The notes under the pieces were generated by a model, which was not told the origin of the DNA, made no database searches, and saw only the letters and a list, made by a program, of their open reading frames with translations. A program made the translations under genes and the position numbers. A stretch of DNA of 64,000 nucleotides from Flavobacteriaceae bacterium CG2_30_31_66 (lineage in GTDB: Bacteria > Bacteroidota > Bacteroidia > Flavobacteriales > Flavobacteriaceae). How positions within the stretch are numbered: position 1 is the stretch's first letter; every line of letters begins with the position of its first letter. The DNA lies in contig MNYM01000002.1 in NCBI GenBank assembly GCA_001873065.1, forward strand, positions 6,781-70,780. The letters run 5' to 3'. Positions 1 to 64,000 of the stretch are shown piece after piece.

Positions 1-345
1 GCCAATTTTATAATCTACGTCCACTTCAATATTTTCTTTAATTCCTCTGTCAAATGAAGGCCAACCAGAACCAGAATCATATTTAAATTCGGATTTATAC
101 AAAGGTGTTTTGCAAGCTGCGCAAACATAGGTTCCTTTTTCTTTACTATTGTTTAACGAACTTGAAAAAGCTCTTTCAGTGCCAGCTTCACGCAAAACAT
201 AATATTCCATAGGCGATAAAAGTGATTTCCACTCGGCATTTGATTTTTCTATGGAATAAGATTTCTTATTTTTTAAAGAAGTTTGTGCTTTGCTATTACA
301 GCTAATTAGTATTGTCAAAACTGCGAATCCAACTATTTTTTTCAT
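1..345 (-). CDS. msrB: Peptide-methionine (R)-S-oxide reductase MsrB with lipoprotein signal; 3'-truncated by the window edge
   Basis: Not in the ORF track. Manual translation from ATG at 345 gives MKKIVGFAVLTILISC...YYVLREAGTERAF...GTYVCAACKTPLY...KYDSGSGWPSF, the SelR/MsrB motifs. Confidence 0.92.
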   Translation of the reverse strand, partial: MKKIVGFAVLTILISCNSKAQTSLKNKKSYSIEKSNAEWKSLLSPMEYYVLREAGTERAFSSSLNNSKEKGTYVCAACKTPLYKSEFKYDSGSGWPSFDRGIKENIEVDVDYKIG

Positions 346-559
346 CTATCTTGTAAATTTTTTTGTTTTATAATTAGTAGTTGTAAATATAATGATTTTT
401 CGATTTTTAAATTGTTAATTTGTATTACTGATAGGTTTTAAAATATTTTTAATTAAAATTTTAGGTAATTTTTTTTGAGTTGAAAAAGAATTCTTATTTT
501 AGTTTTTAAAACCTAAAGTTATCAAAATATAAGTTCGAAACTGTAAATTTAAAAAAAAA

Positions 560-1372
560 ATGAAAAAAATAGTCCTTTTAATTGTTGTTGCATTTCTTTT
601 GGTTGATTGTAGCACAGTGCCAATAACAGGAAGAAAAAGATTAAATTTTGTAGGCGATGCAGAGGTTTTACCAGCAAGTTTTGCACAATACAAAGGTTTT
701 TTAGAGAAAAATAAGATTTCTACAAACAGCCAAATGACGAATCAAGTGAAAAACGTCGGAAAAAATGTTTCTGCAGCCGTAGATCGTTTTATGAGAGCGA
801 ATGGTATGAAATCAGAGGCTGAATCTTATAAATGGGAATTTAATTTGGTGGAAGATAAAACTGTAAATGCATGGTGTTTACCTGGCGGAAAAGTAGTTTT
901 TTACACAGGCATTATGCCGATTTGTGCTAATGACAATGGAGTTGCAGCAGTTATGGGTCATGAAGTGGCACACGCGTTCGCAAAACATGGTCAAGAACGT
1001 ATGACTTCAGGTCAATTGCAACAAATTGGTGGTTTGGCAGTTGCAGTTGGAACATCTTCATCAGATCCCAAAACAGCGCAAATTTGGAATTTAGCTTATG
1101 GTTTAGGTTCGCAAACTGGCATGCTGGCTTTCAGCAGAACGCACGAAACTGAAGCCGACAAATTGGGTTTGGTTTTTATGATTATGGCTGGTTACGATGG
1201 CAATGAAGCTGCAGAAGTTTGGGTAAGAATGAGTAAATTGTCAAGTGGAGGTCAAGGGATGGAGTTTTTTAGTACGCATCCATCAAATGAAACTAGAATT
1301 CAAACTTTGAGAAATTATTTACCAGAAGCAAAAGCATTGGCTGCAAAATTTAATGCACAACCTAAAAATTAA
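560..1372 (+). CDS. M48 family zinc metallopeptidase, lipoprotein
   Basis: Lipobox LLVDC; NAWCLPGGK, HEVAH (HExxH), ETEAD and STHP motifs. Confidence 0.9.
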   Translation: MKKIVLLIVVAFLLVDCSTVPITGRKRLNFVGDAEVLPASFAQYKGFLEKNKISTNSQMTNQVKNVGKNVSAAVDRFMRANGMKSEAESYKWEFNLVEDKTVNAWCLPGGKVVFYTGIMPICANDNGVAAVMGHEVAHAFAKHGQERMTSGQLQQIGGLAVAVGTSSSDPKTAQIWNLAYGLGSQTGMLAFSRTHETEADKLGLVFMIMAGYDGNEAAEVWVRMSKLSSGGQGMEFFSTHPSNETRIQTLRNYLPEAKALAAKFNAQPKN

Positions 1373-1405
1373 AAAATTAGTTTACATAACTTTTGTTATA
1401 TTGTG

Positions 1406-1437
1406 AGCCATTCAGATATATTTTGAATGGCTTTTTT
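1406..1437 (+). terminator. Intrinsic terminator after the M48 gene
   Basis: AGCCATTCA-loop-TGAATGGCT followed by a T run. Confidence 0.75.
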
Positions 1438-1457
1438 ATTTTTTAAAAACTTGGTGT

Positions 1458-2753
1458 ATGTTACAAAAGGGTGATCAAAAATTAATCAATAGTTGGGCTT
1501 TTTACGATTGGGCAAATTCTGTGTATTCATTAGTGATTGCCACTGCAGTTTTTCCATTATATTTTAGTGCTATTACCAAAGATGAAGTTGTCAATTTTCT
1601 TTGGATGAAATGGGAACATCCTGATACTTTGTATAGTTATGCATTGTCGTTTTCGTTTTTGGTGGTCGCATTTATTTCCCCTATTTTATCTGGTATTGCT
1701 GATTATACTGGAAGTAAAAAGAAATTCATGAAGTTTTTTTGTGCTTTAGGAAGTATTTCAGTGATGAGTTTGTATTTTTTTGACAGTGTTGAAACAGTTT
1801 GGATTGGAATTGTTTTTACTGTTTTGGCGAGTATTGGTTTTTGGGCAAGTTTGGTTTTTTACAATGCGTATTTACCAGAAATTGCGCATCCTGAACAGCA
1901 AGACAGAGCGAGTGCAAAAGGTTTTATTTTTGGATATATAGGTTCTGTTATTTTGTTAATAATAAATTTAATTATGATTCAAAAACCTGATTTATTTGCT
2001 CTTTCCTCAGGAACAGCCTCAAGAATATCATTTGTGATGGTAGGTTTGTGGTGGTTGGGTTTTGCACAAATTACTTTTAAAAGACTGCCAAAAAATATTT
2101 ACAACAAAAAACCCGAAAAAGATTATATCTGGAAAGGTTTTAGAGAGTTAAAGATAGTAGCAAAAGAAATGTTGAAATCCCCAACCCTGAAGCGATTTTT
2201 AATATCATTTTTCTTGTTAAGTGTTGGCGTTCAAACAATTATTTTATTGGCGACTATTTTTGGTTCTACTGAATTGGGTTTAGAAGCTATAGATTTGATT
2301 ATTACAGTTTTGTTAATTCAAATTGTAGCCATTTTTGGTGCTTATTTATTTTCTAGAATTTCAGAAAAAAAAGGAAATTTTTTAGCATTAAAAATTACTA
2401 TTTTTATTTGGATGATTGTGTGTTTTTGCGCATTTTTATTACACAAAGAATTACCAAACGTAGCGATCTATTTTTACGCTTTAGGAGCAGTTTTAGGATT
2501 GGTTTTAGGAGCCATTCAATCTTTATCAAGATCTACGTATTCTAAATTATTGCCAGAAACGCAAGATCATACAACCTATTTTAGTTTTTATGATGTTACT
2601 GAAAAAATCGCTATAGTTTTAGGAACTTTAGTTTACGGATTATTATTCGCAATCACAGATTCTATGCAATGGAGTGTACTTTGCTTGGCATTATTTTTCC
2701 TAGCATCTTTTATTGTTTTAAGTACCTTGAAAAAAACGAAATACGTTAAATAG
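1458..2753 (+). CDS. MFS transporter (UMF1-like)
   Basis: About 12 hydrophobic segments; N-terminal SWAFYDWANS and PILSGIAD motifs. Confidence 0.85.
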   Translation: MLQKGDQKLINSWAFYDWANSVYSLVIATAVFPLYFSAITKDEVVNFLWMKWEHPDTLYSYALSFSFLVVAFISPILSGIADYTGSKKKFMKFFCALGSISVMSLYFFDSVETVWIGIVFTVLASIGFWASLVFYNAYLPEIAHPEQQDRASAKGFIFGYIGSVILLIINLIMIQKPDLFALSSGTASRISFVMVGLWWLGFAQITFKRLPKNIYNKKPEKDYIWKGFRELKIVAKEMLKSPTLKRFLISFFLLSVGVQTIILLATIFGSTELGLEAIDLIITVLLIQIVAIFGAYLFSRISEKKGNFLALKITIFIWMIVCFCAFLLHKELPNVAIYFYALGAVLGLVLGAIQSLSRSTYSKLLPETQDHTTYFSFYDVTEKIAIVLGTLVYGLLFAITDSMQWSVLCLALFFLASFIVLSTLKKTKYVK

Positions 2754-2833
2754 TTCAGATTCAAAATTTAATGCTCAAAGTTCAAAGTTTAATCTTGGCT
2801 AAAAACTAAATACTAAAAACTAAAGCTTAAAGA
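2753..2833. repeat. Bipartite heptamer array (TTCAAAG-like units, then CTAAAAA-like units)
   Basis: ttcaaaa tttaatg ctcaaag ttcaaag tttaatc, then ctaaaaa ctaaata ctaaaaa ctaaagc ttaaaga; fills the whole intergenic gap. Confidence 0.75.
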
Positions 2834-3598
2834 TTATTTCTTTCGAATTTTTAAATTCAACATTTCAACGCCTAAGGAAAATGCAATGGCAAAATATAAA
2901 TACCCTTTTGGAATCACTCCAACAGATTGATTAAAAATTTCGGTATGAGATAAATGTGCGGCCTCTGCAATCAACATAAATCCAATTAATATCAAAAAAG
3001 ACAATGCAAGCATTTGAATTGTTGGGTTATTATTCACAAAATGATTGATAGCTTGTGAGAAAATCATCATGATGATGATAGAAACAATTACTGCAATAAT
3101 CATGATGATTAAAGCACCGTTAATGCCATTTGTCATTCCAACCGCAGTTAAAATACTGTCAAATGAAAAAACCATGTCAATCAAAATAATTTGAATGATT
3201 ACACCCGAAAACGAAATCACTTTTGGTGTTTTTAAAATAGCATCTTCTTGTGTGTGTTCTACTTTATGACGAATTTCTCGTGTACTTTTGTATAACAAAA
3301 ACAAACCTCCAAGAAATAAAATCACACTTTGCCCTGTAAATCTAGCAGTGAACCAATCTTTATCAATTGTTAAAAATGGTTCTTTTAATCCAATCAAATA
3401 AGAAACACTTAAAAGCAATAAAATTCGGGTAATCATTGCCAATGATAAACCCAAATAAGTAGCTTTTTTCACTTGATTTTCAGGTAGTTTATTGGCTGAA
3501 ATTGAAATAAAAATAATGTTGTCGATTCCTAAAATAATCTCTAAAAATGTCAAGGTCACCAATGCAACCCAAGTTTCTGAGTGTAAAAATAAATCCAT
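2834..3598 (-). CDS. TerC family integral membrane protein
   Basis: LEIILGIDNIIFI and DMVFSFDSILTAVG TerC signatures. Confidence 0.92.
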   Translation of the reverse strand: MDLFLHSETWVALVTLTFLEIILGIDNIIFISISANKLPENQVKKATYLGLSLAMITRILLLLSVSYLIGLKEPFLTIDKDWFTARFTGQSVILFLGGLFLLYKSTREIRHKVEHTQEDAILKTPKVISFSGVIIQIILIDMVFSFDSILTAVGMTNGINGALIIMIIAVIVSIIIMMIFSQAINHFVNNNPTIQMLALSFLILIGFMLIAEAAHLSHTEIFNQSVGVIPKGYLYFAIAFSLGVEMLNLKIRKK

Positions 3599-3607
3599 TT
3601 TTATTAC

Positions 3608-4012
3608 TTACTTAATTTTGTAAATAGTTCCTTTTTGTGAAAATTTTGAAAATCCGATTTTTACTGTAAAATCATAGGAATCTTTATAAACATTATTGAT
3701 TTGAATATACATTGGGTCTTTTTGTAAATCCGTTTTTGGGTTTATATATTTTAGAGTGTAGAAAAAATTATTTTTCCATTTGATAGATAATGTATCAATC
3801 GAATTTCCGTGTTTACTGATCTGAATACTATCTTTTCTAATAATGGTTTCTTTTACAAAATTATCTCCAGCAGGAATTTCAAAAACACCTTCTTTAAATC
3901 GATTTGAATTGTCTTTAAATTCTGATTTGCAGGCATAAAAAATGCTAAATGCAGTTATTGTAAAACAAATTGCAAAGAATTGATAATTCTTGATTCTTGA
4001 TTTATAATTCAT
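3608..4012 (-). CDS. Hypothetical lipoprotein
   Basis: Hydrophobic signal ending FYAC; beta-rich mature part; co-oriented between purB and terC. Confidence 0.7.
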   Translation of the reverse strand: MNYKSRIKNYQFFAICFTITAFSIFYACKSEFKDNSNRFKEGVFEIPAGDNFVKETIIRKDSIQISKHGNSIDTLSIKWKNNFFYTLKYINPKTDLQKDPMYIQINNVYKDSYDFTVKIGFSKFSQKGTIYKIK

Positions 4013-4018
4013 AATTAA

Positions 4019-5362
4019 CTATATTCCTGTATAATTTGAAGGTGAAATTATTTTTAATTCATTTTTTATTTCATGAGAAACATCTAATGTGTCAATAAAA
4101 TCTGCCATCGCTTTTTGATTGATTTTTTCATTGGTTCTCGTCAAACCTTTTAAGGCTTCATAAGGATTTGGATAGCCTTCTCTTCTTAAAATCGTCTGAA
4201 TGGCTTCTGCAACAACTGCCCAATTATTTTCCAAATCTTGCTCAAATTTTTCTTTGTTCAGCAATAATTTATTCAAACCTTTTAGAGTTGAAGTGAAACC
4301 AATAATAGTGTGTCCAAAAGGAACGCCTACATTTCGCAAAACAGTACTATCAGTTAAATCTCTTTGCAAACGGGAAATGGGTAATTTAGCTGATAAATGC
4401 TCAAAAATAGCATTGGCAATTCCTAAATTTCCTTCTGAATTTTCAAAATCAATTGGATTTACTTTGTGAGGCATGGCAGATGAGCCAACTTCTCCAGCTT
4501 TGATGCTTTGTTTGAAATAATCCATAGAAACATAAGTCCAAAAATCTCTATCCAAATCAATAATAATGGTATTGATTCTTTTTAAAGCATCAAATAATGA
4601 CGCTAAATGATCATAGTGTTCTATTTGTGTTGTAGGAAATGAATGATGCAATCCTAGTTTTTTTTGGACAAAATTGGTTCCAAAATCTTTCCAATTTACA
4701 CTTTTATACGCTACTTTATGTGCATTATAATTTCCTGTTGCACCCCCAAATTTTGCGGCATTTGGAATGGATTTCAATACATTCATTTGTGCTTCTAAAC
4801 GCGCCACAAAAACCTCAATTTCTTTTCCCAATCTTGTTGGTGACGCTGGTTGACCATGAGTTCTTGCCAACATTGCAATGTCTTTCCATTCAATGACAAG
4901 TGCTTTTAATTTTGTTAAAAGTTCGTCAAAATGTGGTATAAAAATATCATGTAAAAACTCTTTAATAGAAAGCGGAATGGCAGTATTATTGATATCTTGT
5001 GAAGTCAGTCCAAAATGAATGAATTCTTTGTGATTTTGCAATCCTAAACCATCCATTTTTTCCTTGATAAAATACTCAACTGCTTTTACATCATGATTCG
5101 TAATTCTCTCAATATCTTTTATTTTTTGAGCGTCATTTGTGGTAAAATTCTCATAAATTTTTCGCAAATCAGCAAAATAGGTAGCATCAAAATTTGTCAA
5201 TTGTGGCAAGGGAAGTTCACACAGCGCAATAAAATATTCAATTTCAACACGAACTCGATATTTGATCAAAGCTTCTTCTGAAAAATAGTTGGCTAATGAG
5301 GAAATTTTATTGCGATAACGTCCATCAATAGGAGAGATGGCATTTAGTTGAGTTAGCATCAT
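4019..5362 (-). CDS. purB: Adenylosuccinate lyase
   Basis: AISPIDGRY, HFGLTSQD, ARTHGQPA and GSSAMPHKVNP fumarate-lyase signature. Start moved to 5362/5359 because the track start at 5383 lies inside the promoter motif. Confidence 0.97.
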   Translation of the reverse strand: MMLTQLNAISPIDGRYRNKISSLANYFSEEALIKYRVRVEIEYFIALCELPLPQLTNFDATYFADLRKIYENFTTNDAQKIKDIERITNHDVKAVEYFIKEKMDGLGLQNHKEFIHFGLTSQDINNTAIPLSIKEFLHDIFIPHFDELLTKLKALVIEWKDIAMLARTHGQPASPTRLGKEIEVFVARLEAQMNVLKSIPNAAKFGGATGNYNAHKVAYKSVNWKDFGTNFVQKKLGLHHSFPTTQIEHYDHLASLFDALKRINTIIIDLDRDFWTYVSMDYFKQSIKAGEVGSSAMPHKVNPIDFENSEGNLGIANAIFEHLSAKLPISRLQRDLTDSTVLRNVGVPFGHTIIGFTSTLKGLNKLLLNKEKFEQDLENNWAVVAEAIQTILRREGYPNPYEALKGLTRTNEKINQKAMADFIDTLDVSHEIKNELKIISPSNYTGI

Positions 5363-5380
5363 ATTGGTTCTTATAATGTG

Positions 5381-5388
5381 CAAAAATA
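5381..5388 (-). promoter_or_regulatory. Bacteroidota sigma70 -7 element (TATTTTTG) for purB
   Basis: Matches TAnnTTTG about 20 nt upstream of the start. Confidence 0.65.
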
Positions 5389-5568
5389 GTCATTTCAGAA
5401 GATTTATTCATCTGATTTTTTAAATTTTATAAGTTCAAATTTAATAATCAATTGCCAAGAATTTCATGAATTTGTTACCAAAAAGAACTACTTAAAACAG
5501 ATGATGTGGTTAAAATTAAACATATTCATTTGATTTGGGATTTGTATATTTACACAAAACTTTACTCC

Positions 5569-6279
5569 ATGATTGTATTCAAAAGATTCTTCAAATATTC
5601 ACTTTTTGTTGTATTTTTTTTCTTTGTATTAGGCATTTTTTCTCAAAAAATAAATCAGTTTGATGCGAAAAATCAACGAACTGGAATTTGGAAAAAGTTA
5701 TATCCCAACCAAAAAATTCGTTACGAAGGTCAGTTTAAGAACGGAAAAGAAATTGGTGTTTTTAAGTTTTATGATGAATCAAATTCGAAACATCCATCAA
5801 TTATCAAAAGTTTTAGTGAAAAAACAGATTCTGTGAAAGTTGATTTTTTTTCATTAAAAGGAATTTTACAATCAAGAGGTTTTTTTATTGAAAAAAATAG
5901 GGTAGGTAAGTGGCAATTCTTTTTTAAAGATGGGAAAATAATGTCTGAAGAATTTTACAATCAAGGAAAATTAGAAGGAAAGGTCATTAATTATTATCCA
6001 AATGGAAAAACAACTGAAATTACTGACTATAAAGATGGTTTAAAACATGGCATTTCTCAAAAATTTTCGAGTGATGGAATTTTGATAGAAGAAGTAACTT
6101 ATGAAAATGGAATCTTAAATGGAGCAGCAAAAATCTTTGAATTAAAAGGAAATCTGAAAGAAAAAGGGTTGTACAAGAATGGTAAAAAGTTTGGTAAATG
6201 GGAATTTTATATTGATGGAGAAATTACTGACGAAAAAGAGATTGAAAAAAACAATAAATACAAGAAAAATGAAAAGTAA
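5569..6279 (+). CDS. Exported MORN-variant repeat protein (YwqK-like family)
   Basis: Signal peptide from MIVFKR; repeated Y(K/E)xGxxxGxxxx(Y/F)xxxG units. Start at ATG 5569 follows a TATATTTA promoter-like motif. Confidence 0.8.
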   Translation: MIVFKRFFKYSLFVVFFFFVLGIFSQKINQFDAKNQRTGIWKKLYPNQKIRYEGQFKNGKEIGVFKFYDESNSKHPSIIKSFSEKTDSVKVDFFSLKGILQSRGFFIEKNRVGKWQFFFKDGKIMSEEFYNQGKLEGKVINYYPNGKTTEITDYKDGLKHGISQKFSSDGILIEEVTYENGILNGAAKIFELKGNLKEKGLYKNGKKFGKWEFYIDGEITDEKEIEKNNKYKKNEK

Positions 6280-6991
6280 AGTATTTTTAATTGGGCTGAT
6301 TTTTACAACCATTTTATCCTGTAACAAAGAGTTAAATTCTGATAATCAGAACCAAATAAATGGTTTGTGGTTGGTGAAATCATTTAAGGTAAATAATATG
6401 GAAATACCTTCAAGTGAAAATTGGATTCGCTTTAATGCTGATTCATCTCTAAGTTCTGGAAATGATTGGTTGCAACATTCCGTTGGTTATTGGAGATATC
6501 AACAAAACACAAAATTATTAACGATTAATACCGAGATTGGTTTTACGTATTATAAAAGTCCTTTTTCAGTTGAAATTCATAAAACCACGATGATTTGGAA
6601 AGGCACAAAAGAAGGAATGGAAGTAATTATTATCCTTGAAAAAGCAGAAAAACTACCCACATCGGAAGCAAATAAATTATTTGGTTTATGGAAATTTGAT
6701 TCAGTTTTTATTGGTGATAATGATGTTTTAGATTCATTAAATCCAAATAAAAAGGCAATGCTTTTTTTTAGATGGGATAATCAATTTGAGTTTCATAATT
6801 ATCCAGAGGGAGAAAAATATGGTATTTTTAAAATACAGCCTTATAGGAATCAATTAGAAATGATTAATTATTCAAGTTCACCAAAATTTCAATTTTATGA
6901 CTTTAAAATAGAAGGTGAAAACTTAGAGTTGAAATCTAAAGATGAAAAAACAGTTCTAAAATTCTCTAGAATTCATCAATTTTTGGAATAA
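6269..6991 (+). CDS. Hypothetical lipoprotein with two lipocalin-like repeats
   Basis: Start MKSKVF at 6269 overlaps the upstream stop; lipobox ILSC; two GLW motifs (INGLWLV, LFGLWKF). Confidence 0.65.
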   Translation: MKSKVFLIGLIFTTILSCNKELNSDNQNQINGLWLVKSFKVNNMEIPSSENWIRFNADSSLSSGNDWLQHSVGYWRYQQNTKLLTINTEIGFTYYKSPFSVEIHKTTMIWKGTKEGMEVIIILEKAEKLPTSEANKLFGLWKFDSVFIGDNDVLDSLNPNKKAMLFFRWDNQFEFHNYPEGEKYGIFKIQPYRNQLEMINYSSSPKFQFYDFKIEGENLELKSKDEKTVLKFSRIHQFLE

Positions 6992-7032
6992 ATTCATCAT
7001 TTTTTTCAATATAAGGATTGATAACAAAATCG

Positions 7033-7040
7033 TAACTTTG
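7033..7040 (+). promoter_or_regulatory. -7 promoter element (TAACTTTG) for mnmA
   Basis: Exact TAnnTTTG ending 17 nt before the ATG. Confidence 0.7.
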
Positions 7041-7057
7041 CAGCTCAAAAATAAAAA

Positions 7058-8245
7058 ATGAAGCGAGTTGTTGTTGGACTTTCTGGTGGAGTAGATTCTA
7101 GTGTTACAGCTTATTTGTTGAAAGAACAAGGCTATGAAGTCATTGGACTTTTTATGAAAAATTGGCACGATGATTCTGTGACAATTTCTAATGAATGTCC
7201 TTGGTTAGAAGATAGTAATGATGCTATGATTGTTGCTGAAAAACTAGGAATTCCTTTTCAAGTAGTTGATTTGAGCGAGCAATACAAAAAACGTATTGTA
7301 GATTATATGTTTGATGAATATGAAAAAGGACGCACTCCCAATCCTGATATTCTTTGCAATCGCGAAATAAAGTTTGATGTTTTTATGAAAATTGCCTTAC
7401 AATTGGGTGCCGATTTTGTGGCAACAGGTCACTATTGTAAAAAAAGTGAGGAAGAAATTGATGGAAAAATCGTTTATAAATTGTTGGCTGGGAAAGACAG
7501 TAATAAAGATCAATCCTATTTTTTATGCCAACTTTCACAGGAGCAATTGGCAAAATCTCTCTTTCCAATTGGCGAATTGACAAAACCTGAAGTTCGAAAA
7601 ATCGCAAAAAATGCTGATTTAATTACTGCCGAAAAGAAAGATTCTCAAGGTTTGTGTTTTATTGGTAAAGTTCGTTTGCCTGAATTTTTACAACAAAAAT
7701 TGCAGCCAAAAACTGGAGAAATTGTTCAAATTCCTGAAGATTTTTCGGAATTTCATAAATCAATACCAACTTTTCAGAACAAAGAAGCTGAACTTATTTA
7801 TTTTTCTCAAAAATACAGCTACAAAAAAACAGATGGAAAAGTAGTTGGGAAACATCAAGGAGCGCATTATTTCACAAAAGGGCAAAGGAAAGGTTTGGCT
7901 GTTGGTGGCACGAAAGAACCACTTTTTGTGATTGAAACGGATGTAATTGAAAACATTATTTTTACAGGCGAAGGAAAAAATCATTCTGGTTTGTATAGAA
8001 ATGTGTTGTTTGTTACCAATGATGAAATTCATTGGATTCGCCAAGATTTAGCATTGAAATCTGGTGAAATTATGGAAGTAAAAGCAAGAATTCGTTACAG
8101 ACAATCTCTAGAAATTGCCACTTTATACAAAGTCGAAAAAGGGTTGTTTGTAGAGTTTGAAAACCAGCAATCTGCTATTCAAGAAGGGCAATTTGTGGCT
8201 TGGTATCAGCAAGATGAATTGTTGGGCTCAGGAGTCATTTCTTAA
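7058..8245 (+). CDS. mnmA: tRNA 2-thiouridine(34) synthase MnmA
   Basis: SGGVDS PP-loop, [36 protein letters not shown]. Confidence 0.98.
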
Positions 8246-8298
8246 AAATATTTTTTTAGGATTATTATTTCTATATTTATGTTTTAAATTAACCTTCT

Positions 8299-9966
8299 AT
8301 GAAAAGCCTACTCACATACTCTTTTTTTTTCATTTCTATTGCTACTTTTTCTCAACAAGAAGACGCATGGTTGTTTTTTAAGGACAAACCAAATTCATCA
8401 ACTTTTATTGCAAATCCAAATTCTATGCTCTCGCAAAGAGCTATTGATAGAAGAAATAAATTGCAAATTTCACTAGATGAAAAAGACGTTCCAATTGATG
8501 AAAATTATATTTCATCCATCAAAAACATTGCTGGAATAACTGTTTTAGGAAAATCAAAATGGTTAAATGCGTTGCATGTAAGAGGAGAAATAAATTTGAT
8601 AAAAAATTTAATTTCAAGTTTTAATTTTATTGATCATGTAGAATTTGCTGATACATCTTTGAATCTAAGTGGAAAAACCAAAAGAAAAAAAATAGTTTCA
8701 AATCATCAAAATAAATGGAGTAAAACTTTGACGGATTTTAATTATGGTTCTGCAAATAATCAAATCAAAATGTTGAAAGGTGATTATTTGCATCAACAAG
8801 GATTAACAGGTGAAAATCAAATAATTGCAGTGATTGATGCGGGTTTTCCAAACGTAAATACCTTAGCCGCTTTTCAAAGAATTCGAGATAATAATCAAAT
8901 TTTGGGAGGTTATAATTTTGCAGACAGAAATTCAAATTTTTACACACGAGATAGCCATGGAACGAGTGTTTTATCAACAATTGCAGGTTATATTAATAAT
9001 CAATTCGTAGGAACTGCTCCTGATGCAAAATTTTATCTTTTTATCTCTGAAATAGTAGAATCTGAAACTGTTTTAGAAGAAACTTTATGGGTTGAAGCTG
9101 CCGAAAAAGCAGATAGTTTAGGCGTTGATGTCATCAATACTTCTCTAGGGTATACCACTTATGACAACGAAGATCACAGTCATAGCTATCAAGATATGGA
9201 TGGTAAAACTACTTTTATTTCAAGAGGCGCAGAAATTGGCGCTTCTCGCGGTTTACTTTTGGTAAATGCTGCTGGAAATGAAGGAAATAGCGCATGGAAA
9301 TTTATTGGAGCTCCTGCAGATGCGCCTTCTGTGATTTCTGTTGGTGCAGTAAATTCTATCGGAAATATTGCAAGTTTTAGTTCTTTTGGACCAACTTCTG
9401 ATGGAAGAATTAAGCCAGAAATTTTAGCTCAAGGTGCAAATTCGGCAATTATAAATTATTCAACAGGAGCAATAAATTTATCAAACGGAACTTCCTTTTC
9501 TTCACCAATTATGGCTGGTTTGATTGCTTGTTTAAATCAATTTGAAAGTGGTTTATTAACATCTTCAAAAAATTCTTTTGTTAGTAAAAATGATTTATTA
9601 AAAAAATCTGTTTTTGAATCTGCTGATAAATATTTTAATCCACAAAATCAATATGGATATGGGATTCCTAATTTTGAAACAGCTTTAAATAATTATAGAA
9701 TTTCAACGGCTTCAATAGAAGATAACTTATTGATAAATTTAAAAATAAGTCCAAATCCAGTTTTAAATTCATTCAAAATTCAAAATTTAGAGGCTTTTTC
9801 TGGATTCTATTCTTTGCAGATTTTCAATATTCTTGGTAAAAAAGTGTTAGAGAAGCAAATTATAAATGAAACGAATATTGATATTTCTAACTTAAAAAAA
9901 GGAATTTATTTTGCGAGAATATTTAGAGATAAAGGTTCAAAAACAATTAAAATTTTAAAAGAGTAA
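8299..9966 (+). CDS. S8 subtilisin-like serine peptidase with T9SS type A C-terminal sorting domain
   Basis: Catalytic triad VIDAG / HGT / GTSFS; C-terminus SPNPV...IFNILGKKV...KKGIYF...KILKE. Confidence 0.92.
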   Translation: MKSLLTYSFFFISIATFSQQEDAWLFFKDKPNSSTFIANPNSMLSQRAIDRRNKLQISLDEKDVPIDENYISSIKNIAGITVLGKSKWLNALHVRGEINLIKNLISSFNFIDHVEFADTSLNLSGKTKRKKIVSNHQNKWSKTLTDFNYGSANNQIKMLKGDYLHQQGLTGENQIIAVIDAGFPNVNTLAAFQRIRDNNQILGGYNFADRNSNFYTRDSHGTSVLSTIAGYINNQFVGTAPDAKFYLFISEIVESETVLEETLWVEAAEKADSLGVDVINTSLGYTTYDNEDHSHSYQDMDGKTTFISRGAEIGASRGLLLVNAAGNEGNSAWKFIGAPADAPSVISVGAVNSIGNIASFSSFGPTSDGRIKPEILAQGANSAIINYSTGAINLSNGTSFSSPIMAGLIACLNQFESGLLTSSKNSFVSKNDLLKKSVFESADKYFNPQNQYGYGIPNFETALNNYRISTASIEDNLLINLKISPNPVLNSFKIQNLEAFSGFYSLQIFNILGKKVLEKQIINETNIDISNLKKGIYFARIFRDKGSKTIKILKE

Positions 9967-9983
9967 ATATTTTAAAAAAATAA

Positions 9984-10925
9984 ATGTCTAACAAAATAAT
10001 AAAACTCTTTAACATAAATTATCCAATAATTCAAGGTGGAATGGTTTGGGTTTCTGGCTGGAAATTAGCATCAGCAGTTTCAAATGCAGGAGGTTTGGGT
10101 CTTATTGGTGCAGGTTCGATGTATCCTGAAGTGTTGAGAGAACATATCCGAAAATGCAAAGAAGCTACCACTAAACCTTTTGGTGTAAATGTGCCCATGT
10201 TGTATCCTGAAATTGAAAAAATTATGGATATCATTGTTGAAGAAAATGTAAAAATCGTTTTTACTTCTGCAGGAAATCCAAAAATTTGGACCTCTTTTTT
10301 GAAAGAAAAAGGAATTATTGTGGTTCATGTAGTGAGTTCTGTAAAATTTGCTTTAAAATCTCAAGAAGCTGGAGTTGATGCCATTGTTTGTGAAGGATTT
10401 GAAGCTGGGGGTCATAATGGACGCGAAGAAACGACCACTTTTACATTGATTCCAATGGTGAAAAAAGAAGTTTCTATTCCAGTAATTGCTGCTGGAGGAA
10501 TTGCTTCAGGTCGAGGAATGTTGGCTGCTATGGTTTTAGGTGCTGATGGCGTTCAGATAGGAAGTAGGTTTGCCGCTACTGCTGAATCTTCAGCGCATCA
10601 AAATTTTAAAAAAACAATTATTGATGTGAAAGATGGAGATACACATTTGACATTAAAAGAGTTAGCACCTGTTCGTTTGGTAAAAAATAAATTTTATTAT
10701 GAAATACAAGATTTATATCAACAAAATCCAACAGTTGAACAACTAAGTGAACTTTTAGGGAGAGCTCGTGCAAAAAAAGGAATTTTTGAAGGTGATTTAG
10801 AAAATGGTGAACTAGAAATTGGTCAAATAGCAGGATTTATTGATGAAATAAAACCCGCAAAAGTAGTTTTAGATGAAATTATGGCTGAATTTACTGGTGT
10901 TAAAGTGCTCATTCATAGTCTTTAA
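9984..10925 (+). CDS. FMN-dependent oxidoreductase, nitronate monooxygenase/FabK family
   Basis: PIIQGGM, EAGGH, IAAGGI, GADGVQIGSRF. Confidence 0.88.
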   Translation: MSNKIIKLFNINYPIIQGGMVWVSGWKLASAVSNAGGLGLIGAGSMYPEVLREHIRKCKEATTKPFGVNVPMLYPEIEKIMDIIVEENVKIVFTSAGNPKIWTSFLKEKGIIVVHVVSSVKFALKSQEAGVDAIVCEGFEAGGHNGREETTTFTLIPMVKKEVSIPVIAAGGIASGRGMLAAMVLGADGVQIGSRFAATAESSAHQNFKKTIIDVKDGDTHLTLKELAPVRLVKNKFYYEIQDLYQQNPTVEQLSELLGRARAKKGIFEGDLENGELEIGQIAGFIDEIKPAKVVLDEIMAEFTGVKVLIHSL

Positions 10926-10979
10926 AATATTTAATTAAAAGAAAATCAATTATTTAGGGTTTCATAAGTTTATTGAACG

Positions 10980-10987
10980 TATCTTTG
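10980..10987 (+). promoter_or_regulatory. -7 promoter element (TATCTTTG) for the cold-shock gene
   Basis: Exact TAnnTTTG about 53 nt upstream of the ATG. Confidence 0.65.
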
Positions 10988-11040
10988 AACCATAATAACG
11001 TTGTTACTAATTAATTTAACAACACAATAATTTTTTTAAA

Positions 11041-11232
11041 ATGAGTAAAGGTACCGTAAAATTTTTCAATGACTCTAAAGGATTTGGATTTATCACTGAA
11101 GAAGGATCAAACAAAGAACATTTTGTACATGCGTCAGGATTAGTTGACGAAATTCGTGAAAACGATGAAGTTGAATTCGACTTACAAGATGGAAGAAAAG
11201 GATTAAACGCAGTAAACGTAAGAGTATTATAA
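11041..11232 (+). CDS. Cold-shock protein (CSD)
   Basis: GTVKFFN, KGFGFI (RNP1) and HFVH (RNP2). Confidence 0.97.
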   Translation: MSKGTVKFFNDSKGFGFITEEGSNKEHFVHASGLVDEIRENDEVEFDLQDGRKGLNAVNVRVL

Positions 11233-11264
11233 TATATATTTTATTACTAGTTAACTTTTTATCT

Positions 11265-11295
11265 AAAAGCCTATCAAATTTTGATAGGCTTTTTT
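11265..11295. terminator. Bidirectional intrinsic terminator
   Basis: AAAAGCCTATCAA-att-TTGATAGGCTTTT between convergent genes. Confidence 0.85.
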
Positions 11296-11357
11296 AGTAA
11301 TATAAAAATCAAAAAATAATTGATAGTTGAAAAAAATAAATTTCAAAAAATAAATAT

Positions 11358-12260
11358 TTATTTTACTGGAATTTTAATTTCATATACTTTTCCAGTTTTA
11401 TTGATCAATTTTGTTTCTCTTAACCAAGCATTGTGAATTTTTAATTCCTTATAAGTAATTCCAAATTGTCTTGCAAAGGCTGCAATATCAGTAATTGTTG
11501 TATCTACTTTTACGATTGTTGTTTTTGGTAAAACATATAAATCTTCCTTTTCAAACACAAATCCATATTGTTCAGGATTGGTCAACACTTCTTTTAATGC
11601 GATGATTCTAAATACATAACGCTCTGTTTCATTTGGTAATAATACATCATAATAATTGGAAACTTTTTGATGTACTAATCTGCTAGAAACCCCATAATTG
11701 CCTGCATTATAAGCTGCAGCTGCTAGGGTCCAAGAACCTAATTTTTCTTTAGATTTTTTTAAATAAGTAGCAGCAACTTCTGTAGATTTTTCAATATTGT
11801 ATCTTTCATCAACATTATTATTGATTTCCAAACCATATTCAATTCCAGTTTCTTTCATAAAATGCCACATTCCTGCAGCTCCAGCACTTGATGTTTCATC
11901 AATAAAAGCACTTTCTGCAACTGCTAAAAATTTAAAATCATCCGGTAAACCATATTTTTTTAATAATGGTTCTAAAACAGGAAAATATTTATTAGCACGT
12001 TTTATTAATAATAAACCATTTGATTGCCAGTAAGTATTTACAAGCAATTCTCTGTCCATTCTTTCTCTAACATTTTGGTTTTCTAATGGAACTCTTTCAC
12101 CAGAGAAATTCAAGTTTTCAGGAAGCTTTAAAGATTGAATTTTATAATTTTCGTGAGTAATTGTTTTTAGATTTGTATCGGATTTTTGAATTGCATTCAC
12201 AAAAAGTAATGTGGTAAAAATGACAATAATGAAAGACAAAAAGCGAATTGATTTATCCAT
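11358..12260 (-). CDS. Lytic transglycosylase (SLT domain)
   Basis: AVAES catalytic Glu, AAGMWHF, AAYNAG, ETERYV. Confidence 0.9.
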   Translation of the reverse strand: MDKSIRFLSFIIVIFTTLLFVNAIQKSDTNLKTITHENYKIQSLKLPENLNFSGERVPLENQNVRERMDRELLVNTYWQSNGLLLIKRANKYFPVLEPLLKKYGLPDDFKFLAVAESAFIDETSSAGAAGMWHFMKETGIEYGLEINNNVDERYNIEKSTEVAATYLKKSKEKLGSWTLAAAAYNAGNYGVSSRLVHQKVSNYYDVLLPNETERYVFRIIALKEVLTNPEQYGFVFEKEDLYVLPKTTIVKVDTTITDIAAFARQFGITYKELKIHNAWLRETKLINKTGKVYEIKIPVK

Positions 12261-12305
12261 AGTAAATAAGATTATTTTCAGTAAAAATAACTAAAAACTA
12301 ACTCT

Positions 12306-12965
12306 TTAACAAGTTAAACTTTGATTGATAATTTCAGAAATAATTTTTGCTTTGTTCAATATCATTGCATGAGTACCACCCGGAATCTCAATGGCATTTT
12401 TGATGTGTTTAATAGGAAAAACGCTATCATCAGTTCCATGAATGTGGATTAAATTTTTTGAAGGCTCATTTTGTTTCCATTTTAAAACATTTTTAATAGA
12501 CCATTTTAAATACATTTCATCTCTTACAGACAAGTATTTTTTATAATCTCTTGCCTTTTTTTTAAGTGATTTGCCCATTAAAAATTTAGTATAATCTTCA
12601 AAATTTGTAAATAATTTAGTAGGAAAAAGAGCGTAAATTCCTGTAAAATCTGCAATTTTATATCTTATTGGAAGTTCATTTTTTGATTTCACACTTGATA
12701 TGATAATTATTTTTTTGCAATTTATAAACCTGCTCATTTCTTGAACAATCATTCCTCCAAATGAAACGCCTATCAAAACAGGATTTTCATGTTTAATTTC
12801 TTCATTCAAACGCATTGTATAGTTCGTGATGGTTTCATCTAAATCTAGTGGTTTTAACCACCTTAAAAAATGCAATTCGTAATTTTCTTTTGGCAAAGAC
12901 AGGTTTTCAAAAATTTCTGGCCCAGCTGCCATACCTGGCATTAAATAAATATGTGTTATTGACAT
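12306..12965 (-). CDS. Alpha/beta hydrolase
   Basis: GVSFGG nucleophile elbow, HGTDD, GGTH. Confidence 0.82.
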   Translation of the reverse strand: MSITHIYLMPGMAAGPEIFENLSLPKENYELHFLRWLKPLDLDETITNYTMRLNEEIKHENPVLIGVSFGGMIVQEMSRFINCKKIIIISSVKSKNELPIRYKIADFTGIYALFPTKLFTNFEDYTKFLMGKSLKKKARDYKKYLSVRDEMYLKWSIKNVLKWKQNEPSKNLIHIHGTDDSVFPIKHIKNAIEIPGGTHAMILNKAKIISEIINQSLTC

Positions 12966-12993
12966 TTTTAGATTTGAGAAATTTTATTAAAAA

Positions 12994-14328
12994 TCATAAA
13001 GAAGTGAATTCTTTTACATATTCAAATCTTACCAAACCATCATTGTCAATTTCGGTTAATATAATTGAATGTAAAGTATTTACCAATTCAGGATTCCAAG
13101 GTGTTTTTACTTTTACATAATTTTCTGTAAATCCATGAATGTAGCCTTCTTTATTTTCGTTTTCGAACAAAACAGTAAGTGTTTTACCAAGTTGTGATTC
13201 ATAAAAAGCGCGTCTTTTTTTGGCGGATAAACCACGCAACATTTTACTCCGTTTTGCTCTAATATTTTGAGGAACTACATTTCCCATTTCAGCTGCCTCA
13301 GTATTTGGTCTTTCAGAATACGTAAAAACATGCAAATATGAAATGTCTAAATCATTCAGATAATTGTAGGTTTCCAAAAAAAGTTCGTCAGTTTCACCCG
13401 GAAAACCAACAATCACATCCACACCAATACAAGCATTTGGCATTATTGATTTTATTTGCGAAACCTTATCAGTATACGTTTTTCGCAAATACCTACGTTT
13501 CATTTTTTTTAACAATTCATCACTTCCTGATTGCAATGGAATATGAAAATGAGGTACAAAAGAATTTGAATTTGCTACAAATGTGATGGTTTCATCTGTT
13601 AACAAATTTGGTTCTATGGATGAAATTCGCAAACGATGAATTCCGTCAATTTTATCTAACTCTTTGACAAGCTCAAAAAAAGTGTGTTCGTGTTTTTTAT
13701 TTCCAAATTCTCCTTTTCCATAATCGCCAATATTTACGCCTGTAAGTACAATTTCTTTGATGTCTTTTGACGCAATTTCTCTAGCGTTTTTAAGAACGTT
13801 TTCTAAAGTATCGCTTCTTGAAATCCCTCTTGCAAGTGGAATTGTACAGTAGGTACATTTATAATCACACCCGTCTTGAACTTTTAAGAAAGCACGCGTT
13901 CTGTCTCCAATAGAATACGAACCTACATAAAAATCAGCTTCTGATATTTCACAAGAATGCACTTCACCAATTTCATTTTTAGTTAAATCATTGATATAAC
14001 TTGTTACATTGAACTTTTCAGTAGCGCCCAAAACCAAATCAACGCCATCAACTGCTGCTAATTCCTCGGGTTTTAATTGCGCATAACAACCTACAGCAAT
14101 TAAAAAAGCATTGCTATTTTGTTTCAGCGCATTTTTTACAATCGATTTAAAACGCTTGTCAGCATTGTCTGTCACAGAACAAGTGTTGATTACATACACA
14201 TCCGCTTTTGATTCAAAATCTACTCTTACAAAACCTTCATTTTTGAAATTTCGAGCAATAGTTGAGGTTTCAGAGAAGTTTAATTTACAGCCTAAGGTAT
14301 AAAAAGCTACTTTTTTTTCTGCAATCAT
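12994..14328 (-). CDS. mtaB: tRNA N6-threonylcarbamoyladenosine methylthiotransferase MtaB
   Basis: UPF0004 TLGCKLNFSET and INTCSVT; radical SAM CDYKCTYC; C-terminal TRAM-like region. Confidence 0.92.
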   Translation of the reverse strand: MIAEKKVAFYTLGCKLNFSETSTIARNFKNEGFVRVDFESKADVYVINTCSVTDNADKRFKSIVKNALKQNSNAFLIAVGCYAQLKPEELAAVDGVDLVLGATEKFNVTSYINDLTKNEIGEVHSCEISEADFYVGSYSIGDRTRAFLKVQDGCDYKCTYCTIPLARGISRSDTLENVLKNAREIASKDIKEIVLTGVNIGDYGKGEFGNKKHEHTFFELVKELDKIDGIHRLRISSIEPNLLTDETITFVANSNSFVPHFHIPLQSGSDELLKKMKRRYLRKTYTDKVSQIKSIMPNACIGVDVIVGFPGETDELFLETYNYLNDLDISYLHVFTYSERPNTEAAEMGNVVPQNIRAKRSKMLRGLSAKKRRAFYESQLGKTLTVLFENENKEGYIHGFTENYVKVKTPWNPELVNTLHSIILTEIDNDGLVRFEYVKEFTSL

Positions 14329-14390
14329 TCATGTAAATTTATGGCTTACAAAAATACACTATAATTCAATAAATAGTAACGCATTAAAAT

Positions 14391-14714
14391 ATGAAAATTG
14401 TCACAAATTTGAAACCACTTTATTAAGCTGTAATTTTCACTACAATTGTTTCTAGTAATTTACGTGGATATCAGGAAACTGCTGAAAAAATGTTGGCTTT
14501 AGCAAAACTTCAGAAAGGATATTTCGGTTTAGAATCTGGTAGAAATGACATTGGAATTACAGTTTCATATTGGGAAACTTTAGAAGATATTGTTGCTTGG
14601 AAAAATAACGTAGAACATATAGAAGCTAGAAACTTAGGCAGAGAAAAATGGTTTAAAACTTACCAATTGAGAATTTGTAAAGTAGAGCTTGAATATGGTT
14701 TTAGCGTTCATTAA
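14391..14714 (+). pseudogene. Antibiotic biosynthesis monooxygenase (ABM)-family gene interrupted by a premature TAA
   Basis: ATG at 14391 is in frame with the 14490 ORF: MKIVTNLKPLY*AVIFTT...GYQETAEKMLALAK...GIT VSYWETLE; TAA at 14424-14426. Confidence 0.7.
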
Positions 14715-15856
14715 AAAACTTTTTCTTTGATTTTTGTAGCTAATTTTTTTCTTACGTTTGTTGGGAAAGGTCTGTCACCATGTAAAATATCAACCATAAT
14801 ATTATTGAAATGTTGCCCGTAATTATTTAAAATATAGTTTCTGATTGGATTGTTATTGTAAAAGAATTTTGAAAGCAACAACCCGGATTTTAATTCTGGA
14901 AGTAATCTAATTTTCAGTTTTTCTTCATAGTTTTTTTTGGCAAGTTCACAATTCAATTTGCTCTCAATCAAAGCTTCAGCCACATATTTACCACTTAAAA
15001 TAGCGTTTGAAATTCCTTCAGCGGTAATTGGTTCAGCAAATCCTGCAGCATCACCAATCAAGAAAACGTTATTTTTAACAAATCCATCCGTTCTTGGAGC
15101 AATTGGAATTTGAAATCCATGTGCATCTTCTTTGATCATATTTTGAAGACCAAGTATTTGCAAATATGTTTTGTAATAGTCTTTTAAATTAATTTTCCCT
15201 TTTTTTGTGGTTAATACACCTAAAGACAAATGATTTTTTTTAGGAAAACACCAGGCATATCCATAAGGAACTGCGTCAATATCAAAACGTACACTTTTTG
15301 ACAATCGTTCAAAATCTTCTTCAGAAACTGTCACTTCATATTCTAAAGCAGGAATTAATTTTCTAGTATCAGCTGTCCAACCGCACATTTTTGCTGTTGG
15401 ACTTAAAACGCCATCAGCTGCAATGATAAAATTTGCTGAAATTTCGCCTTTAGAAGTTTTTAAAATCGATGATTTTCCATTAAAACATACACTCATTAAT
15501 TTATGATTTTCCAATAATGTAACTCCAAATTCTTTGGCTTTTTCCACAATCAAATTGTCAAAAGCATCTCTCATAATCATGGTAATAATTGGCTGATCTT
15601 TGCTTGATTTGTAACAAGTATTTGGATTGTTGACAAAGTAACTATCCACTGTAAAAAACTCACGTTCAATAACTTCTGAAATATCAAAAGGCATATTTTT
15701 TCTACCTCTATGTACAAATCCTCCTCCACAAGTTTTGTATCTCGGCAAGGTTTCTTTTTCAATAATAACTGTTGGGATTCCCTGTTTTCCGAGATAAAAT
15801 GCAGTTGATGCGCCCGAAGGGCCACTTCCAATAATTGCTACCTCAAAATGTTTCAT
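14711..15856 (-). CDS. Geranylgeranyl reductase family FAD-dependent oxidoreductase
   Basis: IIGSGPSG, RYKTCGGG, GYAWCFPK, GDAAGFAEPITAEGI. Confidence 0.88.
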   Translation of the reverse strand: MKHFEVAIIGSGPSGASTAFYLGKQGIPTVIIEKETLPRYKTCGGGFVHRGRKNMPFDISEVIEREFFTVDSYFVNNPNTCYKSSKDQPIITMIMRDAFDNLIVEKAKEFGVTLLENHKLMSVCFNGKSSILKTSKGEISANFIIAADGVLSPTAKMCGWTADTRKLIPALEYEVTVSEEDFERLSKSVRFDIDAVPYGYAWCFPKKNHLSLGVLTTKKGKINLKDYYKTYLQILGLQNMIKEDAHGFQIPIAPRTDGFVKNNVFLIGDAAGFAEPITAEGISNAILSGKYVAEALIESKLNCELAKKNYEEKLKIRLLPELKSGLLLSKFFYNNNPIRNYILNNYGQHFNNIMVDILHGDRPFPTNVRKKLATKIKEKVF

Positions 15857-15887
15857 ACAATTTTTTGATTATTGATTGCGAATATAA

Positions 15888-16904
15888 TTATTCTAGCCAA
15901 TTTATGCTAGCAAGAATTGGAAAGTGGTCAGAATTTTTTTGATTGAATGAAGAAAATTTTTGAATTTCTGCAACTTTGTCAGTTAATATGTAATCTATTC
16001 TCATAGGAAATTGATAATCGTATGTTTTTCCAAATCCTTTTCCAGCTTCAATAAAGGCATCTTTTTTTCCTTTTGATATTTGAGTATAAACCCAAGAAAA
16101 GCTAGTATTATTAAAATCTCCTGCTATGATTTTTTTTCTTTTCCAATTTTTTTCGTGATCTAGGAAAACTATTGTTTGGCTAACTTGTTTAATGAATCCA
16201 TCTTCTAAAGTAGTAACTAATTTTTCAGAGTTTTCTTGACCAAAATTTTCTTTATCTGTTTTTAATTTTAATGATTGTAGGTGAATATTATAGACTCTAA
16301 TCGTATCATTTCCTCTTAAAACATCAACAAAAATAATGTTATTTGAGGTATTTTTTAAATCCAAAGAACCACTGTTGATAATGGGAAATTTAGAGAAAAT
16401 TGCCAAACCAATTTTGTTCTTTTTTGCTTTTGTTTTGATATAGTGATATTTATATTTAAAATCTTGATTTACAAGTGTATGATAATCTTGAAAAAGCAAA
16501 ATATCAGGTGATTTTTCTTGTATGAATTTGTTTATTTTTTCGGGAATTTTTTTATCTTTTTTCCATTCCCAAAGATTGAATAATCGAACATTGTAAGACA
16601 TTATAGAAATACTGTTTTCAGAAATGGTTTTTTTATCAAAAAATTTATAAATTGGTGGTAAAGTTAGCCATCCAATCAAAAGAATTATGGAAGATAATAA
16701 TAGATGTTTTTTTATTGAAAGTAACCAATATATTGCAAAAATAATATTCACAAATATCAAAAAAGGCACAAATAAACTTAAAACCGCTAGAATAGGGAAT
16801 TGCTCAGGAGAAATAAAAGGCAATAAATAGGATGCTAAAAGGAAGAATGCTAAAATGCTATTTATGAAGTAAATAATTTTGTTGATGATTGATAGTTTTT
16901 TCAA
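15888..16904 (-). CDS. Membrane-anchored endonuclease/exonuclease/phosphatase (EEP) family protein
   Basis: Three N-terminal hydrophobic segments; SYNV, AGDFN, IDYI, SDH motifs. Confidence 0.88.
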   Translation of the reverse strand: MKKLSIINKIIYFINSILAFFLLASYLLPFISPEQFPILAVLSLFVPFLIFVNIIFAIYWLLSIKKHLLLSSIILLIGWLTLPPIYKFFDKKTISENSISIMSYNVRLFNLWEWKKDKKIPEKINKFIQEKSPDILLFQDYHTLVNQDFKYKYHYIKTKAKKNKIGLAIFSKFPIINSGSLDLKNTSNNIIFVDVLRGNDTIRVYNIHLQSLKLKTDKENFGQENSEKLVTTLEDGFIKQVSQTIVFLDHEKNWKRKKIIAGDFNNTSFSWVYTQISKGKKDAFIEAGKGFGKTYDYQFPMRIDYILTDKVAEIQKFSSFNQKNSDHFPILASINWLE

Positions 16905-16910
16905 CTTTTT

Positions 16911-17762
16911 TTAGTTTTTTCCTTGTTTAAATAGAAATTCCTTTTCTTCTTTTGTTAGAGTATCGTAACCAGATTTGCTGATTTTATCTAAAATTGTGTC
17001 AATTTGTTTTTGTGTGAAATCGCTTTTTGTTGTTTCCCTTTTTTTATTTGTAGATTTATAAATTGTTTTTAAAGGTTTTTTTCTAGTTGAAAAAATAGCA
17101 ACTAAATTTTTAAAAATTACAATTTCTTTGTTGCTTACTTTGCTGACAAACAAAAATCCAAACAAGCTACCTCCCAAATGCGCAAAATGTCCACCAGCAT
17201 TTCCGCCAGCCAAACCAAAAACATCCAGACTAACCCAAATTGCAGCCAAATACCACAATTTTACAAAACCAATAAACCGTATTTTCAATTCGTAATTAGG
17301 CATATACGTTGCAATTCCAATAAATATCGCAGAAATTCCTGCAGAAGCGCCAATTAAAATAGAGGTTGTCCCTTCAAATAATGGAAAATAATTTTGACTA
17401 AAAAGGTAAAAAAGTCCCCCAAAAAAAGTTCCTAACAAATAAAAAGTTAGTAATTGTTTCGGAGCAAAATAGTCAATGAACAAATTTCCAATGAAATACA
17501 AAGCAATAAGATTGAATAAAATATGGATAAAACCTTGATGTAAAAATCCGTAGGTAACTATAGACCAAGGTTTTGTAAACAAACTACCAATTGTTGCATC
17601 TAAAGAAAACCATTGAACCAAAAAATTTGTATCGTTTTTATATAAATCTTGAAAAACACTGATTAATACAGTAAAAATGAAGATACATATATTTATGTAA
17701 ATCAATTTTTCTACAATTGTTCCACTTTGAAATCGGGATTTAAAATATTTGAAATTGCTCAT
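16911..17762 (-). CDS. Rhomboid intramembrane serine protease with C-terminal soluble domain
   Basis: HILFN, GASAG (catalytic Ser), HFAHLGG; C-terminal IDTILDKISKSGY. Confidence 0.9.
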   Translation of the reverse strand: MSNFKYFKSRFQSGTIVEKLIYINICIFIFTVLISVFQDLYKNDTNFLVQWFSLDATIGSLFTKPWSIVTYGFLHQGFIHILFNLIALYFIGNLFIDYFAPKQLLTFYLLGTFFGGLFYLFSQNYFPLFEGTTSILIGASAGISAIFIGIATYMPNYELKIRFIGFVKLWYLAAIWVSLDVFGLAGGNAGGHFAHLGGSLFGFLFVSKVSNKEIVIFKNLVAIFSTRKKPLKTIYKSTNKKRETTKSDFTQKQIDTILDKISKSGYDTLTKEEKEFLFKQGKN

Positions 17763-18493
17763 TAAATGGTTTTAAAATGATTTTTTTTCCAATAAAAAGC
17801 TAGTAAAAATCCAATAATTGCCCCTCCAATATGTGCAAAATGCGCAATATTTCCAACAGAATATTTAGTCATTCCAAAGAATAAATCTCCTAAAATCATT
17901 ATGGGAATAAAATATTTTGCTGCAATTGGTACAGGAAAGAAAATCAATGCTAATTTTGCGTCTTTGAAATACATGCCAAAAGCCACTAAAACACCATAAA
18001 CGGCTCCTGAAGCTCCAACTGCAGGTGCATTATAGAGTGAAAAAATCTTCTCAAATTGAAGTTGTGTAATAGCAGTGGTAACTCTGTAATCTGTTGTGCT
18101 TCCTGCTTTTAAAATTGAGATAATTTCATCATTTGTCAAACCAGCATTGATAAAAAGTTCATAAATCGAATTAAATTGGTAATAATTTACCAAAGTATAA
18201 ATCAGTCCAGCTCCAATTCCTGCTGAAAAGTAGAAAAAAATAAATTTATTTTTTCCCCACATTTGCTCTAGTGGCGTTCCAAAAGCCCACAATCCATACA
18301 TATTAAAAAGAATGTGTGCAAAACCTCCATGCATAAACATGTGAGTAACATATTGCCAAAACCCAAAATGTTCGTTTTTAGGAAAATGCAACGCCAAAAT
18401 ATTCGTAAAATCTGTTTGTAATAATTGTGGTGCAATAAATACAATCACATTTATTATGATAATATGTTTGATTGCGTCTGTAATTTGGTTCAT
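17762..18493 (-). CDS. Rhomboid intramembrane serine protease
   Basis: HMFMHG, GASGAVYG, AHFAHIGG. Confidence 0.92.
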   Translation of the reverse strand: MNQITDAIKHIIIINVIVFIAPQLLQTDFTNILALHFPKNEHFGFWQYVTHMFMHGGFAHILFNMYGLWAFGTPLEQMWGKNKFIFFYFSAGIGAGLIYTLVNYYQFNSIYELFINAGLTNDEIISILKAGSTTDYRVTTAITQLQFEKIFSLYNAPAVGASGAVYGVLVAFGMYFKDAKLALIFFPVPIAAKYFIPIMILGDLFFGMTKYSVGNIAHFAHIGGAIIGFLLAFYWKKNHFKTI

Positions 18494-18496
18494 TTT

Positions 18497-20311
18497 TTAA
18501 TTATTAAATAAATGATCAATTTTATTTAAAGTGAGTGTTTTAAAAGTCGCTTTTCCTGTTGGAGAAATGGAAGGTTCCTTGCATGAAAATAAATCATTTA
18601 CGAGTGATTCTTGTTCTCTTTCAGAGAGAAAAGTACCGGTTTTTATTGATAATGTTTTTGCAAACGATTTTGCCATTACATCAAAATGACTATAACTCGT
18701 TTCGGGAACTTCCAAATTGATGTCATTCAATAAATCTTCTAAAATAATCGAAATTTTACTTTCGGTAACTGATGTTGGGATTCCTTTAATCGTTAAACTA
18801 TCTCTAGTAAATTCATCAAAAGAAAAACCAGCGTTTTCCAATTCTGGTTTTAAAGTATAAATCATTTCAATTTCGCTAGATGAAAACGAAATTTTTACAG
18901 GAAACAACAATTGTTGGCTGTTCGCTTCTTTTACAGTAATACTTTCCAAAAAAGATTCATACAAAATTCTTTGATGTGCCAACGATTGATGAATTAAAAC
19001 CACGCCAGATTTAATCAAACTGATGATGTATTTTCGCTGAATTTGAAACGTTTTTTGGATTTTTTCTTCTTGAGTATTTTTAAATAATTCATCATGGTTT
19101 TGGTTCTCTAAAGTTTCAACAGAAGTATGTAAAGATTCCCAACTTTGTATATGTTTTTCTCTGTTAAAAGGAAAATGAATTTCTTTTTGACTTGCCTCTT
19201 TAAATGGATTAAAATCAGGATTTACGATGATTTTTGGAGTAGATATATGACTCGAATTTTTTTCAAGTTGATACGGAATATCTAAATTGGCATCTCTATT
19301 AAAATCTAAAATTGGCGCCACATTGTATTGTCCCAAACTATGTTTGATAGTGGCTCTCAACATGGCATACAATGCGTTGGCATTGTCAAATTCAATTTCC
19401 GTTTTTGTTGGATGAATATTGATGTCAATTGAATTTGCTGGTACTTTTAAATATAAGAAATAGGAGGGATGTGAACCTTGAACTAATAAACCTTCGAAAG
19501 CGCTGATTACTGCATGATTCAAATACCCATTTTTTATAAAACGATCATTTACAAAAAAAAATTGCTCTCCTCGTTTTTTCTTTGAAAAAGAGGGTTTGGT
19601 TACAAAACCTGTGATTGAAACGATATCTGTTTGCTCTTCAATTGGCACCAATTTTTCATTTATTTTTGAACCAAAAACTGCTACAATTCGTTTTCTTAAA
19701 TTGCTATTTTTTAAGTTATATACTTCAATATCATTGTGATGCAATAAAAATGAGATAGAAGGATGTGCCAAAACTATGCGTTGAAATTCGTCGATAATAT
19801 GACGTGTTTCTATGGTATCAGATTTTAAAAATTTTCTACGAGCGGGAATGTTATAAAACAAGTTTTTTACGGCAATACTTGTTCCTGTCGTTGTATTTAC
19901 AAAATTTTGTGAAATAATTTTACTTCCTTCAATTTTTATGCTAGTTCCAAGTTCTTGATTTTCTTGTTTTGTTTTTAACTCAACATGCGCAATTGCAGCA
20001 ATTGAGGCAAGCGCTTCTCCTCTAAAACCTTTTGTATGAAGATCAAACAAATCTTCAGCTTTTTTTATTTTGGATGTTGCATGGCGTTCAAAACACATTC
20101 GCGCATCTGTAATGCTCATTCCTTTGCCATTATCAATAACTTGAATTAGGATTTTTCCAGCATCTTTTAATAATAATTTAATGTCTGTTGCACCTGCATC
20201 TATCGCATTTTCAAGCAACTCTTTTACAACAGATGCAGGACGTTGAACGACTTCACCTGCAGCAATTTGATTGGCTACATGATCTGGTAAAAGTTGAATG
20301 ATATCTGACAT
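18497..20311 (-). CDS. mutL: DNA mismatch repair protein MutL
   Basis: NQIAAGEVVQRPASVVKELLENAIDAG, HATSK, GFRGEALASI, DINIHPTKTE. Confidence 0.97.
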   Translation of the reverse strand: MSDIIQLLPDHVANQIAAGEVVQRPASVVKELLENAIDAGATDIKLLLKDAGKILIQVIDNGKGMSITDARMCFERHATSKIKKAEDLFDLHTKGFRGEALASIAAIAHVELKTKQENQELGTSIKIEGSKIISQNFVNTTTGTSIAVKNLFYNIPARRKFLKSDTIETRHIIDEFQRIVLAHPSISFLLHHNDIEVYNLKNSNLRKRIVAVFGSKINEKLVPIEEQTDIVSITGFVTKPSFSKKKRGEQFFFVNDRFIKNGYLNHAVISAFEGLLVQGSHPSYFLYLKVPANSIDINIHPTKTEIEFDNANALYAMLRATIKHSLGQYNVAPILDFNRDANLDIPYQLEKNSSHISTPKIIVNPDFNPFKEASQKEIHFPFNREKHIQSWESLHTSVETLENQNHDELFKNTQEEKIQKTFQIQRKYIISLIKSGVVLIHQSLAHQRILYESFLESITVKEANSQQLLFPVKISFSSSEIEMIYTLKPELENAGFSFDEFTRDSLTIKGIPTSVTESKISIILEDLLNDINLEVPETSYSHFDVMAKSFAKTLSIKTGTFLSEREQESLVNDLFSCKEPSISPTGKATFKTLTLNKIDHLFNN

Positions 20312-20586
20312 TATTTTTTGAAGAATATTGAAATATCAAAATCAATGATGAATAAAAAAATCAATAAAAGCACTACAATAATAATTATAATGGTTTTGTT
20401 TATTCCTTTTTCTGAGTCTTTAAACTCGCCAATTGCATCTGTAAATTTTGATTTTAAATTTCTATTTTTTCCTGTCGTTTTTCTATATTTATCTAATTTA
20501 TGTTCAATTTTAAAAGGACTTCCTTCGCCTTTATAGTAGCGCGGCTGGTATTCAAATTTTTTATTTGTTCTTTTAAAGAATCCCAT
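20311..20586 (-). CDS. Small conserved hypothetical protein with C-terminal TM helix
   Basis: KFEYQPRYY motif, basic N-terminus, hydrophobic C-terminus; stop overlaps the mutL start. Confidence 0.7.
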   Translation of the reverse strand: MGFFKRTNKKFEYQPRYYKGEGSPFKIEHKLDKYRKTTGKNRNLKSKFTDAIGEFKDSEKGINKTIIIIIVVLLLIFLFIIDFDISIFFKK

Positions 20587-20712
20587 AATTTCGGCAAATG
20601 GATGTTAGATATTTTTTTTATCTTTTTAAAGAAAACCAAATTTAATTAAATAATGGCAATACATCAAGAAATGATGTTAAAAGTATTCTTAAAAGTGATG
20701 ATTTTTTATGAA

Positions 20713-21219
20713 TTAGAAGCCAATTGTTTCGTTTGATTTTCCGAAGTATTTTAGAGAAGCCATTTTGATAGCAGCAACAGCACACTCAATGCCTTTGTTG
20801 CCCAATTTTCCTCCTGATCTGTCTAAAGATTGTTGTTTGGTGTTGTCTGTTAAAACGCAGAAAATCACAGGAATATCATATTTCACATTCAAATCCATGA
20901 TTCCTTGAGTAACGCCTTTGCACACAAAATCAAAATGTTTTGTTTCTCCTTGAATCACATTTCCAATTGCAATAATCGCATCTACTTTTTGAGATTGAAT
21001 CATTTTTTTGCATCCAAAAACCAATTCGAAACTTCCAGGAACATCCCAAGAAATGATATTTTCTCGTTTGGCACCACAATCTAATAAGGTTTCAATAGCG
21101 GCTTTTTTTAAATTTTGGGTAATCTCTGGATTCCATTCAGAAACCACAATCCCAAGTCGAAATGAATTCGCATTTGGGATTGTTGCTTTGTCATAATAGG
21201 ATAAATTGTCTGTTGCCAT
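20713..21219 (-). CDS. ribH: 6,7-dimethyl-8-ribityllumazine synthase
   Basis: VSEWN, VPGSFEL, GETKHFDFV, GNKG. Confidence 0.96.
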   Translation of the reverse strand: MATDNLSYYDKATIPNANSFRLGIVVSEWNPEITQNLKKAAIETLLDCGAKRENIISWDVPGSFELVFGCKKMIQSQKVDAIIAIGNVIQGETKHFDFVCKGVTQGIMDLNVKYDIPVIFCVLTDNTKQQSLDRSGGKLGNKGIECAVAAIKMASLKYFGKSNETIGF

Positions 21220-21227
21220 TATTTATG

Positions 21228-21300
21228 GTTCAAAGTTTAAGGTTTAAATTTCAGAGTTAATAGTTCAAAACTAAAAAACTTAAAACTCAAAAATCAAAAC
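21228..21300. repeat. Bipartite heptamer array (GTTCAAA-like x6, then ACTnAAA-like x4)
   Basis: gttcaaa gtttaag gtttaaa tttcaga gttaata gttcaaa | actaaaa a acttaaa actcaaa aatcaaa. Confidence 0.8.
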
Positions 21301-22067
21301 TATTTTCCGTATTTAGAAGCGTTTATGAACATGTCAATATCTCTACCTTGATCAGATTTACTGTATTTTTCTTTGATTTTAGTAAAGAAATTTTCAGCTT
21401 TTCCAAATTCTTTTAAAATTAGGGCTGTTTGTCCTGCTTTGAATAAATATAAGGGAGTTGTAAATTGGTTGTCTTTTTTGTTAGCAGCTTTTTCATAATA
21501 TTCCATTGCATCTTTTGGTTGATTGATATCAGAAAAAGCATCACCAATTGCACCTAAAGAAATCGGACCTAACATTTCATCATCTGAATCAAATTTACTC
21601 AAATATTCAATGGCTTTGTCATATTTTTTCATTTGTAAATAAGAAACTCCTGCATAATAGTTTGCCAAGTTTCCAGCATTTGTACCACTATACGATTCAG
21701 CAATATCTAAAAAACCGTATTTTCCATCAGCACCTTCTAAACCTAAATTCAATAACGAATCAATTCCTGAGCCAGCCGTTGCTGCTAGATCAAAATATTT
21801 TCTTGGAAAAGCCAATTCATTTGCAGCATCTTGTTCTTTTGGCTCACCTATATATTTATTGTATCCCAAATAACCTAAAAAAACAACTACCAAACCAACT
21901 AAAACATAAAGTAAAACTTTGCTATTTTTTTCAATCCATTTTTCAGATCTAGAAGCTGTTTCATCTAAAGTATTAAAAACTTCGGCAGTAGCACTATTTG
22001 ACTCTTGTGCTTGTTGTTCTTCTTTTTTATTACTTGGTTTGTATCCTCTTTTCTTATATGTTGACAT
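21300..22067 (-). CDS. Membrane-anchored tetratricopeptide-repeat protein (YfgM-like)
   Basis: Single TM after an acidic N-terminus; TPR-like YYAG..Y and Y.KA helices. Confidence 0.82.
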   Translation of the reverse strand: MSTYKKRGYKPSNKKEEQQAQESNSATAEVFNTLDETASRSEKWIEKNSKVLLYVLVGLVVVFLGYLGYNKYIGEPKEQDAANELAFPRKYFDLAATAGSGIDSLLNLGLEGADGKYGFLDIAESYSGTNAGNLANYYAGVSYLQMKKYDKAIEYLSKFDSDDEMLGPISLGAIGDAFSDINQPKDAMEYYEKAANKKDNQFTTPLYLFKAGQTALILKEFGKAENFFTKIKEKYSKSDQGRDIDMFINASKYGK

Positions 22068-22181
22068 CTTTTCTTAAAAATTAGTGGGCACAAAAATAGT
22101 TTTTTTAATTGGAATTTAAAAACGGTTATTTAGCAAAATTTTTGATAATTTGCAATTGATTTTAAAAGTCACTATAGATTC

Positions 22182-23261
22182 ATGTATCTAAAAAAAATAT
22201 CGATATTAAATTTTAAAAATATTGAAACTCAATCATTTGATTTTGAGAAAAAAATAAATTGTTTTGTTGGAAATAATGGTGTAGGAAAAACCAATGTTTT
22301 GGATGCAATTTATTACTTGTCTTTTGCAAAAAGCTATTTTAATACGATTGCAGTTCAAAATATCAATCATAATGCATCTTTTTTTATGATTGAAGGCGAT
22401 TATATTGTTGACGAACGTCAAGAAAAAATTATTTGTAGTTTAAAAAAAGGACAGAAAAAAGTGCTGAAAAGAAATGATAAAAGTTATGAAAAATTTTCAG
22501 AACACATAGGACAATTCCCTTTGGTAATAATTTCTCCATCAGATAGAGATTTCGTCACTGAAGGAAGTGAAACTCGTAGAAAATTTATTGACGGTGTTAT
22601 TTCGCAACAAAATAAAAATTACCTTAATGATTTGATTTCTTACAATAAAGTTTTGAGCCAAAGAAATGCGTTGTTGAAATATTTCGCTGCAAATCGCACT
22701 TTTGATGCGTTAAATTTAAGTGTTTATGACACACAATTAGCGGATTATGGAACTAGAATTTACCTTGTAAGAAAGCAATTTTTAGAAGCTTTTATTCCTA
22801 TTTTTAATGATAAATACAAGATAATTTCAGGTGATTCTGAACGAGTTAATTTGCTTTATATAAGTCAATTACATGATTCTAAAATGGATGATTTATTAAA
22901 AAAATCATTAGATAAAGATAAAATTCTACAATTTACATCTGCTGGAATTCACAAAGACGATTTGAGTTTTGATATTGGAGAATATCCGATTAAAAAGTTT
23001 GGTTCTCAAGGTCAACAAAAATCATATTTGATAGCATTAAAATTGGCGCAATTTGAATTCATTAAGCAAAAATCGAATGTGACTCCCATACTACTGTTAG
23101 ATGATATTTTTGATAAATTGGATGAAAATAGGGTTTCAAAAATTATAGATTTGGTAAACAATAATCAATTTGGACAAATATTCATTACAGATACACATTC
23201 TGAAAGAACCGAAAATATTGTAAAAATGAGTAATAAACCGTATCAAATTTTTAGATTATAA
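22182..23261 (+). CDS. recF: DNA replication/repair protein RecF
   Basis: GNNGVGKTN Walker [20 protein letters not shown]. Confidence 0.95.
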
Positions 23262-23557
23262 TGGCAAAAAGAGAGAATGATTCTTTTTTAGTAAAAGACT
23301 TGATGCAGCTATTTATTAAAGAAAATAATTTGAGCAAAGGAATGCAAAAAATCAAAATTGAAGAAACTTGGACAAAATTAATGGGACAAGGAGTTGCAGG
23401 CTATACAACATCCGTAAAATTACAAAATAAAACATTAATTGTTCAGTTATCTTCTTCGGTTTTACGTGAAGAATTAACCTATGGAAAAGATAAAATTATC
23501 AAAATGATGAATGAAGAAATGGGTGAGAACATCATTTCGAAAATCATATTGGCATAA
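23261..23557 (+). CDS. DUF721/DciA-like protein
   Basis: Coupled to recF; W..LMG and LSSSVLREEL pattern. Confidence 0.78.
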   Translation: MAKRENDSFLVKDLMQLFIKENNLSKGMQKIKIEETWTKLMGQGVAGYTTSVKLQNKTLIVQLSSSVLREELTYGKDKIIKMMNEEMGENIISKIILA

Positions 23558-23559
23558 AA

Positions 23560-23587
23560 AAAACTCACCAATACATCAGTGAGTTTT
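23560..23587. terminator. Probable bidirectional terminator
   Basis: AAAACTCAC-N10-GTGAGTTTT between convergent genes. Confidence 0.65.
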
Positions 23588-23620
23588 CCTAAATATGACA
23601 CTAATAATTTTTAAGAATTC

Positions 23621-24040
23621 TTAAAATTGTTCTCTTCCTGAAAAGTGAAAATTACCTTCGATTTGTGCATTTTCGTCAGAATCTGAACCGTGCACAGCAT
23701 TTTCACCCATAGATGTTGCATATAATTTTCTGATGGTTCCTTCAGCAGCATTTGCAGGATTTGTTGCACCAATTAAAGTTCTAAAATCTTCTACAGCATT
23801 TTCTTTTTCTAAAATTGCAGCCACTATTGGTCCACGAGTCATAAATTCAACCAATTCTCCAAAAAACGGACGTTCTTTGTGAACTTCATAAAAACTTTCT
23901 GCCTCATTTTTTGTCATTTGTGTTTTTTTCAATGCAACAATACGAAATCCAGCTGCATTAATTTGTGCTAAAATTGCGCCAGTATGACCGTTTTCAACAG
24001 CATCTGGTTTGATCATGGTAAATGTTTTATTGGTAGCCAT
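23621..24040 (-). CDS. ndk: Nucleoside diphosphate kinase
   Basis: [28 protein letters not shown]. Confidence 0.98.
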
Positions 24041-24093
24041 TTTGTTTTTTTAATTTTTTTTGCAAAGGTAGGTTTTTATATCACAATGACAAG

Positions 24094-25125
24094 TTATTGA
24101 TACACTTGATTGAATTCTTGTTGCAAAGTATTTTGTTTTCCTCGCATTTGCATTTTGATTGATTTATTCTTAAAATCAAAATGAAGTATCCCGAAACTGA
24201 TATCGTTGACAACATTTTTAATACGATATTTATTTGGTTCGAAAGAATAGCTGGTGTAAGAATGGGTTAATCCACTTGAAGTAAAATCGATAATTGGATA
24301 TTTTAACCCATCAAAAGTTGTTTTCGAAAATTCTGAAATATGTCTGTCACCCGATAAAAATAATACGTTTTTAGCTAATGATTTTAATATTAAATTTTTC
24401 ATTTTTTCAACTTCATGAGGAAAATTTCCCCAAGTTTCAAAGCCATGTTCTGAGGATAAAAATTGAATACTACTTACGATGACATTAAAATCGGCTTTTG
24501 AACTTGAGAGTTCATTTTCAAGCCAATTCCATTGCTTTGTTCCTAAAATGGTTCCATCTCCAAATGTATTTGGTTGGTATCTTTTATTTTTGGCTTTTGT
24601 TAATGAGGTTCTAAAATAACGCGTGTCCAATACAATTACTTTGATGCTGCCTTTTTTAGTTGAAAAAATTTGTGAGTGATAAATGCCCTCTTGTGTTCTT
24701 CTGACATCATTTTTTAGGACATCAAAAAAATCAAGAAATAATTTTTGTGACTCCTTTTTCATAGAAAATTCAACTCCTGCGTCATTTAAACCATAATCAT
24801 GATCGTCCCAAGTTGCCAAAACCGGCAATTTTTTTGTTAGCTGAACATACCCATTTTGATTTTTTAAATCTATATAATCTTGCTTCATTTTTTTCATGTC
24901 ATTGGTATCTGCATAAATATTGTCACCACCCCAAATCCATAAATTTGGTTTATTTTTTGCAATTTCTTGCCACAAAGCATTGGTTTTGAATTGTTTATTG
25001 CAAGATCCAAAAGCGATTACAAAATCTGATTTTTTTTGGTTTAAATTCTTTTTTTCTGGAATTTTAGCACAAGAGGTAAAGTAAACAATTGAAAATAATT
25101 GGATAAGATTTACGATTTTTTTCAT
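24094..25125 (-). CDS. phoD: Alkaline phosphatase D (PhoD) family lipoprotein
   Basis: Lipobox FTSC; FGSC, GDNIYAD, WDDHD, LDTRYFR, SGDRH. Confidence 0.85.
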   Translation of the reverse strand: MKKIVNLIQLFSIVYFTSCAKIPEKKNLNQKKSDFVIAFGSCNKQFKTNALWQEIAKNKPNLWIWGGDNIYADTNDMKKMKQDYIDLKNQNGYVQLTKKLPVLATWDDHDYGLNDAGVEFSMKKESQKLFLDFFDVLKNDVRRTQEGIYHSQIFSTKKGSIKVIVLDTRYFRTSLTKAKNKRYQPNTFGDGTILGTKQWNWLENELSSSKADFNVIVSSIQFLSSEHGFETWGNFPHEVEKMKNLILKSLAKNVLFLSGDRHISEFSKTTFDGLKYPIIDFTSSGLTHSYTSYSFEPNKYRIKNVVNDISFGILHFDFKNKSIKMQMRGKQNTLQQEFNQVYQ

Positions 25126-25203
25126 GATTTAATTTTTAAAAAAATACAAAAGTAGTAACAATTTATTTTACCTAAATGTTATAAAATTGTATATTCGCAA
25201 CCT

Positions 25204-26232
25204 ATGATTTTAAAAGGATTTAAAGAATTAACTCACTATTTGGAGCAACCCAGAAATATTGTGATTATCGGTCACAAAAATCCTGATGGTGACTCAATGG
25301 GTTCGACACTTGGACTCAAACATTATTTAGATAAAAAAGGACATAACTGCACAGTTTTAGTGCCAAATGAATATCCAAATTTTTTGCATTGGTTGCCTGG
25401 ATCTGAGACTACTTATAGATTTGATTGGCAAAATTCACAATCTCAAAAGGCAATAACAAGTTCGGATATTATCTTCTTATTAGATTTTAATGCGCTTCAT
25501 AGGGTTGGAGACGACATGCAAAAAACGCTTGAAAAATATCAAAATGATTTTGTTTTGATAGATCATCATCAACAGCCTGATGATTTTTCTTTTATGTATT
25601 CTGACGTAGAAATCTGTTCTACGAGTCAAATGGTATATCAATTTATTGAAATGAATCATGATTTGGAGTTGATTGATGTTGCAATTGCCACCTGTTTATA
25701 TACTGGAATAATGACTGATACAGGTTCGTTTCGGTTTAGATCTACAACAAGTAAAACCCATAGAATTATTGCTGATTTGATTGATAAAGGTGCTGAAAAT
25801 GACCGAATTCACAATAATGTTTATGACGCAAATACCTATAATAGGTTGTTGTTATTAGGTAAAGCTTTGACGAATTTGAAAGTTTTGGAAGAATATAAAA
25901 CTGCATTTATTACTTTAACAAATAATGAAAAAAATAGCTACGATTACCAAAAAGGAGATTCAGAGGGTGTTGTAAATTATGCGCTTTCGTTAAAAGGAAT
26001 TGTTTTTGCTGCAATTTTTATCGAAGATATCGAACAAAATTTGATAAAAATTTCATTTCGCTCAAAAGGAAATTTTTCTGTAAATCAGTTTGCAAGAAAT
26101 CACTTTGAAGGAGGAGGACATGACAATGCGGCAGGAGGAAAATCGACATTGTCTCTTCAAGAAACCGTCACAAAATTCATTTCACTTTTGCCAAAATACG
26201 CTTCGGAATTAAAATTTTCTTATGAAAAATAG
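25204..26232 (+). CDS. DHH/DHHA1 phosphoesterase (NrnA-like nanoRNase/pAp phosphatase)
   Basis: HKNPDGD, LDFN, IDHH, TDTGSF, GGGH. Confidence 0.92.
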   Translation: MILKGFKELTHYLEQPRNIVIIGHKNPDGDSMGSTLGLKHYLDKKGHNCTVLVPNEYPNFLHWLPGSETTYRFDWQNSQSQKAITSSDIIFLLDFNALHRVGDDMQKTLEKYQNDFVLIDHHQQPDDFSFMYSDVEICSTSQMVYQFIEMNHDLELIDVAIATCLYTGIMTDTGSFRFRSTTSKTHRIIADLIDKGAENDRIHNNVYDANTYNRLLLLGKALTNLKVLEEYKTAFITLTNNEKNSYDYQKGDSEGVVNYALSLKGIVFAAIFIEDIEQNLIKISFRSKGNFSVNQFARNHFEGGGHDNAAGGKSTLSLQETVTKFISLLPKYASELKFSYEK

Positions 26233-26761
26233 CTTATTTTTTATTGTAATTGTATTTTTTGTTGGATGTTCAAAAATTGAGCCTAGAAGACCCGTCAATC
26301 CAAAACCATCTACTACTTTGTTTAAAGAAACCATTGACGAATCAAAAAAATTAAACAAAAATGAAGATTTAAAAATTGCAGCTTTGATTAAAAATGATTC
26401 AACAAACACATATATTCAGTCATCTAGCGGTTTTTGGTACACCTACATTTATAAAATTGAAGAAGATTTGCCTACTCCAAAAGTTGGTGATGAGGTTTTA
26501 ATTCAGTACACAATTTCTGATTTGAACGACTCAATTATTTACGACAAAAAAGAGTTGGGATTAAAAACCTACAAAATCGACAAAGAAGATTTTATTTCTG
26601 GATTACAAAATGGAATAAAGTTGATGAAAACCGGAGAAACTATTACATTTGTACTTCCATTTTACAATGCTTTTGGAATTATTGGAGATGGAAAAAAAAT
26701 AGGTATTAATAAATCAATTAAAAGCACAGTAACACTAATTAAAATAACAAATTTAAAATGA
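26222..26761 (+). CDS. gldI: Gliding motility-associated FKBP-like lipoprotein GldI
   Basis: Lipobox FVGC, EPRRP, SSGFWY, GLQNGIKLMKTGE; DHH-gldI-PPIase context typical of flavobacteria. Confidence 0.8.
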   Translation: MKNSLFFIVIVFFVGCSKIEPRRPVNPKPSTTLFKETIDESKKLNKNEDLKIAALIKNDSTNTYIQSSSGFWYTYIYKIEEDLPTPKVGDEVLIQYTISDLNDSIIYDKKELGLKTYKIDKEDFISGLQNGIKLMKTGETITFVLPFYNAFGIIGDGKKIGINKSIKSTVTLIKITNLK

Positions 26762-27465
26762 AGGTATTAAAAAGTTTTATTATTCTAGCAGTTGTATCTA
26801 GCTGGATATCTTGTAACAGTCAAAAGAAAGATGTTACTTCTTTGAAAACAGAAATTGATTCTGCAAGTTATGCTCTTGGATTGGACATGGCCATCAAAGT
26901 AAAAGCAAACTTTAAAGAAGGAAACACCGATTTGTTTTTACAGGGATATAGAAATGGGATAGATTCGACCAATTTATTAATGGATCAAAAAGATTTGAAT
27001 GTTTTTCTAGGTGCTTTTTTCCAAAAAATGCAACAAGAAAAAATGAAAAAAGAAACTGAGAAAAATTTTGGTGCTGTTAAAAAAGCAGGTGAAGATTTTT
27101 TAGCTGAAAACAAAGTAAAACAAGGAATTGTAACCACAGAAAGCGGATTACAATACGAAATTTTACAAAAAGGTTCAGGAGAAAATATTTTACCAACTTC
27201 AAAAATCAAAATACATTATCATGGATCTTTAATCGATGGAACTGTTTTTGACAGTTCAGTAGATAGAAAACAACCTATTGATGCCACCGCAAATCAGTTT
27301 ATTCCTGGCTTTAATGAAGGTTTATTATTGATGAATAAAGGTGCAAAATATCGTTTTTATATCCCTCAAGAATTGGCTTATGGAATGCAACAAAAAAGTC
27401 AAGAAATTAAACCATACTCTGTTTTAATTTTTGAGGTTGAAGTTCTTGAAGTAACTAACGAATAA
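26758..27465 (+). CDS. FKBP-type peptidyl-prolyl isomerase with FKBP_N domain, lipoprotein
   Basis: DSASYALG, TESGLQY, HYHGSLIDGTVFDSS, LAYG, LIFEVE. Confidence 0.92.
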   Translation: MKVLKSFIILAVVSSWISCNSQKKDVTSLKTEIDSASYALGLDMAIKVKANFKEGNTDLFLQGYRNGIDSTNLLMDQKDLNVFLGAFFQKMQQEKMKKETEKNFGAVKKAGEDFLAENKVKQGIVTTESGLQYEILQKGSGENILPTSKIKIHYHGSLIDGTVFDSSVDRKQPIDATANQFIPGFNEGLLLMNKGAKYRFYIPQELAYGMQQKSQEIKPYSVLIFEVEVLEVTNE

Positions 27466-28619
27466 TGAGAAAAATCGCTTTTATTTTTTTATTATCTTTA
27501 CTAATCTCCTGTAATTCAGAAAAATATAATGGATTACAAGATGGTTTGTATGCAGAAATACAAACAAATAAAGGCGATATTTTATTGGAATTATACTATA
27601 AAGATGTTCCAATGACTGTTGCAAATTTTGTTTCGTTAGCAGAAGGAAAAAACAATAAAGTTCCTGATTCGCTAAAAGGAATAAAATATTATGATGAAAC
27701 TCGTTTTCATAGAGTTGTAAAGAATTTTATCATTCAAGGAGGTGATAGATCTGAAACTGGAAAAGGCTTTCCTGGATATCGTTTTGGAGACGAATTTCCA
27801 ATTGATGAATACAGTGAATATATTTTTACACACAATGATTTTGGAGTTTTGTCAATGGCAAATTCAGGACCCGAAACGAACGGGAGTCAATTTTTTATTA
27901 CACAAGGATCTGCAAAACATTTAGATGGTAAACATGCAGTTTTTGGAAAAACGATTCTAAATTCTATACAATTAAAAGAATTAAAAAAGCATTTTTCAGA
28001 TTCTCTAAAACTCAAAAAAGCAATTGATTCAGTTAGAACTTTGGTTGTTGGTAAAATAGAACAATTTGATACTATCAAAAAAATTAAAATTATTAGAATT
28101 GGTGCCAATGCAAAAGCATACAACTCTGCAAAAGTTTTTGATGAGGAATTGACACGTTATTCTACAGGATATGAAGAGCGTAAAAAAGCAGAAGTAGCTA
28201 TTGAAGAAAAAAGATATCAACAATATTTGATTGATAAAAATGCTTTTTTAACCAAGTTAGAGGAAACAAGTGCCATTAAAACCAACTCTGGTTTGGGTTT
28301 TTTATTATTGAAAAGCAATCCAAAAGGTAAAAAAGTAGTAGACAACAAACCTATAAAATCTAATTTCACACTATTTATTGCTGATGGAAAAAAAATTCAA
28401 TCAACTGAGGATAGTGAGGCTCCTTTTATTTTTAGGTTAGATGATACCCAAAGACCCATGATTACTGGATTTCAAGAGGGTGTAAAACTGATGAAAGAAG
28501 GAGAAAAGGCACGTTTATTTGTTCCATATTATATTGGTTTTGGTGACGCTGCTTTTGGTCCTTTTCCATCAAAATCAGATTTAGTTTTTGAAATAGAGAT
28601 CATAGAAATAGGAAAATAA
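27465..28619 (+). CDS. Dual-family PPIase: N-terminal cyclophilin plus C-terminal FKBP, lipoprotein
   Basis: FHRVVKNFIIQGGD, LSMANSG, NGSQFFIT, HLDGKH; C-terminal GFQEG..LMKEGEKA..VPYYIGFG. Confidence 0.92.
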   Translation: MRKIAFIFLLSLLISCNSEKYNGLQDGLYAEIQTNKGDILLELYYKDVPMTVANFVSLAEGKNNKVPDSLKGIKYYDETRFHRVVKNFIIQGGDRSETGKGFPGYRFGDEFPIDEYSEYIFTHNDFGVLSMANSGPETNGSQFFITQGSAKHLDGKHAVFGKTILNSIQLKELKKHFSDSLKLKKAIDSVRTLVVGKIEQFDTIKKIKIIRIGANAKAYNSAKVFDEELTRYSTGYEERKKAEVAIEEKRYQQYLIDKNAFLTKLEETSAIKTNSGLGFLLLKSNPKGKKVVDNKPIKSNFTLFIADGKKIQSTEDSEAPFIFRLDDTQRPMITGFQEGVKLMKEGEKARLFVPYYIGFGDAAFGPFPSKSDLVFEIEIIEIGK

Positions 28620-28620
28620 T

Positions 28621-29181
28621 TTGATAGAATTTCTCATAAAAAAAGACAGAGAACTGCTCATTTTCTTGAATAATTTAGGAAGTGAACAATGGGATCCATT
28701 TTGGTTGTTTATAACGAAACAATTTTATTGGACTCCATTGTTTCTACTTTTATTTTATTTAATTTTCAAAAGTTTTGGTCTTAAAAAGGGAGGATTTGTA
28801 ATTTTATCAATCATTGTTTTAATCACTTTTTCAGATCAATTTACCAATTTTGTTAAAGATTATTTTGGAAGATTACGTCCTAATAATGATCCATCAATCA
28901 ATTATTTGTTGAGAAGTTTCATACAACCTCAAAGTTTTAGTTTCACATCAGGTCATGCAACTACTTCTTCTTTTTTTTCAATATTTATTATACTTTTATT
29001 AAAAGAAAATTATAAAAACATCTATTTCTTATTACTTTTTCCATTAATTTTCGGATATAGTAGGATTTATTTAGGAGTTCATTTTCCTTTAGATATTCTT
29101 TTTGGTTTTTTTCTAGGTACTTTTTTAGCAATAATTTATTTCAAAATATTTAAAAAAATTTTCAATAAATTATTTGATTAA
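28621..29181 (+). CDS. PAP2 family phosphatase
   Basis: K...RLRP, SFTSGHA, SRIYLGVHFPLD; TTG start. Confidence 0.9.
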   Translation: MIEFLIKKDRELLIFLNNLGSEQWDPFWLFITKQFYWTPLFLLLFYLIFKSFGLKKGGFVILSIIVLITFSDQFTNFVKDYFGRLRPNNDPSINYLLRSFIQPQSFSFTSGHATTSSFFSIFIILLLKENYKNIYFLLLFPLIFGYSRIYLGVHFPLDILFGFFLGTFLAIIYFKIFKKIFNKLFD

Positions 29182-31188
29182 TTTTTTATTATTAAAGTAT
29201 AAATATTTTGTTGAGTGATAATATGACATCAACAAGCTATCCATTTCTAAGGATTTTATAGAGTCATTTTTTGAAATATCATCTAATGTTTTTGTTCTTA
29301 AATCATACAGTTTTCCGCTTTTTGTAACTAAAGTTTTTGAGAAGTATAAACTATCTTTTAAAATTCCAATAGTAGGCTCGCCATTCATTTTAAGATATAC
29401 AAATGAAAAAGATTTTTCAGCAGCTTTCGAATCTAAGAGATTAATACCTAGGGTATAATTTGTGTGATTTATATTCATCAAATTCATCACTGTTGGAAAT
29501 AAGTCAATTAATTTTCCATACGTTTTTATTTCTCTTGGAGCTGCTAATTTTGGGGCATGAATAATAAAAGGCACATGTTGTAATTGAATATTCAAATCAT
29601 ATTCTTTTGCATATTTTTCAGTCTGATTCATTGAAGTATTGTGATCACCAAAGAACACAAAAACGGTGTTTTCATAATATCCTGAGGTTTTTGCTCTTTC
29701 AATAAATTTTCCAATGTTGAAATCCAAATATCGCAAAGCATTCAATTGAGCAAGTGATTTAAAACCTGAATTTTGTAATATTTCTTCAGAAATTTCCTCT
29801 AATGTACATGGTTTGAATCCCTCTTTTTCATCAGGAACAGTAAAAGGAATATGATTTGAAGCTGTTTGAATATAGGCTATAAAAGGTTTATTTTGCTCGT
29901 GCAATTTTTTAAATTTTTCATCAGATTCTTTGAATAACTCAAAATCGTCAATTCCCCAAACATCAACCCTGTTTTTAGAATCGTAACTTCCTTCTTCATA
30001 AATGTGAAGACCCTCAATATTTGATTGAAAAATTCCTCTAATATTTGCCCAATTTGCACTACCTCCAATCAAATATAATTTTTCATAGCTATCAAATTGG
30101 TCAAACAAAATTCGCTGATCAATAATCATTGGATTTCTTGAGGCAGTATTGATGTCATCTACATCGGGCAAACCAGTGACACTCGAAAAAACACTGGCTG
30201 CTGTCCCTGATTTATGCACATAAAAATTAGAAAAATGAATACTTTTTCTAAGTAAAGAATCTATTTGAGGTGTTGCATTAGCTACATTTCCATAATAGCC
30301 CAACGGTTTTACACCAACAGATTCCAACATCACAAAAACAACATTCATTTTCTGAGTAGATGTTTCATCAAAAACATACGATCTTTCAAAAGAAATTTCA
30401 TTTTTTGGTAGGTTTAAGTTTTCTGAAATAATGGGGTAATATTTTTTAAAATCCTCTAAATTTACGCCTTCACTTCTAAATGCAAAACTGTCAAAAAAAT
30501 ACAAAACGGGGTTTAAAGAAAATTGATTGATAGCAATATTTTTAGAAAAAAAAGATTGACTCCAGCGCAAAGGATAGTGAGTGAAACTGTTGTAAACTAA
30601 AAAAGATAACACCAAAATAGTGCCAATAAAATAGGTTATTTTTTTCTTTAATGATAGAAAATAATTACTATTTGTAAAAATTTTATAGTGCCAATTGGCT
30701 GATTTATAAATGATAAAACCAAGCAAGAAAAGTCCTAAAAGCCCTTTAAAAACGGGGTAACTTTCTACTAATACATGTATCGATATTTTTAAATTTGTTG
30801 TAAAACGTAGCGCAGTTGAATCTATTCTTGTGTTTAAATAATTGTAAAATCCAAAATCAAAAGAATAAAAAATGGTAATTACTACGTATGAAATTATCCA
30901 ATAAATAATGGCAATCTTTTTTAAACGATGATTTAAAAAAAAGCGATTATTAGAAATCAGCACTAAAATTGCAAATGGAAAAACCACCAAACTCGATAGT
31001 TTTAAATCATAACGAAAACCTAAAAAAAATGCTTTTTTTAATTCAATGGAATTAAAGTTTGAATGTTCAATTGCTAAAAAATAAAAAAGTAATCGAAGTA
31101 TTACTAAATAAACGAAAAGAAAAAGTAAATTACTAAAAATATACTTTATATAATTTGGTATTTTCAACAAACTTAAATTTGATGTCAA
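29170..31188 (-). CDS. LTA synthase/sulfatase family membrane protein
   Basis: N-terminal TM bundle; VMLES, SGTAAS (Thr nucleophile), SNHIPF, FGDH. Start uncertain (TTG). Confidence 0.85.
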   Translation of the reverse strand: MTSNLSLLKIPNYIKYIFSNLLFLFVYLVILRLLFYFLAIEHSNFNSIELKKAFFLGFRYDLKLSSLVVFPFAILVLISNNRFFLNHRLKKIAIIYWIISYVVITIFYSFDFGFYNYLNTRIDSTALRFTTNLKISIHVLVESYPVFKGLLGLFLLGFIIYKSANWHYKIFTNSNYFLSLKKKITYFIGTILVLSFLVYNSFTHYPLRWSQSFFSKNIAINQFSLNPVLYFFDSFAFRSEGVNLEDFKKYYPIISENLNLPKNEISFERSYVFDETSTQKMNVVFVMLESVGVKPLGYYGNVANATPQIDSLLRKSIHFSNFYVHKSGTAASVFSSVTGLPDVDDINTASRNPMIIDQRILFDQFDSYEKLYLIGGSANWANIRGIFQSNIEGLHIYEEGSYDSKNRVDVWGIDDFELFKESDEKFKKLHEQNKPFIAYIQTASNHIPFTVPDEKEGFKPCTLEEISEEILQNSGFKSLAQLNALRYLDFNIGKFIERAKTSGYYENTVFVFFGDHNTSMNQTEKYAKEYDLNIQLQHVPFIIHAPKLAAPREIKTYGKLIDLFPTVMNLMNINHTNYTLGINLLDSKAAEKSFSFVYLKMNGEPTIGILKDSLYFSKTLVTKSGKLYDLRTKTLDDISKNDSIKSLEMDSLLMSYYHSTKYLYFNNKKLIK

Positions 31189-31243
31189 AAATATTAAATT
31201 AAAGTTAAATTTACGTTATGAAAACTATACTTTTTAAAAGAAT

Positions 31244-32908
31244 TTAATCAGTGACCATCACTAAAAAGCGAGTCTCAAGAGATTGATTTCTTGTGCTTTC
31301 TGATAAAAATTGAGGTGAAAGTTTACTAACTTGAAAGTTTGGGATTTCTTTAATAATTTGAAAGTCAATATTTTTTCTATTGAGAATAGCTAATTCTTTC
31401 TTATCCAAATAAAAAACCTTTCCTTTTTCTTGATGAATTTGCAACGTGTCAACTCGTATTAAAGGTGTTTTTAAGTAAAATTCAAAACCAAAATGATGAT
31501 ATCTGTTGTCTAATAATCGTGCTTTTCCGTCAAAATTATTATTTATAAAGCTAGCAGCGTTTTTTCCACTTTGAAATGGAAGAATTGTAGGATAAAAATG
31601 TGAAAATAAATATCCATAACAAACGAGAAAAATAACAACAGATATTAAAAATAAATTCATTGTTTTTGATATTTCTGAATGGTATATCTCCCAAAGAATA
31701 AAGATGGTAAAAACTATTATTGGAATTATTAGAGAATTGAAATTTGGTTTTAAAAAATAATGTAATATAATGATTGCTATTAGAATAGAGCTATTTTGAA
31801 ACCAGAAAAGACATGTAATTGATCGTTGAAATTTTTGATAAATTGAGCTTAACTTCAATAGAAAGTCAGCAACTAAAATAGCCATAAATGGAAAAATAAT
31901 ATTAGTATAATGTGCCAACTGAAATTGACTAAGTGAAAAAATGGCAATGGTAATCACACTTCCTGAAAGGGTATAAAATTCCTCTGAAATCTGAATTTTA
32001 GGGATATTTCTTTTTATTTTTAAAAAACTAGCGATGTAAAAAAGAATTCCCCAAGGTAAAAACGCCCATAAAATGGTGTGAAAAAAGAAAAAGATATCTC
32101 CTGAACCTTTTATTGGAGCAGTATTAAAAAACCGACCAAACTGACTGTCCCAAAAGAAAAATCGAATTCCAGAGACACCTGTTTTATTAAAAACAACTTT
32201 TTCTGGGTGTAAATCAAATTGAAGATACAAGGCAATCAACTCGGGCAAAATAATCAGAAAAATCAGAAGAAAAGCAAAAATCCAACTTGGATTGAAAAGC
32301 TGTTTCCAATTTCGTTTCAAAAGAAGTTCGCCTCCTAGAGCGGCAGCAATAGGAATCATTGAAAAAATGCCTTTTGTCATGATAGCTAATCCACTAAAAA
32401 GACAAGCTAATATAAATGATTTATGAGTGTTTTTCTTTAAATACCTATCAAAATAGTAAATACTTGCAATGATAAAAGCGGTTAAATAAGGTTCAGCTTT
32501 CACATCAAAATTTGAAATAATACTATGTGTCGAAATGGCTAAAATGATCGCAGCAAAATAGGCAACTTTCGTAGAATAATTTTTTTGTGCGAACTTGAAA
32601 GTCATCCATATTCCGAAGAAAAATGTCAGAATAGCAGGAAGTTTATACGCCCAATTAGAAACGCCAAAAATTTTAAATGAAAGCGCAGTAATCCAAAAGG
32701 GCAAATGTGGTTTGTCTAGCCAATCATGTCCCAGCGAATACAAATTTATAATGTCTGAATTTTCAATCATTGTTCTAGAAATTGTTGCATAAAGTGTAGC
32801 ATCTGGTTCAATTAAATCAACAGGAAGACCAATAATAGTGATAAAAACGTATAAAATTAAAATTAGAAAAAAAAGTGCTTTTTCCTGTTGATTTTGGTTT
32901 TTTTCCAT
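31244..32908 (-). CDS. ArnT/PMT family (GT-C) glycosyltransferase
   Basis: D...YA.ISR.M, DKPHLPFW, GLAIMTKG, FLPW; many TM segments. Confidence 0.85.
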   Translation of the reverse strand: MEKNQNQQEKALFFLILILYVFITIIGLPVDLIEPDATLYATISRTMIENSDIINLYSLGHDWLDKPHLPFWITALSFKIFGVSNWAYKLPAILTFFFGIWMTFKFAQKNYSTKVAYFAAIILAISTHSIISNFDVKAEPYLTAFIIASIYYFDRYLKKNTHKSFILACLFSGLAIMTKGIFSMIPIAAALGGELLLKRNWKQLFNPSWIFAFLLIFLIILPELIALYLQFDLHPEKVVFNKTGVSGIRFFFWDSQFGRFFNTAPIKGSGDIFFFFHTILWAFLPWGILFYIASFLKIKRNIPKIQISEEFYTLSGSVITIAIFSLSQFQLAHYTNIIFPFMAILVADFLLKLSSIYQKFQRSITCLFWFQNSSILIAIIILHYFLKPNFNSLIIPIIVFTIFILWEIYHSEISKTMNLFLISVVIFLVCYGYLFSHFYPTILPFQSGKNAASFINNNFDGKARLLDNRYHHFGFEFYLKTPLIRVDTLQIHQEKGKVFYLDKKELAILNRKNIDFQIIKEIPNFQVSKLSPQFLSESTRNQSLETRFLVMVTD

Positions 32909-33088
32909 TTTAAATTATTAAAAATAGTGATTTTTAAATTACTGATTTAACGAGGTAAAGTAACAATTTTCAGATGAATTTTTTTTTGTTTGTTTACATA
33001 ATTTTTTTCTTAATGTTTGTTTATTTTAAGAACAAAAAATACAAACGCAATTTTAAAAATTCCTCAGAAATAAGTTGATTAAAATACT

Positions 33089-33096
33089 TAAATTTG
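33089..33096 (+). promoter_or_regulatory. -7 promoter element (TAAATTTG) for pheT
   Basis: Exact TAnnTTTG 25 nt upstream of the ATG. Confidence 0.65.
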
Positions 33097-33121
33097 TGCC
33101 ATAAAAACTCAAAAAGAGATT

Positions 33122-35548
33122 ATGAAAATATCATACAATTGGTTACAACAATTTTTGAATGTAAGTTGGGAAGCTACAAAAATAGGAGAATTGTTGACTG
33201 ATTTAGGTTTGGAAGTAGAAGGAATTGAAAAAGTAGAATCTGTAAAAGGAAGTTTGGAAGGAGTTGTTATTGGCGAAGTTTTGACTTGCGTTCAACATCC
33301 AAATGCTGATAAATTGAAAGTCACCACTGTTAATTTGGGCGATGGAATTCCTGTTCAGATTGTTTGTGGAGCACCCAATGTTGCTACAGGTCAAAAAGTG
33401 CCTGTTGCGACTGTTGGAACTACTTTGTTTACTGAAAAAGGTGAGTCTTTTATCATCAATAAAAGTAAAATAAGAGGCGAAGAAAGTTATGGAATGATTT
33501 GTGCCGAAGACGAACTTGGTTTGGGGAAAAGTCACGACGGAATTCTAATTTTAGACAATTCTTTACACTCAGGAACGCCTGCTGCAAAAATTTTTAATCT
33601 CACTACTGATTATGTTTTTGAAATTGGTTTAACGCCAAATAGATCTGATGCCATGAGTCACTATGGTGTTGCAAGAGATTTGAGAGCTGGTCTGATTCAA
33701 AGGGATTTAAATTTGGAGTTAATTTCTCCGTCAGTAAGTGATTTTCGAGTAGATGAAAGAACATTACGCATTGATATTGAGGTTCCTAACAAAGAATTGG
33801 TTCCTCGTTATTCCGGAATTACAATTAGCGATATTAAAATTAAAGAATCTCCAAAATGGATTCAAAATAGGCTAAAAGCGATTGGAGTTATACCAAAAAA
33901 TAATGTTGTTGATATCACAAATTATGTGATGCACGAACTTGGACAACCTTTACACGCTTTTGATGCTCAAAAAATAAATGGAAATAAAATTATTGTCAAA
34001 ACTCTCAAAGAAGGCACTAAATTTACCACATTGGATGGAGTAGAACGATCACTTTCGTCCGAAGATATTATGATTTGTGATGCCAACGAAAAACCTTTGT
34101 GTTTAGGTGGGGTTTTTGGAGGTCTGAATTCTGGTGTTTCCGAAAATACAACTGCTATTTTTTTGGAAAGTGCTTATTTTAATCCAATTTCTATCAGAAA
34201 AACTGCAAAACGTCATGGATTAAATACGGATGCTTCTTTTAGATTTGAAAGAGGAATAGATATTAATATTACTGAATATGCACTAAAAAGAGCAGCTTTG
34301 TTGATTGAAGAGTTTGCTGAAGGCAAATTGTCCTCTGATATTTTTGATTTTTATCCTGTGAAAACTGCCGATTTTGAAGTATTTCTTTCTTATTCAAATG
34401 TATTTAAATTGATTGGTCAGGTGATTTCAAAAGATGCCATAAAAAATATTTTAGCATCTTTGGAAATTAAAATTAACATTGAAACTAATGCTGGTTTAGG
34501 ATTGACAATTCCTTCCTATAGAACTGACGTTCAACGGGAAGCAGATATTATTGAAGAAATTTTACGTGTTTATGGTTACAACAATATCGAATTTTCCTAC
34601 AAATTAAATACTTCAATTTCGTTTGATAAAAACGACGAAATTAAAATCGAAAATATCGTTGCAAATCAGTTGACTTCCTTAGGTTTTAACGAAACAATGG
34701 CCAATTCATTGACCAAAGAATCCTATATTAAATTTACTGAAAACTTAAGCAAACAAGCAAATGTTGTGATTTTAAATGCTTTAAGTAATGATTTAAGTGT
34801 GTTGCGTCAATCATTGTTGTTTAGTGGATTAGAATCTGTTGTTTATAATATTAACAGGAAGAATAGTTCTTTAAAGTTTTTTGAATTTGGTAAAACGTAT
34901 CACAATTACGAAACAGGTTATAAAGAAGATAAACACCTAACGCTTTTTGTAACTGGAAATAAAACCAAAGATTCTTGGAAAACAAATTCACAGCAAACAG
35001 ATTTTTTCTTCGTTAAAGGAATTATAACTGCATTGTTAAACCGTGTAGGAATTCAGAATTTGAAAAATACACCTGTAAAAAATGATGTTTTTTCTGAAGG
35101 CATTTCTCTGAGTTTAGGAAAAATGAAGTTGGTAGATTTTGGGGTTGTACAACGTTCTATTCTAAAAGAATTCGGCATTAAACAAGAAGTTTTATTTGCT
35201 GATTTTAATTGGGAAAATGTGTTAAAATTGTCAAATAGTAAAAATTTTAAATTGAAGGAATTGCCAAAATTCCCCTTAGTAAAAAGAGATTTGGCTTTGT
35301 TACTAGATGAAAAAACCGAATTTAAAGAAGTGTATAATTTGGCTTTTCAATCCGAAAAAAATCTTTTAAAAGAGGTAGATTTGTTTGATGTTTATGAAGG
35401 GAAAAATTTACCAGAAGGAAAAAAATCCTATGCAGTAAGTTTTATTTTGCAAGATGAATTTAAAACTTTGGACGAAAATCAAATAGATAAAATCATGCAA
35501 AAATTGCAGCAGACATTTGAGAAAAATTTGAATGCAGTTTTAAGATAA
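33122..35548 (+). CDS. pheT: Phenylalanine--tRNA ligase beta subunit
   Basis: HPNADKL, VCGAPN, GLTPNRSD, GQPLHAFD, RFERG, C-terminal FDX-ACB (VKRDLA, KKSYA). Confidence 0.98.
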   Translation: MKISYNWLQQFLNVSWEATKIGELLTDLGLEVEGIEKVESVKGSLEGVVIGEVLTCVQHPNADKLKVTTVNLGDGIPVQIVCGAPNVATGQKVPVATVGTTLFTEKGESFIINKSKIRGEESYGMICAEDELGLGKSHDGILILDNSLHSGTPAAKIFNLTTDYVFEIGLTPNRSDAMSHYGVARDLRAGLIQRDLNLELISPSVSDFRVDERTLRIDIEVPNKELVPRYSGITISDIKIKESPKWIQNRLKAIGVIPKNNVVDITNYVMHELGQPLHAFDAQKINGNKIIVKTLKEGTKFTTLDGVERSLSSEDIMICDANEKPLCLGGVFGGLNSGVSENTTAIFLESAYFNPISIRKTAKRHGLNTDASFRFERGIDINITEYALKRAALLIEEFAEGKLSSDIFDFYPVKTADFEVFLSYSNVFKLIGQVISKDAIKNILASLEIKINIETNAGLGLTIPSYRTDVQREADIIEEILRVYGYNNIEFSYKLNTSISFDKNDEIKIENIVANQLTSLGFNETMANSLTKESYIKFTENLSKQANVVILNALSNDLSVLRQSLLFSGLESVVYNINRKNSSLKFFEFGKTYHNYETGYKEDKHLTLFVTGNKTKDSWKTNSQQTDFFFVKGIITALLNRVGIQNLKNTPVKNDVFSEGISLSLGKMKLVDFGVVQRSILKEFGIKQEVLFADFNWENVLKLSNSKNFKLKELPKFPLVKRDLALLLDEKTEFKEVYNLAFQSEKNLLKEVDLFDVYEGKNLPEGKKSYAVSFILQDEFKTLDENQIDKIMQKLQQTFEKNLNAVLR

Positions 35549-35587
35549 TTTTTAAGTTTCATACAGGAGCTTTTCATATTTGGATTT

Positions 35588-36622
35588 ATGTATAAGAAAA
35601 TAATAAAACCAATTTTATTTCTTTTTGACCCTGAAAAAGTTCATTATTTTACTTTTTCTTTGGTAGGTTTGTTGTCTAAAATTCCTTTTGTCCCAAATTT
35701 ATTTCGAAGTTTGTATCAGTTAAACGATCATAGATTAGAGAGAAAATTATTCGGACTTACTTTTAAAAATCCTGTCGGTTTGGCTGCTGGGTTTGATAAA
35801 AATGCCATTTTATACAATGAACTTGCTAATTTTGGTTTTGGATTTATTGAAATAGGAACAGTAACTCCAAAAGCCCAAGATGGAAATCCCAAAAAACGAT
35901 TATTTCGATTAAAAGAAGATAGTGGCATTATCAATAGAATGGGGTTTAATAACAAAGGCTTAAAAGCTGTTATTCAACAGCTTAAAAAAAATAAACACCA
36001 AATAATTATTGGCGGTAATATTGGAAAAAATACGCAAACTTCTCCTGAAAATTATACTGCTGATTATTTAGTTTGTTTCAAAGAATTACATCCTTTTGTT
36101 GATTATTTTGTTCTAAATGTGAGTTGTCCAAATGTGGGAAGTCATGCAAAATTGAATGACAAAGATTATTTATTATCGTTAATAAAGGCTTGTCAAAAAC
36201 TAAACAATGAACAAAAAATTCAAAAGCCAATGCTGCTGAAAATTGCTCCAGATTTGAATAATCATCAATTGGATGAGATTATTGAGTTGGTTGCTGAAAC
36301 CAAGATTGATGGTGTTATTGCCTCAAATACTTCCACAAGCAGAGAAAATTTGAAAACTTCTAAATCGCAACTTGAAAAAATTGGTTTTGGTGGATTGAGT
36401 GGAAAACCAATTATGCCGCAAAGCACTAGAGTTATCAAATATTTGGCAGAAAATTCAAACAAAGCATTCCCAATTATTGGAGTTGGTGGCATTCACTCTG
36501 AAAATGATGCTCTTGAAAAGCTGAATGCTGGAGCTGATTTAGTACAGCTTTATACCGGTTTTATTTATGAAGGACCAAGTTTGATAAAACGTATCAACAA
36601 AGCGATTTTAAAGCAACTATAA
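35588..36622 (+). CDS. pyrD: Quinone-dependent dihydroorotate dehydrogenase
   Basis: [39 protein letters not shown]. Confidence 0.97.
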
Positions 36623-36625
36623 CCG

Positions 36626-37240
36626 ATGGTTGAAACGCTGATTTCTTTCGTATTTGCCACTTCAATTTTAGCAATTTCTCCTGGTCCTGATAATATTTTC
36701 GTATTGACACAAAGCATTGTGAATGGAAAAAAATATGGTTTTGCAACTATTTTTGGTTTGATGACAGGCTGTTTGATTCACACTTCTTTGGTTGCTTTTG
36801 GTGTTTCTGCTTTGATAAAAGAAAATGAAAACCTGTTTTTTGTATTGAAATTATTTGGTGCAATTTACCTTATTTATCTTGCATATAAAGTGTTTAAAAG
36901 TGACACTAAAATCATATTTTCTACTCAAAATGTCTCTCTAAAAACAACCACTCAACTTTTTAAAACGGGCTTTCTGATGAATGTCTTAAATCCAAAGGTT
37001 ACTATATTTTTCTTAGCGTTTTTTTCTCAATTTTTGTTTTCACATGAAATTTCAATGATACTTCAATTTTACATTTTAGGATTGATTTTTATATTGGTTT
37101 CTTTTGTTATTTTTGGAGGTATTGCTTTGCTTGGAGGAAAAGTTTCAACGTATTTAATGCATCAAAACAATATTGGATTGGTCATAAAATGGGCGCAAAT
37201 TGTTGTTTTTGTTGGAATTGCACTTTTGATTTTAATTTAA
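36626..37240 (+). CDS. LysE family translocator
   Basis: SPGPDN, GAIYLIYL, NVLNPKV. Confidence 0.92.
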   Translation: MVETLISFVFATSILAISPGPDNIFVLTQSIVNGKKYGFATIFGLMTGCLIHTSLVAFGVSALIKENENLFFVLKLFGAIYLIYLAYKVFKSDTKIIFSTQNVSLKTTTQLFKTGFLMNVLNPKVTIFFLAFFSQFLFSHEISMILQFYILGLIFILVSFVIFGGIALLGGKVSTYLMHQNNIGLVIKWAQIVVFVGIALLILI

Positions 37241-37352
37241 AGTCTAAATTAAAGGTTTGCAAATTTAAAGGATTTTTTTTAAAAAAAGAATCTAATTTTT
37301 AGAAATTCTTTAATTTTGAGTCTTAAAAATTTTAGAAATACGTTAGTTTCGC

Positions 37353-37360
37353 TACCTTTG
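37353..37360 (+). promoter_or_regulatory. -7 promoter element (TACCTTTG) 5 nt before the start codon
   Basis: TACCTTTG-aatcg-ATG. Confidence 0.65.
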
Positions 37361-37365
37361 AATCG

Positions 37366-38220
37366 ATGAAATCAGTTAAAATTATAGAATGTCCAAGAGA
37401 TGCCATGCAAGGCATCAAAAGTCATTTCATCCCTACTGAAAAGAAAGCTTTATACATCAATTCTTTATTAAATGTAGGTTTTGATACCATTGATTTTGGC
37501 AGTTTTGTTTCGCCCAAAGCCATTCCTCAAATGCGAGATACTGTTGAAGTTTTATCGCGTTTAGATTTATCAAGAACAAATACAAAATTATTGGCAATTG
37601 TTGCAAATACCAGAGGCGCAATTGATGCTTCTCAGTTTCAAGAAATCAATTATTTAGGTTTTCCTTTTTCGATTTCTGAAAATTTTCAAATGAGAAATAC
37701 ACACAAAACTATTTCAGAATCAATTGAAACTTTGGACGAAATTCTTGAAATTGCCGCAAAAACGAACAAAGAAGTGGTGGCATATTTGTCAATGGGATTT
37801 GGAAATCCTTATGGAGATCCTTGGAACGTTGAAATCGTTGGAAATTGGACTTCAACATTAGTTAAAATGGGCGTTAAAATTCTATCACTTTCTGATACAG
37901 TTGGAAGTTCAACTCCTGAAGTAATTGAATATTTGTTTTCAAACTTAATTCCATTATATCCAACAATTGAGTTTGGGGCTCATTTGCACACAACTCCTGA
38001 CAAATGGTTTGAAAAAGTAAATGCCGCATACAAATCAGGTTGTGTTCGTTTTGACGGAGCAATCATGGGTTTAGGCGGTTGTCCAATGGCAAAAGACGAA
38101 TTGACGGGTAACATGCCAACTGAAAAATTATTGAGTTATTTCACTACAAAAAAAGCAAATACCAATATAAAACCAATGAGTTTTGAAAGTGCTTATAACA
38201 AAGCATTAGAAATTTTTTAA
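37366..38220 (+). CDS. Hydroxymethylglutaryl-CoA lyase
   Basis: ECPRDAMQG, SFVSPKAIPQM, HLH, GGCP, GNMPTE. Confidence 0.92.
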   Translation: MKSVKIIECPRDAMQGIKSHFIPTEKKALYINSLLNVGFDTIDFGSFVSPKAIPQMRDTVEVLSRLDLSRTNTKLLAIVANTRGAIDASQFQEINYLGFPFSISENFQMRNTHKTISESIETLDEILEIAAKTNKEVVAYLSMGFGNPYGDPWNVEIVGNWTSTLVKMGVKILSLSDTVGSSTPEVIEYLFSNLIPLYPTIEFGAHLHTTPDKWFEKVNAAYKSGCVRFDGAIMGLGGCPMAKDELTGNMPTEKLLSYFTTKKANTNIKPMSFESAYNKALEIF

Positions 38221-38255
38221 TCAAATTTCAGTCAAATTCTAAAAAATTTTTAAAA

Positions 38256-39758
38256 ATGAGAAATTATAATATCTTTTTATTTTTAATCAGCTTTTCGTTT
38301 ATTATTTCTTGTAAAAATGACGATCAAAAAATTGATTTTACTTTTTTACAACTCAATGACGTATATGAAATTTCATCCATTCAAGGAGGAAAATTTGGTG
38401 GATTGGCGAGAGTGGAAACCATACATCAACAATTGTTGCAAGAAAATAAAAACACTTTGCTTGTCATGGCTGGAGATTTTTTAAACCCCTCATTATTAGG
38501 AACTTTAAAGGTTAATAATGAGCGAGTTTTAGGAAAGCAAATGATAGAAGTGATGAATGCCATGAAATTTGATGTGGTGGCTTTTGGAAATCATGAGTTT
38601 GATTTGTCTCAAAAAGATTTGCAAAGCCGCCTTAGCGAAAGTTCTTTTCCTTGGATTTCTGCCAATGTAAAATTGATATCTGAAAACGATACAATTTCAT
38701 TTTACAAAGAAGTTCAAGGAACGAAAACACCTCTAAAAGACTATTTTATCAAAGAATTTTCAGACAATGACGGAACGAAAATTAAAGTTGGATTTATAAG
38801 TGTTTGCATTCCTTCCAATCCAAAAGAGTATGTTTTTTATGAAAATATGTTTGTGAAAGCAAGAGCCTCTTATGAATCCATCAAAGATAGTGTGGATGTA
38901 GTTTTTGGCTTAACACATGTAAAAATTGTAAATGATAAACGAATTGCAAAATTATTACCAAATATTCCCTTGATTATGGGTGGTCATGAGCATACAAATC
39001 ATTCAGAAAGAGTAGGGAATGTACTGATTACCAAGGCTGATGCAAATGCAAAAACGGTGTATGTTCATCGAATTTCATTTGATAAAAGAATAAAAAAGGT
39101 AACTATTTCCTCGGAGCTAAAAGAAATAAATAATAAAATTCAGCAAGACAAAAGAGTAGGAGAAATTGTTTCAAAATGGCAAACAATTTTGAATACTAAT
39201 ATCAAAGCAATTATTGAGAATCCGAATGAAATCATTTACAATGCCATCACTAGTTTGGAAGGGAGAGATACTCCAATTAGAAGTGAGCAAACCAATTTGG
39301 GCGGAATTATTACAAAATCAATGTCTTATTCTTTTGATAATCAGGTAGATTGTGCTTTAGTAAATGGAGGCTCTATTCGAATTGATGATGTTTTAGAAGG
39401 AGAAATAACTCCTATTGATATTTTTAGAGTTTTGCCTTATGGAGGAGCTATTTTAAAAGTCCAAATAAAAGGAAGATTGCTTAAAAGAGTACTAGATTAT
39501 GGACTTTCAGCGTCAGGAACAGGTGCTTATTTACAGCGTTTTAATGCAGAAAAAATAGCTGATAATTGGATGATAAACAATGCAAAATTGGATATTCAAA
39601 AAACATACACAGTAGCTTTTTCTGATTATTTGTTAAAAGGTTTTGATATTCCTTTTTTATCAGAGGAAAATAAAGAAGTACTTTCTATTTATTATCCAAC
39701 TTCGAATGAATTGGCTGCTGATATCAGAAAAGCAGTAGTTGCATTTTTGAAAAATTAA
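38256..39758 (+). CDS. Bifunctional metallophosphatase/5'-nucleotidase, lipoprotein
   Basis: Lipobox IISC; NDVYE, AGDFL, GNHEFD, GGHEH, NGGSIR. Confidence 0.92.
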   Translation: MRNYNIFLFLISFSFIISCKNDDQKIDFTFLQLNDVYEISSIQGGKFGGLARVETIHQQLLQENKNTLLVMAGDFLNPSLLGTLKVNNERVLGKQMIEVMNAMKFDVVAFGNHEFDLSQKDLQSRLSESSFPWISANVKLISENDTISFYKEVQGTKTPLKDYFIKEFSDNDGTKIKVGFISVCIPSNPKEYVFYENMFVKARASYESIKDSVDVVFGLTHVKIVNDKRIAKLLPNIPLIMGGHEHTNHSERVGNVLITKADANAKTVYVHRISFDKRIKKVTISSELKEINNKIQQDKRVGEIVSKWQTILNTNIKAIIENPNEIIYNAITSLEGRDTPIRSEQTNLGGIITKSMSYSFDNQVDCALVNGGSIRIDDVLEGEITPIDIFRVLPYGGAILKVQIKGRLLKRVLDYGLSASGTGAYLQRFNAEKIADNWMINNAKLDIQKTYTVAFSDYLLKGFDIPFLSEENKEVLSIYYPTSNELAADIRKAVVAFLKN

Positions 39759-39761
39759 TAA

Positions 39762-39788
39762 AAAAGCTTCACAAATTGTGAAGCTTTT
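39762..39788. terminator. Bidirectional terminator
   Basis: AAAAGCTTCAC-N5-GTGAAGCTTTT between convergent genes. Confidence 0.8.
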
Positions 39789-39811
39789 ATGAATCTTTTA
39801 AAGAGTTTTAA

Positions 39812-41617
39812 TTATCTTTTTCTACCAAAACTACTACCTTTTCTGTCTGCAGAACTTTTTGGTTTGTCACTAAAATTTCTATCAGATCTTTTTCTTCCTC
39901 CAAAATCAATTGGTTTTTTGCTTGCACCTTCATCACTTCTTCGTCTTCCAAAACCGCCGTCTTTTTTGGCAAAAGGTTTTTTTCCATCTTTTCTTTCATA
40001 ACCATTTGATCGTTCTTTTTTCGTGATTTCGATATTTACTGTTCGTCCTCCAAAATCAGGTTGGTTGTTTGAAAAAGCTTCTAATGTTTTTTCTTCAAAG
40101 TTTTTATCGATTTCAAAAAATGAAAAGGTATCTAAAATATCGATAGCACCAATCTCAATCTTGTCTCCAATTTTTTGATCATTAATCAATCCAATTAGTT
40201 TTGCAGGATTTAAATTGTCTTTTCTACCAATATTGATAAAGAAACGAGTCATGTTGTCACTTGTTGATCTAGCTCTTGAGCTATCTCTTGATAAATCATT
40301 CAAATCCTTAGAGTTTTCATAATAAGAAAGAAATGTATTAAATTCAAGGGAAACAAACTTTTGAATCAATTCTTCTCTTGAAAAATCAGCCAATTTTTTA
40401 TAAATATTTGGTAAAAAATCTTGGATTTCAGTTTCGTTTACAACTGTATTTTGCACTCTATCAATCAAGTGGAATAATTGATTTTGGCAAATTTCTTTTC
40501 CTGTAGGAACCCTAGTTTCAACAAATTTTTTGTTGATAATTCTTTCAATTGGTCTTAGCTTACTTTTTTCTTTGTTGTTTACTAAAACTAATGAAATCCC
40601 TTTTTTTCCTGCTCTTCCAGTTCTCCCACTTCTGTGGTTATAGTTTTCTATTTGATCGGGTAATTTATGGTTGATAATGTGCGTTAAATTATTTACATCA
40701 ATTCCCCGAGCAGCAACATCAGTAGCTACTAATAATTGCACACTTTTATTGTGAAATTTATCCATCACAGAATCTCTTTGCGCTTGCGATAAATCACCGT
40801 GCAATGCATCTGCATTATATCCGTCTTTAATTAATTTGTCAGCAACCTCTTGTGTTTCTCTTCTAGTTCTACAGAAAATAATTGCATAAATATCAGGGTT
40901 TAAATCAGCAATTCTTTTCAATGCTAAGTAACGAGTACTTTCGTTAACCAAATAATATTCGTGGCTAACATTGTCTGAACTTTCATTTTTTTGACCAGAA
41001 GTAATTTCTACTGGTTTGTTCATATAATTTCTAGAAATCGCCTCAACTTCCGCAGGAAATGTTGCAGAAAACAACAACGTTTGTTTTGTTTTTGGAGTTG
41101 CTTGTAATATGTTATCCAATTCTTCTTTGAAACCCATATTCAACATTTCATCGGCTTCATCCAAAACTAGCCATTCAATATTACCAAGTTTTAAAGCTCT
41201 TCTGTTGATCAAATCAACTGCTCTTCCTGGAGTTCCAATCACAATTTGCGCGCCTTTGTTCAAAGCTCTTATTTGTTCTTCAATGCTTGCACCACCATAA
41301 ACAGTAACTACCTTCATATTTTTCATATATTTCGAAAAATCTTGAATGTTTTTACCAATTTGAACGGCTAATTCTCTTGTTGGCGATAAAATAATTGCTT
41401 GTGTATTTGAATTATTTTCATCAATTAATTCCAAAATTGGTAAACTAAATGCTGCAGTTTTTCCTGTTCCTGTTTGTGCAAATGCTTTTAAATCGGTTCT
41501 TGACGAGATAATTTGTGGAATTGCTTTTTCTTGAATAATTGTAGGATTATCATATCCTAAATCCAATAATGCTCTTGTAATAGGTTCTTTTAAACCCAAT
41601 TCTAAAAATGTTGACAT
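39812..41617 (-). CDS. DEAD-box RNA helicase (DeaD/CsdA-like, DbpA C-terminal domain)
   Basis: AQTGTGKT, PTRELA, TPGR, DEAD, SAT, HRSGRTGRAG; basic C-terminal tail. Likely start MSTFLELGL at 41617. Confidence 0.95.
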   Translation of the reverse strand: MSTFLELGLKEPITRALLDLGYDNPTIIQEKAIPQIISSRTDLKAFAQTGTGKTAAFSLPILELIDENNSNTQAIILSPTRELAVQIGKNIQDFSKYMKNMKVVTVYGGASIEEQIRALNKGAQIVIGTPGRAVDLINRRALKLGNIEWLVLDEADEMLNMGFKEELDNILQATPKTKQTLLFSATFPAEVEAISRNYMNKPVEITSGQKNESSDNVSHEYYLVNESTRYLALKRIADLNPDIYAIIFCRTRRETQEVADKLIKDGYNADALHGDLSQAQRDSVMDKFHNKSVQLLVATDVAARGIDVNNLTHIINHKLPDQIENYNHRSGRTGRAGKKGISLVLVNNKEKSKLRPIERIINKKFVETRVPTGKEICQNQLFHLIDRVQNTVVNETEIQDFLPNIYKKLADFSREELIQKFVSLEFNTFLSYYENSKDLNDLSRDSSRARSTSDNMTRFFINIGRKDNLNPAKLIGLINDQKIGDKIEIGAIDILDTFSFFEIDKNFEEKTLEAFSNNQPDFGGRTVNIEITKKERSNGYERKDGKKPFAKKDGGFGRRRSDEGASKKPIDFGGRKRSDRNFSDKPKSSADRKGSSFGRKR

Positions 41618-41713
41618 ACTGTGTTTTTTGAGATTCACAGACGCCCACCTGTAAATCCGATTATTAATTCGGCTTGATTTTTTTTGTGAATTTAACTCGC
41701 AAAAAATTCCGTG

Positions 41714-41721
41714 CAAAGGTA
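41714..41721 (-). promoter_or_regulatory. -7 promoter element (TACCTTTG) for the helicase
   Basis: Exact motif; implies a 5' UTR of about 90 nt. Confidence 0.65.
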
Positions 41722-41754
41722 CACTAAATTAAATAGATAGCAAGAAATAATTAA

Positions 41755-43149
41755 TTAATTTACTTTATTTAAAATTTCCAAATAATCTGAAAGATTTGAT
41801 GAAGAAATAGAAGCAAAGCCATTCATAACTTTTCCTTTCTTATCAACAAGGATACAACGTGGCATTTTGCAAGTTAAAAAATCATTGGCTTTACTGTCAT
41901 CAGGAAGATAATATTGAGATTTGATATCCAAACTTTCAACTCTTTCAGATTTTTTTCCATCAATCTTTACAGGAATAAAGATGATGTTGGTATAGTTTAT
42001 AGATAAAAAATTCATTCGTGAAAAAATATAAGATTCAGAAACATATTCTGGACTCCAAAAAAACAACAAAGCATTTTTTTGTTTTATAACATCAAAAATT
42101 GATAATGTAGCATTCGAATAATCATTGATATTAAAATCTTGTAATTGATTTGATGCAACTACTGCTTTTGTATCGTTCAACAGCTTTCTTACCAAAATTT
42201 TATCTTCTTCATTGGTGCTTAATTTGAAATATTTTTCAAAAGTTTCTTCATTTAATTCACAACTAGATTTGTTGTAGAAATGACTAATAACAGTCTGCTT
42301 TAAAAATGCATTTTTAGTATTTTCAAAACTGATTTTTTTATCAATTATTGTCATTAAATCCGAAGTAAATTTTGGACTATAATTCTTTTTCATTGGTGGA
42401 TGACCCAATGAATAAGTTTCATTATACAAATAATTTCGAACATACTGAGAGTAAGGTGGGTAATATATTAATGAGTCATTATCAATTTTTGCAAATTTTC
42501 TGTAGTCGTAAAATGAATTATTTATTTTTGGAAGTTGCTCAGATTTAGCATATTTTGCGTTCAAAATAGGGTATTTTTCCATTCTTGCGTACAAAGGATA
42601 TGTCAAGGCAACTTTTAGGACTTTTTTAAAACCATCAGTTTCTTGAGGATGACTTTCGGCATATTCGTTGTAAAGTTCTATATTTGATTTTAAGGAGGAG
42701 GCTATTTTTCGTTGAAATTCTTTTGAGTCCAATTTATTAAACTCGTGAAAAGAAAAGGATTCTTTTTCATCTTCTAAAAAACAGTCAATTAAAATATTAT
42801 TTCTCTCAGCACCTTTTCCGACAAATACCAAGGATTCATCAAAATTCCAAGTATTTAATCGTAAAAGCACGCTATCACCGGGCTCTAAATAAACATGTTG
42901 ATTTTCATATCCATGACTAAAATAAAACAAACCTTCGACTGGTAGTGTTACTTTTCCAATAAATTTATCATCATTATCTAAATAAAAAGTATCAATTACT
43001 TGATCCATAGAATACAATATAACATGATTCGATTTTGGATGAATTATTTTTCCGCCAAAATAAGCATAAGTCAGCTTTTTATCTGACTTACAACTAATTA
43101 TAGAAATAAAAAGTGTTATTGTTATAAGGTATTTCAAGTTATTAATCAT
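41755..43149 (-). CDS. Hypothetical lipoprotein with degenerate C-terminal TlpA/thioredoxin-like domain
   Basis: Lipobox IISC; C-terminal LLFFWS...PRCILVDKKGKV resembles TlpA but has no CxxC. Confidence 0.65.
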   Translation of the reverse strand: MINNLKYLITITLFISIISCKSDKKLTYAYFGGKIIHPKSNHVILYSMDQVIDTFYLDNDDKFIGKVTLPVEGLFYFSHGYENQHVYLEPGDSVLLRLNTWNFDESLVFVGKGAERNNILIDCFLEDEKESFSFHEFNKLDSKEFQRKIASSLKSNIELYNEYAESHPQETDGFKKVLKVALTYPLYARMEKYPILNAKYAKSEQLPKINNSFYDYRKFAKIDNDSLIYYPPYSQYVRNYLYNETYSLGHPPMKKNYSPKFTSDLMTIIDKKISFENTKNAFLKQTVISHFYNKSSCELNEETFEKYFKLSTNEEDKILVRKLLNDTKAVVASNQLQDFNINDYSNATLSIFDVIKQKNALLFFWSPEYVSESYIFSRMNFLSINYTNIIFIPVKIDGKKSERVESLDIKSQYYLPDDSKANDFLTCKMPRCILVDKKGKVMNGFASISSSNLSDYLEILNKVN

Positions 43150-43252
43150 CAATATTTTCCTAAATAGATTTTACAAATTTAGGTATTAGCATGAGCTATG
43201 ATTGTTAATTAGAAGTTAAAATAATAGTAATACTTCCTTAAAAATTTCTTGA

Positions 43253-44947
<1,695 letters not shown>

Positions 44948-44949
44948 TA

Positions 44950-44979
44950 AAAAAAGGAAACTGAAAAGTTTCCTTTTTT
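44950..44979. terminator. Bidirectional terminator with GAAA tetraloop
   Basis: AAAAAAGGAAACT-gaaa-AGTTTCCTTTTTT. Confidence 0.88.
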
Positions 44980-44985
44980 GTTGAG

Positions 44986-45924
44986 TTATTTTTGAAGTGG
45001 ACTGATTATTTTTACATCCGAAAATGAAATGGCACCTCTTATAACACCATCAATTGTTTTCTTGAGAGCTTCAATTAGTTGCATTTTTAATTGTGATTTG
45101 TGGTAAATCAAACTCACTTCTCTTGCTGGTTGTGGGTTTCCAAATTCTCTTAATAAACTTTGATCATTTTTTGATAAATCCAAGGTGTGTAAATAAGGTA
45201 ATAATGTCATTCCCAAACCTTCTTTGGTCAATTTTATCAAAGTATCAAAACTGCCACTTGCCAATTGAAATCCTTTTTTATTATCTATTTTATAATTTCT
45301 GCAAAGATTGATAACGCTGTCTTTAAAACAATGTCCGTCTTCCAACAACAAAATATCTTCCATTTCCAAATCTATTACATTGAGATTTTTATTTTTAAAA
45401 AGTCGATGATTTTCAGGAATCAATCCTACAAAAGGTTCATAATATAAAGGTCTTTCTTTTATAGCTTCATTCTCTAAAGGAGTTGCGGCAATTGCAGCGT
45501 CAAGATGACCATCTGTTAATTTTCTTATGATATCTTCGGTGTTTAATTCTTCAATAATCAACTTTACTTTTGGATATTTTTTGGTAAAATTATTCAAAAA
45601 CATGGGAAGTAAAGTTGGCATAATTGTAGGAATTATTCCTATTTTAAATTCACCGCCAACATACCCTTTTTGTTGGTGCACAATATCCATGATTCTGTTG
45701 CTTTCATCAACAATTACCTTGGCTTGTTCTACAATTTTTTTTCCCACTTCCGTTAATTCAATGGGTTTTTTTGAACGGTTAAATATCTGAACACCCAACT
45801 CGTCTTCTAATTTTTGAATTTGCATACTCAAAGTGGGTTGAGTAACAAAACTATGGTCTGCAGCAATGGTAAAATTTTGGTATTCTGCAACTGATAAAAC
45901 ATATTTTAACTGAGTAATTGTCAT
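44986..45924 (-). CDS. oxyR: Hydrogen peroxide-inducible LysR regulator OxyR
   Basis: MTITQLKY HTH, QPTLSMQI; LLEDGHCFKDSVINLC carries the two redox cysteines. Likely start at 45924. Confidence 0.92.
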   Translation of the reverse strand: MTITQLKYVLSVAEYQNFTIAADHSFVTQPTLSMQIQKLEDELGVQIFNRSKKPIELTEVGKKIVEQAKVIVDESNRIMDIVHQQKGYVGGEFKIGIIPTIMPTLLPMFLNNFTKKYPKVKLIIEELNTEDIIRKLTDGHLDAAIAATPLENEAIKERPLYYEPFVGLIPENHRLFKNKNLNVIDLEMEDILLLEDGHCFKDSVINLCRNYKIDNKKGFQLASGSFDTLIKLTKEGLGMTLLPYLHTLDLSKNDQSLLREFGNPQPAREVSLIYHKSQLKMQLIEALKKTIDGVIRGAISFSDVKIISPLQK

Positions 45925-45986
45925 GTGAATAGTTATAAATGATAAAGATATTAAAACTATCAATAATTATTATAGTTTATTAAGAT

Positions 45987-45994
45987 AAATTTAG
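45987..45994 (+). promoter_or_regulatory. -7 promoter element (TAACTTTG) for dps
   Basis: Exact motif 35 nt upstream of the ATG. Confidence 0.65.
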
Positions 45995-46029
45995 TGTAAC
46001 TTTGAAATAATCATTAAAACTAGAGAGAT

Positions 46030-46503
46030 ATGAACAAATTAACGATTGGATTAGACAAGAATGAAAGTAAAAATGTAGCTGAAAAATTAAATGGTTTACT
46101 AGCCAATTTCCAAATTTACTATCAAAATTTAAGAGGTTTGCATTGGAATATCAAAGGGAAAAATTTCTTTGAATTGCATTTAAAGTTTGAAGAATTTTAT
46201 ACAGATGCTCAAGTAAAAATCGATTTAATAGCTGAGCGAATTTTAACATTACAAGCCAAACCATTACACACTTTTCAGGATTATTTGAATACTTCGACTG
46301 TGCCTGTTGGAAAAGATATTTCTAAAGATATTGAAGCTGTTGAATTGGTTATCAATTCGTTATTAAAATTATTGGTCATTGAAAGAGAAATTTTACACCT
46401 TTCAGATGAAACCAATGACGAAGGAACGAATTCTATGATGAGCGATTTTATTGCTGAACAAGAAAAAACAATTTGGATGTTAAATTCTTGGATGGGAAAA
46501 TAA
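46030..46503 (+). CDS. dps: Dps DNA-protection ferritin-like protein
   Basis: HWNIKG, FFELH, D..AER ferroxidase residues; divergent from oxyR. Confidence 0.95.
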   Translation: MNKLTIGLDKNESKNVAEKLNGLLANFQIYYQNLRGLHWNIKGKNFFELHLKFEEFYTDAQVKIDLIAERILTLQAKPLHTFQDYLNTSTVPVGKDISKDIEAVELVINSLLKLLVIEREILHLSDETNDEGTNSMMSDFIAEQEKTIWMLNSWMGK

Positions 46504-46525
46504 ATTTTAAGTTATCTAAATTATT

Positions 46526-46550
46526 AAAAGACCTTTCTCAAGGTCTTTTT
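46526..46550. terminator. Bidirectional terminator
   Basis: AAAAGACCTT-tctc-AAGGTCTTTT. Confidence 0.8.
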
Positions 46551-47191
46551 TAATTTAAAACATAACTGTATCCAATTTCTAATCCCATAATATTATAACC
46601 ATCATTGGGTTTTTGAAAATCAAGATTAGAAACGTGACCAAAGTTTGTTCCTAAATAAAACTGAGATTTTTCATTGGTTTTATATAAAAAACCCAAGGAC
46701 AAATTTTCAATAAACGTAAAGCCTTTTCCCAAACGCTCTGTTCGAGTATCAATATATGAGAAACCCAAACTGAGACTTCCCTGAAAACACCATTGATTGG
46801 AGATTCTTTTCAAACTTGCAAAAGCGAATTCAATACTGTATAAATTCATTTTTTTTGGGTGTGTAAATTCAGCTATTTTTTCCAAATAATTTTCTTGATC
46901 AGGAGTCACATAATATTCGTTTATCAACTGATGTTTTAAATTTTGAATCTGAGGTTGCACAATCAATTCAAAATGCAAACTTTTCCAATTTCCTAATTTA
47001 TAAAAAAGTTGTCCTTTATAAGATTGAGTGGAATAAGTATAATCAAGATCATTATTTATAAAATTTTCATTTGTCCCAAAATTGTATAGAAATCCAATTT
47101 TGTAAGGTTTTAAAAAGGATTTTTTTTTATCCTGACTAATTCCTGAAGTGATAGCAAATAGAAAGACTAAAAGGAAGATATTTTTTTTCAT
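46550..47191 (-). CDS. PagL-like acyloxyacyl hydrolase (outer-membrane beta-barrel)
   Basis: Signal peptide; C-terminal HVSN..F.KPNDG.N matches the PagL HxSN..PNxG motif; aromatic C-terminal beta-strand. Confidence 0.75.
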   Translation of the reverse strand: MKKNIFLLVFLFAITSGISQDKKKSFLKPYKIGFLYNFGTNENFINNDLDYTYSTQSYKGQLFYKLGNWKSLHFELIVQPQIQNLKHQLINEYYVTPDQENYLEKIAEFTHPKKMNLYSIEFAFASLKRISNQWCFQGSLSLGFSYIDTRTERLGKGFTFIENLSLGFLYKTNEKSQFYLGTNFGHVSNLDFQKPNDGYNIMGLEIGYSYVLN

Positions 47192-47200
47192 TAATTCGTT

Positions 47201-48088
47201 CTAGGAAAATATTTTTGATACAATTTCAGCTTTTTTATTTTCAGAATAATCATAAAAACCTTCTCCTGATTTTATGCCCAATTTCCCTGCAACAACCATA
47301 TTTACCAGCAATGGACAAGGAGCATATTTCGGATTTTTAAATCCTTCATACATCACATTCAAAATCGATAAACAAACATCCAACCCAATAAAATCAGCCA
47401 ATTGCAAAGGACCCATTGGATGTGCCATTCCCAATTTCATCACGGTATCAATTTCAGAAACTCCAGCCACGCCATTATACAACGTTTCAATAGATTCGTT
47501 GATCATTGGCATTAAAATTCGATTCGCCACAAAGCCAGGATAATCATTTACTTTCACAGGAATTTTTCCTATTTTCAGAGATAAATCCACAATAAAACTA
47601 GTCACTTCATCACTCGTATTATAACCTCTGATAATTTCTACCAATTGCATGATTGGCACAGGATTCATAAAATGCATCCCAATAACTTTGTCAGCTCTCT
47701 TGGTGGCAGCCCCAATTTGTGTGATGGAAATTGAAGAAGTATTGGTTGCTAAAATGGTATCATCAGGACAAATTTCATCCAACTCTTTAAAAATCTGGGT
47801 TTTTAAATTTACATTTTCAGTAGCAGCTTCAATGACCAAACTTGCATATTTTACACCTTCTTTGATGTTTGAAAAAGTCGTAATATTAGATAAAGTTTTT
47901 GTTTTTTCATTCAACGTTATTTTTTCTTTGGCAACCATTCTATCAAGATTTTTCTCGATAGTTTCCATTCCGCGTTTCAGTGCAATTTCGCTAACATCAA
48001 TCAATTGAACATTATAATTACATTGAGCAAACGTATGCGCAATGCCATTTCCCATGGTTCCAGCGCCAATTACTACTATATTTTTCAT
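47201..48088 (-). CDS. hbd: 3-hydroxybutyryl-CoA dehydrogenase
   Basis: GAGTMGNG, EAATE, ATNTSS, GMHFMNPV, PGFVANR, MGPLQLAD. Confidence 0.93.
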   Translation of the reverse strand: MKNIVVIGAGTMGNGIAHTFAQCNYNVQLIDVSEIALKRGMETIEKNLDRMVAKEKITLNEKTKTLSNITTFSNIKEGVKYASLVIEAATENVNLKTQIFKELDEICPDDTILATNTSSISITQIGAATKRADKVIGMHFMNPVPIMQLVEIIRGYNTSDEVTSFIVDLSLKIGKIPVKVNDYPGFVANRILMPMINESIETLYNGVAGVSEIDTVMKLGMAHPMGPLQLADFIGLDVCLSILNVMYEGFKNPKYAPCPLLVNMVVAGKLGIKSGEGFYDYSENKKAEIVSKIFS

Positions 48089-48116
48089 AAAATAGGATAT
48101 ATTATTTTACTTTTTT

Positions 48117-48215
48117 TGTTTCTGTTGTTTCTCTTGTTTTTATTGTTTAATTAGTTTAACTTTAAGCTTAAACTTGAACCCCTTAAACAATAGAACCCTT
48201 AAACTTTAAACCATT
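48117..48215. repeat. Bipartite periodic array (GTTT-containing 9-mers, central palindrome, AAAC-containing ~8-mers)
   Basis: tgtttctgt tgtttctct tgtttttat tgtttaatt agtttaact; TTTAAGCTTAAA at 48161-48172; then taaacttg aacccct taaacaat agaaccct taaacttt aaaccatt. Confidence 0.65.
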
Positions 48216-48224
48216 CACTATCAA

Positions 48225-49184
48225 CTAAAAACTATCAATTACCATTTGCGCAACTCTCAATGCCTCCGTACCATTGCTGATGGTGATTATAGGAGTCGTA
48301 TTATTATTAATGGCATCAGCAAAAGTTTCTAATTCATCTAGAATGGCATTATTTTGAGTTACTACAGGATTGTCAAAATAAATTTGTTTTTGCACACCTT
48401 CACCATTTTGTAAAATCATAGCATATTCATTTGGCGTCTCAGGAACATCTTTCATGCGAACAACTTCGGTTTTTTTCTCTAAAAAATCAACTGAAATGTA
48501 AGCATCTTTCTGAAAGAAACGAGTTTTACGCATATTTTTCATTGAAATTCTGCTTGCAGTCAAATTTGCTACACAACCATTTTCAAATTCAATTCGTGCA
48601 TTTGCAATGTCTGGCGTTTCTGAAATTACTGAAATTCCACTAGCATACACGTTTTTTACTTTCGATTTTACAACCGATAAAATAATATCAATATCGTGAA
48701 TCATCAAATCAAGCACAACAGGCACATCAGTTCCTCTCGGATTAAACTCTGCTAATCTGTGCGTTTCAATAAACATTGGATTGTTAATCATGTCTTTAGC
48801 GGCTAAAAAAGCAGGATTAAAACGCTCAACATGACCCACTTGTCCTAAAACATGGTATTGACTTGCCAAAGTTTTGATAGCCTCAGCCTCAATAACTGTT
48901 TTAGCAATTGGTTTTTCTATAAAAACATGACAACCTTTTTCGATGGCTTTTTTTGCACAATCAAAATGAGACAAAGTAGGTGTCACAATATCAACAACTT
49001 CAACAGCATCAATCAAATCGTCAATAGAATTGAAAGATGTATACCCAAATTCTGCAATTATTTTTTCGGTATTTTCTGTGGATGGATCATAAAAACCAAC
49101 CAATTCATATTTTTCAGATTGTTGCAATAAACGCAAATGAATTTTACCCAGATGGCCTGCACCTAAAACTCCAATTTTCAACAT
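48225..49184 (-). CDS. Gfo/Idh/MocA family oxidoreductase
   Basis: GAGHLG, EKP, GHVERFNP, LDLMIHDID. Confidence 0.9.
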   Translation of the reverse strand: MLKIGVLGAGHLGKIHLRLLQQSEKYELVGFYDPSTENTEKIIAEFGYTSFNSIDDLIDAVEVVDIVTPTLSHFDCAKKAIEKGCHVFIEKPIAKTVIEAEAIKTLASQYHVLGQVGHVERFNPAFLAAKDMINNPMFIETHRLAEFNPRGTDVPVVLDLMIHDIDIILSVVKSKVKNVYASGISVISETPDIANARIEFENGCVANLTASRISMKNMRKTRFFQKDAYISVDFLEKKTEVVRMKDVPETPNEYAMILQNGEGVQKQIYFDNPVVTQNNAILDELETFADAINNNTTPIITISNGTEALRVAQMVIDSF

Positions 49185-49285
49185 AAATTCTTTTTATTAA
49201 TGAGATTTGAAAAAAATCAATTCAAACAAAGATACAATTTTATAAGAATTTTTATAAAAATATTACTAAATTTAGCTTTTTTGAT

Positions 49286-49939
49286 ATGAGTATGATTTTA
49301 ATAGACAACGCAAAACATCAAGGACTTCGCAGACAATTAAAGACCGTTTTAAAAAACAAAGGTATTTTTGATGAACAAGTTTTGCACGCCATTGGTGTCA
49401 TTCCACGACATTGGTTTGTTGACTCAAGTTTTGAAGACCACGCTTATCAGGATAAAGCTTTTCCAATTGCCGCTGGTCAAACCATTTCTCAACCTTATAC
49501 AGTGGCTTTTCAATCGCAAACACTTCAGGTAAAAAAAGGAGAAAAAGTGTTAGAAATTGGCACTGGTTCTGGCTATCAAACAGCGGTTTTATTAGAATTA
49601 AAAGCAATCGTTTTCACGATTGAAAGACAAGTTGAATTGTTTAAAAAAGTTTCTTTATTTCTGCCAATGATAGGTTATAATCCAAAAAAATTTATTTTTG
49701 GTGATGGTTATAAAGGTTTGTTAGAAGAAGCTCCATTTGATAAAATTATTGTGACAGCTGGAGCGCCTTTTGTTCCAAAACCCTTGCTCTCTCAGCTAAA
49801 AGTAGGAGGAATGTTGTTGATTCCTGTTGGTAATCATACGCAAATTATGACGTTATTTATCAGAAAGTCAAACAAAGAATTTGAAAAGCATGAATTGGGA
49901 GATTTTGCTTTTGTTCCAATGCTTGAAGAAAAAAATTAG
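49286..49939 (+). CDS. pcm: Protein-L-isoaspartate O-methyltransferase
   Basis: AYQDKAFPI, QTISQPY, LEIGTGSGYQ, APFDKIIVTAG, FVPM. Confidence 0.95.
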   Translation: MSMILIDNAKHQGLRRQLKTVLKNKGIFDEQVLHAIGVIPRHWFVDSSFEDHAYQDKAFPIAAGQTISQPYTVAFQSQTLQVKKGEKVLEIGTGSGYQTAVLLELKAIVFTIERQVELFKKVSLFLPMIGYNPKKFIFGDGYKGLLEEAPFDKIIVTAGAPFVPKPLLSQLKVGGMLLIPVGNHTQIMTLFIRKSNKEFEKHELGDFAFVPMLEEKN

Positions 49940-49999
49940 GGTTTTTTATGTTTTCAAATTAAAAAATTATAAATCTATTCTTACAATTTTATATTTACT

Positions 50000-51064
50000 T
50001 TACAACACTTTTTCTAACAACGCTATATAAATTGCAATGCCTTCTTCAATTTCGGCAATATAAATAAATTCGTCAGCAGAATGTGAGCGTGTGCTATCAC
50101 CAGGACCCAATTTTAACGATTGGCAACTCAATACAGATTGATCAGATAATGTTGGTGAGCCATAGGTTTTTCTTCCAATAGCAATTCCAGCTTTAACCAA
50201 TTCGTGATCTGCAGAAATAGAGGAAGAGTTGAGTCGTAAACTTCGAGGTACAATTTTGGAACAAGGTGCTTTTTCTTGCAAAATTGAAGCAATTTCCTGA
50301 TTTGAATAGGCATCATTCACGCGAACATCAATCACTAAATCTACATGTGCCGGAACTACATTGTGCTGTTTTCCTGCATTGATTTGGGTAACTGTCATTT
50401 TTACTTCACCCAAAGTTGTAGAATTTTTTTCAAATTTAAAATCCTTAAACCATTGCAACACTTCAATAGTTTTATAAATCGCATTATCGCTATTTGGATG
50501 GGCAGCGTGACTTGGAGTACCTTCAACAACTGCATCAAAAACAACCAAGCCTTTTTCTGCAACTGCCAGGTTCATCAAAGTTGGTTCGCCAATAATTGCA
50601 ACATCAATTTTTGGAATAATAGATAACATACTATTCAAACCGTTTTCGCCACTACTTTCCTCTTCTGCAGAAGCTACAATCACAAGATTGTATTTTAAAT
50701 TTCTTTGATGATAAAAATAGGTAAAAGTGGCAATCAATGAAACCAAACAACCCCCTGCGTCATTGCTCCCTAAACCAAATAATTTTCCATTTTCAACAAT
50801 CGCTTTAAAAGGATTTTTAGTAAAAGCTGAATTTGGTTTTACAGTATCATGATGAGAGTTTAGCAGTAAAGTTGGTTTGCTATCATCAAAATAGTTGTTC
50901 ATAGCCCAAATATTATTTCTAGATCTTTGGTAAGGAATTTCAAACTGCTTGAACCAATTTTCAATTAAAAGGGCTGTTTGATCTTCTTCAGCAGAAAAAG
51001 ACGGAGTTTCAATCAACTTTTTTAAAAGCGAAATTGCTTCGATAGTTAGTTTTTTGAGTTCCAT
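50000..51064 (-). CDS. argE: M20 family N-acyl-ornithine/citrulline deacylase (ArgE-like)
   Basis: NSHHDTV, GLGSND, EEE, GEPT, SHAAH, HSADE; last gene of the arg operon. Confidence 0.85.
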   Translation of the reverse strand: MELKKLTIEAISLLKKLIETPSFSAEEDQTALLIENWFKQFEIPYQRSRNNIWAMNNYFDDSKPTLLLNSHHDTVKPNSAFTKNPFKAIVENGKLFGLGSNDAGGCLVSLIATFTYFYHQRNLKYNLVIVASAEEESSGENGLNSMLSIIPKIDVAIIGEPTLMNLAVAEKGLVVFDAVVEGTPSHAAHPNSDNAIYKTIEVLQWFKDFKFEKNSTTLGEVKMTVTQINAGKQHNVVPAHVDLVIDVRVNDAYSNQEIASILQEKAPCSKIVPRSLRLNSSSISADHELVKAGIAIGRKTYGSPTLSDQSVLSCQSLKLGPGDSTRSHSADEFIYIAEIEEGIAIYIALLEKVL

Positions 51065-51841
51065 TTATAGTGTAATTTTTGTAAAGTTTTCGTTTTCTTT
51101 AGTTAAAATAGTTGTATTTCCCATAAAAACAGCATGAACGCCATTTTTTAGAGCATCAAAACAATTTTCAAGTTTTGGCAACATTCCATCAGCAATAATT
51201 CCTTCGTTTAATAAATTTTTATAACTAGCAGCATTGATGTGTTTTATAACCGAATTTTTATCATTGATATCCTCCAAAACACCATTCAATTCAAAACAAT
51301 AATAAATACTTGTTTCGTAATTTTTACTCATTCCAATGGCAATTTGACTCGTAATAGTATCTGCATTTGTGTTTAATAATTGTCCATTTCCATCATGTGT
51401 AATAGCACAAAAAACAGGCGTAAAATCATGATTTATCAACACTTCAATAGCTTGGTTATTAACATTTTTCACATCACCTACAAAACCATAATCAACCTCT
51501 TTTACAGGTCTTTTTGAAGACAAAATACAATTTCCGTCAGCACCAGACAAACCAATACAATTGGTGTTTAATGATTGCAATTTAGCTACTATATTTTTAT
51601 TGACCAGACCACCATAAACCATTGTAATTACCTCTAATGTTTCAGCATCAGTAATCCTTCTTCCATTGGTCATTTTAGATGTTATTCCTAATTTAGTAGA
51701 CATTTGTGACGCTTTTTTTCCTCCACCATGAACTAATAATTTCTTTCCTTTTATTTTTGAAAATAAATGAAGAAAATTATTCAAAGCATTTTCATCTTCA
51801 ATGATATTTCCACCGATTTTGATGATTGACAGTTTTTCCAT
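51065..51841 (-). CDS. argB: N-acylglutamate kinase
   Basis: IKIGG, VHGGG, GRRITD, LNTNAD, GMLPK. Confidence 0.94.
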   Translation of the reverse strand: MEKLSIIKIGGNIIEDENALNNFLHLFSKIKGKKLLVHGGGKKASQMSTKLGITSKMTNGRRITDAETLEVITMVYGGLVNKNIVAKLQSLNTNCIGLSGADGNCILSSKRPVKEVDYGFVGDVKNVNNQAIEVLINHDFTPVFCAITHDGNGQLLNTNADTITSQIAIGMSKNYETSIYYCFELNGVLEDINDKNSVIKHINAASYKNLLNEGIIADGMLPKLENCFDALKNGVHAVFMGNTTILTKENENFTKITL

Positions 51842-51865
51842 TTTTCCTCTTTTTTGACAAGGAGT

Positions 51866-52819
51866 TTAAACCCTTTGCTGTATTTGCAATTCTAATATTT
51901 TTTTCAACACCAATTGCGCAGCAAAAGTTCGATTATTGGCCTGCTGAATTACCAACGAATTTTCAGAATCTAACACAGCATCTTCAACGACCACATTTCT
52001 TCTGACAGGCAAACAATGCATGAATTTTGCATCCCCAATTTTTTCTTTGGTAATCATCCAATCAGGACTTGTATTTAAAATTTGTCCATACGAATCGTAG
52101 GAACTCCAATTTTTAGCATATACAAAATCTGCATTTTTTAGAGCTTCTTTTTGATCGTGAATAATAGAAATTTCTTTGGTAATCGTTTTGTTCAAATCAT
52201 AACCTTCAGGATTTGTAATCACAAAATCAACATTCATTTTTTGCATGGCTTCCACAAAACTATTTGGGACTGCATGAGGCAACGCTTTTACGTGAGGCGC
52301 CCAAGACAAAACCACTTTGGGTCTTTTTTTGGTTGAATTTTCAGCAATAGTAATGGCATCGGTTAAGCCTTGCAAAGGATGACTTGTAGCGCTTTCCATA
52401 TTGATAATTGGTACAGAAGCGTATTTCATAAATGCGTTTAAAACCTGTTCATTTTCGTCTTTTGCTTTGTCTTTCAACGTTGGAAATGCACGAATTGCAA
52501 TCACATCACAATATTGAGAAACCACAGCAGCAGCTTCTTTGATATGCTCAGCAGTGGCGCCATTCATGATACTTCCATTTTCGAATTCAATTCCCCATGC
52601 ATCTTCAGAAACGTTCATGACAATAGTTTTCATTCCTAAATTCAACGCTGCTTTTTGAGTACTCAAACGTGTCCGTAAACTCGAATTGAAAAACAATAGA
52701 CCCAATGTTTTGTTCTTGCCTAATTTTTTATTTTTTAAGGGATTTTCCTTTATTTTTTTAGCTTCTTTAATCCAAGAGTGGATATCAGAAATGTCTTGAA
52801 TAGCCGTGAAGTGCTTCAT
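51866..52819 (-). CDS. argF: N-acyl-ornithine carbamoyltransferase (ArgF'), predicted N-succinylornithine-specific
   Basis: SLRT, HPLQ, HCLP; AOTC/SOTC-type segments GSIMNGATAEH and WAPH. Confidence 0.88.
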   Translation of the reverse strand: MKHFTAIQDISDIHSWIKEAKKIKENPLKNKKLGKNKTLGLLFFNSSLRTRLSTQKAALNLGMKTIVMNVSEDAWGIEFENGSIMNGATAEHIKEAAAVVSQYCDVIAIRAFPTLKDKAKDENEQVLNAFMKYASVPIINMESATSHPLQGLTDAITIAENSTKKRPKVVLSWAPHVKALPHAVPNSFVEAMQKMNVDFVITNPEGYDLNKTITKEISIIHDQKEALKNADFVYAKNWSSYDSYGQILNTSPDWMITKEKIGDAKFMHCLPVRRNVVVEDAVLDSENSLVIQQANNRTFAAQLVLKKILELQIQQRV

Positions 52820-53943
52820 GATAATTCACTTTTTAGTGCATTCATAAAAATATCAATGTGCTTTTTTTGAATGGTTAATGGCGGTAAAATTCTTATAACA
52901 TATTGATTTTTAGCATTTCCTGTAAAAATATGATGTGTATTGATTAGATTCTTTCTAAGTTCAGCAATCGGAAAATCAAATTCCAAACCCAACATCAAAC
53001 CACGACCTTTGATTCTTTTTACTTGAGGAATTTCTTGCACTTTTTCAATAAAATAGTGAGACATATTTCTCGCATTTTCCATCAATTTTTCTTCTTCAAT
53101 CACATTTAAAACACTTAAAGAGGCTGCACAAGCCAAATGATTTCCGCCAAAAGTTGTTCCTAACAAACCAAAAGATGCTTTGATATGCTTGTGAATCAAA
53201 ATACCACCTACGGGAAATCCATTGCCCATTCCTTTTGCCATTGAAATAATATCAGGAGTTACGTTGTATTTATGGAATGCAAAAAAATTGCCTGTTCTTC
53301 CAAATCCTGATTGCACTTCATCCGCAATAAAACATGCGCCATATTTTTTGCAAAGAGTATCAATTCCCTCATAAAATTCGGTAGTACTTTCATCCAAACC
53401 ACCAACTCCTTGAATACATTCAATAATTACTGCGCAAACATCATTTTTTGAAAGTGCATTTTCTAGTGCTACTAAATCACCCAAAGGCAAAATTTCTACT
53501 TCTTGCTGCGCGTTCAAAGGCGCAATAATTTTTGCATCATCAGTAGCAGCAACAGCCGCTGAAGTTCGTCCATGAAAACTATTTTTGAAAGCAATAATTT
53601 TTTTCTTGTTAGTATGAAATGATGCTAATTTTAGTGCGTTTTCATTGGCTTCAGCACCAGAATTGCACATAAACAATTCATAATCAATGCAACAAGAAAG
53701 TTGTGCTAACTTTTCTGACAATGCTTCTTGTAAAGGATTTTGAATAGAATTGCTATAAAATCCCAGATTTGCTACTTGATGACTCACAGCTTCCACATAT
53801 TTTGGATGTGAATGTCCAATTGAAATCACTGCATGACCTCCATATAAATCCAAATATTCAACACCTTTGTCATCATACACAAAAACATCTTTTGCCTTAA
53901 CAGGAGTGATGTCAAACAAAGGATAAACATTAAACAAACTCAT
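52816..53943 (-). CDS. argD: N-acyl-ornithine aminotransferase (class III PLP enzyme)
   Basis: NSGAEANE, FHGRT, DEVQSG.GRTG, AKGMGNG. Confidence 0.92.
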   Translation of the reverse strand: MSLFNVYPLFDITPVKAKDVFVYDDKGVEYLDLYGGHAVISIGHSHPKYVEAVSHQVANLGFYSNSIQNPLQEALSEKLAQLSCCIDYELFMCNSGAEANENALKLASFHTNKKKIIAFKNSFHGRTSAAVAATDDAKIIAPLNAQQEVEILPLGDLVALENALSKNDVCAVIIECIQGVGGLDESTTEFYEGIDTLCKKYGACFIADEVQSGFGRTGNFFAFHKYNVTPDIISMAKGMGNGFPVGGILIHKHIKASFGLLGTTFGGNHLACAASLSVLNVIEEEKLMENARNMSHYFIEKVQEIPQVKRIKGRGLMLGLEFDFPIAELRKNLINTHHIFTGNAKNQYVIRILPPLTIQKKHIDIFMNALKSELS

Positions 53944-54740
53944 ATTTGTTCTTTTTTTATGTTGTTAATTTTATTGAATGAGGCTACCATTCCATGAATC
54001 AAAGACGAACTCAATCCTTTGTGTTCCATTTCGTTCAAACCTTCAATAGTGCAACCTTTTGGAGTGGTTACCTTATCTATTTCTTCCTCTGGATGATTGC
54101 CATTTACAATCAATAAATTGGCAGCACCTTCGCAAGTAAACATTGCCAATTCTTGGGCTTCTTTTGCATCAAAACCCAATTGAATGGCGGCTTGTGTAGT
54201 TGCTCTAATCAAACGCATCCAAAAAGCAACACCACTTGCGCAAACTACAGTTGCAGCTTGCATTTGATTTTCTGGAATTGTCAATGAATGTCCTAATCTG
54301 TTAAAAATCGCTTCTGCAATTTTAATCCTGTTTTTTCCTTGTTCATTGCTACACAAACAGGTCATTGATTTTCCAACTGCAATCGCAGTATTTGGCATTG
54401 CTCTAATGATAAAAGTCTCTTTTCCAACAGTTTCCTCGATTTTTGAAATTCCAAAACCTGTCACTGTCGAAATAAGCACATGTTTGTTTGTTAAAAAAGG
54501 CGTAATTTCTTGTAAAATCTTCTCTAAATGAGCAGGTTGCACAGCCAAAATTAAAATATCTGAGTTCTGAACAACTTCTTTATTGTCAGTTGTTAAAAAC
54601 ACATTTTTGTACCCGTCAAATTCAGAAATACTCCCCAAATTTCGTCTTGAAAGGTATAAAGTTGTGATGGCATTGTCAATAATGAGCCCTTTTGCGATGG
54701 ATTTTCCTAAATTTCCAGTACCTATAATTGCTATTTTCAT
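53940..54740 (-). CDS. proC: Pyrroline-5-carboxylate reductase
   Basis: GTGNLG, RAMPN, VTTPKGCTIEG. Confidence 0.94.
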   Translation of the reverse strand: MKIAIIGTGNLGKSIAKGLIIDNAITTLYLSRRNLGSISEFDGYKNVFLTTDNKEVVQNSDILILAVQPAHLEKILQEITPFLTNKHVLISTVTGFGISKIEETVGKETFIIRAMPNTAIAVGKSMTCLCSNEQGKNRIKIAEAIFNRLGHSLTIPENQMQAATVVCASGVAFWMRLIRATTQAAIQLGFDAKEAQELAMFTCEGAANLLIVNGNHPEEEIDKVTTPKGCTIEGLNEMEHKGLSSSLIHGMVASFNKINNIKKEQI

Positions 54741-54749
54741 GTGATTTTT

Positions 54750-55727
54750 TTAAAAATAATTGGCTTTGATATTTAATCCTAAAGTTTCTTGAAAGCCAAA
54801 CATCAAATTCATGTTTTGAATTGCTTGACCTGAAGCACCTTTTAATAAATTATCTATAATACTTGTTATCAATAATTTATTATTCTTTTTTTCTAAATGC
54901 AATAAACATTTATTGGTGTTAACTACCTGTTTTAAATGCAGTTCATTTTCAGAAATAAATGTAAAAGTAGCCTCTTTATAATAGTTTTGATACATTTCTT
55001 TTGCATCCTCTATGTTTCCTTTATATTTTGTATAAATCGTTGCAAAAATTCCTCTTGAAAAATTTCCTCTATTTGGAATAAAATTAATTTCTGATGAAAA
55101 TTGCGGTTGTAGTTGTTGAACTGTTTGATTAATTTCATCTAAATGTTGGTGCGAAAAAGCTTTGTAATGTGAGAAATTGTTATCCCTCCAAGGAAAATGA
55201 GATGTTGCTGAAACTAATGTTCCTGCTCCTGTAGCACCAGTTACAGCATGAATATGAATATCATCAAATAGTAAATGATTGGCAGCTAATGGCAAAATAG
55301 CTAACTGCAAAGCTGTTGCAAAACAACCAGGATTTGCAATGTGTTTGGCAGATTTTATTTTTTCTTTTTGAAGTTCTGGCAAACCATAAACGAAGTCTTT
55401 TCCATCGAAATTTTGATTCAATTCCAATCTAAAATCGTTACTTAAATCAATAATTCTCGTGTTTTCTGAAAACGAATTTTCTCCTAAAAATGTAATTGAA
55501 TTTCCATGTCCTAAACATAAAAATAAGACATCAACTCTTGGATTTATTTTATTAGTAAATTCAATTTCAGTATCACCCAACAAATCTTGATGCACGTCAT
55601 AAATTTTATTTCCTGCGTTGGAGGTGCTGTACACAAAATTAATTTCAGCTTTTGGATGGTGTAACAGCAAACGAATGAGTTCGCCAGCTGTATATCCTGC
55701 ACCACCTATAATTCCAACTTGAATCAT
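54750..55727 (-). CDS. argC: N-acyl-gamma-glutamyl-phosphate reductase
   Basis: GGAGYTAGEL, YGLPE, ANPGCF, DNLLKGASGQA. Confidence 0.96.
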   Translation of the reverse strand: MIQVGIIGGAGYTAGELIRLLLHHPKAEINFVYSTSNAGNKIYDVHQDLLGDTEIEFTNKINPRVDVLFLCLGHGNSITFLGENSFSENTRIIDLSNDFRLELNQNFDGKDFVYGLPELQKEKIKSAKHIANPGCFATALQLAILPLAANHLLFDDIHIHAVTGATGAGTLVSATSHFPWRDNNFSHYKAFSHQHLDEINQTVQQLQPQFSSEINFIPNRGNFSRGIFATIYTKYKGNIEDAKEMYQNYYKEATFTFISENELHLKQVVNTNKCLLHLEKKNNKLLITSIIDNLLKGASGQAIQNMNLMFGFQETLGLNIKANYF

Positions 55728-56908
55728 AATTCTTCTTTATTTACTTGCTGATATATTTTGTTCTGATTACCCAAAATTTTGATAAAACCTTTGGCATCAT
55801 CAGCTGTCCAAACTTTATTTTCTTCACCATAACTTCCAAATTTTGCATTCATCAAATCATGAGGAGAGGAAACGCCATCAAGCGTAAAATGATAAGGTTT
55901 TAGCGTTACAAAAACACTTCCAGAAACATTTTTTTGACTGCTTTCTAAAAAAGCTTCTATATTTCTCATTACAGGATCCAAATATTGACCTTCATGTAAA
56001 TGCATTCCATAAAAACTTGCCAAATATTCTTTGTGTTGCAATTGCCATTTGGTGAGCGTGTGTTTTTCTAATAAATGATGCGCTTTTATAGTAATCAATG
56101 CAGCTGCCGCTTCAAAACCAACTCTTCCTTTGATTCCAACAATGGTGTCTCCCACATGAATATCTCTTCCAATGGCATATTTTGTAGCAAACAAATTCAA
56201 CAATTCAATACATTTTTCAGGGTCATCAATTTTGCCATTTACAGCAACCAAATGTCCTTTATTAAAAGTCAATACCACTTTTTGATATCCTTCTTTTTCC
56301 AATTGAGACGGATAGGCACTTTCTGGTAAAGGCATTGTTGAAGTAAGCGTTTCTTCACCGCCAACACTAGTTCCCCACAAACCTTTATTGATAGAATATT
56401 TTGCTTTTTCCCAAGGCATGTTGATTCCTTCAGATTTCAAATAATCTATTTCTTGTTGTCTTGTTAATTTTTCATCTCTGATAGGAGTGATGATGGTAAT
56501 ATGTGGCGCCAAAGTTTGAAAAATCATATCAAAACGCACTTGGTCATTTCCTGCACCTGTACTTCCATGCGCAATAAAGTCGGCTTTGATACTTTTGGCA
56601 TATTCAATAATTTCAATGGCTTGAATGATGCGTTCAGCACTTACTGACAAGGGATAAGTATTATTTTTCAATACATTTCCATATACCAAATATTTCACTA
56701 CTTTTTGATAAAAAGAGGAAACAGCATCAATACATTTATAATTAGAAACGCCCATTTTGTAAGCATTTTTCTCAATATTTTTGATATCTTCTTCTTTAAA
56801 ACCGCCTGTATTTACGGTAACAGCATGAACCTTATATTTTTTTGATAATTTAACAGCGCAATACGAAGTATCTAAACCCCCACTATAAGCGATTACTAAT
56901 TTTTTCAT
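55724..56908 (-). CDS. argG: Argininosuccinate synthase
   Basis: AYSGGLDTS, HGSTGAGNDQVRF, IVGIKGR. Confidence 0.96.
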   Translation of the reverse strand: MKKLVIAYSGGLDTSYCAVKLSKKYKVHAVTVNTGGFKEEDIKNIEKNAYKMGVSNYKCIDAVSSFYQKVVKYLVYGNVLKNNTYPLSVSAERIIQAIEIIEYAKSIKADFIAHGSTGAGNDQVRFDMIFQTLAPHITIITPIRDEKLTRQQEIDYLKSEGINMPWEKAKYSINKGLWGTSVGGEETLTSTMPLPESAYPSQLEKEGYQKVVLTFNKGHLVAVNGKIDDPEKCIELLNLFATKYAIGRDIHVGDTIVGIKGRVGFEAAAALITIKAHHLLEKHTLTKWQLQHKEYLASFYGMHLHEGQYLDPVMRNIEAFLESSQKNVSGSVFVTLKPYHFTLDGVSSPHDLMNAKFGSYGEENKVWTADDAKGFIKILGNQNKIYQQVNKEEL

Positions 56909-57522
56909 TTTTTATCTTTTTTTAAGAACAAGTTTTGTTTCATGTTTTTCAATCTATAAAAAACCTTTTCTTTTATTTTTTTTGGAGCTTCTTTTGATTG
57001 GTTATTTGAATCATATAGCATGCCTGTGCACAAGCACATTTTTCTGTTGGTTCTTGTCAAAACATCATAGTTGACGCAGGTTTGACAACCATCCCAAAAG
57101 GTTTGATCGTCTGTTAATTCTGAGAATGTAACAGGTTTATAACCCAAACTTGTGTTAAGTTTCATCACAGCCAAACCAGTTGTGATACTAAAAATTTTAG
57201 CATCAGGAAATTTGGTTCTTGAATGATCAAAAACAACTTGCTTTATTTTTTTTGACAATCCCAAACCACGATAATCAGGATGAACAATCAATCCTGAGTT
57301 GGCTACGAATTTTCCATGTCCCCATTGTTCGATGTAACAAAATCCGGCAAATTTTTCATCATCTAAAGCAATAACTGCGTTGCCATTTTCCATTTTAGTG
57401 GCAATATATTCTGGTTTACGCTTTGCAATTCCTGTGCCTCTTACTTTTGCAGCATCTTCAATAGTTTTGCAAATAATTTCTGCGTATGCAATATGAGTTT
57501 TATCAGCAATGACAATTTTCAT
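56905..57522 (-). CDS. argA: GNAT N-acyltransferase, Bacteroidota-type N-acylglutamate synthase
   Basis: GNAT motif A (VHPDYRGLGLS); first gene of the arg operon; SAxxRGTGIAKR-like N-terminus. The ArgA role is inferred from context. Confidence 0.7.
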   Translation of the reverse strand: MKIVIADKTHIAYAEIICKTIEDAAKVRGTGIAKRKPEYIATKMENGNAVIALDDEKFAGFCYIEQWGHGKFVANSGLIVHPDYRGLGLSKKIKQVVFDHSRTKFPDAKIFSITTGLAVMKLNTSLGYKPVTFSELTDDQTFWDGCQTCVNYDVLTRTNRKMCLCTGMLYDSNNQSKEAPKKIKEKVFYRLKNMKQNLFLKKDKK

Positions 57523-57613
57523 TGAAATTGAATTTTTAGTTTAAAAAATAGTTAAAGGTCGATTTTTGAGAGTAGAATTGGACTCACCTAATTCTGTAAA
57601 CGTAAACAAACCC

Positions 57614-57706
57614 CTAAGGGCGTGTGACAAACTGACTAGAAATTGTAACATTGTTATTGTGTAAAATAACTTGAAAATGTTGATGAGCTTTGGTTGATTG
57701 TTTCAT
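57614..57706 (-). CDS. Putative arg-operon leader peptide (30 aa)
   Basis: Manual translation MKQSTKAHQHFQVILHNNNVTISSQFVTRP*; sole Arg (CGC) is penultimate; below the ORF-track cutoff. Confidence 0.45.
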   Translation of the reverse strand: MKQSTKAHQHFQVILHNNNVTISSQFVTRP

Positions 57707-58013
57707 GAAAAAAATAAAAAATTAGTAAACTTGAATAGCATAGATCTTTTAATAAAGATTAACAGCGTTTGCATAGCAAACGCAAACTGGGTACTATTGA
57801 AGAGTAAATTTTATTTTTAAAAATTCTAATCATAAAGTAAAAGTATATATTTTTTAAAACTTAATATAAAAAATACACTGTTATTTTATCATTTTTATCA
57901 AATTATAAATATTATCAGATTTTAATTATCATATTAATAAATAAATCCTTTATAAATAATTTATCAATAATGAATGATATGTCTTTAAGGTGTGTTCTCT
58001 TAAGTTTTAGGAG

Positions 58014-58046
58014 ATGACAATTCATCCTCAAAAAATGACAGTTCAG
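58014..58046 (+). promoter_or_regulatory. LytTR-type direct-repeat binding site
   Basis: ACAATTCAT (58017-58025) + 12 bp + ACAGTTCAG (58038-58046); both are preceded by ATG. Confidence 0.75.
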
Positions 58047-58118
58047 TAAGATTCAATTTATCTAACTGAAATCTTGTAGCATTTTTGTGGCATCATTAAT
58101 CTTAAAAACATAAAAATT

Positions 58119-58535
58119 ATGAAATTAGTAAAATCAATCGTAGTCATGGCAGTTTTATTCATCACGAATTCAGTAATTGCCCAAGAAAAAGCAACCCTCA
58201 CAGCAGAAGTTATCAATGTCACTTCCGATGCTGGAAAAGTAGGTTTTGCATTGTATGACAAAGCATCTTTTATGCTAAAACCAATTCAAGCAGCAAATGC
58301 AAAAATTGTAGAAGGGAAAAGTACTGTAACTTTTGAAAACGTTCCTTTTGGTGAATATGCCATTATTTGTTATCATGACAAAAATGATAATGACAAAATG
58401 GATTTTTCTGCCAACGGAATGCCTACTGAAGATTTTGGAGCATCCAATAATGTAATGACTTTTGGTCCTCCAACTTTTGATGGTGCAAAGTTTGCAGTTT
58501 CAGAGAAAAATGTATCTTTAAGGATTAAATTTTAA
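58119..58535 (+). CDS. DUF2141 domain exported protein
   Basis: Signal peptide; G.V..ALY, GEYAI..YHDKN.N.KMD, P.E.FG.SNN, GPP.F. Confidence 0.88.
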   Translation: MKLVKSIVVMAVLFITNSVIAQEKATLTAEVINVTSDAGKVGFALYDKASFMLKPIQAANAKIVEGKSTVTFENVPFGEYAIICYHDKNDNDKMDFSANGMPTEDFGASNNVMTFGPPTFDGAKFAVSEKNVSLRIKF

Positions 58536-58565
58536 TAGCCATTTTTAACACAAATTTCATTGATT

Positions 58566-59918
58566 ATGACTTCCAATATCTCGCTGAGAAATACCATTAA
58601 AGAAGGTTTCTTAACAAGTTTGAAAATAACTTTCATTTTTGCAGTCGTTTTCACGGTGCTTAATCAAGATTTTACTTTCAAAGGTGTTTTATATACCATT
58701 TTAATATCTGGAATGTATTCTTTTGGTTTGGGTTTTGGACAAGGCGTTATCAATGATACATTGAGTAAAAAATGGAGTTGGGTTGATGAGACCAATCAGC
58801 GAGTTTGGATAGGTATTATTGCTACAATTGGCTACACAATTCCTGTAGTTTTTTTGATAAATTACATCAATTTTATTGTCATCAATGGTAATAATCCAGC
58901 TAATTTTTTTAAGGGAAATACTGTTTGGGTTCACTTTTTTTACATCATTTTATCTTTCGGAATTTCAGCATTTTTGCATGCAAGAAGTTTTATGATTGAA
59001 TGGAAAAAATCGATAAAACAAGAAAGTACTCTACAAGAAATTGTTGCAAAAACTGAAACAGCCAAATTTGAATCTTTAAAAAATCAAATAGACCCACATT
59101 TTTTATTCAATAGTTTAAATGTATTGACCAGTTTAATCAATGAAAATCCTAGTCAGGCAGAGAAATTTACCACCAAATTGTCAAAAATTTACAGGTATGT
59201 TTTGGAACAAAGAAACAAAGATTTGATTCCATTGTCAGAAGAATTGCATTTTGCAAAAACCTATATGGAGCTTTTAGGAATGCGTTTTGAAGACGCTGTG
59301 AAGTTCAATATACCAGATAATGTAAGCAATAACGAGCTTAAAATTGTGCCACTTTCGCTACAATTATTATTAGAAAATGCGGTAAAACACAATGTAGTTT
59401 CTTCGTACAAACCTTTGACTATTAGTATTTATGAAGAAAATGATTATTTGGTTATACAAAATAATGTAAACTCTAAAGAGGCTGTTGGAAAAAGTACCAA
59501 AGTAGGATTGCAAAACATCGCTGACAGGTATGGATTGATTACTCAAAAAAGTGTGCAAATAGAAAATAATAACAAAACATTTACAGTGAGGATTCCCCTC
59601 TTATATAAAATAAACAATATCATGTATCCAAAAGATTTAGAAAATAGCAACTACGTAAAAGCCGTAGAAAAAGTAAAAAAATTAAAAGAATTTTATCAAA
59701 ATTTAGCCTCCTATTGCATCATAATTCCCTTATTAGTGGTGATTAATTTGCAATTCATGCCAAGATTTTATTGGTTTTGGTTTCCGATGTTTGGATGGGG
59801 AATTGGCTTGTTTTTTCATTTTTTAGAAGTTAATAATTATTCATTTTTTCTGGGAGATAACTGGGAAGAAAGAAAAATAAAAGAGTTAATGGAAAAAGAA
59901 CAACAAAACAAATTTTAA
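58566..59918 (+). CDS. LytS-like membrane histidine kinase with C-terminal 2TM domain
   Basis: Four N-terminal TMs; LKNQIDPHFLFNSLN H-box, LLENAVKHN N-box; C-terminal KVKKLKEFY..L...WFWFPMFGWGIGLFFH...WEERKIKELM. Confidence 0.9.
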   Translation: MTSNISLRNTIKEGFLTSLKITFIFAVVFTVLNQDFTFKGVLYTILISGMYSFGLGFGQGVINDTLSKKWSWVDETNQRVWIGIIATIGYTIPVVFLINYINFIVINGNNPANFFKGNTVWVHFFYIILSFGISAFLHARSFMIEWKKSIKQESTLQEIVAKTETAKFESLKNQIDPHFLFNSLNVLTSLINENPSQAEKFTTKLSKIYRYVLEQRNKDLIPLSEELHFAKTYMELLGMRFEDAVKFNIPDNVSNNELKIVPLSLQLLLENAVKHNVVSSYKPLTISIYEENDYLVIQNNVNSKEAVGKSTKVGLQNIADRYGLITQKSVQIENNNKTFTVRIPLLYKINNIMYPKDLENSNYVKAVEKVKKLKEFYQNLASYCIIIPLLVVINLQFMPRFYWFWFPMFGWGIGLFFHFLEVNNYSFFLGDNWEERKIKELMEKEQQNKF

Positions 59919-59920
59919 GT

Positions 59921-60211
59921 ATGGATCCACAATTTACAGATTCAGAAAGATATTTTAGAGCGGAAAAACGTGTAAAGGAAATCAAAGGTTTTTACATTCA
60001 TTTAATAGTGTATTGTTTAATAATTTCAGCAATCATTTTTATCAACTTACGATATACTCCTCAATTTCATTGGTTCTGGTTTTCAGCTTTGGGATGGGGA
60101 TTGGGCTTGTTTTTTCATTGGTTAGGAATTTTTGGATTTCAATTAATCGGTTTGGGAAAAGATTGGGAAGATCGAAAAATAAAAGAATTTATGAATAAAA
60201 ATAATCATTAA
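59921..60211 (+). CDS. 2TM domain protein
   Basis: RAEKRVKEIKGFYIHL...WGLGLFFH...WEDRKIKEFM. Confidence 0.88.
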   Translation: MDPQFTDSERYFRAEKRVKEIKGFYIHLIVYCLIISAIIFINLRYTPQFHWFWFSALGWGLGLFFHWLGIFGFQLIGLGKDWEDRKIKEFMNKNNH

Positions 60212-60212
60212 T

Positions 60213-60551
60213 ATGGAACAGAATTATAGTACAGAACAAAGTTATTTACGTGCTAAAAAACGCGTAAAAGAAATCAAAGGTTTTTATATTCATTTGGTAG
60301 TTTTTATCGTCATCAACCTTTTTATTAGCGGGACAGCTATTTATGGCAACTTAAAAAGTGGAGACAGTTTTGTGGAAGCAGTATCAGAATTTGGAGTTTA
60401 TTCCATAGCCATTTTTTGGGGAATTGGAATGTTTTTTCATTGGTTGAGTGTTTTTGGTTTTAAGTCTATAGGTTTTGGTAGAGATTGGGAAGAGCGAAAA
60501 ATCAAAGAATATTTAGAAAAAGAAAATAACCAACTTTCAAAAAGAGAATAA
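60213..60551 (+). CDS. 2TM domain protein
   Basis: RAKKRVKEIKGFYIHL...WGIGMFFH...WEERKIKEYL. Confidence 0.88.
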   Translation: MEQNYSTEQSYLRAKKRVKEIKGFYIHLVVFIVINLFISGTAIYGNLKSGDSFVEAVSEFGVYSIAIFWGIGMFFHWLSVFGFKSIGFGRDWEERKIKEYLEKENNQLSKRE

Positions 60552-60553
60552 GT

Positions 60554-61309
60554 ATGAAAGTGGTCATCATTGAGGACGAAAAACCAGCAGCAAGAAGGCT
60601 CAGCAGAATGTTGGTAGACTTGAATATTGAAGTGCAAGAAATGCTACACTCCGTTGAGGAATCCCTGAATTGGTTGCAAAACAACGAACATCCAGCTTTG
60701 ATATTTTTAGACATTCAATTGTCTGACGGATTGTCTTTCGAAATTTTTGAAGAAATTGAAGTAAAAAGTGCTATTATTTTTATAACGGCTTATGATGAAT
60801 ATGCGCTCAGAGCATTCAAACTAAATTCTATTGATTATTTATTGAAGCCAATTGATGAAGACGAATTGGCAAATGCAGTAAATCAATTCAAAAAAAATCA
60901 ACCACAAAAAACAGCTTTAATGGTGAATTTGGATGATATTAAAAATTTATTAATCAATCCTTTAGATCGTAAATTTAAAAGAAGATTGTCTATCAAAGTT
61001 GGTGCACATATCAAGATAATTACCACAGATGCCATTGAATGTTTTTACAGCGAAAACAAAGCGACTTACTGTTTTACCAATGAAAAAAGGAGTTTTTTGT
61101 TAGATAATTCACTTGAAATTTGGGACGATCAGTTGGATCCAGAGCAATTTTTCAGAGTCAACAGAACCTTTATTGTCAATATCAATGCTATTAAGGACAT
61201 CGTTTCTTACTCAAATTCGCGCTTAAAACTGATTTTAAATTCCTATTCAGAAACGGAAATTATTGTAAGCAGGGAAAAAGTGAAAGATTTTAAAAATTGG
61301 TTAGCTTAA
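60554..61309 (+). CDS. LytR/AlgR family response regulator
   Basis: IIEDE, FLDIQL (phospho-Asp), ITAY, YLLKP; LytTR FFRVNRTFIVN. Confidence 0.95.
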   Translation: MKVVIIEDEKPAARRLSRMLVDLNIEVQEMLHSVEESLNWLQNNEHPALIFLDIQLSDGLSFEIFEEIEVKSAIIFITAYDEYALRAFKLNSIDYLLKPIDEDELANAVNQFKKNQPQKTALMVNLDDIKNLLINPLDRKFKRRLSIKVGAHIKIITTDAIECFYSENKATYCFTNEKRSFLLDNSLEIWDDQLDPEQFFRVNRTFIVNINAIKDIVSYSNSRLKLILNSYSETEIIVSREKVKDFKNWLA

Positions 61310-61370
61310 AGTATATAAAGGTTTAAAAATTTATAAAGTTTAAAAGTTTGTAAAGTTTAAAAGATAAATT
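61307..61370 (+). repeat. AAAGTTT-periodic tract with a 13-bp direct repeat at 17-bp period
   Basis: TAAAGTTTAAAAG at 61334-61346 and 61351-61363, within alternating 8/9-nt units. Confidence 0.55.
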
Positions 61371-61447
61371 GTTTATCGATTTACAATTTATAGTTATTTT
61401 TACGGCGAATAGTTTAAAATTAAAAGCAAGTAGCCAAAAGCTTTTTT

Positions 61448-61521
61448 GGGGAATTAGCTCAGTTGGCTAGAGCGCTACGCTGGCAGCGTAGAGGTCGTCG
61501 GTTCGAGCCCGATATTCTCCA
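61448..61521 (+). tRNA. tRNA-Ala (anticodon GGC); CCA not encoded
   Basis: Acceptor GGGGAAT/ATTCTCC with G3:U70 Ala determinant; anticodon arm CTACG-CTGGCAG-CGTAG; T-loop TTCGAGC. Confidence 0.97.
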
Positions 61522-61522
61522 C

Positions 61523-61560
61523 AAACCATTGATAATCTATCGATTGTTGATGGTTTTTTT
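61523..61560 (+). terminator. Intrinsic terminator after tRNA-Ala
   Basis: 15-bp stem (three G:U pairs) AAACCATTGATAATC/GATTGTTGATGGTTT plus T run. Confidence 0.8.
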
Positions 61561-61960
61561 ATAAACTTTTTTTATTTTTTCGTCTCAACATCCTTTTCTA
61601 TTTTTCCAAAATTGAGATATGTAAAGCTATTAGTTTGTTATCGTTCATAGGTATTTTAAAATTATTTTGTTTGATTCTGAATTTTATCTGCAAATTTGTG
61701 AGTCTTTTCTTTTAAACTAATTTTGAATTATTTTTATAAATAAGAAGATTTAACAATGATTTTTTTAGTCGAAGGTTTATTTTTTGAATCAATAGAAAAA
61801 TTATTTTTATTTTAAATAATGCCATAAAATAGTTCTTTATGTTCTGAAACCTACTAAAAAAACACACTTTTATTATCAAACTTTAATTTTTTATTTTTGT
61901 GGTTTTTTTAATCAGTTGTTTTTGTTTAAATATTTGTCAGCAATAATAAAAAATAGTATT

Positions 61961-61986
61961 TGTAACAAAACAAATACCATATCGTC
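61961..61986 (+). promoter_or_regulatory. ECF sigma-type promoter (-35 TGTAAC, 16-bp spacer, -10 CGTC)
   Basis: TGTAAC-aaaacaaataccatat-CGTC, 56 nt upstream of the sigma gene; fits the general ECF AAC/CGT pattern. Confidence 0.7.
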
Positions 61987-62042
61987 ATAAGCATGTAAAC
62001 CTGATATGAGAGATGAAAAAATATCAGTAATATTAAAACACA

Positions 62043-62552
62043 ATGAACCAATCAGACTTTTTAAAAGTTGTTTTACCGTTTAAAGACAAAGTTTTTCGTT
62101 TGGCAAAACGACTACTCGTTTCAACAGAAGAAGCTGAAGATGCAACGCAAGAATTGTATTTTAAACTGTGGAAAAGTAAGGAGAAAATTGCAGATTATCA
62201 AAATGTAGAGGCGTTTGCCATGACAATGACTAAAAACTATTGTTATGATAGATTAAAATCAAAACAGGCAAGTAACCTAACATTGGCACACAGCAATTAT
62301 CTGGAAAAAGATACTGCACTTGATAAAAAAGTAGAACATCAAGACAGTGTGAGCCTAGTGCACCAATTAATTGAAAAGTTGCCTGATCAGCAAAAAATAA
62401 TTATTCAATTGCGTGATATTGAAGAATATGACCTAGAAGAAATTTGTAAAATGGTAGACATGAAGCCCATTGCAGTAAGAGTGGCGTTGTCAAGAGCAAG
62501 AAAAACAATACGTGAAGAACTCATTAAAAAACACAACTATGGAATCTGTTAA
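62043..62552 (+). CDS. ECF RNA polymerase sigma factor
   Basis: AEDATQELYFKLW (region 2) and LIEKLPDQQKIIIQLRD...VRVALSRARK (region 4). Confidence 0.95.
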   Translation: MNQSDFLKVVLPFKDKVFRLAKRLLVSTEEAEDATQELYFKLWKSKEKIADYQNVEAFAMTMTKNYCYDRLKSKQASNLTLAHSNYLEKDTALDKKVEHQDSVSLVHQLIEKLPDQQKIIIQLRDIEEYDLEEICKMVDMKPIAVRVALSRARKTIREELIKKHNYGIC

Positions 62553-62970
62553 TATTGAAAAATTAATCGAAAAATACCTTGAAGGAAATACTAGTTTGCA
62601 AGAAGAAACAATTTTAAAAAACTATTTCAACAAAGGAATTGTTGCGCCAAATTTGCAAGAATATCAACCGCTTTTCACGTATTACGTGACAGCCAAAAAT
62701 GAAAGGTATTCAAAAACCATTGAATTATCTCCAAAAAAAATCAAGAGAAACTATACATGGTTGTCAATTGCAGCTTCAATAGCATTGTTGGTGAGCGTGT
62801 TTATTGGCAAACAACAATATGAATTGTATCAACAAAAACAAGAAGCAGAACGTTTGTTTGCAGAATTGTCTAAAGGATTGAGATTGATTTCAACCAATCT
62901 TAAAAAAGGAGAACAAGCAGTTGCAACCCTCTATACATTAGAAAATACCGTAAATAAAATCGTAAAATAA
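62539..62970 (+). CDS. Putative single-TM anti-sigma factor
   Basis: Overlaps the sigma stop; N-terminal IEKLIEKYLEG.TS.QEE..LK.YF, central TM (WLSIAASIALLV). Confidence 0.7.
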   Translation: MESVNIEKLIEKYLEGNTSLQEETILKNYFNKGIVAPNLQEYQPLFTYYVTAKNERYSKTIELSPKKIKRNYTWLSIAASIALLVSVFIGKQQYELYQQKQEAERLFAELSKGLRLISTNLKKGEQAVATLYTLENTVNKIVK

Positions 62971-63008
62971 ACCAAGTAAATTAGTAAAACCAAGTAAAAA
63001 TAGAAACC

Positions 63009-63527
63009 ATGAAAAAAATAATTTTATTCATCACACTAGCCACAATGCCGCTTGTAAACCAAGCACAATCGTTCTTTGATTCTTTAGAAGACATGGATGG
63101 TGTTGATATGGTAGTCGTAACCAAAGACGCTTTCGAATTAATTTCCAAGTTTAAAAACGTAAAAATTGATGATAACGAAGGTATGAAAGTCTTCAAAATG
63201 ATTCAAGATTTGAAAGAATTCAAAATGTTTTCAACCAGCAATCCAGCAATTGCCGACAAAATGGAAAGCATGATGCAAGCTGCCATCAAAAAACAAAATT
63301 TAAGTGAATTGATGCGTATCAAAGAAGATGATAATCGTGTAAAAATTTATGTGAAAGCATCAAGCAATAAAGATTTTGTAAGCGAAGTATTAATGTTCAT
63401 CAAAGGCATTAGCAAAGAAACAAACAAAAAATCGGATTCGATGATAGTTTCTTTATCAGGAAACATCGATATCAATAAAATGTCTGATTTGGCGGACACA
63501 TTTTTGAACGATAAAAATAAAAAATAA
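63009..63527 (+). CDS. DUF4252 family exported protein
   Basis: Signal peptide ending AQ; ELMRIKED, EVLMF, LSGNID pattern; follows an ECF/anti-sigma pair. Confidence 0.8.
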   Translation: MKKIILFITLATMPLVNQAQSFFDSLEDMDGVDMVVVTKDAFELISKFKNVKIDDNEGMKVFKMIQDLKEFKMFSTSNPAIADKMESMMQAAIKKQNLSELMRIKEDDNRVKIYVKASSNKDFVSEVLMFIKGISKETNKKSDSMIVSLSGNIDINKMSDLADTFLNDKNKK

Positions 63528-63532
63528 ACCCT

Positions 63533-63570
63533 AAAAGTAGCTGATTTTCAATAAGTCAGCTACTTTTTTT
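63533..63570 (+). terminator. Terminator-like hairpin between the two DUF4252 genes
   Basis: AAAAGTAGCTGA...TCAGCTACTTTT plus T run. Confidence 0.7.
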
Positions 63571-63589
63571 AAACCAATACAACAACACC

Positions 63590-64000
63590 ATGAAAAAAAC
63601 TAGCATCCTGAAAGCAATGCTTCTTTTGGTTTTTTTAGCAACCTCTTGCAAAAACGAAAAATCTTTACAAAAATATTTGGTAGAAACAAGTGGAAAAGAA
63701 GGATTTATCACTGGTGATATTCCAGTGAGCTCTCTAATTTCAGCAAAAGCAGATGTTTCTGAAGAAATCAAAGAAACCATCAAAAGTGTGCAAAAAATAA
63801 ATGTGGCTTTTTTACAGAAAACTACTGAAAACCAAGCATTATATGAAACAGAGAAAAATACATTAAAAAATATTTTTACTAATAATAACTATAAAAGTTT
63901 GGGTAAAATGAAAGCCCAAGGAATGAATGTAACTTTATATTTTACAGGAGAAACTGACGCTATTGACGAGATTATTGCCTTCGGATATAGCAATGAAGTT
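63590..64000 (+). CDS. Second DUF4252-like protein, lipoprotein; truncated by the window edge
   Basis: Not in the track. ATG at 63590, open to the end: MKKTSILKAMLLLVFLATSC..SLQKYLV...DAIDEIIAFG. Confidence 0.75.
   Translation, partial: MKKTSILKAMLLLVFLATSCKNEKSLQKYLVETSGKEGFITGDIPVSSLISAKADVSEEIKETIKSVQKINVAFLQKTTENQALYETEKNTLKNIFTNNNYKSLGKMKAQGMNVTLYFTGETDAIDEIIAFGYSNEV

Follow-up and report, generated by a model that had tools for sequence, protein, structure and literature searches.

The arg operon of Flavobacteriaceae bacterium CG2_30_31_66 is preceded by a leader that is apparently a conserved and so far undescribed element of most Flavobacteriaceae. Comparison of this leader across the family supports the presence of a conserved, translated-looking open reading frame, uORF2, ahead of an arg operon that lacks ArgR. 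On balance, and with modest confidence, we favor a model in which the leader responds to hungry Arg codons by relieving a premature, probably Rho-dependent termination of the arg operon. The window referred to in this study is the whole stretch of 64,000 nucleotides that was analyzed (contig MNYM01000002.1), and both the leader and the operon lie on its minus strand.

The leader open reading frame and the operon behind it

The arg operon (50000-57522, minus strand) consists of genes for a GNAT acetyltransferase, argG, argC, proC, argD, argF' (acyl-ornithine carbamoyltransferase), argB and argE. Its first gene, called argA in the initial annotation, encodes a GNAT acetyltransferase of 205 aa whose nearest named relatives are from Polaribacter (94-96% identity), by which the organism is a Polaribacter; other carriers include Winogradskyella, Algibacter, Psychroserpens, Lacinutrix, Olleya, Tamlana, Flavivirga, Tenacibaculum, Nonlabens and Gelidibacter. 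The gene for pyrroline-5-carboxylate reductase, proC, sits between argC and argD (53940-54740, minus strand), and because it is embedded in the arg operon, proline synthesis would share the arginine-sensing leader.

Arginine biosynthesis is the textbook example of control by the ArgR repressor and not by attenuation. The initial annotation had seen no argR for this operon, and this proved to hold far beyond the operon itself: the Arg_repressor_C domain was found neither anywhere in the 2.99-Mb genome to which the window belongs nor in any of 201 Flavobacteriaceae genomes (200 genera), and the same search detected the domain in Bacteroides thetaiotaomicron and seven other control genomes. The genome does carry a rho gene. 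Its tRNA-Arg genes are one tRNA-Arg(ACG), together with tRNA-Arg(UCG) and tRNA-Arg(UCU), and the codons CGC and CGT are read by the single tRNA-Arg(ACG) gene.

In the window, uORF2 encodes MKQSTKAHQHFQVILHNNNVTISSQFVTRP in 30 codons (57614-57706, minus strand), with the ATG at 57706 and the TAG at 57616-57614. The frame is present as it was initially described, ending about 90 nt before argA (91 nt from its end to the GNAT start at 57522) and having as its only Arg codon the penultimate CGC (57622-57620). A set of 112 non-identical Flavobacteriaceae leaders was used for comparison, with some hairpin and tail counts based on 114, 111 or 100 sequences. The frame that carries this CGC through the hairpin at the end of uORF2 (hairpin A) was open for at least 22 codons in 112/112 leaders (median 39), whereas the other two frames reached 20 codons in only 28% and 21% of leaders, which rules out chance as the explanation for uORF2. 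A start codon was found in 111 of the 112 leaders, and among 28 congener leaders the CGC-CCN frame was open in every one, with ATG, TTG or GTG at the same position in each. The T-rich stretch before the ATG had been taken as an argument against translation. However, this stretch turns out to be the conserved 3' strand of an upstream module together with its U-run, and the start codon is kept in 28/28 congeners.

The expectation that a uORF ending in Arg-Pro-stop would recur across the Flavobacteriaceae was borne out. Arg immediately before Pro (position 0) and the Pro itself were both present in 112/112 leaders, and the stop followed Pro directly in 90/112 (TAA in 73). Arg was also found at position -1 in 93/112 leaders, at -2 in 49/112 and at -5 and -6 in about half. 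Most leaders end in R-R-P-stop, with the Arg-run variants RRP, RRRP and RRRRP. The other 22 leaders, many of them from Polaribacter, read on past Pro (RPLGV-stop), and the congener peptides end in VRRFFxxRP followed by either a stop or LGV-stop. Near-invariance is confined to the last two or three residues. Positions -3 to -7 are weakly conserved with the pattern V-R-(R/P)-x-F, and no residue conservation was detected in the 112 leaders more than nine positions back.

The leaders have a median of 4 Arg within the last 16 residues, and the number of Arg codons ranges from 1 to 7. Codon choice is strongly biased, as 225 of 440 leader Arg codons were CGC, 174 were CGT and 9 were AGA (CGC and CGT together 399/440, 91%). 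In the window's long open reading frames the corresponding values were 4.8% CGC, 15% CGT and 59% AGA. The bias toward CGY is present at positions -5 and -6 as well, which lie outside hairpin A. The uORF2 of the window is the most Arg-poor of all, being the sole leader of the 112 with a single Arg, and its closest relatives have one or two Arg codons in uORF2 with hairpins A and B intact. The window copy is thus the weakest seen, and since its uORF2 keeps one Arg codon and the upstream uORF1 two, the local sensor may be weak.

Conserved hairpins, the upstream module and the range of the leader

Hairpin A of the window (57607-57626, minus strand; CAC.GCCC-UUAG-GGGU.UUG, with the core CGCCC-loop-GGGUR) has a predicted stability of -8.1 kcal/mol (z = -2.1). 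It encloses the stop together with the codons for the last Arg and for Pro (CGC-CCU-UAG in the window), with the stop at the loop, in agreement with the initial annotation. In the family this hairpin is near-invariant, with an invariant CGCCC, a variable loop of 3-5 nt (GUAA in 67/111; UUU, UUA and others elsewhere) and GGGUR. Its G.U pair was retained in 95 of 100 sequences, and the stem is 5-9 bp long, often extended to 7-9 bp, with a mean dG of -8.4 kcal/mol. The placement of Arg-Pro-stop inside a hairpin is the most conserved feature of the predicted element. Further upstream, within uORF2, is hairpin H0 (57653-57670, minus strand; GUUAUU-UUACAC-AAUAAC; z = -16). Measured from the center of its loop, such a hairpin precedes hairpin A by 39 +/- 3 nt in roughly 75 of the 112 leaders, and its stem sequences are unrelated between genera.

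A U-rich spacer (57596-57606, minus strand; 10-15 nt in the family) separates hairpin A from hairpin B (57574-57595, minus strand; AGAAUU-A-GG-UGAGU-CC-AAUUCU; -5.2 kcal/mol), and the distance between the two hairpins is 30-35 nt. Hairpin B is built of a covarying stem of 5-6 bp with a bulged (U)A, and of GG-UGNGU-CC, in which the loop AGGUGAGUCC is invariant. In this loop, AGGUGNGUCC, N was A in 80 leaders, U in 19 and C in 13. The stem pairs take forms such as GGAAUU/AAUUCC, GAACC/GGUUC, GGAGAU/AUCUCC and UGAACU/AGUUCA, with two-sided changes in 6/6 stem pairs, a score that none of 500 shuffles reached, and a comparison of duplexes within species with those across species gave p = 3e-23. Of the covarying hairpins looked for in these leaders, hairpin B is thus one. 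The initial annotation had further proposed two mutually exclusive stems here that would switch between each other. One of them, AGAAUU/AAUUCU, is the covarying stem of hairpin B. The other, GAGU/ACUC, can form in the window. Only 8/112 leaders, however, have ACUC after the loop, and we take the GAGU..ACUC pairing in the window as a product of chance; the proposed switch between the stems is not conserved. Among 55 segment pairs that were compared, no covarying antiterminator or other helix was found besides the stem of hairpin B.

The linker from hairpin B to the GNAT start codon (57523-57573, minus strand) is A/U-rich and G-poor. Across the family it contains 5.6% G with a C/G ratio of 2.4-3.3, the C/G excess near the Arg codons is modest (1.4-1.9), and 85-100 nt of untranslated, G-poor RNA lie between the uORF2 stop and the first gene. 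As had been remarked on initially, no clear or consistent U-tract terminator follows the uORF. Hairpin B is followed by at most 3 U in 9 bases in 75/114 leaders. The spacer between A and B is 56% U across the family and irregular; at least 5 of the first 9 bases after hairpin A are U in 70/114 leaders, at least 6 T in 10 nt are found in only 42-56%, and some tails, for example GCGCGCUAACUAUGG, are almost without U. Leaders that have only the uORF2 module do not have more U-rich tails than the others.

Several other roles for these hairpins were considered and rejected. The arms of hairpin B covary for pairing and not for sequence, which points to RNA and away from a DNA operator or promoter, and the spacing of the hairpin does not fit an ECF-type -35/-10 promoter. 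Its U-poor tail in most genera argues against hairpin B as an intrinsic terminator. A third frame starting in hairpin B, uORF3 (MELGESNS...), differs in start codon and frame between species, and re-initiation at a GUG in hairpin A with termination at a UAG in hairpin B is contradicted by an A-B distance that is not confined to multiples of three. A loop-receptor contact between A and B would call for a GNRA loop, which about 40% of leaders do not have. Comparison with the two-hairpin Guanidine-II (mini-ykkC) riboswitch failed on the missing ACGR tetraloops, the A loop being variable and the B loop being UGNGU. Pairing of the hairpin B loop with 16S rRNA in the manner of a Shine-Dalgarno sequence was also considered. 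The draft assembly has no recognizable 16S rRNA 3' end, its rRNA operon being apparently unassembled, and the tail was taken from congeners. In these relatives it is GGAACACCUCCUUUCU, with which AGGUG and UCC are able to pair, but perfect pairing is possible only for the N=U variant of the loop (19/112), and this is at most a loose lead. Bacteroidia ribosomes have been reported to be blind to Shine-Dalgarno sequences (PMC13000453).

Sequestration of the GNAT start was set aside as well, since the 3' part of uORF2 or the U-rich spacer did not co-evolve with the GNAT start region family-wide (p = 0.45) and pairing of UUUUCC with GGAAAAUG is limited to one clade. In that clade (L045, L038, L059, L073 and L098, all from other genera), the UUUUCC of the Phe-Pro codons of uORF2 (-4/-3), directly ahead of the Arg run, could pair with AGGAAAAUG at the GNAT start in a predicted duplex of -11 to -15 kcal/mol, and a stalled ribosome would free the start codon. 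A separate observation is that the Polaribacter GNAT start codon lies within a small hairpin, ACAAU-GNAA-AUUGU (57512-57527 in the window, minus strand), whose stem takes in the AU of the AUG and whose GNRA-like loop opens with the G. Near the AUG, bases are predicted to be unpaired with a probability that falls to 0.15-0.35 in Polaribacter. This hairpin was not seen in other genera, and it may just reflect a conserved M-x-I-V coding sequence.

Upstream of uORF2 lies a second frame that the initial annotation had overlooked. This frame, uORF1, encodes MIRIFKNKIYSSIVPSLRLLCKRC (57759-57833, minus strand) and contains two Arg codons. A promoter-like -7 box, TACTTTTA, is predicted at 57838-57845 (minus strand), 4 nt before the uORF1 ATG, which means that uORF1 would be nearly leaderless. 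The box is TACATTTG or TAGATTTG in relatives, and the congener alignment has a box of the TAnnTTTG type 4-6 nt ahead of the uORF1 ATG. In Flavobacterium, TAnnTTTG serves as the sigma-A -7 box (PMC9723704). In the minimum-free-energy fold, the A-rich codons (KNK...) of uORF1 together with CUUCAAUAG form the 5' strand of a long-range helix, P1 (57794-57823, minus strand). Its 3' strand (CUAUUCAAG...) and the U-run UAAUUUUUUAUUUUUUUC (57707-57738, minus strand) are terminator-like and span the initiation region of uORF2. A perfect hairpin, GCGUUUGC-UAU-GCAAACGC (57765-57783, minus strand; -11.1 kcal/mol, z = -3.9), has both uORF1 Arg codons inside it.

This arrangement was found in 59-60 of the 112 leaders, including those of Polaribacter, in the order promoter, uORF1, U-run, uORF2, hairpin A and hairpin B. 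The remaining 53 leaders have no uORF1 and carry a TAnnTTTG box about 7 nt before the uORF2 ATG. In 60 leaders uORF1 has a median length of 22 codons and its last 9 residues include 3-5 Arg, for which CGC is the codon in 74% of cases, and in relatives it ends in sequences such as RNRRR, RRRRF, RLRNRRR or RRRRPMRRS directly before the stop. The A-rich N-terminal codons (KNKIR) pair with a stretch whose end is the U-run directly ahead of uORF2, and helix P1 co-evolves, with -11.25 kcal/mol within species versus -7.99 kcal/mol between species (p = 2e-13). In its modeled fold, P1 with the U-run looks like a terminator whose 5' strand could be covered by a stalled ribosome and any queued behind it, and P1 would also occlude the uORF2 initiation region.

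A covariance model built from hairpins A and B, for which E-values are rough because of a short calibration, gave one match in the genome of the window. It matched 122/201 Flavobacteriaceae genomes (121/200 genera), with a single copy in all but one, and 79/80 named Flavobacteriaceae loci. Every examined match lay 58-72 nt upstream of the GNAT start, measured from hairpin B to the AUG, and bit scores of 46-70 together with single-copy matches in a fixed context leave little room for chance. Judged by this genomic context, the leader was shown to be linked exclusively to the arg operon. A 201-genome sample of the order gave no match outside the Flavobacteriaceae, and the motif was in none of 11 complete genomes of one Flavobacteriaceae genus. 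The leader of Polaribacter irgensii 23-P scored 28.8 bits, has GAGGU as the 3' arm of hairpin A and a uORF2 ending in RFNMRPLRS-stop, and may represent a copy in decay. A full-score leader motif (65 bits) and a 74% identical GNAT gene also occur on a 2.7-kb contig from a Lentisphaeria bin (JAKVBE010000054.1), which is most likely a mis-binned flavobacterial contig.

Related leaders were seen in other families of the order. One has a uORF encoding MNKTTKHINTLAPRFFRRPLWVLN with a CGCCCC-UUGU-GGGUG hairpin and a different second hairpin, another has a leader ending in YRRRPVRV-stop, and a third has no leader ORF. At two loci from another family (L143 and L145), a near-leaderless uORF ends in PRFFRRP, the CGCCCC...GGGUG hairpin is retained, and an 8-bp hairpin, UAUCGAGC...GCUCGAUA, followed by a U-rich tail stands in the place of hairpin B. 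The presence of the uORF and hairpin A without hairpin B in another family suggests that these two parts are older than B. An Rfam cmscan of 56500-58600 (E <= 10) gave chance-level matches only and none on the leader hairpins, and no Rfam family, including Bacteroid-trp, Flavo-1, guanidine and other riboswitches, matched the leader. The literature search found no arginine-biosynthesis leader peptide described for Bacteroidota.

A hungry-codon model and the alternatives to it

The model that we favor starts from translation of the short uORF2, whose last codons would present the ribosome with a run of rare CGC/CGU Arg codons, then Pro and the stop. When charged tRNA-Arg(ACG) is scarce, the ribosome would park on the Arg codons, hairpin A would stay melted and the ribosome would stay on the RNA. 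When arginine is plentiful, the ribosome would terminate and leave, and transcription would then end early, most likely through Rho following the polymerase. A parked ribosome would block Rho and the operon would be expressed. In Polaribacter and about half of the genera, uORF1, P1 and the U-run would act as an attenuator-like first gate that also occludes the uORF2 start region. What we infer here is that uORF2 is translated and that ribosomes stall on it, as well as the way in which the operon responds, the involvement of Rho and the function of hairpin B.

The coding-like ORF, the rare-codon Arg runs, the fusion of Arg-Pro-stop with a hairpin, the linkage to arg genes and the lack of ArgR together suggest that a ribosome on this leader reports the charging of tRNA-Arg. 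Without an alternative helix, a classical switch is excluded. The same lack, together with the problems of a weak terminator, the 85-100 nt of G-poor untranslated RNA, the presence of rho and the precedent of tnaC and orf34, leads us to favor relief of Rho-dependent polarity. In the Salmonella speF leader, orf34 has been reported to combine pausing at Arg codons with uORF translation that blocks Rho (PMC6386406).

The same stalling sensor could instead act on intrinsic termination. Hairpin A and the U-rich spacer would then be a weak terminator that a parked ribosome occludes as at pyrBI, with no need for an antiterminator. The Arg-Pro codons do form the 5' arm of hairpin A, the stem is often 7-9 bp long (mean dG -8.4 kcal/mol), U makes up 56% of the spacer and at least 5/9 of the tail in 70/114 leaders, and the uORF1 module, in which P1 is followed by a U-run, looks like exactly such a design. 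However, the stop lies in the loop of hairpin A, so a terminating ribosome would cover the hairpin as well, and a delay at the upstream Arg cluster would free hairpin A, which is the wrong sign. Many genera also have no U-rich tail (at least 6 T in 10 nt in only 42-56%), and the leaders that depend on the uORF2 module alone are not more U-rich, and we consider this output unlikely. Arrest of the ribosome at the stop by a nascent peptide ending in R-R-P together with free arginine or ornithine, as at TnaC, AAP and SpeFL, appears very improbable to us. Arg-Pro-stop is the most conserved feature of the peptide, Pro-stop is a known slow context for termination, and there is the weak V-R-(R/P)-x-F conservation further back. 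However, the number of Arg residues varies from 1 to 7, about 20% of leaders, many Polaribacter among them, read on as RPLGV-stop, and conservation does not extend further back than nine positions. For a biosynthetic operon, arrest at high arginine would need to shut expression down, opposite to tna and speF, with no mechanism visible, and the strong CGY bias, which extends outside the hairpin, points to tRNA sensing. The initial suggestion of such arrest by free arginine or ornithine thus found no specific support, and hungry-codon sensing fits better with a variable Arg number, a variable upstream peptide, about 20% of leaders reading past Pro and Arg codons that are almost all CGY.

The Rho model neither needs nor explains the invariance of hairpin A (its G.U pair included) and of the hairpin B loop, or the constant A-B and B-AUG distances. 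Hairpin A would remain free if a ribosome stalled at the upstream Arg cluster (-7 to -5), which means that the equivalence of the two clusters is not obvious, and the window has one Arg codon yet perfect hairpins A and B, which suggests that the hairpins have a role of their own. These unexplained sequences and spacings, and the loss of Arg codons with A and B intact, keep alive a reading in which a factor or ligand is bound. Hairpins A and B would then be a sequence-specific site for a trans factor, such as an arginine-responsive RNA-binding protein replacing ArgR, or for a small ligand such as arginine, with the uORF as an accessory or second input. The B loop AGGUGNGUCC and the arms of A are invariant over about 120 genera with a freely covarying B stem, and 95% of sequences retain the G.U pair of hairpin A where G-C would give a more stable stem. 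The A-B (30-35 nt) and B-AUG (58-72 nt) distances are fixed, and most Arg codons are gone from the window and its nearest relatives, in which A and B are intact. A bulge adjoining two G-C pairs recalls protein- or arginine-bound hairpins such as TAR and boxB, although this is a lead only. Against this, about 24 conserved nucleotides in two simple hairpins are little for an aptamer, the analysis turned up no candidate binding protein, hairpin B is missing from another family of the order that does have the uORF and hairpin A, and the Arg-codon runs and codon bias would need a separate explanation. Overall this reading seems improbable to us. More specifically, A and B may bind free arginine or a guanidino compound, an arginine-responsive RNA-binding protein or the Arg-rich leader peptide, combining ribosome- and RNA-based sensors. 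We regard this as distinctly unlikely, but if true it would mean that an RNA element, the first natural one to respond to arginine, stands in for ArgR throughout a bacterial family.

Known leaders and the control of arginine synthesis

The hungry-codon model shares its expected logic, in which stalling switches the operon on, with the classical attenuators (trpL, hisL, leuL, thrL and pheL), as it does the short ORF before a biosynthetic operon and the cluster of end-product codons near its 3' end. It differs from them in that arginine is the amino acid, the uORF2 module has no covarying terminator/antiterminator pair, an invariant hairpin carries the stop in its loop and there is an extra hairpin with an invariant loop. 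No described attenuator of arginine biosynthesis was found in the literature, and the leaders reported for F. psychrophilum are those of ilvE, hisG, aromatic and trp genes, with none for arg (PMC9723704).

E. coli TnaC also ends in Arg-Pro-stop, and its proposed mechanism likewise has a ribosome that blocks Rho in an untranslated spacer. However, TnaC senses free tryptophan via conserved tunnel residues and induces a catabolic operon, whereas the leader described here has a variable upstream peptide, a variable number of Arg codons and a biosynthetic operon. The orf34/SpeFL leader of speF in Salmonella and E. coli is similar in that uORF translation counters Rho and low-arginine pausing at consecutive Arg codons alters the fate of the mRNA (PMC6386406). 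It controls ornithine decarboxylase, though, acts through RNase G-sensitive alternative folds and ornithine-dependent arrest, and has no sequence or structural similarity to the flavobacterial leader. In the E. coli pyrBI attenuator the leader ORF enters the terminator hairpin and the ribosome itself prevents folding, as would be the case for hairpin A, but pyrBI senses UTP through polymerase pausing and not aminoacyl-tRNA. The fungal AAP is an arginine-responsive uORF of an arginine-biosynthesis gene as well. It is eukaryotic, though, and works by peptide-dependent arrest at the stop in high arginine, which blocks scanning, and it has no Arg-codon runs.

The data presented in this study describe a whole, ecologically dominant marine and freshwater family without ArgR, in which most of the genera sampled carry a highly conserved, mostly single-copy Arg-codon leader. 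The invariant loop of hairpin B and the Arg-Pro-stop hairpin are unexplained by any standard attenuator model, and both are small enough for mutagenesis. If confirmed, the leader would also be an example of leader-peptide control in bacteria that ignore Shine-Dalgarno sequences and start their uORFs at or near the 5' end. Confirmation would make this leader the regulator of arginine synthesis in the Flavobacteriaceae and would add a new amino-acid specificity to control by leader peptides.

What the first reader, a model, noticed from the sequence alone, without database searches (positions are those of the whole stretch)
58014..58070. Textbook LytTR 9-12-9 direct repeat in front of the DUF2141 operon
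Seen: ATGACAATTCAT and ATGACAGTTCAG recur at an exact 21-bp period, about 70 bp upstream of DUF2141. An inverted partial copy (ACTGAA, 58065-58070) follows. Known: LytTR regulators (AgrA, BlpR, PlnC/D, AlgR) bind 9-bp repeats of consensus [TA][AC][CA]GTTN[AG][TG] separated by 12 bp; ACAGTTCAG matches fully and ACAATTCAT has one mismatch. Inference: the operon's own LytTR regulator autoactivates it, and the motif can be used to predict the regulon of an uncharacterised Bacteroidota system.
Basis: partly seen in the sequence, partly recalled or inferred. Interest (0 to 1): 0.62.

Follow-up and report, generated by a model that had tools for sequence, protein, structure and literature searches.

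The report
Conserved LytTR operator, flavobacterial envelope regulon
The repeated 9-letter motif is a real, deeply conserved docking site that most likely lets a Polaribacter two-component regulator switch on its own operon and three other cell-envelope promoters; the mechanism is ordinary, but this signalling system had no known DNA target.

Summary
Observation confirmed. ACAATTCAT (58017-25) and ACAGTTCAG (58038-46) are a 9-12-9 direct repeat with a 21-bp period, 72 bp before the DUF2141 start codon. Alone in one window this is not statistically remarkable. The support is comparative. All 25 distinct Polaribacter orthologous loci keep it without gaps, with conservation starting abruptly at 58016. 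68 of 70 loci across about 12 Flavobacteriaceae genera have one same-strand site upstream of the orthologous kinase/regulator genes, and none on the opposite strand in 937 kb. A weight matrix trained without this genome finds exactly four sites in its 3 Mb, against none for shuffled matrices. Each site lies exactly 36 nt from a TTTG -7 box. They precede the DUF2141/kinase/2TM/2TM/LytTR operon, a TonB-receptor-like gene, a DUF2141 paralogue followed by a 207-aa TPR-like gene, and a DUF2807 (Toastrack) gene next to PspC. Six paralogous regulator operons carry the same architecture with a different half-site extension. Best reading (about 0.8): the operon's own REC-LytTR regulator binds as a tandem dimer at about -76 to -45 and activates a weak sigma-A promoter. 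Binding, the transcription start and the direction of regulation are untested. The DUF2807 site persists in genomes lacking the regulator. The ACTGAA "inverted copy" is not conserved. This is a new member of a known kind.

The parts
58016..58028 (+). Distal half-site, T-ACAATTCAT-CCT (genus consensus T-ACA-a-T-T-C-A-T-C-c-T)
   Evidence: ACA 58017-19 and T58022 are invariant and C58023 is present in 24 of 25 distinct orthologous loci. Conservation begins abruptly at 58016.
58029..58036 (+). A-rich spacer with a conserved A-tract (58030-58035)
   Evidence: 58031-32 are A in 25/25 loci and 58033-35 in 22-24/25. A role in DNA bending or spacing is inferred only.
58037..58048 (+). Proximal half-site, G-ACAGTTCAG-TA (genus consensus T-ACA-R-Y-T-S-R-G-T-a)
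   Evidence: ACA 58038-40, T58043 and GT 58046-47 are invariant in 25/25 loci.
58057..58060 (+). -33-like element TTTA (weak version of TTTG), predicted -35 to -32
   Evidence: TTT 58057-59 is invariant. The position is inferred from the -7 box. The -33 consensus itself is recalled from memory, not checked here.
58080..58087 (+). Sigma-A -7 box CATTTTTG (7 of 8 matches to TAnnTTTG)
   Evidence: A58081 and TTTG 58084-87 are invariant. TTTG lies exactly 36 nt after the proximal half-site at all four genomic sites. The consensus and its -12 to -5 position are from PMC9723704.
58092..58092 (+). Predicted transcription start (about +1), giving a 5' UTR of about 27 nt
   Evidence: Inferred from the -7 box position.
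58119..58535 (+). DUF2141 protein, first gene of the operon
   Evidence: PF09912, E = 6e-29.
58560..59918 (+). Histidine kinase (PF06580 His_kinase) fused to a C-terminal 2TM domain
   Evidence: It follows DUF2141 in all 25 orthologous loci.
59921..60211 (+). Stand-alone 2TM protein
   Evidence: PF13239, E = 1e-26.
60213..60551 (+). Stand-alone 2TM protein
   Evidence: PF13239, E = 1e-22.
60554..61309 (+). REC-LytTR response regulator, the proposed binder of the repeat
   Evidence: REC plus LytTR domains, with E7/D8, D53 and K98 present. It falls below the cut-offs for the LytR and BtsR equivalog models.
61523..61556 (+). Terminator-like hairpin after the operon
   Evidence: there is no + strand terminator between 58119 and 61309.

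Best explanation
The direct repeat at 58016-58048 is the operator of the operon's own REC-LytTR response regulator (60554-61309). When the 2TM-fused PF06580 kinase phosphorylates D53, two LytTR domains are proposed to bind in tandem to the two half-sites. The half-sites are 21 bp (two helical turns) apart and centred at about -71 and -50. The bound regulator would recruit or stabilise RNA polymerase at a sigma-A promoter with a good -7 box (CATTTTTG, 58080-87) and a weak -33 (TTTA). This would give positive autoregulation of the five-gene operon. In this genome the same operator-promoter cassette (two half-sites, 36 nt, then TTTG) also drives a CarboxypepD_reg/Plug TonB-receptor-like gene and a DUF2141 paralogue followed by a 207-aa secreted TPR-like gene. 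It probably also drives the DUF2807 (Toastrack) gene next to PspC. The regulon therefore points to the cell envelope. What is shown: the sequence, its conservation, its fixed geometry, its co-localisation with the regulator gene, and its uniqueness in the genome. What is inferred: binding by this regulator, the transcription start, activation rather than repression, and the physiological signal.
For: The repeat and gene order are confirmed. In 25 of 25 distinct Polaribacter loci the site is kept without gaps about 100 bp before the ATG, while the upstream flank carries about 0 bits. The kinase follows DUF2141 in all of these loci. A matrix trained without this genome's own site gives 5 hits of at least 12 bits in 3 Mb, against 0 for the reversed matrix and five column-shuffled matrices. 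When TTTG at +36 is also required, exactly 4 sites remain (39.3, 29.4, 21.8 and 20.6 bits), with nothing else above 0 bits and none for shuffled matrices. The composite pattern is found in 35 of 36 genus genomes, with 3 control matches across all 61 genomes searched. Across about 12 genera (regulator 64-90% identical), 68 of 70 loci have a same-strand site upstream of the kinase/regulator genes and no opposite-strand hit in 937 kb. Where DUF2141 is not the first gene, the site stays with the two-component operon. In another family (G040, regulator 48% identical) the arrangement is the same. Six of six paralogous operons (regulators 44-50% identical) carry the same architecture with a different half-site extension, ACTAC/ATTAC. 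In this genome the other five LytTR proteins are at most 30% identical to the regulator, and no other site scored at least 12 bits anywhere in the genome. The geometry matches published LytTR sites (PMC4847170; PMC4227749). The exceptions fit the model: P. irgensii has a decayed site next to a diverged DUF2141, and G036 has a relic promoter in front of a deleted operon.
Against: Six Polaribacter genomes without a regulator orthologue still have one composite-pattern hit each. Three were examined: G012's precedes the DUF2807 orthologue, G010's precedes a probably transferred membrane-protein gene, and G036's is a relic promoter. So another factor may read at least the DUF2807-type sites, or those sites are relics. 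The shared ACARYTS core among paralogous systems leaves room for cross-talk. The sign of regulation is inferred from position only. The -33 assignment rests on a consensus recalled from memory.
Confidence: 0.8

Rival explanations
1. The repeat is a genuine operator, but it is read by a different protein: another LytTR paralogue or an unrelated factor. Its position in front of the regulator's operon would then reflect co-regulation, not autoregulation.
For: The genome has six LytTR proteins. Genus genomes without the regulator orthologue keep a site before DUF2807 (G012/G018) or before another gene (G010). Paralogous systems share the ACARYTS core.
Against: The other five LytTR proteins in this genome are at most 30% identical to the regulator. 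The site stays with the regulator/kinase operon across about 12 genera, even where the first gene changes. Paralogous regulators each have their own variant site at the head of their own operon. Genomes without the regulator have 1 site each, against an average of about 3.5 in genomes with it.
Confidence: 0.1
2. The operon's regulator does bind the site, but as a repressor or as a factor independent of phosphorylation (negative autoregulation).
For: Nothing here tests the sign of regulation. Some LytTR proteins repress: AgrA bound downstream of the bsaA promoter is one example (PMC4227749).
Against: The site lies at about -76 to -45, entirely upstream of the -33 region. Its orientation and its 36-nt register to the -7 box are fixed at every promoter. 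The -33 element is weak (TTTA). This is the layout of activator-dependent LytTR promoters such as agr P2/P3.
Confidence: 0.07
3. The repeat is a chance repeat in AT-rich intergenic DNA, or part of an RNA element or hairpin formed with the ACTGAA copy.
For: In this genome the region folds slightly better than shuffles (z = -1.97).
Against: Conservation across genera with sharp boundaries. Controls gave no hits. The hairpin partners are not conserved, with 3-10 of 14 pairs kept in most orthologues. There is no Rfam match. The repeats lie upstream of the conserved -7 box.
Confidence: 0.01

Closest known systems
AgrA operators at the agr P2/P3 promoters of Staphylococcus aureus
   Same: Two direct repeats bound by a dimer of a REC-LytTR regulator. 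They lie immediately upstream of a suboptimal promoter and drive the operon that encodes the regulator and its kinase, giving positive autoregulation plus a small regulon (PMC4227749).
   Different: The promoter here is the Bacteroidota sigma-A type (-33/-7). The kinase is the PF06580 type with a 2TM tail, not AgrC. There are no peptide-pheromone genes. The proximal repeat is centred at about -50 rather than about -60. The spacer carries a conserved A-tract. The regulon consists of envelope proteins.
YpdB/BtsR (E. coli LytS/LytTR-type systems) at the yhjX and btsT promoters
   Same: A PF06580 kinase paired with a LytTR regulator, and a direct repeat of a roughly 10-nt motif (GGCATTTCAT) with sequential, cooperative occupation of the two sites (PMC4847170). 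The TTCAT core even resembles the distal half-site here.
   Different: The regulator scores far below the BtsR and LytR equivalog cut-offs (102 bits against 246, and 108 against 375). Pfam detected no 5TMR-LYT sensor domain in the kinase. From memory, the E. coli systems activate a transporter gene rather than their own operon.
ComE, PlnC/D and BlpR boxes of Gram-positive peptide quorum sensing
   Same: A 9-12-9 direct-repeat layout in front of autoregulated operons. From memory, the ComE box reads roughly aCAnTTcaG, which is close to ACAGTTCAG.
   Different: This resemblance is recalled from memory and was not tested here. The phylum is different, there are no pheromone or bacteriocin genes, and the promoter type differs.
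LiaFSR / PSP-type envelope stress modules (Toastrack, PspC)
   Same: One predicted target is a DUF2807 (Toastrack) gene directly downstream of a PspC/LiaF-TM/Toastrack protein. Toastrack is reported to associate with two-component systems and LytTR domains (PMC11237479).
   Different: LiaR is a non-LytTR (REC-wHTH) regulator (PMC11237479). No PspA or LiaH gene was seen in the stretches examined. Only the content of the regulon is similar, not the mechanism.

Membership tests
LytTR-regulator operator (AgrA/ComE/PlnC/YpdB type) | Two repeats of 9-11 nt separated by 11-13 nt (PMC4847170) | tested here: met
   9-bp cores at 58017-25 and 58038-46 with a 12-bp spacer and a 21-bp period. The spacing is invariant in 25 of 25 genus loci and in the hits across the family.
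LytTR-regulator operator (AgrA/ComE/PlnC/YpdB type) | Located just upstream of the regulated promoter, in a fixed orientation | tested here: met
   All sites are on the strand of the downstream gene, with no opposite-strand hit in 937 kb. There are exactly 36 nt to the TTTG of the -7 box at all four sites in this genome. The transcription start is predicted, not mapped.
LytTR-regulator operator (AgrA/ComE/PlnC/YpdB type) | A LytTR-domain regulator co-occurs with the site, typically in the regulated operon | tested here: met
   The REC-LytTR gene is the last gene of the operon. The site and the regulator co-localise in 68 of 70 loci and in 6 of 6 paralogous operons.
LytTR-regulator operator (AgrA/ComE/PlnC/YpdB type) | Sequence-specific binding by the LytTR domain | not testable with these tools
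   This needs EMSA, footprinting or DAP-seq.
   ACAGTTCAG matches 9 of 9 positions and ACAATTCAT 8 of 9. However, the G at position 4 is not conserved in orthologues: the proximal site reads 13 G, 11 A and 1 T, and the distal site 19 A. PMC4847170 states that LytTR sites share no common consensus. I did not verify the quoted consensus in a paper.
Bacteroidota sigma-A promoter | -7 box TAnnTTTG at -12 to -5 (PMC9723704) | tested here: met
   CATTTTTG at 58080-87 matches 7 of 8 positions. The A and the TTTG are invariant in 25 of 25 loci, and the box is present at all four sites.
Bacteroidota sigma-A promoter | -33 element (TTTG, recalled from memory) and a mapped transcription start | tested here: inconclusive
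   The -33 part was examined: only TTT(A) at 58057-60 is present, with TTT invariant.
LytS/LytR or BtsS/BtsR-type two-component system | PF06580 His_kinase domain in the kinase and REC + LytTR in the regulator, with a phospho-acceptor Asp | tested here: met
   D53 aligns with the acceptor Asp of solved receiver domains.
LytS/LytR or BtsS/BtsR-type two-component system | Equivalog-level similarity to LytR or BtsR, and a 5TMR-LYT sensor domain in the kinase | tested here: not met
   The regulator scores 108 bits against a LytR cut-off of 375, and 102 bits against a BtsR cut-off of 246. Pfam reports only His_kinase and 2TM for the kinase at E <= 0.01. It is a member of the broad LytTR two-component class, not of these named systems.

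The most novel reading that the evidence does not exclude
The kinase-2TM / 2TM / 2TM / LytTR system is the master switch of a previously undescribed envelope module found across the Flavobacteriaceae. The module comprises a TonB-receptor-like outer-membrane protein, DUF2141, a secreted 207-aa TPR-like protein and possibly the PspC-linked Toastrack protein. All are wired through one operator-promoter cassette with a rigid 36-nt register. Paralogous systems would be kept separate by the 3' extension of the half-site (ATCC/GGTA versus ACTAC), making this a natural set of orthogonal LytTR operators in Bacteroidota.
Probability: 0.45. Interest if true: 0.62.

Novelty: new member of a known kind. 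Interest (0 to 1): 0.5.

Why it matters
The searched library holds no paper that mentions both DUF2141 and LytTR. Papers combining LytTR with Flavobacterium or Bacteroidetes were genome or domain surveys that describe no operator. This site gives a precise, testable DNA target and a four-promoter regulon for a two-component system conserved across marine Flavobacteriaceae, including Polaribacter, Tenacibaculum, Winogradskyella, Kordia, Aquimarina and Lutibacter. It links several domains of unknown function (DUF2141, 2TM, a 207-aa TPR-like family, DUF2807/Toastrack) into one envelope-related unit. It also offers a compact inducible promoter cassette for organisms that have few genetic tools. 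The mechanism itself is the expected one for LytTR regulators.

Tried and rejected
not significant. In the whole genome at up to 1 mismatch it gave 6 hits against 1 control, and only three of the six are real sites.
- **Fifth matrix hit (C49, 12.5 bits):** rejected. It has the wrong TTTG offset and looks like coding sequence.
- **ACTGAA inverted copy and hairpin:** present and foldable here (z = -1.97) but not conserved.
- **Known RNA families:** no credible Rfam match.
- **E. coli-type sigma-70 promoter scan:** no enrichment, which is uninformative for Bacteroidota.
- **Solved structures for DUF2141:** none.
- **NCBIfam:** no names for DUF2141, the kinase, the 2TM proteins or DUF2807.
- **One script timed out** and was rewritten.
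- **Strict co-absence of motif and regulator:** this did not hold. Genomes without the regulator keep one site each. Three of the six were examined and partly explained (relic promoter, DUF2807 site, transferred gene).

Full report
**1. What is in the sequence**

One search shows ATGACAATTCAT at 58014-58025 and ATGACAGTTCAG at 58035-58046. These are two 9-bp cores, ACAATTCAT (58017-25) and ACAGTTCAG (58038-46), separated by 12 bp, so the period is 21 bp. The second core ends 72 bp before the ATG at 58119. ACTGAA is at 58065-70.

Pfam confirms the tightly packed + strand gene row:
- DUF2141 (58119-58535)
- a PF06580 histidine kinase with a C-terminal 2TM domain (58560-59918)
- two stand-alone 2TM proteins (59921-60211 and 60213-60551)
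- a REC-LytTR response regulator (60554-61309)

There is no + strand terminator inside this row, and a terminator-like hairpin follows at 61523-61556. The upstream neighbour is a divergent GNAT/argG unit. The window is contig C45:6781-70780 of a 2.99-Mb genome with 31% G+C. Record titles of the closest loci place it in Polaribacter, family Flavobacteriaceae.

**2. Is it more than chance?**

Not within the window alone. The evidence is comparative.

I took the 25 distinct orthologous loci in the genus, where DUF2141 is 50-84% identical and is always followed by the kinase. The repeat aligns without a single gap about 100 bp before the start codon. Per-column information is about 0 bits upstream of 58015, then rises abruptly. 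These positions are invariant or nearly so:
- ACA at 58017-19 and T58022 are invariant; C58023 is kept in 24 of 25 loci
- the A-tract at 58031-35
- ACA at 58038-40, T58043 and GT at 58046-47
- TTT at 58057-59
- A58081 and TTTG at 58084-87

The genus consensus is T-ACA-a-TTC-ATCcT-aAAAAAAa-T-ACA-R-Y-T-S-R-GT.

Columns 58065-70 (ACTGAA) are not conserved. The hairpin that ACTGAA can form with the proximal repeat in this genome (z = -1.97) keeps only 3-10 of its 14 pairs in most orthologues. No Rfam family matches the region.

**3. The promoter**

In Flavobacterium the sigma-A -7 box TAnnTTTG occupies -12 to -5 (PMC9723704). CATTTTTG at 58080-87 fits 7 of 8 positions, and its A and TTTG are invariant. 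This predicts a transcription start near 58092. The half-site centres then fall at about -71 and -50, and the invariant TTT falls at -35 to -33. That would be a weak version of the -33 element, whose consensus I recall from memory. The operator therefore abuts the promoter from upstream, as at agr P2/P3 (PMC4227749).

**4. Genome-wide scan**

I built a 32-bp weight matrix from the 24 orthologous sites, leaving out this genome's own site. It gives five hits of at least 12 bits in the whole genome. The reversed matrix and five column-shuffled matrices give none.

Four of the five hits have TTTG exactly 36 nt after the proximal half-site and lie about 60-70 bp before a start codon. The fifth (12.5 bits) has a different offset and looks like coding sequence, so I reject it. 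When TTTG at +36 is required, there are exactly four sites, with nothing between 20.6 and 0 bits. Other offsets and shuffled matrices give essentially none.

| Site (genome coordinates) | Score | Gene downstream |
|---|---|---|
| C45:64796-64827 (= window 58016-58047) | 39.3 bits | DUF2141 and the two-component operon |
| C38:93064-93095 (-) | 29.4 bits | DUF2141 paralogue, followed by a 207-aa secreted TPR-like gene |
| C38:95320-95351 (-) | 20.6 bits | 719-aa CarboxypepD_reg/Plug TonB-receptor-like gene |
| C16:6676-6707 (-) | 21.8 bits | DUF2807 gene, in the short gap after a PspC/LiaF-TM/Toastrack gene |

**5. Does the site go with the regulator?**

- *Within the genus.* The composite pattern (both half-sites, N36, TTTG, up to 1 mismatch) occurs in 35 of 36 genomes, usually 3-6 times. 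Only 3 control matches appear across all 61 genomes searched. The paired sites at the TonB-receptor-like gene and the DUF2141 paralogue recur in at least 20 genomes (coordinates). The PspC-[site]-DUF2807 arrangement holds in 8 of 8 genomes examined.
- *Across the family.* I examined 80 named loci with regulators 64-90% identical, from Polaribacter, Tenacibaculum, Winogradskyella, Kordia, Aquimarina, Lutibacter, Maribacter, Aureitalea, Pontimicrobium, Neptunitalea, Aureibaculum and Urechidicola. Of the 70 loci with enough upstream sequence, 68 have a site on the regulator's strand upstream of the kinase. There is no hit on the opposite strand in 937 kb.
- *When the first gene changes.* Where DUF2141 is not the first gene, the site precedes a 206-211-aa protein that is 45-53% identical to the 207-aa gene on C38 in this genome. 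In Aureibaculum that family is fused to DUF2141. So in other genera the TonB-receptor-like gene, DUF2141, the 207-aa gene, the kinase, the 2TM genes and the regulator lie together as one cluster, whereas Polaribacter carries them at two loci that both keep their sites. I read the single cluster as the ancestral arrangement.
- *More distant homologues.* A genome of another family (G040, regulator 48% identical) has the same layout. Six of six paralogous operons (regulators 44-50% identical; an unknown protein, kinase gene(s) and the regulator) begin with the same cassette, but their half-sites are extended ACTAC/ATTAC instead of ATCC/GGTA.
- *Competitors in this genome.* The other five LytTR proteins are at most 30% identical to the regulator.
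- *The two family-wide exceptions fit the model.* P. irgensii has a decayed site (2.8 bits) before a strongly diverged DUF2141. One regulator sits in a different context without a kinase and has no site.

**6. What does not fit cleanly**

Six genus genomes lack a regulator orthologue yet have one site each. I examined three of them:
- In G036 the site is the orthologous promoter in front of a deleted operon.
- In G012 it precedes the DUF2807 orthologue.
- In G010 it precedes a membrane-protein gene that is 99.5% identical in G024, which suggests recent transfer.

The DUF2807 promoter can therefore persist without this regulator. Either another factor reads it or it is a relic, so its place in the regulon is less certain.

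**7. Mechanism**

The regulator has an intact receiver, with E7/D8, D53 and K98 aligned to solved receiver domains, and a LytTR domain. It scores far below the LytR and BtsR equivalog cut-offs.

The most likely mechanism is as follows. The phosphorylated regulator binds as a tandem dimer to the two half-sites on the same face of the helix. From about -76 to -45 it activates a sigma-A promoter whose -33 element is weak. This gives positive autoregulation and co-induction of the envelope genes.

The targets point to an envelope function. DUF2807 is a Toastrack domain of PSP/Lia-type envelope systems (PMC11237479). A DUF2141-like domain is the C-terminal domain of LptZ, a Bacteroides inner-membrane protein that associates with the Lpt machinery (bioRxiv 10.64898/2026.10.02.756314).

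Binding, the transcription start, the direction of regulation and the signal are all inferred.

**8. Comparison with known systems and novelty**

The layout meets the published structural definition of LytTR operators, which is 9-11-nt repeats separated by 11-13 nt with no shared consensus (PMC4847170). It works like agr P2/P3 or the YpdB site.

It differs in several ways:
- the Bacteroidota promoter type
- the rigid 36-nt register to the -7 box
- the conserved A-tract in the spacer
- the 2TM-fused kinase with two free 2TM proteins
- the content of the regulon

The library searches turned up no description of this system or of any LytTR operator in Bacteroidota. I class it as a new member of a known kind. 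It is well supported computationally, moderately interesting, and directly testable.

Noticed in passing
L122 2162-2679 (G036:C1, about 1585660-1586180): In one Polaribacter genome the orthologous promoter with its repeat is still present, but the operon behind it is reduced. A DUF2141 N-terminal fragment (residues 6-56) abuts a C-terminal LytTR fragment of the regulator (residues 163-250, 76% identical) in another frame. This looks like a large internal deletion.
   Followed up: partly
L098 395-1393 (Aureibaculum marinum NZ_RPFJ01000040.1): A 332-aa protein fuses the 207-aa TPR-like family to a DUF2141 domain, directly behind a 38-bit site. This Rosetta-stone fusion links the two uncharacterised families.
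   Followed up: partly
L133-L138 (G022, G006, G013, G007, G019): Paralogous LytTR operons (an unknown protein of about 450 aa in most of them, then PF06580 kinase gene(s) and a regulator 44-50% identical) each start with the same repeat/36-nt/TTTG cassette. Their half-sites are extended ACTAC/ATTAC, which may be the specificity determinant. This genome has no such paralogue.
   Followed up: partly
L120 6050-6806 (-) and L132 1958-2711 (+): A 219-aa membrane protein gene with an identical upstream repeat is 99.5% identical between two Polaribacter species (G010 and G024) and is absent from this genome. This suggests recent horizontal transfer of a gene together with its operator.
   Followed up: partly
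L075 2524-3037 (Polaribacter irgensii 23-P): At the homologous position the operator has decayed (AACGATTCAT...CCAGTCCAGT, 2.8 bits; TTTA instead of TTTG), and the DUF2141 behind it is only 27% identical. The kinase and regulator remain 73-74% identical.
   Followed up: partly
L037 9417-9981 (-) (G000:C38, about 95416-95980): A ParE-toxin-like ORF (97 aa), with a 93-aa ORF overlapping it by 11 bp just upstream, lies directly upstream of the operator of the TonB-receptor-like gene. It may be a toxin-antitoxin pair.
   Followed up: no
window 61310-62042: A stretch of about 730 bp after the regulator gene has no + strand ORF of 50 aa or more, and a long AT-rich terminator-like hairpin at 61523-61556. 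In some other Polaribacter species a second, paralogous LytTR operon or an extra site lies directly downstream of the regulator (L070 6846, L073 9122, G006, G035).
   Followed up: no
window 58093-58107: A conserved TaAtTAA...AAA block lies in the predicted 5' UTR, between the -7 box and the start codon. It may relate to Shine-Dalgarno-independent translation initiation in Bacteroidota, or to the region around the transcription start.
   Followed up: no
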